The notes: generated by a model not told the origin, from the sequence alone. Positions 1 through 19,786 are shown, numbered from the stretch's first letter. The stretch: 19,786 bases of DNA from Candidatus Latescibacterota bacterium (GCA_963662665.2 CAXXJS010000029.1:1-19786); one strand, 5' to 3'. Numbers and translations: made by a program.

Positions 1-939
1 GATTCTGCCGATGAGAGGGCGTCCAAACAGCCGCGGTAGTCGATACAACATTTGCAGTTCAGCCAGCAATAGTTCGCGATCCAGCTCGCTAATTGGAGTT
101 CGAGAAAGACGGTTGTTTACATAGTCGAGACTGGATTTGTAGATTTCGAACTGTTTCTCGTTTCCGGGGATATCATCCACATGCCATTGGGCAACGCCGA
201 TGTGTCCAAGTAACTTAAGTGCAAAGACCTTCGATTCAGCCAGGGTGCGTGCTCTGAATTTGGTCCGAGGTGCCATCACGCTACCAAGAATATAGAGGTG
301 GTGATAGACTTCGCCAGGTTGGTCGGTCGACCGCCACTGGTAAACTGGGATACGGCGTGCAAGAAACTCAACAGAATCCAGCTGTCGCTCAATTTCCTTG
401 GTTAGTGTGTCTTCGAGCCGAGCAAACGCTCTTCTCCAATGATAAAATCCAGATTCTTGTTCGATCTCGCGTAGTTTATGGTCGTTGAAGCCTGGAAAGT
501 CTTCATCATATCTCGTAATAATTGACGAGCAGGGCTTAGAGGTGCTCTTAACGTCGATGTTTCGGTAGCTAATACTATCATGGTGAACTGCGATCTGCGC
601 CATGAATGGCGCCAAGTTGGCTTTTATTCCTTCTCGTACTGCCTCCGCGAAAGGCACCTCCGCAACCCGTTGATCAAGTAACTTTCGACCCAGTCTAGCT
701 GTCATTTCAGGCGTAACTGCCCTCGCTTTGCTAAGGAGCGAAAGCAATATTGCTCGATCGTTAGGGTTACGGGTCGAATCGACAATAGCCTGAACCACTT
801 GCCCTGCAATGGTTGCTCTGCCAAGGTCCAGCGTCTGCTCGTGGCGAGTCGATTCCGCAGAGAGGACAATCATCGTTGTCACGAGGCTTACAGCGGCACC
901 GGCGATTACCAGTGAGATGTCTTTCTTAAAATTAGTCAT
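1..939 (-). CDS. Hypothetical protein with an N-terminal hydrophobic anchor or signal segment; 3' end lies outside the window (>=313 aa)
   Basis: Hand translation of the minus strand from ATG at 939 gives 313 codons with no stop up to position 1 (MTNFKKDISLVIAGAAVSLVTTMIVLSAESTRHEQTLDLG...RLFGRPLIGRI). A GGAGG RBS lies at 947-951, 7 nt upstream. It is absent from the ORF track, presumably because it has no stop in the window. Spot counts give about 43-53% GC versus about 62-72% in the adjacent gene. No family recognised. Confidence 0.85.
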   Translation of the reverse strand, partial: MTNFKKDISLVIAGAAVSLVTTMIVLSAESTRHEQTLDLGRATIAGQVVQAIVDSTRNPNDRAILLSLLSKARAVTPEMTARLGRKLLDQRVAEVPFAEAVREGIKANLAPFMAQIAVHHDSISYRNIDVKSTSKPCSSIITRYDEDFPGFNDHKLREIEQESGFYHWRRAFARLEDTLTKEIERQLDSVEFLARRIPVYQWRSTDQPGEVYHHLYILGSVMAPRTKFRARTLAESKVFALKLLGHIGVAQWHVDDIPGNEKQFEIYKSSLDYVNNRLSRTPISELDRELLLAELQMLYRLPRLFGRPLIGRI

Positions 940-941
940 CG

Positions 942-1166
942 CTAAGCCTCCATTGTATTCGAAAGATAGGCATTCGGATTGAACCGGCCGTCCTGCACCG
1001 CCTTCGCATACTCGTAGAAACGGATGGCGCCGTGGGAATCGTGCCCGAACAGATTGGAGTCCACCAGATGATCCACCACCGTACGCGCGTCCTCTTTCCG
1101 GCACCCCGCCGCGCGAAACAGCGTATACCCCACCCCGCGCAATACATCGGGCTTGAACTTTGGCAC
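942..1166 (-). pseudogene. Truncated Ldh_2-family (malate/L-lactate/sulfolactate/ureidoglycolate-type) oxidoreductase, N-terminal fragment of 74 aa
   Basis: GTG at 1166 follows an AAGGAG RBS (1172-1177). The sequence PKFKPDVLRGVGYTLFRAAGC...VVDHLVDSNLFGHDSHGAIRF carries the family's N-terminal 'L.G..SHG' motif. Similarity ends at GRFNPNA, followed by 8 unrelated residues and TAG. Intact family members are about 330-360 aa. Confidence 0.85.
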
Positions 1167-1273
1167 CTTAACTCCTTCCGTCAGAGAGCTTAACGCTGTA
1201 CTCGGCATCAGCGCCGAGCCCGGCTCCTGCACAACAAACGATGCGCTTTGTTTTTTTCCAATAATACGGCCGA

Positions 1274-1302
1274 ACGATACGCCTTGTGCGGTCCGGAATC
1301 AA
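1274..1302 (-). promoter_or_regulatory. Candidate sigma70-type promoter for the Ldh_2 fragment and downstream ORF
   Basis: Minus strand reads TTGATT-N17-TATCGT, about 110 nt upstream of the GTG at 1166. Confidence 0.4.
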
Positions 1303-1358
1303 GCAAAAAGTGGTTGTATTATCGCGACACGGAATTCCGAGGTTTCGGTTTCATAAAC

Positions 1359-1385
1359 GTGAGCAGACAGGAATGTCCGCTCCAC
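1359..1385. repeat. REP-like extragenic palindrome
   Basis: GTGAGCAGACA-GGAA-TGTCCGCTCCAC forms a 9-bp stem with one mismatch. The minus strand reads GTGGAGCGGACATTCCTGTCTGCTC, a GTGG tetranucleotide followed by an imperfect palindrome, which is REP-like. Confidence 0.55.
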
Positions 1386-1490
1386 CCGCTATGCGTCGTT
1401 GGCGCTTTTTGGGATCCGCGAGGCGTTGAGGAGCGGGCGAGCCGCAAAGGGCAGAAACCCAGGCGGCACGCCATCATTGGAGGTACGGAA

Positions 1491-1519
1491 GCAGGGACAG
1501 GTTCGAAACCTGCCCCTAC
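1491..1519. repeat. GTAG-type REP-like palindrome
   Basis: Minus strand reads GTAGGGGCAGGTTTCGAACCTGTCCCTGC: a GTAG tetranucleotide plus an 11-bp stem (AGGGGCAGGTT/AACCTGTCCCT) with one mismatch, which is the typical REP layout. Confidence 0.65.
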
Positions 1520-1592
1520 GAATGGCGACCAGGGACGGATCCAATGCCGCTCCGACTTTCAGGAGCGACCTTGCGATAATTTCCGCAACGTC

Positions 1593-2597
1593 TCAATCAT
1601 CCGACGCCACGCTGTATGCCTGTCTATGCGCATCGTCCGTTTGTTTCCGGTATGGCGCCGCGGTCATTCCGTGTTCCGACATGCGTAGCTGAAAATACTG
1701 TCGTCCGATTCCGCTTTTTCGGGCTGCACGGGACACGTTTCCATCCGTGCTGACGAGTGCCCTGTGCAGATACTCTTTTGTGAACCGGTCCATGCAGACT
1801 CTTCGGGCGTCCTTGTACGGCAAACCGTAGATGCCGCGGTCCGGTCTCACCTCCGCGTCCTGAACCTCGGTGGGCAGGTCGTCGGGCGTTATAACGTCTC
1901 CCTCGTTAAGCGCCATCGCGCCCGCAATGGTATGAGCCAGTTCCCTGATATTCCCCGGCCAATCATAGCCTTCCAGCAGAGCTCCGGTTTCGGGAGAAAC
2001 CCTGCAGCCTGCTCTTCCAACGTCGCCGAACTGATCCAGGAAATGGGCGATCAGAAGGGGAATGTCGCTTCGACGTTCTCTAAGAGCCGGCAGATGCAAG
2101 TGAATTACCCGGAGACGGTAATAAAGATCGTTTCGAAAACGCCCCGCTTCAACCCCCTGCTTCAGATCTCTGTTTGTCGCGGCGACCACGCGGACACCCG
2201 CCCGTTTCCATCTGTGATCGCCGACCGTTCGATATTCGCCCTCCTGAATCAAGCGCAGCAACTGCCGCTGCAGGGGCTCATCGAGTTCTCCCACTTCGTC
2301 GAAAAAAAGCGTTCCGCCCCGTGCAACCCCCACCAGCCCCGGACGGGACTCCGTGGCGCCGGTAAACGCCCCCCTGACGTGCCCGAACAACTCGCTCCGC
2401 CCCATTTCCCTCGCCAGCATGCCACAGTCCACAATCACAAACGGCGCGCCGGCTCGAGGGCTGCGTTCGTGGACCTCGCGAGCGATGAGTTCCTTCCCTG
2501 TACCGGACTCACCGGTGACGAGAACGGGTAGTTCACTTTCTCCCGCACGCCTCGCAAGTCTGCGCACCGTGCCGAACGCGGGATGAATGCCCACCAT
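1593..2597 (-). CDS. Sigma54-dependent enhancer-binding protein (AAA+ plus Fis-type HTH) with no N-terminal regulatory domain, 334 aa
   Basis: Motifs present: Walker A GESGTGKE, SELFGHVRGAFTGA, Walker B FFDEV, RFRNDLYYRL, WPGNIREL, and HTH GNVSRAARKSGIGR. The start is placed at ATG 2597 because an AGGAGG RBS lies at 2607-2612. The upstream extension to 2738 is not protein-like and runs into the sigma54 promoter. Confidence 0.93.
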   Translation of the reverse strand: MVGIHPAFGTVRRLARRAGESELPVLVTGESGTGKELIAREVHERSPRAGAPFVIVDCGMLAREMGRSELFGHVRGAFTGATESRPGLVGVARGGTLFFDEVGELDEPLQRQLLRLIQEGEYRTVGDHRWKRAGVRVVAATNRDLKQGVEAGRFRNDLYYRLRVIHLHLPALRERRSDIPLLIAHFLDQFGDVGRAGCRVSPETGALLEGYDWPGNIRELAHTIAGAMALNEGDVITPDDLPTEVQDAEVRPDRGIYGLPYKDARRVCMDRFTKEYLHRALVSTDGNVSRAARKSGIGRQYFQLRMSEHGMTAAPYRKQTDDAHRQAYSVASDD

Positions 2598-2733
2598 CGG
2601 ATCGTTCCTCCTTCTGAACCTCTCAATCACATTTCGACACCGGGACCGCCCATCCCGGGCGTGTGAAAGGAGAATTATTTTCAAATTACGGCGAAAAAAC
2701 AATAGGCCCGTGCGCGCTTCAGGGGCTCCATCT

Positions 2734-2749
2734 TGCAATCATCGTACCT
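2734..2749 (-). promoter_or_regulatory. Sigma54 (-24/-12) promoter upstream of the headless activator
   Basis: Minus strand reads AGGTACGATGATTGCA, with exact GG-N10-GC spacing and a close match to TGGCACG-N4-TTGCA. It is correctly oriented, about 140 nt upstream of ATG 2597. Confidence 0.75.
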
Positions 2750-2849
2750 ACATATAAAAAAAACGCCCGGATTTATCACAGGCGACTTAAAAATAACAAC
2801 TTAATTGTACATCCTCAAGACGTGACCGACCTGGTTTCGTCCTTTGGTG

Positions 2850-2867
2850 TGTTTACTTCAGTAGACA
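2850..2867. promoter_or_regulatory. Candidate upstream activator sequence 1 (TGT-N12-ACA palindrome)
   Basis: TGTTTAC-TTCA-GTAGACA has the same TGTnnAC-N4-GTnnACA layout as the sites at 2938 and 2978. It lies about 100-120 bp upstream of the -24 element. Confidence 0.6.
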
Positions 2868-2907
2868 CCCTCCTTACCATGAAAATCGACGTTACGGTAC
2901 CCGCGCG

Positions 2908-2920
2908 TAACCTGTTGATA
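2908..2920 (-). promoter_or_regulatory. Candidate IHF binding site
   Basis: Minus strand TATCAACAGGTTA is a perfect match to WATCAANNNNTTR, with an A/T-rich tract on its 5' side. Confidence 0.6.
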
Positions 2921-2937
2921 CTATTGAAAAAATCGAC

Positions 2938-2995
2938 TGTCAACGCGAGTTGACATGACCCTGGAACACACTCCGCCTGTCAACCGGCGTCAACA
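2938..2995. promoter_or_regulatory. Candidate upstream activator sequences 2 and 3
   Basis: TGTCAAC-GCGA-GTTGACA (2938-2955) has perfect 7-bp arms. TGTCAAC-CGGC-GTCAACA (2978-2995) is imperfect and overlaps the stop codon of the large gene. The two start 40 bp apart. Confidence 0.6.
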
Positions 2996-5900
2996 CGCGT
3001 CCCGTAGGCCGTGACGCTCCAGTTTCTTGTAAAGTCCGGATCGCGTAAGCCCCAGTTCCGATGCCGAACGGGTTATGTTCCCATCGTTCTTGTCGAGAAC
3101 CTGGGAGAGATACCGCTTCTCTACCGACTGCAGAAACACTCTTAAAGTCCCTGACGTCCCTTTGTCACTAACCGCTTCGTTACGCAGTCGTTCCGAGAAC
3201 AATTCCACGTCCAAAACGTCTCCATCTTCCATCAGAGCCACCGCACGGCGTATCTCGTTATCCAGTTGGCGCACATTGCCGGGCCAGTCGACGTTCATCA
3301 GTGCTCTCACGGCCCTCTCCGTGAAACCCGCCACCGCTTTCCCTGCTTCGCGGCAGGCACTACCCAGCAAATGCTCCGCCAACAGGGGAATATCGTCCAC
3401 TCTGTCCCCAAGCGCCGGCATCCTGATTGGAAGCACCTGCAAACGGTAGAATAGGTCCTTCCGAAATGCCCCCTTGGATACCGCTGCCTCCAAATCTGCA
3501 TTCGCTGCTGCTATGATACGGACGTTTACGTTTCGCGGCGTGCTCTCACCCACCCGCCGGATCTCACCGTTCTGAAGCACCCGGAGCAGGCTGGCCTGGA
3601 CTTCGTGCGAGGCATCTGCAACCTCATCGAGAAAAACCGTGCCGCCATGAGCGGTCTCAAACAACCCTGCGCGGTCCGACGCCGCACCGGTGAACGAACC
3701 CTTTTTGTGACCGAATAATTCGCTTTGCAGCAACTCACCCGATAGCGCTCCGCAATTCTGTGACAGAAAAATGCAATCTTTGTGGACGCTGCAATCGTGT
3801 ATGGCGCGAGCCGCCAGTTCCTTGCCCGTTCCTGTTTCTCCCTGTATGAGTACCGTCAAGTCCGTACGCGCCGCCCGCTCTATGAGTCCGTAGACCGCCT
3901 GCATCGCACGACTGGCTCCGACCAGCCCGCCCAGCCCCTTCCTGCCGGAGTCAAGGTGCTCCCTGGACAATGCCATGTCCCTAAACCTGCTTTTCATCCG
4001 GTCCTGAACCATCCCGACGGACAACAGCCCGGCAAGTGCGATCAGGAACCTCCGGTCCGCCTGGGAAACGGCGTTTCCAATACCGCGACGGTCCAGATAC
4101 AATGCTCCCAGCGAACCTGTCTCCCGATCGTATAGCGGTACGCACGCATCCGAGCGGGCATTGAAGTCGAACACGCTCTGCCGTTTCCTGATCCGCTTAC
4201 CAGCCGAAGTGTCCGTGTCAAAAACCGGTTCATTGTTCCCGATTGCACGGTGCACGACACCCCTGTTCAAGTGCTGTGACGCTGAATTTCCGCCGTCGCG
4301 AGACCGAGTCATTCCGATACGCAACGCGCCTGACTGTGCATCCTTAAGTACGACGATCGCCCGTTGCACTCCGGGCACTTTCAAACATCCGTTCAGCGTC
4401 CTGTCCATCAGTGATGTCAGATCGAAGCCTCTACCCAGATTTTCCGCAAGCTCGGAAACGGTCGCTATCCTGTTGACTGTCGGCCGAGACTTTGCCTCGC
4501 CCTCTGATTCAGATCGTTTTTCCGAACGCGCCATCCTGGAAAGCAGATGGGACGCTCTTCGGGCAAAGAAGGGTGTCTGCAGATCCCTCGCTTTGCGTTC
4601 CGCGGTCTCCAGATGCAGACGCGCTGTGTCCAGATTGCCATGCTCAAGGTAAAACCGTCCAGTTGCCAGCACCGAACGAAACCATTCGAATCTCTGGTCT
4701 CCCTGGTTACCCGTCACCGCCCTGTTAAACGCGTCCTCGGCCTCTTCACGACGCTTCGCAACGGCTGACGCTACCCCAATGGAGCGCCAGACGACGGTAG
4801 GCGTTTCGCCAGCCATTTTAGTGCCTGAACGGGCTTTCTCCGCCCAACTCACCGCTTCATCGGCGTTTCCCAGAGTTGCTTGAGCCTCGGCCATCAGGCC
4901 ATATGCCCAGTACAGCTGATCCGCATCCTTCACATGCGACAGAATCTCCACGGCCTGTTTCGCGTGGTTCACCGCGTCCTCTGCATCTCTGTTTTCAAGC
5001 GCAATCGAACCAAGATAAAAGTGGCACGCGCCGTCTGTCGCCGTTCGTCTCCAATCACGGTTTGCCAGATGCTGTGACTGAAAGATCTCTTCGGCACGTT
5101 CGAAGTTGCCGGTTTGAAATGCGGTCACCCCGATCAGGTTCAAATTGCCGATGTTTTCAGCCCGTTCCCCGGCCTTCTTTGACCACTCCAGAGCAGACTC
5201 GAACAGCCTGTGTGCGTCGTCAAGGCGACCGTCCAGGTGCGCAATATAAGCGCCGAAATAGCCGACCCTTGACCTGTTCAATGCGTCACCCGCCTGATCG
5301 AATTGCCTGGCAATAAGCTTAATTTGGACCTTGGCTTCCTTTCGCCTTTCCATCCGCTCATAGAGAGAAGCCAGACACTGCCTCGTTTCACGTTCCTTCT
5401 TTGCCGGTCCCAGTCTGCGGTAGATTGCAATCGCCTCCAGAAATTCACGTTCTGCTTCGTCATACGACCGGGAACGGGCATTGAGGATACCGAGCTGGCA
5501 TAGAACCAGCGCCTTCTCAGCGGGAGTTTCGTCTGAAATCAGCAACCATGCATCTTTCGTCTTTTTCTTTGCTTCCTCGACAAAACCCCGGCAAGACAGG
5601 GCATTGGAATAATCGCACAGAAACCTTACTCTGGATTTGATTCCTTCGACCGGTAACGCACTCAATCCATCGGCTTTAAGACGCGGTTCCGATACGTCCC
5701 TGAACAAGCTCAACGCACGGTCTACGGCGCGTACGCTAAGCGCCTGTTTTCCGGCCTTCATGAGGTACTGATCTGCCTTCTCTACTTGCCCGGATTTCGC
5801 GTGATGGTACGCCAGGTCTTCGACTGCCTGAGGCCCCGATTGGGAATTCAGAATCTCCAGAACTCTGGCGACTTCCCGATGCAAAAGACAACGCCGCCGG

Positions 5901-7828
5901 GCGTCCATGCCATTGTAAATCGCGCGACGCAAAAGCATACTGGAGATTCGATATTCGTACGACGCATTGGCTCCCGTCGGCTTCCGCAATAGTTCCAGAC
6001 GTACGAATTCATCCAGGGTCTCCGCCAGACTCGACTCGTTCTCTCGCGAAACTCCCGCAATCAGATCAAACGAAAAGCCGTTTGTACAGACAGATGCGTA
6101 ATCGAGGACTCGACGCCGCGCAGGGTGAATTGCCCCAAGGCGTCTGCCAATAATCTCCGCCGCACGATCGGGCATCAGATGCGCAGGAATCGAATCCCAC
6201 AGCCACCCACCGTCGCCACCGTTACGAATAACGCCTTCGGCAAACAGAGAATGGACGAATTCGACGATAAATAGAGGACATCCGCCTGTCTCTTCAAAGA
6301 GTTCAGGTTCGACTTCTTCGGGGACCTGCCCTTGGCCGAGGATGGAGGCCGCCAGGCGCGCTGTGTCTGTCCGTGTGAGACATTCCAGGTGGATCCTGTG
6401 AACCCTGTCTGGCCCGCCGTCCTTGAAAAGGCTATCCGTATGTCCGGGCATGGGCGAGTCGTCATCGGCTGCATACGTTACAACAATCATCAGAGGCCAA
6501 TCTTCGCCACCGCTCCGGCACCGCTGCAAGAACCGGACCGTGGATTCATCCGACCGTTGAAGATCCTCAAGACACAGCATGACCGGCCGGATACACCTAA
6601 GCTTTCGCAAGAAATGCCAGATCCCATCCAATGCGTGTTTTGAGTCATTAAACTCGGCGTGATACACGGGCTCCTGCCGATCGACATCCTGGAGCCTGTC
6701 CATCAGCGTCGAGGAGACGTTACGACCTACCCTGCGGCATGTTCCTGACAGCACCCGCATTCCATAGAGTGCCGCATCGCCCTGAATTTCCTGCACCAGA
6801 CGCGACTTGCCCATGCCGACTTGACCGGAAACGAGCGCAATCTGCGACCTGCCCTCGAATGCCTCCGAGACAATTTTCCGCAATGTCGACATTTCCGAGT
6901 GCCTGCCCACAAATAGCGGCTCCTGGAGACGTGGCCCCGTCGGCACCGGCTCGTTGTTCGGTCGCGCACCGTCACTGATGATCGCGTCAATTCCGGCGAG
7001 GAGTTCGCGCGCCGACTGGAATCGATCTTCGGGTTCTTTGGAGAGAAGCTTCATCACCATTGCCAGAACCGGCTTCTCCTGCTTCGTGCCAAGGGCTTGA
7101 AGCGGCCGCGGCGGTTCCCACAGATGCCTCAGGATGACGTCAACCGGACTGTCGCCGGTAAATGGCGGGGCGCCCGCCAAGATTTCGTAAAGGACAATGC
7201 CAAGGGAGTAGAGGTCGGACCGCTGGTCCACACATCTGCCGCGCCCTTGTTCCGGAGACGTATATTCCGTCGTGCCCGTCGCTGGAAGGTCACCGGCCGG
7301 CGAAGCATCACGTGCACGGCTGGAATACGCGAGACCCAGATCCAGTATTGCTGCTTCCATCCGCCTGTCCGCCTCAACAATCATGATGTTCGAGGGTTTC
7401 AGGTCGAGGTGCAGAACTCCCTGATTGTGAATGCAATTCAGTCCGTCGGCAATCTGACGAACCAGCCGCAGGAACTCCAACCCTCGAAACTCCTCCCTCT
7501 TTCTGTTGTCATTTAGCAACTTCGCCAGTGTCTGGCCACCCGTACAATTCATGACAAAATAAGGCCGACCTTCATGCACTCCCCAGGTCTCGGTCCCTGC
7601 GACACGTGGATGTCGAATGCGTGAGCGCACGTGAAATTCCCGCAAAAACCGCCGTCGAGTCTCCACCAGGTTCGCATCCCTTGTCAACACCTTGAGCACG
7701 ACTTCGTCACCGAGGTCCGTATCCCCCACCCTGTAAATCACGCCCACGCCGCTACTGCCGAGGACTTCGAGGATCTCGTACCGCCCGTCAATCATATTTT
7801 CATTTTTCGTTGCTGACATCGTATTCAT
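2990..7828 (-). CDS. Multidomain Ser/Thr kinase - STAND (AAA_16-like) ATPase - TPR - GAF - sigma54 AAA+ - Fis HTH transcriptional activator (~1610 aa)
   Basis: Kinase motifs: GSSGVGVIY, VVLK, HLDLKPSNIM, DLG, GTTEYTSPEQ, SDLYSLG. STAND motifs: FVGRHSEM, GQVGMGKS, LCLEDLQ, TGGCPLFI. An Ala/Leu/Gly-rich helical TPR-like region follows, then GAF-like ACVPLYD...LGALYLD. bEBP motifs: GETGTGKE, SELFGHKKGSFTGA, FLDEV, FRKDLFYRL, WPGNVRQL, and HTH GNITRSASELGLTRSGLYKKL. The start is uncertain (TTG 7837, ATG 7828, ATG 7819) with no clear RBS. Confidence 0.92.
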   Translation of the reverse strand: MNTMSATKNENMIDGRYEILEVLGSSGVGVIYRVGDTDLGDEVVLKVLTRDANLVETRRRFLREFHVRSRIRHPRVAGTETWGVHEGRPYFVMNCTGGQTLAKLLNDNRKREEFRGLEFLRLVRQIADGLNCIHNQGVLHLDLKPSNIMIVEADRRMEAAILDLGLAYSSRARDASPAGDLPATGTTEYTSPEQGRGRCVDQRSDLYSLGIVLYEILAGAPPFTGDSPVDVILRHLWEPPRPLQALGTKQEKPVLAMVMKLLSKEPEDRFQSARELLAGIDAIISDGARPNNEPVPTGPRLQEPLFVGRHSEMSTLRKIVSEAFEGRSQIALVSGQVGMGKSRLVQEIQGDAALYGMRVLSGTCRRVGRNVSSTLMDRLQDVDRQEPVYHAEFNDSKHALDGIWHFLRKLRCIRPVMLCLEDLQRSDESTVRFLQRCRSGGEDWPLMIVVTYAADDDSPMPGHTDSLFKDGGPDRVHRIHLECLTRTDTARLAASILGQGQVPEEVEPELFEETGGCPLFIVEFVHSLFAEGVIRNGGDGGWLWDSIPAHLMPDRAAEIIGRRLGAIHPARRRVLDYASVCTNGFSFDLIAGVSRENESSLAETLDEFVRLELLRKPTGANASYEYRISSMLLRRAIYNGMDARRRCLLHREVARVLEILNSQSGPQAVEDLAYHHAKSGQVEKADQYLMKAGKQALSVRAVDRALSLFRDVSEPRLKADGLSALPVEGIKSRVRFLCDYSNALSCRGFVEEAKKKTKDAWLLISDETPAEKALVLCQLGILNARSRSYDEAEREFLEAIAIYRRLGPAKKERETRQCLASLYERMERRKEAKVQIKLIARQFDQAGDALNRSRVGYFGAYIAHLDGRLDDAHRLFESALEWSKKAGERAENIGNLNLIGVTAFQTGNFERAEEIFQSQHLANRDWRRTATDGACHFYLGSIALENRDAEDAVNHAKQAVEILSHVKDADQLYWAYGLMAEAQATLGNADEAVSWAEKARSGTKMAGETPTVVWRSIGVASAVAKRREEAEDAFNRAVTGNQGDQRFEWFRSVLATGRFYLEHGNLDTARLHLETAERKARDLQTPFFARRASHLLSRMARSEKRSESEGEAKSRPTVNRIATVSELAENLGRGFDLTSLMDRTLNGCLKVPGVQRAIVVLKDAQSGALRIGMTRSRDGGNSASQHLNRGVVHRAIGNNEPVFDTDTSAGKRIRKRQSVFDFNARSDACVPLYDRETGSLGALYLDRRGIGNAVSQADRRFLIALAGLLSVGMVQDRMKSRFRDMALSREHLDSGRKGLGGLVGASRAMQAVYGLIERAARTDLTVLIQGETGTGKELAARAIHDCSVHKDCIFLSQNCGALSGELLQSELFGHKKGSFTGAASDRAGLFETAHGGTVFLDEVADASHEVQASLLRVLQNGEIRRVGESTPRNVNVRIIAAANADLEAAVSKGAFRKDLFYRLQVLPIRMPALGDRVDDIPLLAEHLLGSACREAGKAVAGFTERAVRALMNVDWPGNVRQLDNEIRRAVALMEDGDVLDVELFSERLRNEAVSDKGTSGTLRVFLQSVEKRYLSQVLDKNDGNITRSASELGLTRSGLYKKLERHGLRDAC

Positions 7829-7899
7829 TTCGTTCAAAATAACGGCCGATCCAGAATTCAGGTTTCAGGAACATCGCAGCAAACCACTCCCTCTCACAC

Positions 7900-10041
7900 T
7901 CACCCCGCTTCTCCCCGCTCCATCAGCAGTTCCAGCGGATGCACTACTTTGATTCCGGTGCCCTCGCGCAGGTGGATGGCGCACACGCTGCTTTCGGTGA
8001 CAATGGTATCCACCCGCGCCTCCTGAAAGGCATGAAACAGCGGTTCTCCCACGGCCTGCGAGAGCTCGTATCCCAGCATTCCTTTCTTCATACCAAAGGT
8101 CCCCGCCATTCCGCAGCAGGTACCCGTCTCAATCAGCTCGACCTCGGCGCCGCGCCGTTTCAGATAGTCCATCGCCTCCTGTCCGGACCCCAGGGGCCGC
8201 TGGTGGCACGACACGTGGAATCCGAACCGCCGGCCCTCGAAAACAGGTTGCCGACCGGCATCGTCTGAGAGCTCTTCAAGGATTTCCAGGTACGCGAACA
8301 GTTCGTGAGTTCCTTCGGCCACCGCAACGGCATCAGTGCGCCCGTGAAGCAGCTTCGGGTACGAGACCTTCAGACAATATGCCGCCGTCGGCTCCGTGGC
8401 CACAATGTCATACCCGGCCTCAACGTGGGGCAACATCAGGCGTACGTTCTCGTCGGCCACCTTTTCAGCCCGCTTCAGGTCGCCGTATCCGATATAGGGA
8501 TAACCGCTCCCGCGCTGCCGGGGCAGAATGACCTCGCATCCGAGCGCTTCCAGCGCCCCAACGGCCGCCCGGCCCAGTTCCGGCGCATTGTAGGCCGCAT
8601 ATATATCCGCGAAGAACGCCACCTTGCGTACCGGATCCCGCACCCGTGGCGCAGAGCCACGCTTCCTGAACCACTTTGCCAGCGTCTGGCGCCTGAACGG
8701 GGGCAACGCCCGCCTCCGGTCGATGCCCATAAACGCCTCCATCCCCCATCTGAACAGCCCGTTCCTCATCATCCAGTTGGAGAGGGGCGCCGTGGCGCAG
8801 CCGAACTTCGCCATCCCTTCCGCGGCCATCAGAATCCGGTTGACCCGGGGATGCCCGTTCTGCTCCCCGTCCCGGTCCTTCACGCCGGCGATCATCATGG
8901 GGATATCGATTTCCGCGGGACAGATCTCCTTGCACAGCCCGCAGGAAATACAGAGCGGCGCGAATTCGGCGGCTTTATCCAGTCCATGCACCTCCGACGT
9001 CCAGGGGACCCCGATCGGTCCTGGATAGATATAGCCAAAAGTGTGCCCGCCCACCACGCCGTATGTGGGACAGATATTCATGCAGGCGCCGCAACGGATG
9101 CAATTCAACGCATCCTTGAACAGGGGATCTTCCCGCATCTTGCTGCGCCCGTTGTCGAGTATGATGATATGCGACTCCCGAGGAGCCCGTCCGCCCCCCT
9201 CGCCCAACGGAGACCTCCCCCCCATCATGGTCACGTACGTCGTGAGATGCTGACCCACCGCGCTGATCGGGTGCGCCAGCATCATCTGCAACGCATCTTC
9301 CACGGTGTCCACGATTTTCTCCCGCCCCATGATGCAGATATGCACGTCCGGAATGCTGGACACGAGGCGCGCGTTGCCCTCATTCGTCTCAATCACGATC
9401 GCGCCGGTCTCGGCCACCCCCACGTTGGCGCCGGTCATCCCGATATCGGCATTCAGAAAAATCGGCCGAAGGTATTTGCGCACGATCCGCATGATAGCGT
9501 CGACGTCATGCGGCACGTCCTGCTGCGTCACCTCCCGGAAGATCTCCGCCACCTCCACGGCCGTTTTGTGCACCGCGGGGAAGACGAGGTGAAAGGGTTT
9601 TTCATTCACCTTCTGGATAATCAACTCGCCCAGGTCTGTCTCAATCACATCCAACCCGGCTTCCTCCAGAGGATGGTTCACTTCGATTTCCTCGCTCGTG
9701 AGTGACTTGGACTTGGCCACGGTTTTTGCGCCGCGTTTTTTCACAATGTCCAAAATGTATGAAATCGCGTCGGGGCCGTCGTTCGCCATAAATACCCTGG
9801 CGCCGCGGTCCCGCACCTTCCGTGCAAACCTGTCCACCAGCTCGTTCTGCTGCTCCAGACACCGGACCTTGACGGACCGAACCGTGTTACGAAACCCCTC
9901 GCCTCCCGGCAACGCGCCCACCGCCTGGTGCCGGCTGTCCCGGCCGCGTTTCATCGCGCGGTAAAGCGCCGTCCGACTGGATCTCTCTTTCAGCGCTCCG
10001 TCTATCTTCTTCTCCAATCGTTGATACCGGCCCTTCAACAT
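7900..10041 (-). CDS. lutB: LutB-like LUD domain plus 2x[4Fe-4S] protein fused to C-terminal CCG (GlpC/LutA-like) domains, 713 aa
   Basis: LutB motifs: KSKSLTSEEI, ETDLGELIIQ, NEGNARL, IILDNGRS, YPGPIG. Ferredoxin motifs: CIRCGACMNICP and CISCGLCKEICP. C-terminal motifs: FHVSCHQR and TCCGMAG. A purine-rich RBS (AAAGGAAAGGGA) precedes the ATG. Confidence 0.88.
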   Translation of the reverse strand: MLKGRYQRLEKKIDGALKERSSRTALYRAMKRGRDSRHQAVGALPGGEGFRNTVRSVKVRCLEQQNELVDRFARKVRDRGARVFMANDGPDAISYILDIVKKRGAKTVAKSKSLTSEEIEVNHPLEEAGLDVIETDLGELIIQKVNEKPFHLVFPAVHKTAVEVAEIFREVTQQDVPHDVDAIMRIVRKYLRPIFLNADIGMTGANVGVAETGAIVIETNEGNARLVSSIPDVHICIMGREKIVDTVEDALQMMLAHPISAVGQHLTTYVTMMGGRSPLGEGGGRAPRESHIIILDNGRSKMREDPLFKDALNCIRCGACMNICPTYGVVGGHTFGYIYPGPIGVPWTSEVHGLDKAAEFAPLCISCGLCKEICPAEIDIPMMIAGVKDRDGEQNGHPRVNRILMAAEGMAKFGCATAPLSNWMMRNGLFRWGMEAFMGIDRRRALPPFRRQTLAKWFRKRGSAPRVRDPVRKVAFFADIYAAYNAPELGRAAVGALEALGCEVILPRQRGSGYPYIGYGDLKRAEKVADENVRLMLPHVEAGYDIVATEPTAAYCLKVSYPKLLHGRTDAVAVAEGTHELFAYLEILEELSDDAGRQPVFEGRRFGFHVSCHQRPLGSGQEAMDYLKRRGAEVELIETGTCCGMAGTFGMKKGMLGYELSQAVGEPLFHAFQEARVDTIVTESSVCAIHLREGTGIKVVHPLELLMERGEAG

Positions 10042-10106
10042 CGTCCCTTTCCTTTCGTGCCCGGCTGCAAGATCACTTGCATTGAATCGAATCGCCAGGT
10101 TGTAAA

Positions 10107-10673
10107 CTACTCGTCCAGAATAACCGCATGAGCCATCTCGGGGCCGTGGACGCCCAGGGTAAGCCGCATCTCGATGTCCGCCGTGCGGCTAGGGCCCGAT
10201 ATGAACGTTACGGTGGCATTCTCCCGCTGAATTTCCATAAACTCCCGGATCCGGGGTCCGGCCTCCATCAGCGTCTCCTTGATCTGTGCGGCCCGAACGA
10301 TTCCCAGGTGAATCCTCGGCAACGTGGATACGAGGCGGGTGGCGTCGTTTGTTGCGAATTCCACGAGTGCACCGGCCTCCGCCACGGCAAATTCCGCCCA
10401 GGACACACCCACCTGCGCGGCGTCGATAGCCCCCGGCAGCGTCGTGCCGTCGTAGGGTGGCTTCAAGAATTCAACCCCGGCATCGTCACACCGCCGCTCC
10501 AGTGCCTGCACCAGCGCTTCAGGCAGTTCGGCCGCGGCAAGGCGGGTCCCGCGGGACTCGACAACGACGGAGAGTACCGCCTCCGCGGCGGACGCCATGC
10601 CGTCGGCGATGTGTACGCGTCCGGAAAGCGTCTCGTACTTGGAAACAAACCGTTCGATCACGTCTACCGCCAT
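10107..10673 (-). CDS. lutC: LutC/YkgG-family LUD-domain protein, 188 aa
   Basis: Contains AVAEAGAL, RLVSTLPRIH and the signature FISGPSRTADIEMRLTLGVHGP. It is adjacent to the LutB-like gene. Confidence 0.9.
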   Translation of the reverse strand: MAVDVIERFVSKYETLSGRVHIADGMASAAEAVLSVVVESRGTRLAAAELPEALVQALERRCDDAGVEFLKPPYDGTTLPGAIDAAQVGVSWAEFAVAEAGALVEFATNDATRLVSTLPRIHLGIVRAAQIKETLMEAGPRIREFMEIQRENATVTFISGPSRTADIEMRLTLGVHGPEMAHAVILDE

Positions 10674-10726
10674 GTCCCATGACCCCTTTCGATAACACGT
10701 GAAAAATGCCCGGATCGGGCACCATC

Positions 10727-10755
10727 AAGGTAAGCGCAAAACGGCCTCCGGTCAA
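10727..10755 (-). promoter_or_regulatory. Candidate sigma70 promoter for lutC-lutB
   Basis: Minus strand reads TTGACC-N17-TACCTT, about 55 nt upstream of the lutC ATG. Confidence 0.55.
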
Positions 10756-10799
10756 CCGTCTCCCGGACGGACTGATCACCCGAACCGGCACGTTTTCAT

Positions 10800-10828
10800 T
10801 TGGCGCGGTACCGTCGGAAACGTATATT
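10800..10828 (+). promoter_or_regulatory. Candidate divergent sigma70 promoter for the dehydrogenase gene
   Basis: TTGGCG-N17-TATATT on the plus strand, back-to-back with the lutC promoter. Confidence 0.4.
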
Positions 10829-10965
10829 CATCGGTCCCCTGTTGGGACCTCGTCCTGTGCCCGAACCGACCGGCTTCTTTCCGGACCGTATCAGCGGATG
10901 CCGTCATTTTTCCCCTCGGCTACAGATAGTTCCGCGCTTCTGTCTCAACCCACGGAGAACCCGAA

Positions 10966-11961
10966 ATGGTGAAGCCCATTCGTATTCTGCATGTCGGCCT
11001 GGGGCCGCTCGGCCAGATGCTCGGGCCGTATCTGACGGAAAAGCAGGATCTTAAGCTTGTCGGCGCCGTGGACGTCGACCCCGAAAAAACCGGCCGGGAC
11101 CTGGGGACTGCGTACAATTTGAATCGTCCGCTGGGCGTCACCGTGGACGAATCATTGGACGCCGGAGCGATGGACGACGCCGACGTTGCCGTTCTCACGA
11201 CGGTGTCCGACCTTCGGGCGCTGTTCCCCACGCTCGAACAGGTTGTGAGCGGCGGCCTGAACGTCGTTTCCACCTGCGAGGAACTGGCGTATCCCTGGAT
11301 TGCGGCGCCTGAACTCGCACGGCGCATCGACGATCTCGCGAAGGCAAACCGCGTCTCAGTCCTGGGCACGGGCGTTAACCCGGGGTTCCTCATGGATTTT
11401 CTGCCCACGGCGGCGACGGCCGTTTGTCGGAACGTGGAATCCATCCTGATCGAACGAATCCAGGACGCCTCCCTTCGACGCCTGCCCTTCCGTCAGAAAA
11501 TCGGCGCCGGTCTTTCCGTTGAAACCTTCGAGGAGCGTGTCAGGAGCCATCGGATCCGCCACGTCGGATTGACCCAGTCAATGCACATGGTTGCATCCAG
11601 ACTCGGCTGGCGGCTGGACAGAACCGAGGATACCGTAGAATCGGTCGTAACGCGATCCGAGGTGCAAGGAAAGGACTGGTCGGTGCCGGCAGGCAGGGCC
11701 ACAGGCGTCAACCAGACCGGCCGGGGGTTTGTGGGCAACCATGAGGTCCTCACACTCGTGTTTCGCGCGTGTGTGGGCGAAACGCGCCCCAGAGACCGAA
11801 TCCACGTCGTTGGCACCCCGGAAGTCGATCTCACGATCGCCGGCGGTATCAACGGAGACGTCGCCACGTGTTCCATCGTTACCAATGCGGTCCCCGTCGT
11901 CCATCGTGCACCGCCCGGCCTGCACACCATGGTCGACATCGCACCGATATCGGCTTTTTAG
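10966..11961 (+). CDS. NAD(P)-dependent amine dehydrogenase of the 2,4-diaminopentanoate dehydrogenase (Ord)/DapB-like family, 331 aa
   Basis: Rossmann motif GLGPLG, then VVSTCEELAYPW, VLGTGVNPGFLMD, RRLPFRQKIGAGL and GGINGDVAT. A GGAGA RBS precedes the ATG. Confidence 0.85.
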   Translation: MVKPIRILHVGLGPLGQMLGPYLTEKQDLKLVGAVDVDPEKTGRDLGTAYNLNRPLGVTVDESLDAGAMDDADVAVLTTVSDLRALFPTLEQVVSGGLNVVSTCEELAYPWIAAPELARRIDDLAKANRVSVLGTGVNPGFLMDFLPTAATAVCRNVESILIERIQDASLRRLPFRQKIGAGLSVETFEERVRSHRIRHVGLTQSMHMVASRLGWRLDRTEDTVESVVTRSEVQGKDWSVPAGRATGVNQTGRGFVGNHEVLTLVFRACVGETRPRDRIHVVGTPEVDLTIAGGINGDVATCSIVTNAVPVVHRAPPGLHTMVDIAPISAF

Positions 11962-12071
11962 CCTGTTCCGAGAATGCCGCGTCCACAAACGCCGGAAGTC
12001 CCCCGCCCCCTGCCCCGCGTCCACCCCTGCGCACGCCACCGTCTCCGACTGTACGCCGGAAACCACAAACC

Positions 12072-12108
12072 TGTTGCAAAATATACACATCTGTGTTATT
12101 CTTTCACA
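12072..12108. promoter_or_regulatory. Tandem candidate enhancer (UAS) sites
   Basis: TGTTGCAAAATATACACA (12072-12089) and TGTGTTATTCTTTCACA (12092-12108) start 20 bp apart and lie about 85-120 bp upstream of the -24 element. Confidence 0.55.
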
Positions 12109-12142
12109 GGATCAGGCCATGAGCCTGCCACAGCGTTCGGCG

Positions 12143-12155
12143 TAAATAGTTGTTT
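12143..12155 (-). promoter_or_regulatory. Candidate IHF site between the UAS sites and the sigma54 promoter
   Basis: Minus strand AAACAACTATTTA is one mismatch from WATCAANNNNTTR and sits in the expected position. Confidence 0.45.
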
Positions 12156-12192
12156 TTCAATCTCATTTGCGTCAGTTATCAATAGGCCATAC

Positions 12193-12207
12193 TGGTACGG
12201 TTTTTGC
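12193..12207 (+). promoter_or_regulatory. Sigma54 (-24/-12) promoter for the Omp85-DUF4390-ntrYX cluster
   Basis: TGGTACGGTTTTTGC has GG-N10-GC spacing and is one mismatch from TGGCACG-N4-TTGC. It lies 56 nt upstream of ATG 12264. Confidence 0.8.
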
Positions 12208-12263
12208 GCACTCTGATTCACCGCTCTGAATGTGGTCGACGGATTCCAGCGGAGGTCAGCACG

Positions 12264-13553
12264 ATGTGGCGCACGATTGTCCTTCTCACCCTCCTCTTCG
12301 CCTTTGCGAATACCTACCTGCACGCCCGGGATGCCACGGGATACGTCGTCGAACGAATCGAAGTTCGAGGCAATCACAAAACAAAAGCAGATATCATCCT
12401 TCGGTCCCTTCCGATACACAAGGGTGACCGCCTTACACCCGGCAGACTGGATGCCAGCCGGGAGTCTCTGTACCGCACCCGCCTCTTCCGAACGGTACAC
12501 GTCGCGCCAAAGCCCGGTACGGAACAGGGCAAGGCCGTGCTGGTTGTGTACGTCGATGAGAAACGGTTCGGCGACGTCGGCGTCAGTTTCGAATATACGG
12601 AACTGGACGGATTCGGGCTTGCCGCCGACGCCTATCACGTCAACCTCGGCGGAGAAGGAAAGACCGTAGGCGTGGAGTATTCGCACGGGGAGCGCCTGCA
12701 GCGCTTCGGTTTCAGCTATGCCGACCCCTGGCTCACCAGCGGGTACACGTCGCTTCACGTAAACGCCCTCTTTTCCAGGGCCGACCGCGATATGTACCGC
12801 AGTTCCGACCCAAAAAAGCGCGGCCTGTACGACGTGGACAGAATCGGCGGCTCGGTCGGCCTCGGAAAACCCATCGGGGAGAAGTACCGGCTGGTGGTCC
12901 GTTACGCCCTCGACGAGATTCGCATTAACGACTTCGACGAGCCGGAAGTCTTCATCTCGGGTCCGGAATTCACGCGGGAAATCATCTCGGCCCTCGGCCG
13001 CACGCCGATATCCACCTTCGGCATCGAACTCTACCGGCAGCCGGCTTCCAGGTTCTGGGGCGGCGCGCCGGGATTCGATCTCAACTTCCGAATGGACTTC
13101 GCCCCCGGCGCCCTGGGCACCATCCCAAGCTACCTCCGGTCCAGAGTGGAAGCCTACCGCCATTTTTCCACCTTGCCCGGACAGAGCCTGAGCGTCGGCG
13201 GGCGGGCGGGATTGATCTTTGGTTCGCCGCCGTTCTTCGAGAGGTTCTACCTGGACGGCCAGAATCAACTCAGGGGATTCGAACGGCGCGCAATCGGGCC
13301 CGAGGGCGGTACGGAGTTCGTTTCGATTGAAGGCGTCTACGCCATTGCAACACGACCCATCGGCAGAATCTACTGCTTCGCCGAATGGGCCGCGATTCGC
13401 AGGCCGATCTCGGAGTCTCATCGCCGGGATTCAAACGGTACGTATGGTGTCGGCGCATTGCTGTTTAACAGGGTCGACATCAGCTACGGCTTGAAAAGGG
13501 GCACGCTAATTGTAAAATTCCACCGGTTCGGCGGTATCAATCTGGGCCTGTGA
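12264..13553 (+). CDS. Omp85 (BamA/TamA-superfamily) outer-membrane protein with a single POTRA domain, 429 aa
   Basis: GGAGG RBS precedes ATG 12264. Signal peptide MWRTIVLLTLLFAFANTYLHA, POTRA-like VERIEVRGNHKTKADIILRSL...LVVYVDEK, and barrel motifs NLGGEG, FSYADPW and FYLDGQNQLRGF. Confidence 0.85.
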   Translation: MWRTIVLLTLLFAFANTYLHARDATGYVVERIEVRGNHKTKADIILRSLPIHKGDRLTPGRLDASRESLYRTRLFRTVHVAPKPGTEQGKAVLVVYVDEKRFGDVGVSFEYTELDGFGLAADAYHVNLGGEGKTVGVEYSHGERLQRFGFSYADPWLTSGYTSLHVNALFSRADRDMYRSSDPKKRGLYDVDRIGGSVGLGKPIGEKYRLVVRYALDEIRINDFDEPEVFISGPEFTREIISALGRTPISTFGIELYRQPASRFWGGAPGFDLNFRMDFAPGALGTIPSYLRSRVEAYRHFSTLPGQSLSVGGRAGLIFGSPPFFERFYLDGQNQLRGFERRAIGPEGGTEFVSIEGVYAIATRPIGRIYCFAEWAAIRRPISESHRRDSNGTYGVGALLFNRVDISYGLKRGTLIVKFHRFGGINLGL

Positions 13554-13682
13554 TTCAGGGGGAGCGCCATTGCAACGCGGACAGATCACTCGAGTCCGTT
13601 CCAGGGAACATGCCACCATTCGGCGATGCTTCCACCACGGCCCCCGTTACCCCGATCGCTGAAAACTCACCAATCTTCCGAA

Positions 13683-14309
13683 ATGCATACCCATCGAGGC
13701 ACAGCGGAGGCGAACAGGCGAAAAGTCGGGATTTGCGCTTGCCTCTTTTTTTTTGTGGTATTCCCGGTGCGTTCCGACGCCCGGGACGTCGTCGTCGCCA
13801 AGCGAAATGTTTACCTTCAGGCGGATACGGTAAGACTGAATGTCGAACTGGATTCTCTGTTCTCGCGGCGCGCACTGGACGCGATCGCCTCGGGACTGAT
13901 TACATCCGTGGTCATCGAAATCCGGCTGGATTCGAAACCGCAGTCGAAGGCGAGAGAGTTCGCAGTAGGCCTGCGTCTGGACCACGACATCTGGGAAGGC
14001 CGGTACCAGGTTGTACGCGAAGCGGGGCGCCGGGATACGCTCCAGACCACCGATTTCGACAGTGTCAGCACGTTCTGCTCGACGCTTCACGGGCTGTCGC
14101 TTGGGCCACTGCCGGAAGGGCGAAGTTTCCGGCTGCGTCTTCGCGTTGGCGTCACACCCATTTCCATCGAACAGGAGCAGCGGAGCCGCCGGTGGCTCAA
14201 TGTCCTGCAAAAAGGAAGCCTGTTGGAGCTCTTCTTCTCCCTGGACCGCCCCTCGGAGCGGACGCCGTGGATCGAAATAGGCCGCTATTCGCCGGAGGAT
14301 CTACAATGA
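13683..14309 (+). CDS. DUF4390 (NtrZ-like) exported protein, ~208 aa
   Basis: Hydrophobic N-terminal segment, then ALDAIASGLITSVVIEIRL and LDHDIWEGRYQV, which resemble DUF4390. Its stop overlaps the kinase start (ATGA at 14306-14309). The start is uncertain (13626 or 13683). Confidence 0.7.
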   Translation: MHTHRGTAEANRRKVGICACLFFFVVFPVRSDARDVVVAKRNVYLQADTVRLNVELDSLFSRRALDAIASGLITSVVIEIRLDSKPQSKAREFAVGLRLDHDIWEGRYQVVREAGRRDTLQTTDFDSVSTFCSTLHGLSLGPLPEGRSFRLRLRVGVTPISIEQEQRSRRWLNVLQKGSLLELFFSLDRPSERTPWIEIGRYSPEDLQ

Positions 14310-15802
14310 GATCCCTACCCCTGCGCTGGCGCATCGTCATCGCCATCATCGCCCTGACGCTGGGTACTACGCTGGCATTGTCTCTGCTTGCACAGCATTT
14401 TCTTGAATCCGGCCTGCAGTTGCAGGACAACATCAGCGCAAGCACGGGCCGGGCGCTCAACGACGCAGTCAAACTCGCTCGGGATCACTATGAAGGGCGA
14501 AAGTCCGCACTCACCGACATCGGACAGAATCTGTTCGAATCCGATCTGCCAGGTGAATCCATTCGCACACGAGATCTTCAGCCTATCCGCGCCTTCCTGA
14601 ACCGGCATGGTCTGGATGACGCCCACGTCCGGTTCGCGGATGCGACGGAAATCGCATCGCGCAACCCGCAACCGCCCATAGCACGGCCCGCCGTGCGCAG
14701 GTCAGGCGACGGCGATGCCGCGCTGGAACTGTTCGTGCCGGCCGATCGGACGGGATCCACCCACGAAGCGCTTATCATAACAAGCCAAATGGTCGAGTTG
14801 CATCATGTTGAGCAGGCAGTTCAGGCCCATCAGTACCTTCGCATGATCGGAAGCGACCTTCGGGGTGAGTTTTTCTTCTATTTCCTTGTTGCCACCGTTG
14901 CCCTGCTCCTGCTGGCCTGCCTGACGGGTGTTCGCATCGGCTTCGGCGTCACCCATCCACTGGACGAGCTCGTCAAAGGCACGCGCGAACTGGCCCAGGA
15001 TAATCTGGACTACCGTATACCTCCCGGACGGGACGACGAGATAGGCCTTCTGATCGGATCCTTCAACCGGATGGCGGAAGACCTCACCCAGAACCGCCGA
15101 CAACGTCTGGAGGCCGAAAAAATCGCTGCCTGGCGTGAAATCGCCCGGCGGCTGGCCCACGAAATCAAAAACCCGCTCACTCCGATTCAGCTTACGGTTC
15201 AGCAGATCCGAGACAAATATCAGGGCAACGATCCCACCTACCTGAAGCTGGTTCAGGACTGCACCGAAATTGTTACCGAAGAAGTGGAAAGCATGAGGAA
15301 ACTCGTGCAGGAATTCGCCGATTTCGCCCGCATGCCTTCACTTTCCCTGGGACGTCACAGCCTGAACGGTGTGATTACCGATATCGTGCGACTCTACCCC
15401 GAAGCCGGAATCGCACTTGAACTCGCGCCGAGAATTCCTGATCTGGATCTGGACAGCGAACAGATGCGCCGTGTGTTGATCAATCTGATTGAAAACGGCC
15501 TTGAAGCCACGGGCGCGCAGGGCCGGATCGTCATTCGGACCGAAGATTGCCCGAACGCGGTCAAAGTCCTGGTTGTGGACTCGGGACCGGGCGTGCCCGA
15601 ACGGGATCGGGAGCGAATCTTTCAGCCGCACGTGTCTTCCAAACAAAGCGGCATGGGTATGGGGCTGGCCGAAGTCCGCAGCATCATCGAGAACCACGGC
15701 GGCCAGATCGTGGCGACCAGTGCACGCGGAGGGGGCGCTCAGTTCGAGATTACTTTACCCGTACCCAGGGAACAGGAAAGAATGCCGGAGGAGAGAATAT
15801 GA
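14306..15802 (+). CDS. ntrY: NtrY-like membrane sensor histidine kinase (TM-periplasmic-TM-HAMP-HisKA-HATPase), 498 aa
   Basis: Two hydrophobic segments, HAMP (DDEIGLLIGSFNRM), H-box AAWREIARRLAHEIKNPLTPIQL, N-box NLIENG, and DSGPGV and GMGMGL. The start is ATG 14306 after GGAGG. No PAS domain is apparent. Confidence 0.9.
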   Translation: MRSLPLRWRIVIAIIALTLGTTLALSLLAQHFLESGLQLQDNISASTGRALNDAVKLARDHYEGRKSALTDIGQNLFESDLPGESIRTRDLQPIRAFLNRHGLDDAHVRFADATEIASRNPQPPIARPAVRRSGDGDAALELFVPADRTGSTHEALIITSQMVELHHVEQAVQAHQYLRMIGSDLRGEFFFYFLVATVALLLLACLTGVRIGFGVTHPLDELVKGTRELAQDNLDYRIPPGRDDEIGLLIGSFNRMAEDLTQNRRQRLEAEKIAAWREIARRLAHEIKNPLTPIQLTVQQIRDKYQGNDPTYLKLVQDCTEIVTEEVESMRKLVQEFADFARMPSLSLGRHSLNGVITDIVRLYPEAGIALELAPRIPDLDLDSEQMRRVLINLIENGLEATGAQGRIVIRTEDCPNAVKVLVVDSGPGVPERDRERIFQPHVSSKQSGMGMGLAEVRSIIENHGGQIVATSARGGGAQFEITLPVPREQERMPEERI

Positions 15803-17181
15803 CCGAACCAACCATTCTGGTGGTAGACGACGAACGTAACATACGGCGGTCCCTGGAAATAATCCTTTCGGCCGAAGGCTACCGGGTTGTCTGCGCGGCT
15901 TCCGGCGGTGAAGCTCTGGCCGCGTTGAAATCCGAGTCGCCGCAGGTGGTCCTGCTGGATATCGTACTGCCCGGGACAAACGGAATCGAAATCCTGAAAA
16001 CCGCCCGGCAGAGCTACCCGAACCTGGCAGTCATTATGATTTCAGGCCACGGGACCGTCCACGATGCGGTCGTGGCGACGAAACTGGGCGCGTACGATTT
16101 CCTGGAAAAACCGCTTTCCAGGGAAAAGGTCCTGCTCACCCTCTCCCACGCCCTGGAGAGTATCGAACTGACCGAAGAGAATCGCAATCTGCGCCGAAAG
16201 TTTGAAACACGATTCGAGATGGTGGGCAACAGCAACGCCATCGCTTCGGTACGCGAACAGATCGGGAAGGTCGCGCCAACGAACGGACGCGTACTCATCC
16301 TGGGCGAGAGCGGTACCGGCAAGGAACTGGTTGCCAGGGACATCCACCGAAACAGCAGGCGGTGCGAGGGCCCGTTCGTCAAGGTCAACTGTGCCGCGAT
16401 TCCTGAAGAACTCATTGAAAGCGAACTGTTCGGCAGCGACCGCGGCGCGTTTACGGGCTCGGTGAAAACCCGAGACGGGAAGTTCCTGCTTGCGGACGGC
16501 GGAACGCTTTTCCTGGACGAAATCGGCGATATGAGCCTGAGCGTCCAGGCCAAGGTCTTGCGGGCTCTCGAGCAGGGAGAATTCGAGCGCGTTGGCGGAT
16601 CAAAGACCCTGAGAGTGGATGTAAGGGTGATCGCCGCAACCAACAAGAACCTGCAACAACAGGTCGAGAACGGGGCTTTCCGCGAAGACCTCTACTTCAG
16701 GCTCAATGTCGTGCCCATTACAGCCCCGCCGCTGAGGGATCGAAGAGACGACGTACCCCTGCTCTCCGCGCATTTTCTGAAGGGATATGCCAATGAAAAC
16801 GACTTCCGCGCCAAGACCCTCACGCCCGGCGCGATCGAGGCGCTGAAGAACTACGGCTGGCCGGGCAACATCAGGGAGCTCAAGAACCTGATAGAACGGC
16901 TCTCCATTATGGTCGCTGAAGATACGGTTGACGTGCATCACCTGCCTGGTCTGGACGGACCACAACTCGCCCGGTCCGGCGAAACCCCCGGCGAGGAAAC
17001 GGCGGTCCCAGGCGTCGATTCGGGAAAGAGCCTCCATGAAGTCCGTGAGGCCGTGGAAAGGGCCTACATCTCAGATGCATTGAAAAACAACGCCTGGAAC
17101 GTCACAAGGGCCGCAAGATTGCTGGGTGTTGACCGCACGAATCTCCACAAGAAAATCAAGTACTACAATATCGAACGCTGA
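15799..17181 (+). CDS. ntrX: NtrX-like sigma54-dependent response regulator (REC-AAA+-HTH), 460 aa
   Basis: REC motifs: ILVVDDE, LLDI, MISGHG, FLEKP. AAA+ motifs: GESGTGKE, ESELFGSDRGAFTGS, FLDEI, FREDLYFRL, WPGNIREL. HTH: WNVTRAARLLGVDRTNLHKK. ATGA overlap with the kinase stop and a GGAGGAG RBS. Confidence 0.93.
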   Translation: MTEPTILVVDDERNIRRSLEIILSAEGYRVVCAASGGEALAALKSESPQVVLLDIVLPGTNGIEILKTARQSYPNLAVIMISGHGTVHDAVVATKLGAYDFLEKPLSREKVLLTLSHALESIELTEENRNLRRKFETRFEMVGNSNAIASVREQIGKVAPTNGRVLILGESGTGKELVARDIHRNSRRCEGPFVKVNCAAIPEELIESELFGSDRGAFTGSVKTRDGKFLLADGGTLFLDEIGDMSLSVQAKVLRALEQGEFERVGGSKTLRVDVRVIAATNKNLQQQVENGAFREDLYFRLNVVPITAPPLRDRRDDVPLLSAHFLKGYANENDFRAKTLTPGAIEALKNYGWPGNIRELKNLIERLSIMVAEDTVDVHHLPGLDGPQLARSGETPGEETAVPGVDSGKSLHEVREAVERAYISDALKNNAWNVTRAARLLGVDRTNLHKKIKYYNIER

Positions 17182-17232
17182 CAGGGCACGGGACGGTCGC
17201 GACGCTGCCCAAATGGACGTCGCGATCACGCA

Positions 17233-18390
17233 GTGGACACCCAGAGATCAGGATTGAAAGCAGCGTTTCTCATACTTCTCCCCATTTTCGCCTGGGTCTC
17301 CGACGCCGGTGCGCAGCAGGAGGACGTTTCCTGGCTGGAGAAGCTCTACCGCAACGCACGGCTCCGATACAATCGCGTGGAAGGTTCCTACCTGGGGTAT
17401 CGCCTTTCCCTCAACCACAAAGACCAGCCGCGACTTACGGTCTTTGCCGAAAGTGGTTACGGCTTTGCCAACCGATCGCCCAGATGGGAAGCCGGCCTGG
17501 ACTACCGCGGCCCCGGGACCAGCCTGACCTTCGCTGTTTTCGACAGGACCGAATCCCATGATCGGGACATCGTGGGCACCACCGAAAACAGTCTCTTCAG
17601 CGCCCTCTTCAAATGGAACCACCGCGACTACTTCCGGGCCAAAAACGGGATTGAAACGAAGGTTTCGTTCAGGCCGCGCCCAACACTCTTCTTACTGGGC
17701 GGCCTGACCGCGTTCCGGTGTGAGCCAATGCAAGTCAGGACCGACTGGAGCCTGTTCTTCCGGAGCCGACCCTTTCGAATCAACCCACCCGCACGTCCCG
17801 GCGACGTCGGCGTGCTGCACGCGGGTGTTGCGGTCGACACACGCGTCAGGAGCCCTCTTTTCCGAAATGCTTGGTACGGCAGAATCCTCTTCGAACGCGG
17901 CCTTCGGGATTTCGCCTTCCACGGACTCACCCTGGACGCAAGACGTTTTCAGAAGGTCGGATTCGGCAGGCAAGGCCTGATTGTCCGGGCTCGCTTGAGC
18001 ACCCGGGAGAGTATAGCGCCGCAGTTCATTTTCGGCATGGGCGGCGTGGGTACCCTGCGCGGATACGCCATCAAGGAATTCCCTGCCAACCGACTGATTA
18101 TATTCAACTTCGAATACGCCTTCCGAGGCGACGTTCTTCCGAAGATCCCGATCAGAGGTTTCAACCTGCTCAATCTCACGATCTTCGCGGACACGGGATG
18201 GTCCGAAATTGCGCCTGAATCCGCCCACCTGTTTGAAGGATTCGAAGGCCTGGGCCCAACATCCTTCAGGACGAGTACAGGCCTCGGTATTGCGCTTCCC
18301 CGGCAACTCCTCCGAATGGACGTCGCCCGCCGGCTGGACAGGGACGACGACGCCTGGACCCTTTCCGTAAGACTCAGATTCGACCTCTGA
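17233..18390 (+). CDS. Omp85-superfamily-like outer-membrane beta-barrel without a POTRA domain, ~385 aa
   Basis: Signal peptide (..FLILLPIFAWVSDAGA-QQ), RYNRVEG, alternating beta-strand pattern, FGMGGVGTLRGY loop motif, IFADTGW, and C-terminal strand LSVRLRFDL. The GTG start has no clear RBS. Confidence 0.78.
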   Translation: MDTQRSGLKAAFLILLPIFAWVSDAGAQQEDVSWLEKLYRNARLRYNRVEGSYLGYRLSLNHKDQPRLTVFAESGYGFANRSPRWEAGLDYRGPGTSLTFAVFDRTESHDRDIVGTTENSLFSALFKWNHRDYFRAKNGIETKVSFRPRPTLFLLGGLTAFRCEPMQVRTDWSLFFRSRPFRINPPARPGDVGVLHAGVAVDTRVRSPLFRNAWYGRILFERGLRDFAFHGLTLDARRFQKVGFGRQGLIVRARLSTRESIAPQFIFGMGGVGTLRGYAIKEFPANRLIIFNFEYAFRGDVLPKIPIRGFNLLNLTIFADTGWSEIAPESAHLFEGFEGLGPTSFRTSTGLGIALPRQLLRMDVARRLDRDDDAWTLSVRLRFDL

Positions 18391-18428
18391 TTCAAACCGT
18401 GCGCCTCCGGATACCGCAACGGGGAATG

Positions 18429-18460
18429 AAAAAGCCCCGGGGAACTCCTCTCCGGGGCTT
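18429..18460 (-). terminator. Intrinsic terminator for ahcY, possibly bidirectional
   Basis: Minus strand AAGCCCCGGAGA-GGAGT-TCCCCGGGGCTTTTT is a GC-rich stem plus U-tract between convergent genes. Confidence 0.8.
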
Positions 18461-18493
18461 CTCCAATCGCCTTTGCGCGGGCCATCGGCCGGT

Positions 18494-19744
18494 TTACGTG
18501 CCCTCCTGCCAGGAGCCGAGATACCGCTCCTGGTCGGCGGTCAGCGAATCAATATGTACGTCCATTGCATCCAGTTGCAGGCGGGCAACCTCCCGGTCGA
18601 TCTCATCGGGCAACCGGTACACCCTGGGTTCCAGTTTATCGGCGTTCCTGATGCCGTATTCCACCCCGAGGGCCTGATCGCAGAACGACAGCGACATCAC
18701 GGTGGACGGATGGCCCTCCGCGCACGCGAGGTTCACGAGACGGCCTTCGCCGCACAGGAACAGCGAGCGACCGTTCATGATATATTCGTGAAACAGGGGC
18801 CGCACTTCCACTTTTTTTTCGGCCATCGCCTCGAGCCCGTCCACGTCGATCTCCAGATCGAAATGGCCGGCATTGGCCACCACCGCGCCGTCCTTCATTG
18901 CGTTCATATGCTTTGCGCTGATAACGTGCTTGTTGCCGGTCACCGTCACGAACAAATCACCGATCCCGGCAGCGAGCGCCATCGGCATCACCCGGAACCC
19001 GTCCATCCGCGCCTGCAGCGCGCGAAACGGATCCACTTCCGTGACAATGACCTCCGCTCCCAGTCCCCGCGCTCTTGACGCAACGCCCTTGCCGCAACTG
19101 CCATAGCCGGCCACAACGACCGCCTGCCCGCTGATCAGCAGGTTGGATGCCCGCACAACGCCGTCCAGCGCCGACTGCCCCGTGCCGTAGAAATTGTCCA
19201 TCAGGTGTTTGGTATCGCAGTCGTTGACGGCAATGATGGGGTATTTCAGCGCATTGTCTTTTTCCATCGCACGCAGGCGGATGATACCGGTTGTGGTCTC
19301 CTCGCAACCGCATACGATCTCGGGGATCAGATCGGCGTAGTTCGTATGGACCTCGTTCACCAGGTCGCAGCCGTCGTCGATGGTCACGTGCGGCCGGGTC
19401 TCTATAACGGCACGGAGATACCGGTAGTAGTCGTCCCGCGTTTCGCCCTTGTAGGCGTACACCGCGACGTCCTCGGCCGCGAGCGCCGCCGCCACGTCGT
19501 CCTGGGTGGAAAGCGGATTGCAGCCTGTTATCGACACGGTGGCGCCGCCGGCCCGAAGCGTCCGCACGAGCACCGCGGTCTCCTTGGTTACGTGGAGTGC
19601 CATGCCGATCCGGTATCCCGAGAGTGGTTTTTCCCGCTCGAAGCGCTCCCGTACCTTCAACAGGGCGCCCATCTGTTTCTCGGCCCATTCGATATTTCTG
19701 AATCCCTGTTCCGCAAGACCAATGTCCTTTACCTCGTAACCCAC
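18494..19744 (-). CDS. ahcY: S-adenosylhomocysteine hydrolase (short type), 416 aa
   Basis: Motifs: LHVTKETA, GCNPLSTQDDVAAAL, IDDGCDL, EETTTG, GYGSCGKG, NAGHFD, GEGRLVNLACAEGHP. GTG 19744 follows GGAGAGGAG. Confidence 0.97.
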   Translation of the reverse strand: MGYEVKDIGLAEQGFRNIEWAEKQMGALLKVRERFEREKPLSGYRIGMALHVTKETAVLVRTLRAGGATVSITGCNPLSTQDDVAAALAAEDVAVYAYKGETRDDYYRYLRAVIETRPHVTIDDGCDLVNEVHTNYADLIPEIVCGCEETTTGIIRLRAMEKDNALKYPIIAVNDCDTKHLMDNFYGTGQSALDGVVRASNLLISGQAVVVAGYGSCGKGVASRARGLGAEVIVTEVDPFRALQARMDGFRVMPMALAAGIGDLFVTVTGNKHVISAKHMNAMKDGAVVANAGHFDLEIDVDGLEAMAEKKVEVRPLFHEYIMNGRSLFLCGEGRLVNLACAEGHPSTVMSLSFCDQALGVEYGIRNADKLEPRVYRLPDEIDREVARLQLDAMDVHIDSLTADQERYLGSWQEGT

Positions 19745-19786
19745 GTGTGTCTCCTCTCCATCCGCATCAGGGCCTGTTTTCACCGG

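Follow-up and report, generated by a model that had tools for sequence, protein, structure and literature searches.

A giant one-component sigma-54 activator, a conserved 3' cassette of three dyads and a promoter, and a headless activator gene: a candidate cascade in a Latescibacterota genome

In the window analysed here, a stretch of 19,786 nucleotides from Candidatus Latescibacterota bacterium, a giant gene encoding a putative sensor-activator of the sigma-54 type is followed on the minus strand by a small gene encoding a second activator, and the question that the locus raises is whether the first protein switches on the second through the DNA that lies between them. The original prediction, made from the sequence alone, was that of a two-tier cascade in which an NLR-like protein senses a signal and turns on a small activator that amplifies it to a regulon, possibly with positive feedback. 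The giant gene, the spacer motifs, the -24/-12 element and the headless gene are all found at the positions named in it (Table 1), the spacer measuring 392 bp between the stop codon of the giant gene (2992-2990) and the ATG of the small one. Comparison with other genomes, which are kin and not independent samples, supports the view that the giant gene is conserved as a unit with the three dyads and the -24/-12 promoter. As for its function, we consider it rather probable that the giant protein is a one-component sigma-54 activator driving the gene of the headless activator by means of its own 3' cassette, and that the small protein acts on other promoters.

Table 1. Positions of the genes and spacer elements in the window
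Feature	Position	Strand	Basis
Giant one-component sigma-54 activator, 1615 aa	2990..7837	-	ORF list, translation, Pfam
Dyad 1, TGTTGAC-GCCG-GTTGACA (gene strand)	2978..2995		match to TGTNNACNNNNGTNNACA
Dyad 2, perfect palindrome TGTCAAC-TCGC-GTTGACA	2938..2955		match to TGTNNACNNNNGTNNACA
IHF-like site TATCAACAGGTTA, between dyads 2 and 3	2908..2920	-	exact consensus match WATCAANNNNTTR
Dyad 3, TGTCTAC-TGAA-GTAAACA	2850..2867		match to TGTNNACNNNNGTNNACA
Second, weaker IHF-like/AT-rich element, dyad 3 to promoter	2794..2806	-	one mismatch to consensus
Terminator-like hairpin 2784-2764 and 8-T run 2763-2756	2756..2784	-	fold
Sigma-54 type -24/-12 promoter AGGTACGATGATTGCA	2734..2749	-	exact pattern match
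Headless sigma-54 activator, 334 aa: AAA+ with GAFTGA, lid, HTH_8 only	1593..2597	-	translation, Pfam

The giant protein, for which TTG 7837 or ATG 7828 are possible start codons, has the Pfam domain order Pkinase-AAA_16-TPR-GAF-Sigma54_activat-HTH_8, with Pkinase at residues 20-279, AAA_16 at 309-445, TPR at ~660-1083, GAF_2 at 1139-1274, Sigma54_activat at 1305-1471, AAA_lid_14, and HTH_8 at 1569-1608. Judged by its catalytic residues, the N-terminal domain (Pkinase, 123.5 bits) would be a Hanks-type Ser/Thr kinase, and the AAA_16 P-loop with Walker A/B (71.5 bits vs a cut-off of 32.6 bits), followed by a repeat sensor, points to a STAND NTPase of the MalT/NLR-like kind; TPR_12 and further TPR models match the giant, and homologues carry PF17874 TPR_MalT. 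The kinase K/E/D/N/D residues, the STAND Walker A/B and the AAA+ motifs are kept in 10 full-length relatives, including VLK, REF, H(L/R)DLKPSN, D(L/M)G and SPE in 10/10 full-length giants, and GxGKS/T and LED/LEN in 10 giants. The PF00158 AAA+ domain scores 224.9 bits, and in its sigma-54 contact loop GSFTGA stands in place of GAFTGA; GSFTGA is found in 4/4 full-length same-genus giants and GAFTGA in six from the sister genus, and the former is described, in the accessible part of the source, as a tolerated natural variant (PMC4641369). The kinase-STAND half, the NLR-like part of the original prediction, is missing from 9 of the 13 same-genus orthologues, which nonetheless retain the cassette.

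In the small protein, Sigma54_activat (PF00158) spans residues 2-167 (E 4.3e-59, 199.4 bits vs a cut-off of 20.2 bits) and HTH_8 residues 274-307 (25.9 bits vs 22), and the translation contains GESGTGKE, GAFTGA and LFFDEV. With an AAA+ domain, GAFTGA, Walker A and Walker B motifs and a Fis-type HTH, it appears to be a bacterial enhancer-binding protein, with the intact GAFTGA and the lack of an N-terminal domain that had been foreseen. Its ATG at 2597 stands nine bases after AGGAGG, and the gene is flanked by the giant gene and an Ldh_2 gene. Identity of the protein is 84-90% across 13 same-genus genomes and 51-62% elsewhere in the order. The expected co-occurrence of the two genes was borne out in part: giant, cassette and small gene are adjacent in relatives, but the small gene is also retained in genomes devoid of any giant, where 7/8 loci have no sigma-54-like promoter, so that its presence does not always go with tier one. 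Conversely, the promoter is present in 19/19 examined loci in which a giant, or a truncated form of it, lies upstream of the small gene, vs 1/8 in which it does not. Whereas the comparisons lend good support to tier one of the proposed cascade, none of the 111 candidate sigma-54 promoters of the genome could be assigned to the small activator as a target; sigma-70-like promoters precede the adjacent Ldh_2 and lutC-like genes. Two shared candidate target motifs were rejected, since they did not follow the distribution of the small gene.

The two proteins could instead assemble into a single mixed AAA+ ring, like that of HrpR/HrpS or FleQ/FleT, in which the small protein would serve as a co-activator or modulator with no regulon of its own. 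Tandem activator genes do recur in the order (directly upstream of the orthologue of the small gene there is another short activator in genus g3 and a Y_Y_Y activator in g6), and the failure to find a separate target fits as well. However, the AAA+ domains of the giant and small proteins are just 39-41% identical, a hairpin and a distinct sigma-54 promoter lie between the two genes, and the small protein retains its own conserved HTH and persists where the giant is absent, and we consider such a ring improbable.

In the spacer, the three dyads stand out. TGTnnAC-N4-GTnnACA occurs three times in the window vs 0.00 expected (200 shuffles) and only five times in the whole 4.86-Mb assembly; the two occurrences outside the spacer are not near sigma-54-like promoters. 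Dyad 1, which overlaps the stop codon of the giant gene, starts at about -247 from the -24 GG and is found, with a relaxed pattern, in 7/12 same-genus loci at -247 to -236. Dyads 2 and 3, at -207 and -119, are kept at -207/-206 in 12/12 and at -119/-118 in 11/12 of these loci, with conservation of 0.95 in the specified columns vs 0.83 (dyad 2) and 0.64 (dyad 3) in the free ones. Overall, the mean top-base frequency in the 12-locus same-genus alignment is 0.81-0.90 in the spacer features vs 0.69 elsewhere in the spacer, and the layout at fixed distances bears out the expectation that the spacer motifs would be conserved. Dyad 2 was also flagged as terminator-like in the window, but the relatives do not keep the T-run that follows it.

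The same arrangement is found beyond the genus. In the sister genus, which represents the second family of the order, 7/7 giant loci have three dyads of the TGCATCC-N4-GGATGCA type at -230/-208/-128, that is, with the geometry seen here and a different sequence, as well as a strong terminator hairpin and TGGCACGGATCTTGCA. Among paralogous giants, 11/12 have a sigma-54-like promoter 240-260 nt after the stop codon, in the same 3' cassette, and the twelfth has a transposase at the place of the promoter; in G004 the cassette accompanies the small gene on another contig. Two genomes carry a second three-dyad cluster of the same geometry, with its own sigma-54 promoter and far from any giant, which implies that the sites would work in trans. 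What varies is the cargo: in the sister family a precursor peptide of ~60 aa and a radical-SAM/SPASM maturase are joined by the same headless activator and by a helicase, and in the paralogues the cargo consists of peptide and maturase or of TPR proteins. The peptide and maturase genes of the sister genus are missing here. The present locus looks derived: the family as a whole shares a cassette made up of a giant, three dyads, a hairpin, a sigma-54 promoter and cargo, and in this genus the headless activator would be the sole cargo left.

The dyads can be attributed to one of the two proteins by comparing them with the HTH recognition regions. The giant region LTRSGLYKKLERHGL goes with dyads of GTTGACA and MTRAGLQKKINRLGL with GGATGCA, and in paralogue giants SRNGLQKMM goes with GTATACA, TRVGLHKKINR with TGTAWAY, and ARISLYRKINR with TGTATCA, so that the dyad sequence co-varies with the HTH of the giant in five specificity classes. 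The corresponding region of the small protein reads G(I/L)GRQYFQxRM(S/A)E in 28/28 loci; it is nearly invariant and shows no co-variation with the dyads. Since the dyads change with the HTH of the giant and that of the small protein hardly changes, it is most likely the giant that binds them. All support for this pairing is comparative and comes from related genomes, and the dyads could therefore belong to another transcription factor, a repressor or a different activator, linked to the giant by shared cassette ancestry. Against this, the five classes include paralogues within one genome, and in number, spacing and distance (three, ~-135 to -263) the dyads suit the enhancer sites of an activator; this explanation seems to us quite unlikely.

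It could also be the case that the small activator itself binds the three dyads and is autoregulated, with positive feedback and bistability, the giant having no direct role at the promoter. The accessible part of PMC4641369 describes activators that are autoregulated and have conserved inverted repeats, DVU2894 being an example, and within the genus one position of the recognition region of the small protein varies (L/H/Y) at loci where dyad 2 is different as well. This possibility is nevertheless very improbable, given that the two genera share one recognition region although their dyads are unrelated (GTTGACA vs GGATGCA), that paralogous cassettes with no small gene show the same dyad-promoter geometry, and that a strictly activator-dependent promoter gives its activator no first expression of its own. 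The shared-site feedback of the original prediction is accordingly unlikely, the HTH of the small protein not tracking the dyads.

Among the remaining elements of the spacer, the predicted IHF site is an exact consensus match, with a mean conservation of 0.90 and an AT-rich block at the same place in the other genus, but it lies between dyads 2 and 3 and not between enhancer and promoter, and IHF-like matches are not rare (9 with at most one mismatch vs 7.3 expected). The weaker element at 2794-2806 has a conservation of 0.77, and one aligned locus (L013) has an exact match there. Further down, the hairpin, whose T-run ends ~8 nt before the -24 element, probably ends the transcript of the giant: it folds here at -9.7 kcal/mol (z -2.3), the consensus of the 12 loci folds at -11.8 kcal/mol with 2/13 pairs compensatory, and the other genus has at the same place an 11-bp stem and U7 (-17.5 kcal/mol, z -3.6). 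In this genus the hairpin is modest and shows little co-variation.

The -24/-12 element (GGTACGATGATTGCA) has its GG at 2748-2747 and its GC at 2736-2735. The only exact match to GGNACGNNNNTTGCW in the window, at 2748-2734, predicts a start at ~2723, in agreement with the transcription start expected near 2722-2724; GGYACRANNNTTGC is found in 12/12 same-genus loci, with a promoter conservation of 0.90 and 9/16 columns invariant. The rpoN gene (PF04552, PF04963) was not found in the 92%-complete assembly. It is present in 20/20 relatives, and synteny with the rpoN locus of a relative can be followed as far as the end of contig C66, 2.7 kb short of the gene, which makes an assembly gap the likely cause of its absence. 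That the element is a non-working relic of a lost peptide operon, with the small gene transcribed by read-through from the giant gene or from an unseen sigma-70 promoter, would suit the missing peptide and maturase genes and the missing rpoN, and is the least probable of these explanations in view of the conservation of the element, of the dyads and of their distances, of the hairpin and T-run standing between the giant gene and the promoter, and of the window promoter scan, which detected no sigma-70-like promoter in the spacer.

The mechanism that we propose would operate as follows. The HTH of the giant would bind the three dyads within the 250 bp past its own stop codon, at about -263, -223 and -135 from the predicted start, and the hairpin and T-run would terminate its own transcript, leaving the -24/-12 promoter ~8 nt further on. 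Upon a signal, the sensor part (Hanks-type kinase, STAND ATPase, TPR repeats and GAF) would release the AAA+ ring of the output part, which carries the Fis-type HTH, and the enhancer-bound giant, possibly as three dimers assembled into one hexamer as for NorR at three sites, would open the sigma-54 closed complex, DNA looping being helped by bends at the AT-rich, IHF-like sites. The 334-aa activator would then be transcribed and, lacking any regulatory domain, should be active as soon as it is produced; because its recognition region is different and nearly invariant, it should act on further sigma-54 promoters elsewhere. A wider and more doubtful idea, to which we would give limited credence, is that the giants serve in the cytoplasm as NLR-like receptors, each for the radical-SAM-modified peptide whose gene lies just downstream of its own, with TPR/STAND as the peptide sensor, and that the circuit present here, having lost peptide and maturase, was rewired, so that the sensor, often devoid of its kinase-STAND half, would now only tune the amount of a headless activator that is constitutively active and commands a regulon conserved across the order. 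If true, this would be peptide autoinduction built on sigma-54, in which each paralogue has an enhancer code private to it.

Several parts of the system have known counterparts. PspF and HrpR/HrpS are headless activators whose activity is set by their amount or by a partner in trans, and the small protein resembles them in having AAA+ plus HTH only, with GAFTGA intact. It was rejected as a PspF (TIGR02974, 204.8 bits vs a cut-off of 443.55 bits; no pspA-type partner adjoining), and no PspA- or HrpV-like gene was found beside the small gene. An HrpR/HrpS-type pair was also rejected, the giant having 1,300 extra N-terminal residues, besides the AAA+ divergence and the hairpin and promoter already mentioned; unlike in HrpR/HrpS, the two genes are not close paralogues transcribed together. 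In Desulfovibrio vulgaris, as far as the accessible text of the source goes, 4 of 37 activators have no N-terminal domain and were proposed to be partner-dependent or members of cascades (PMC4641369). The output half of the giant, GAF-AAA+-HTH, resembles NorR, for which all three enhancer sites at the norVW promoter are needed according to the part of PMC2831303 available, and here too three dyads precede one sigma-54 promoter. However, the giant scores 298 bits on the NorR model, below the 476-bit cut-off, has ~1,100 extra residues (kinase, STAND, TPR) before its GAF, and has dyads that differ in sequence and lie downstream of its own gene. In Myxococcus xanthus, Nla28 directly regulates activator genes (PMC9765219, in the portion available), and there, as here, activators control the genes of other activators through sigma-54 promoters; those are two-component receiver-type proteins in a developmental network, for which that portion describes no fixed gene-enhancer-promoter cassette. 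The input module, kinase-AAA_16-TPR next to a modified-peptide gene cluster, is like that of the TOMM system kinase/cyclase fusion protein (NCBIfam TIGR03903; 238.9 bits for the N-terminal part of the giant, below the cut-off of 705.75 bits). Unlike in TIGR03903 and the MalT-type STAND regulators, the output is a sigma-54 AAA+-HTH and not a cyclase or a LuxR-type HTH.

The logic of an activator switching on the sigma-54 promoter of another activator is already known, as two-tier cascades of this kind include NtrC -> nifLA -> NifA in Klebsiella, FlrA -> flrBC in Vibrio and FleQ -> fleSR in Pseudomonas. FlrA is reported to bind upstream of flrBC in the accessible part of PMC4641369, and the present locus is like these cascades in that a sigma-54 promoter stands before the gene of the second activator. 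It differs from them at both tiers: the second one is signal-controlled in those cascades (NifL, FlrB, FleS) and has no sensor here, and the first one, which is of the receiver-domain or FleQ type in them, is here a kinase-STAND-TPR-GAF giant with its putative enhancer in its own 3' flank.

The window is a 19.8-kb contig from a 4.86-Mb assembly that is 92% complete, and on its minus strand the genes follow one another in the order LutC-like, LutB/LdhH-like, giant sigma-54 activator, spacer and 334-aa activator; the stretch 1416-3300 was confirmed, on contigs only, within a single contig of 14.9 kb. The elements from which the original prediction set out, namely the spacer, its three dyads, the IHF consensus, the -24/-12 promoter and the headless activator with a GAFTGA loop, were all found as described. 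They are listed below with their counterparts in the sister genus g2 of the same order.

Features of the window and of the corresponding g2 loci
Feature	Position	Strand	Details
LutC-like gene	10673-10107	-	
LutB/LdhH-like gene	10041-7900	-	
Giant gene	7837-2990	-	Pfam: Pkinase, AAA_16, TPR, GAF_2, Sigma54_activat, AAA_lid_14, HTH_8
Spacer			392 bp, between giant and 334-aa gene
Dyads, TGTnnAC-N4-GTnnACA	2995-2978, 2955-2938, 2867-2850		three in spacer
IHF consensus, exact	2920-2908		between dyads 2 and 3; such matches common
Weaker IHF-like match	2806-2794		
Hairpin	2784-2764		with eight T's, ending 8 nt before -24 element; -9.7 kcal/mol, z -2.3
Sigma-54 promoter GGNACGNNNNTTGCW	2748-2734		sole exact match in window
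Small activator, 334 aa	2597-1593	-	Pfam: Sigma54_activat from residue 2, AAA_lid_14, HTH_8
g2 dyads, TGCATCC-N4-GGATGCA type	-230, -208, -128		three after giant's stop codon
g2 AT-rich block			after dyads
g2 terminator			11-bp stem, U7; -17.5 kcal/mol, z -3.6
g2 promoter element TGGCACGGATCTTGCA			after terminator
g2 ORF of ~60 aa			acidic tail ...PFPDDDDDWDDFD
g2 radical-SAM/SPASM protein			resembles SCIFF and ranthipeptide maturases, below their cut-offs
g2 small activator, then UvrD-like helicase			after radical-SAM/SPASM gene

Shuffled versions of the window gave an expectation of 0.00 dyads against the three present, and the pattern occurs five times in total in the assembly, with no sigma-54-like promoter near the two matches that lie outside the spacer. 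The hairpin with its eight T's is an addition to the original prediction, which does not name it. Three HU/IHF-family genes are found in this genome. Dyad 2 was flagged at first as a terminator of the giant gene and was discarded because its T-run is not conserved. Folding of the 5' UTR (z +0.5) indicated no structure, and a search of Rfam rendered no match anywhere in the window.

In the translations the sigma-54 contact loop reads GAFTGA in the small activator and GSFTGA in the giant, a sequence that a passage of PMC4641369 counts among the natural variants expected to stay functional and places in two Desulfovibrio activators with known regulons. The catalytic Lys and Glu of the kinase, its H(L/R)DLKPSN, D(L/M)G and SPE motifs, and likewise the STAND Walker A/B motifs, are kept in all ten full-length relatives of the giant, and from the conservation of the catalytic residues the kinase looks live. 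The small activator, according to NCBIfam, is not PspF.

The adjacency of the two genes and the conservation of the spacer motifs held up in the neighbourhood survey. The small gene directly follows the large one in nine of the ten same-genus loci fetched first, and a further two joined the set afterwards. In each of the 12 intact loci the promoter is kept and dyad 2 stands at -207/-206, while dyad 3 (-119/-118) is found in 11 and dyad 1 in seven. The mean frequency of the top base is 0.81-0.90 in the features versus 0.69 in the remaining spacer and, within the dyads, 0.95 in the specified versus 0.64-0.83 in the free columns. The consensus fold of the hairpin has -11.8 kcal/mol, with little co-variation. 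In genome G004 the giant and small genes lie on separate contigs, and the dyads, hairpin and promoter remain with the small gene; both contig pieces share a repeat, which suggests that an insertion came between the two genes.

Across the genus, identity is 84-90% for the small protein and 61-76% for the large one. The kinase and STAND parts are entirely missing in 9 of 13 same-genus orthologues of the large protein, which have a length of about 905-970 aa. These short forms make up one clade in a quick tree (SH-aLRT 94), the full-length proteins of the sister genus falling outside it, and this suggests that the kinase-STAND parts were lost once.

Mobile or repeated DNA has struck the spacer region repeatedly. 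An element with an IS66 transposase (locus L037 of G001, 2873-5256) interrupts the small gene near residue 10, an insert of ~195 bp splits dyad 1 in L019 (G005), and a repeat of ~170 bp lies between the giant gene and the following cassette (dyads, hairpin, promoter and cargo genes) in L022/L059 (G004).

At E <= 1e-95, the phylum sample of 168 genomes has orthologues of the small activator in 41, every one of them inside the order; none of 115 genomes outside it has one. In g2, where seven loci carry a full-length giant, the hairpin followed by U7 has the form of a textbook terminator as judged from the sequence, and an orthologue of the g2 maturase was not found in the genome of the window. 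The g2 dyad is almost confined to the spacer in closed genomes, as exemplified by G018 (three of three sites) and G041 (both matches listed). G040 and G052 each have a second cluster of three dyads, arranged like those of the spacer and with a promoter of its own, at a great distance from any giant. That of G052 (L041, 8517-8760) precedes a 1,975-aa surface protein with Fn3/Ig repeats, and that of G040 (L042, 8629-8853) precedes unknown genes plus a FlgD_ig-domain protein.

All 19 intact loci in which the small gene is preceded by a giant or its short form carry the promoter, and one of the eight loci without a giant ahead of the small gene has a candidate within 1.3 kb; these counts are to be read as a pattern and not as a statistical test, because the genomes are kin. 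The small activator is also retained in genomes in which the search turned up no giant, and the comparison shows that it leads a life of its own, apart from the giant. In other genera it follows a short activator (g3) or a Y_Y_Y-type activator (g6). The two g3 loci (L028, L029) have the small orthologue directly after a short activator in a 370-aa frame, with AAA+ from residue 45, which itself follows the gene of a succinyl-CoA ligase alpha subunit.

As to which protein binds the dyads, the recognition region of the small protein, G(I/L)GRQYFQxRM(S/A)E, recurs unchanged in 28 of 28 loci of both families, while that of the giant varies between genera (LTRSGLYKKLERHGL versus MTRAGLQKKINRLGL) in step with the dyad. 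The comparison was extended to twelve paralogous giants, 39-42% identical. In eleven of these a sigma-54-like promoter stands 240-260 nt beyond the stop codon, and the twelfth has a transposase there. Their cassettes bear a hairpin at -30 to -46, dyads of their own near -119 and -243, and as cargo either a peptide and a radical-SAM maturase or TPR proteins. The same helix goes with the same half-site (SRNGLQKMM with GTATACA in eight loci, TRVGLHKKINR with TGTAWAY in two), and differing recognition helices pair with differing half-sites. This pairing, together with the clusters far from any giant, indicates that the dyads would behave as trans-acting enhancer sites for the HTH of the giant. Positive feedback by the small protein through these same sites, which had been put forward as a route to bistability, is unlikely, its HTH being nearly constant while the dyads change.

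A hairpin, GCACTTGA...TCAAGTGC, is nearly identical in four of the paralogous cassettes (L023 and L048-L050, sister genus), at about -46 from the -24 element, and the enhancer dyads of these cassettes all differ. The hairpin may also be a protein site, since a simple terminator can do its work without such sequence conservation.

The rpoN gene was not found in the assembly of the window's genome, and was present in all 20 relatives searched. The rpoN locus of a relative aligns to contig C66 as far as the contig end, from which the gene is still 2.7 kb away, and we take its absence to be an assembly gap. About a dozen activator genes and many -24/-12 candidates were counted in the same genome.

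Thus far the comparison lends good support to the first tier of the predicted cascade, in which the giant would drive the promoter of the small activator; the second tier, a regulon of the small activator itself, is plausible, and no target was found for it. The neighbouring Ldh_2 gene (malate/lactate dehydrogenase family) and lutC-like gene were rejected as targets, as they have conserved sigma-70-like promoters (TTGATT-17-TATCGT and TTGACC-17-TACCTT, respectively) and lack a -24/-12 element. Genome-wide, 111 candidate -24/-12 sites with dyads were obtained. Two motifs that recur at several sigma-54-like promoters of the genome were then considered. The distribution of one, TGCCAWWWTGGCA, fails to follow the small gene: 14 of 14 same-genus genomes contain this motif, one of them without the small gene, as against only 1 of 21 genomes of the sister genus, although the latter has the gene. 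A second one, RAACTGNNAGTTY, was also discarded, being enriched in the genus with or without the small gene and not in the sister genus.

Some further observations concern these motifs and other activators of the window's genome (G000). Three sigma-54-like promoters (C47:21808, C28:10794 and C11:7641) have TGCCAWWWTGGCA at 110-135 nt upstream, one of them preceding a gene whose product, by eye, starts like a small heat-shock protein. The dyad RAACTGNNAGTTY has 20+19 matches versus 2+0 for a control pattern, with three copies upstream of one sigma-54-like promoter (C23:57688). Two adjoining short sigma-54 activator frames of 401 and 350 aa (C49, 69438-71982, +), with a sigma-54-like element behind them at 72215, are possibly an HrpR/HrpS-like tandem. 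The activator AAA+ domain at C22 (22355-22850, +), which begins at profile position 2 and has a sigma-54-like element at 21870, is divided over two frames and is thus a frameshift or a broken gene.

Within the window, the Ldh_2 gene (945-1172, -) comprises only the first ~75 codons, and it lies downstream of the small activator in all nine relatives examined. It is followed by an unrelated 368-aa ORF without Pfam match (1-1104, -), and contigs branch at about 970 and 1100-1520, so that this end could reflect variation between strains or a join made in assembly. Farther along, a second sigma-54-like element, TGGTACGGTTTTTGCG (12193-12208, +), kept in the loci of two relatives, is directly followed by an Omp85/POTRA gene. 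Behind this gene come a HAMP histidine kinase (13550-15802) and then, at 15547-17181, a sigma-54 activator of the receiver type; the whole probably forms a sigma-54 unit that is separate and self-contained.

The architecture of the giant is common: of the 7,999 candidates that a protein search scored, 3,366 came to E <= 1e-20. Nearly all of the best 120 have the full domain set, and at source they go under no other names than 'sigma 54-interacting transcriptional regulator' and 'protein kinase'. In the literature searched, PMC7159879 included, we found no description of kinase-STAND-TPR-GAF sigma-54 activators, of the 3' cassette or of a link to radical-SAM peptides. To judge from the sequences compared, the enhancer, terminator and promoter of this family appear to travel with the gene. 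Should the proposed reading of the locus be right, one-component regulators of sigma-54 promoters would gain a large class that is so far uncharacterised, the target promoter could be read from the gene's own 3' flank, and the HTH-dyad pairs would constitute a ready-made specificity code. STAND/NLR-type sensing and Hanks kinases would moreover be tied to transcription by sigma-54 and to operons for radical-SAM peptides, and the locus would offer a clean and minimal two-gene relay for testing synthesis-only control of a sensor-less activator.

Activator-to-activator sigma-54 cascades are textbook knowledge, as in NtrC-NifA and FleQ-FleR. The logic proposed here is thus a known one, and its carrier is an uncharacterised regulator family, here in a new form. 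Cascades of this kind are also described for Myxococcus (PMC9765219), and headless activators are suggested as cascade members in PMC4641369. The three dyads resemble the arrangement noted for NorR in PMC2831303, with three enhancer sites at one promoter.
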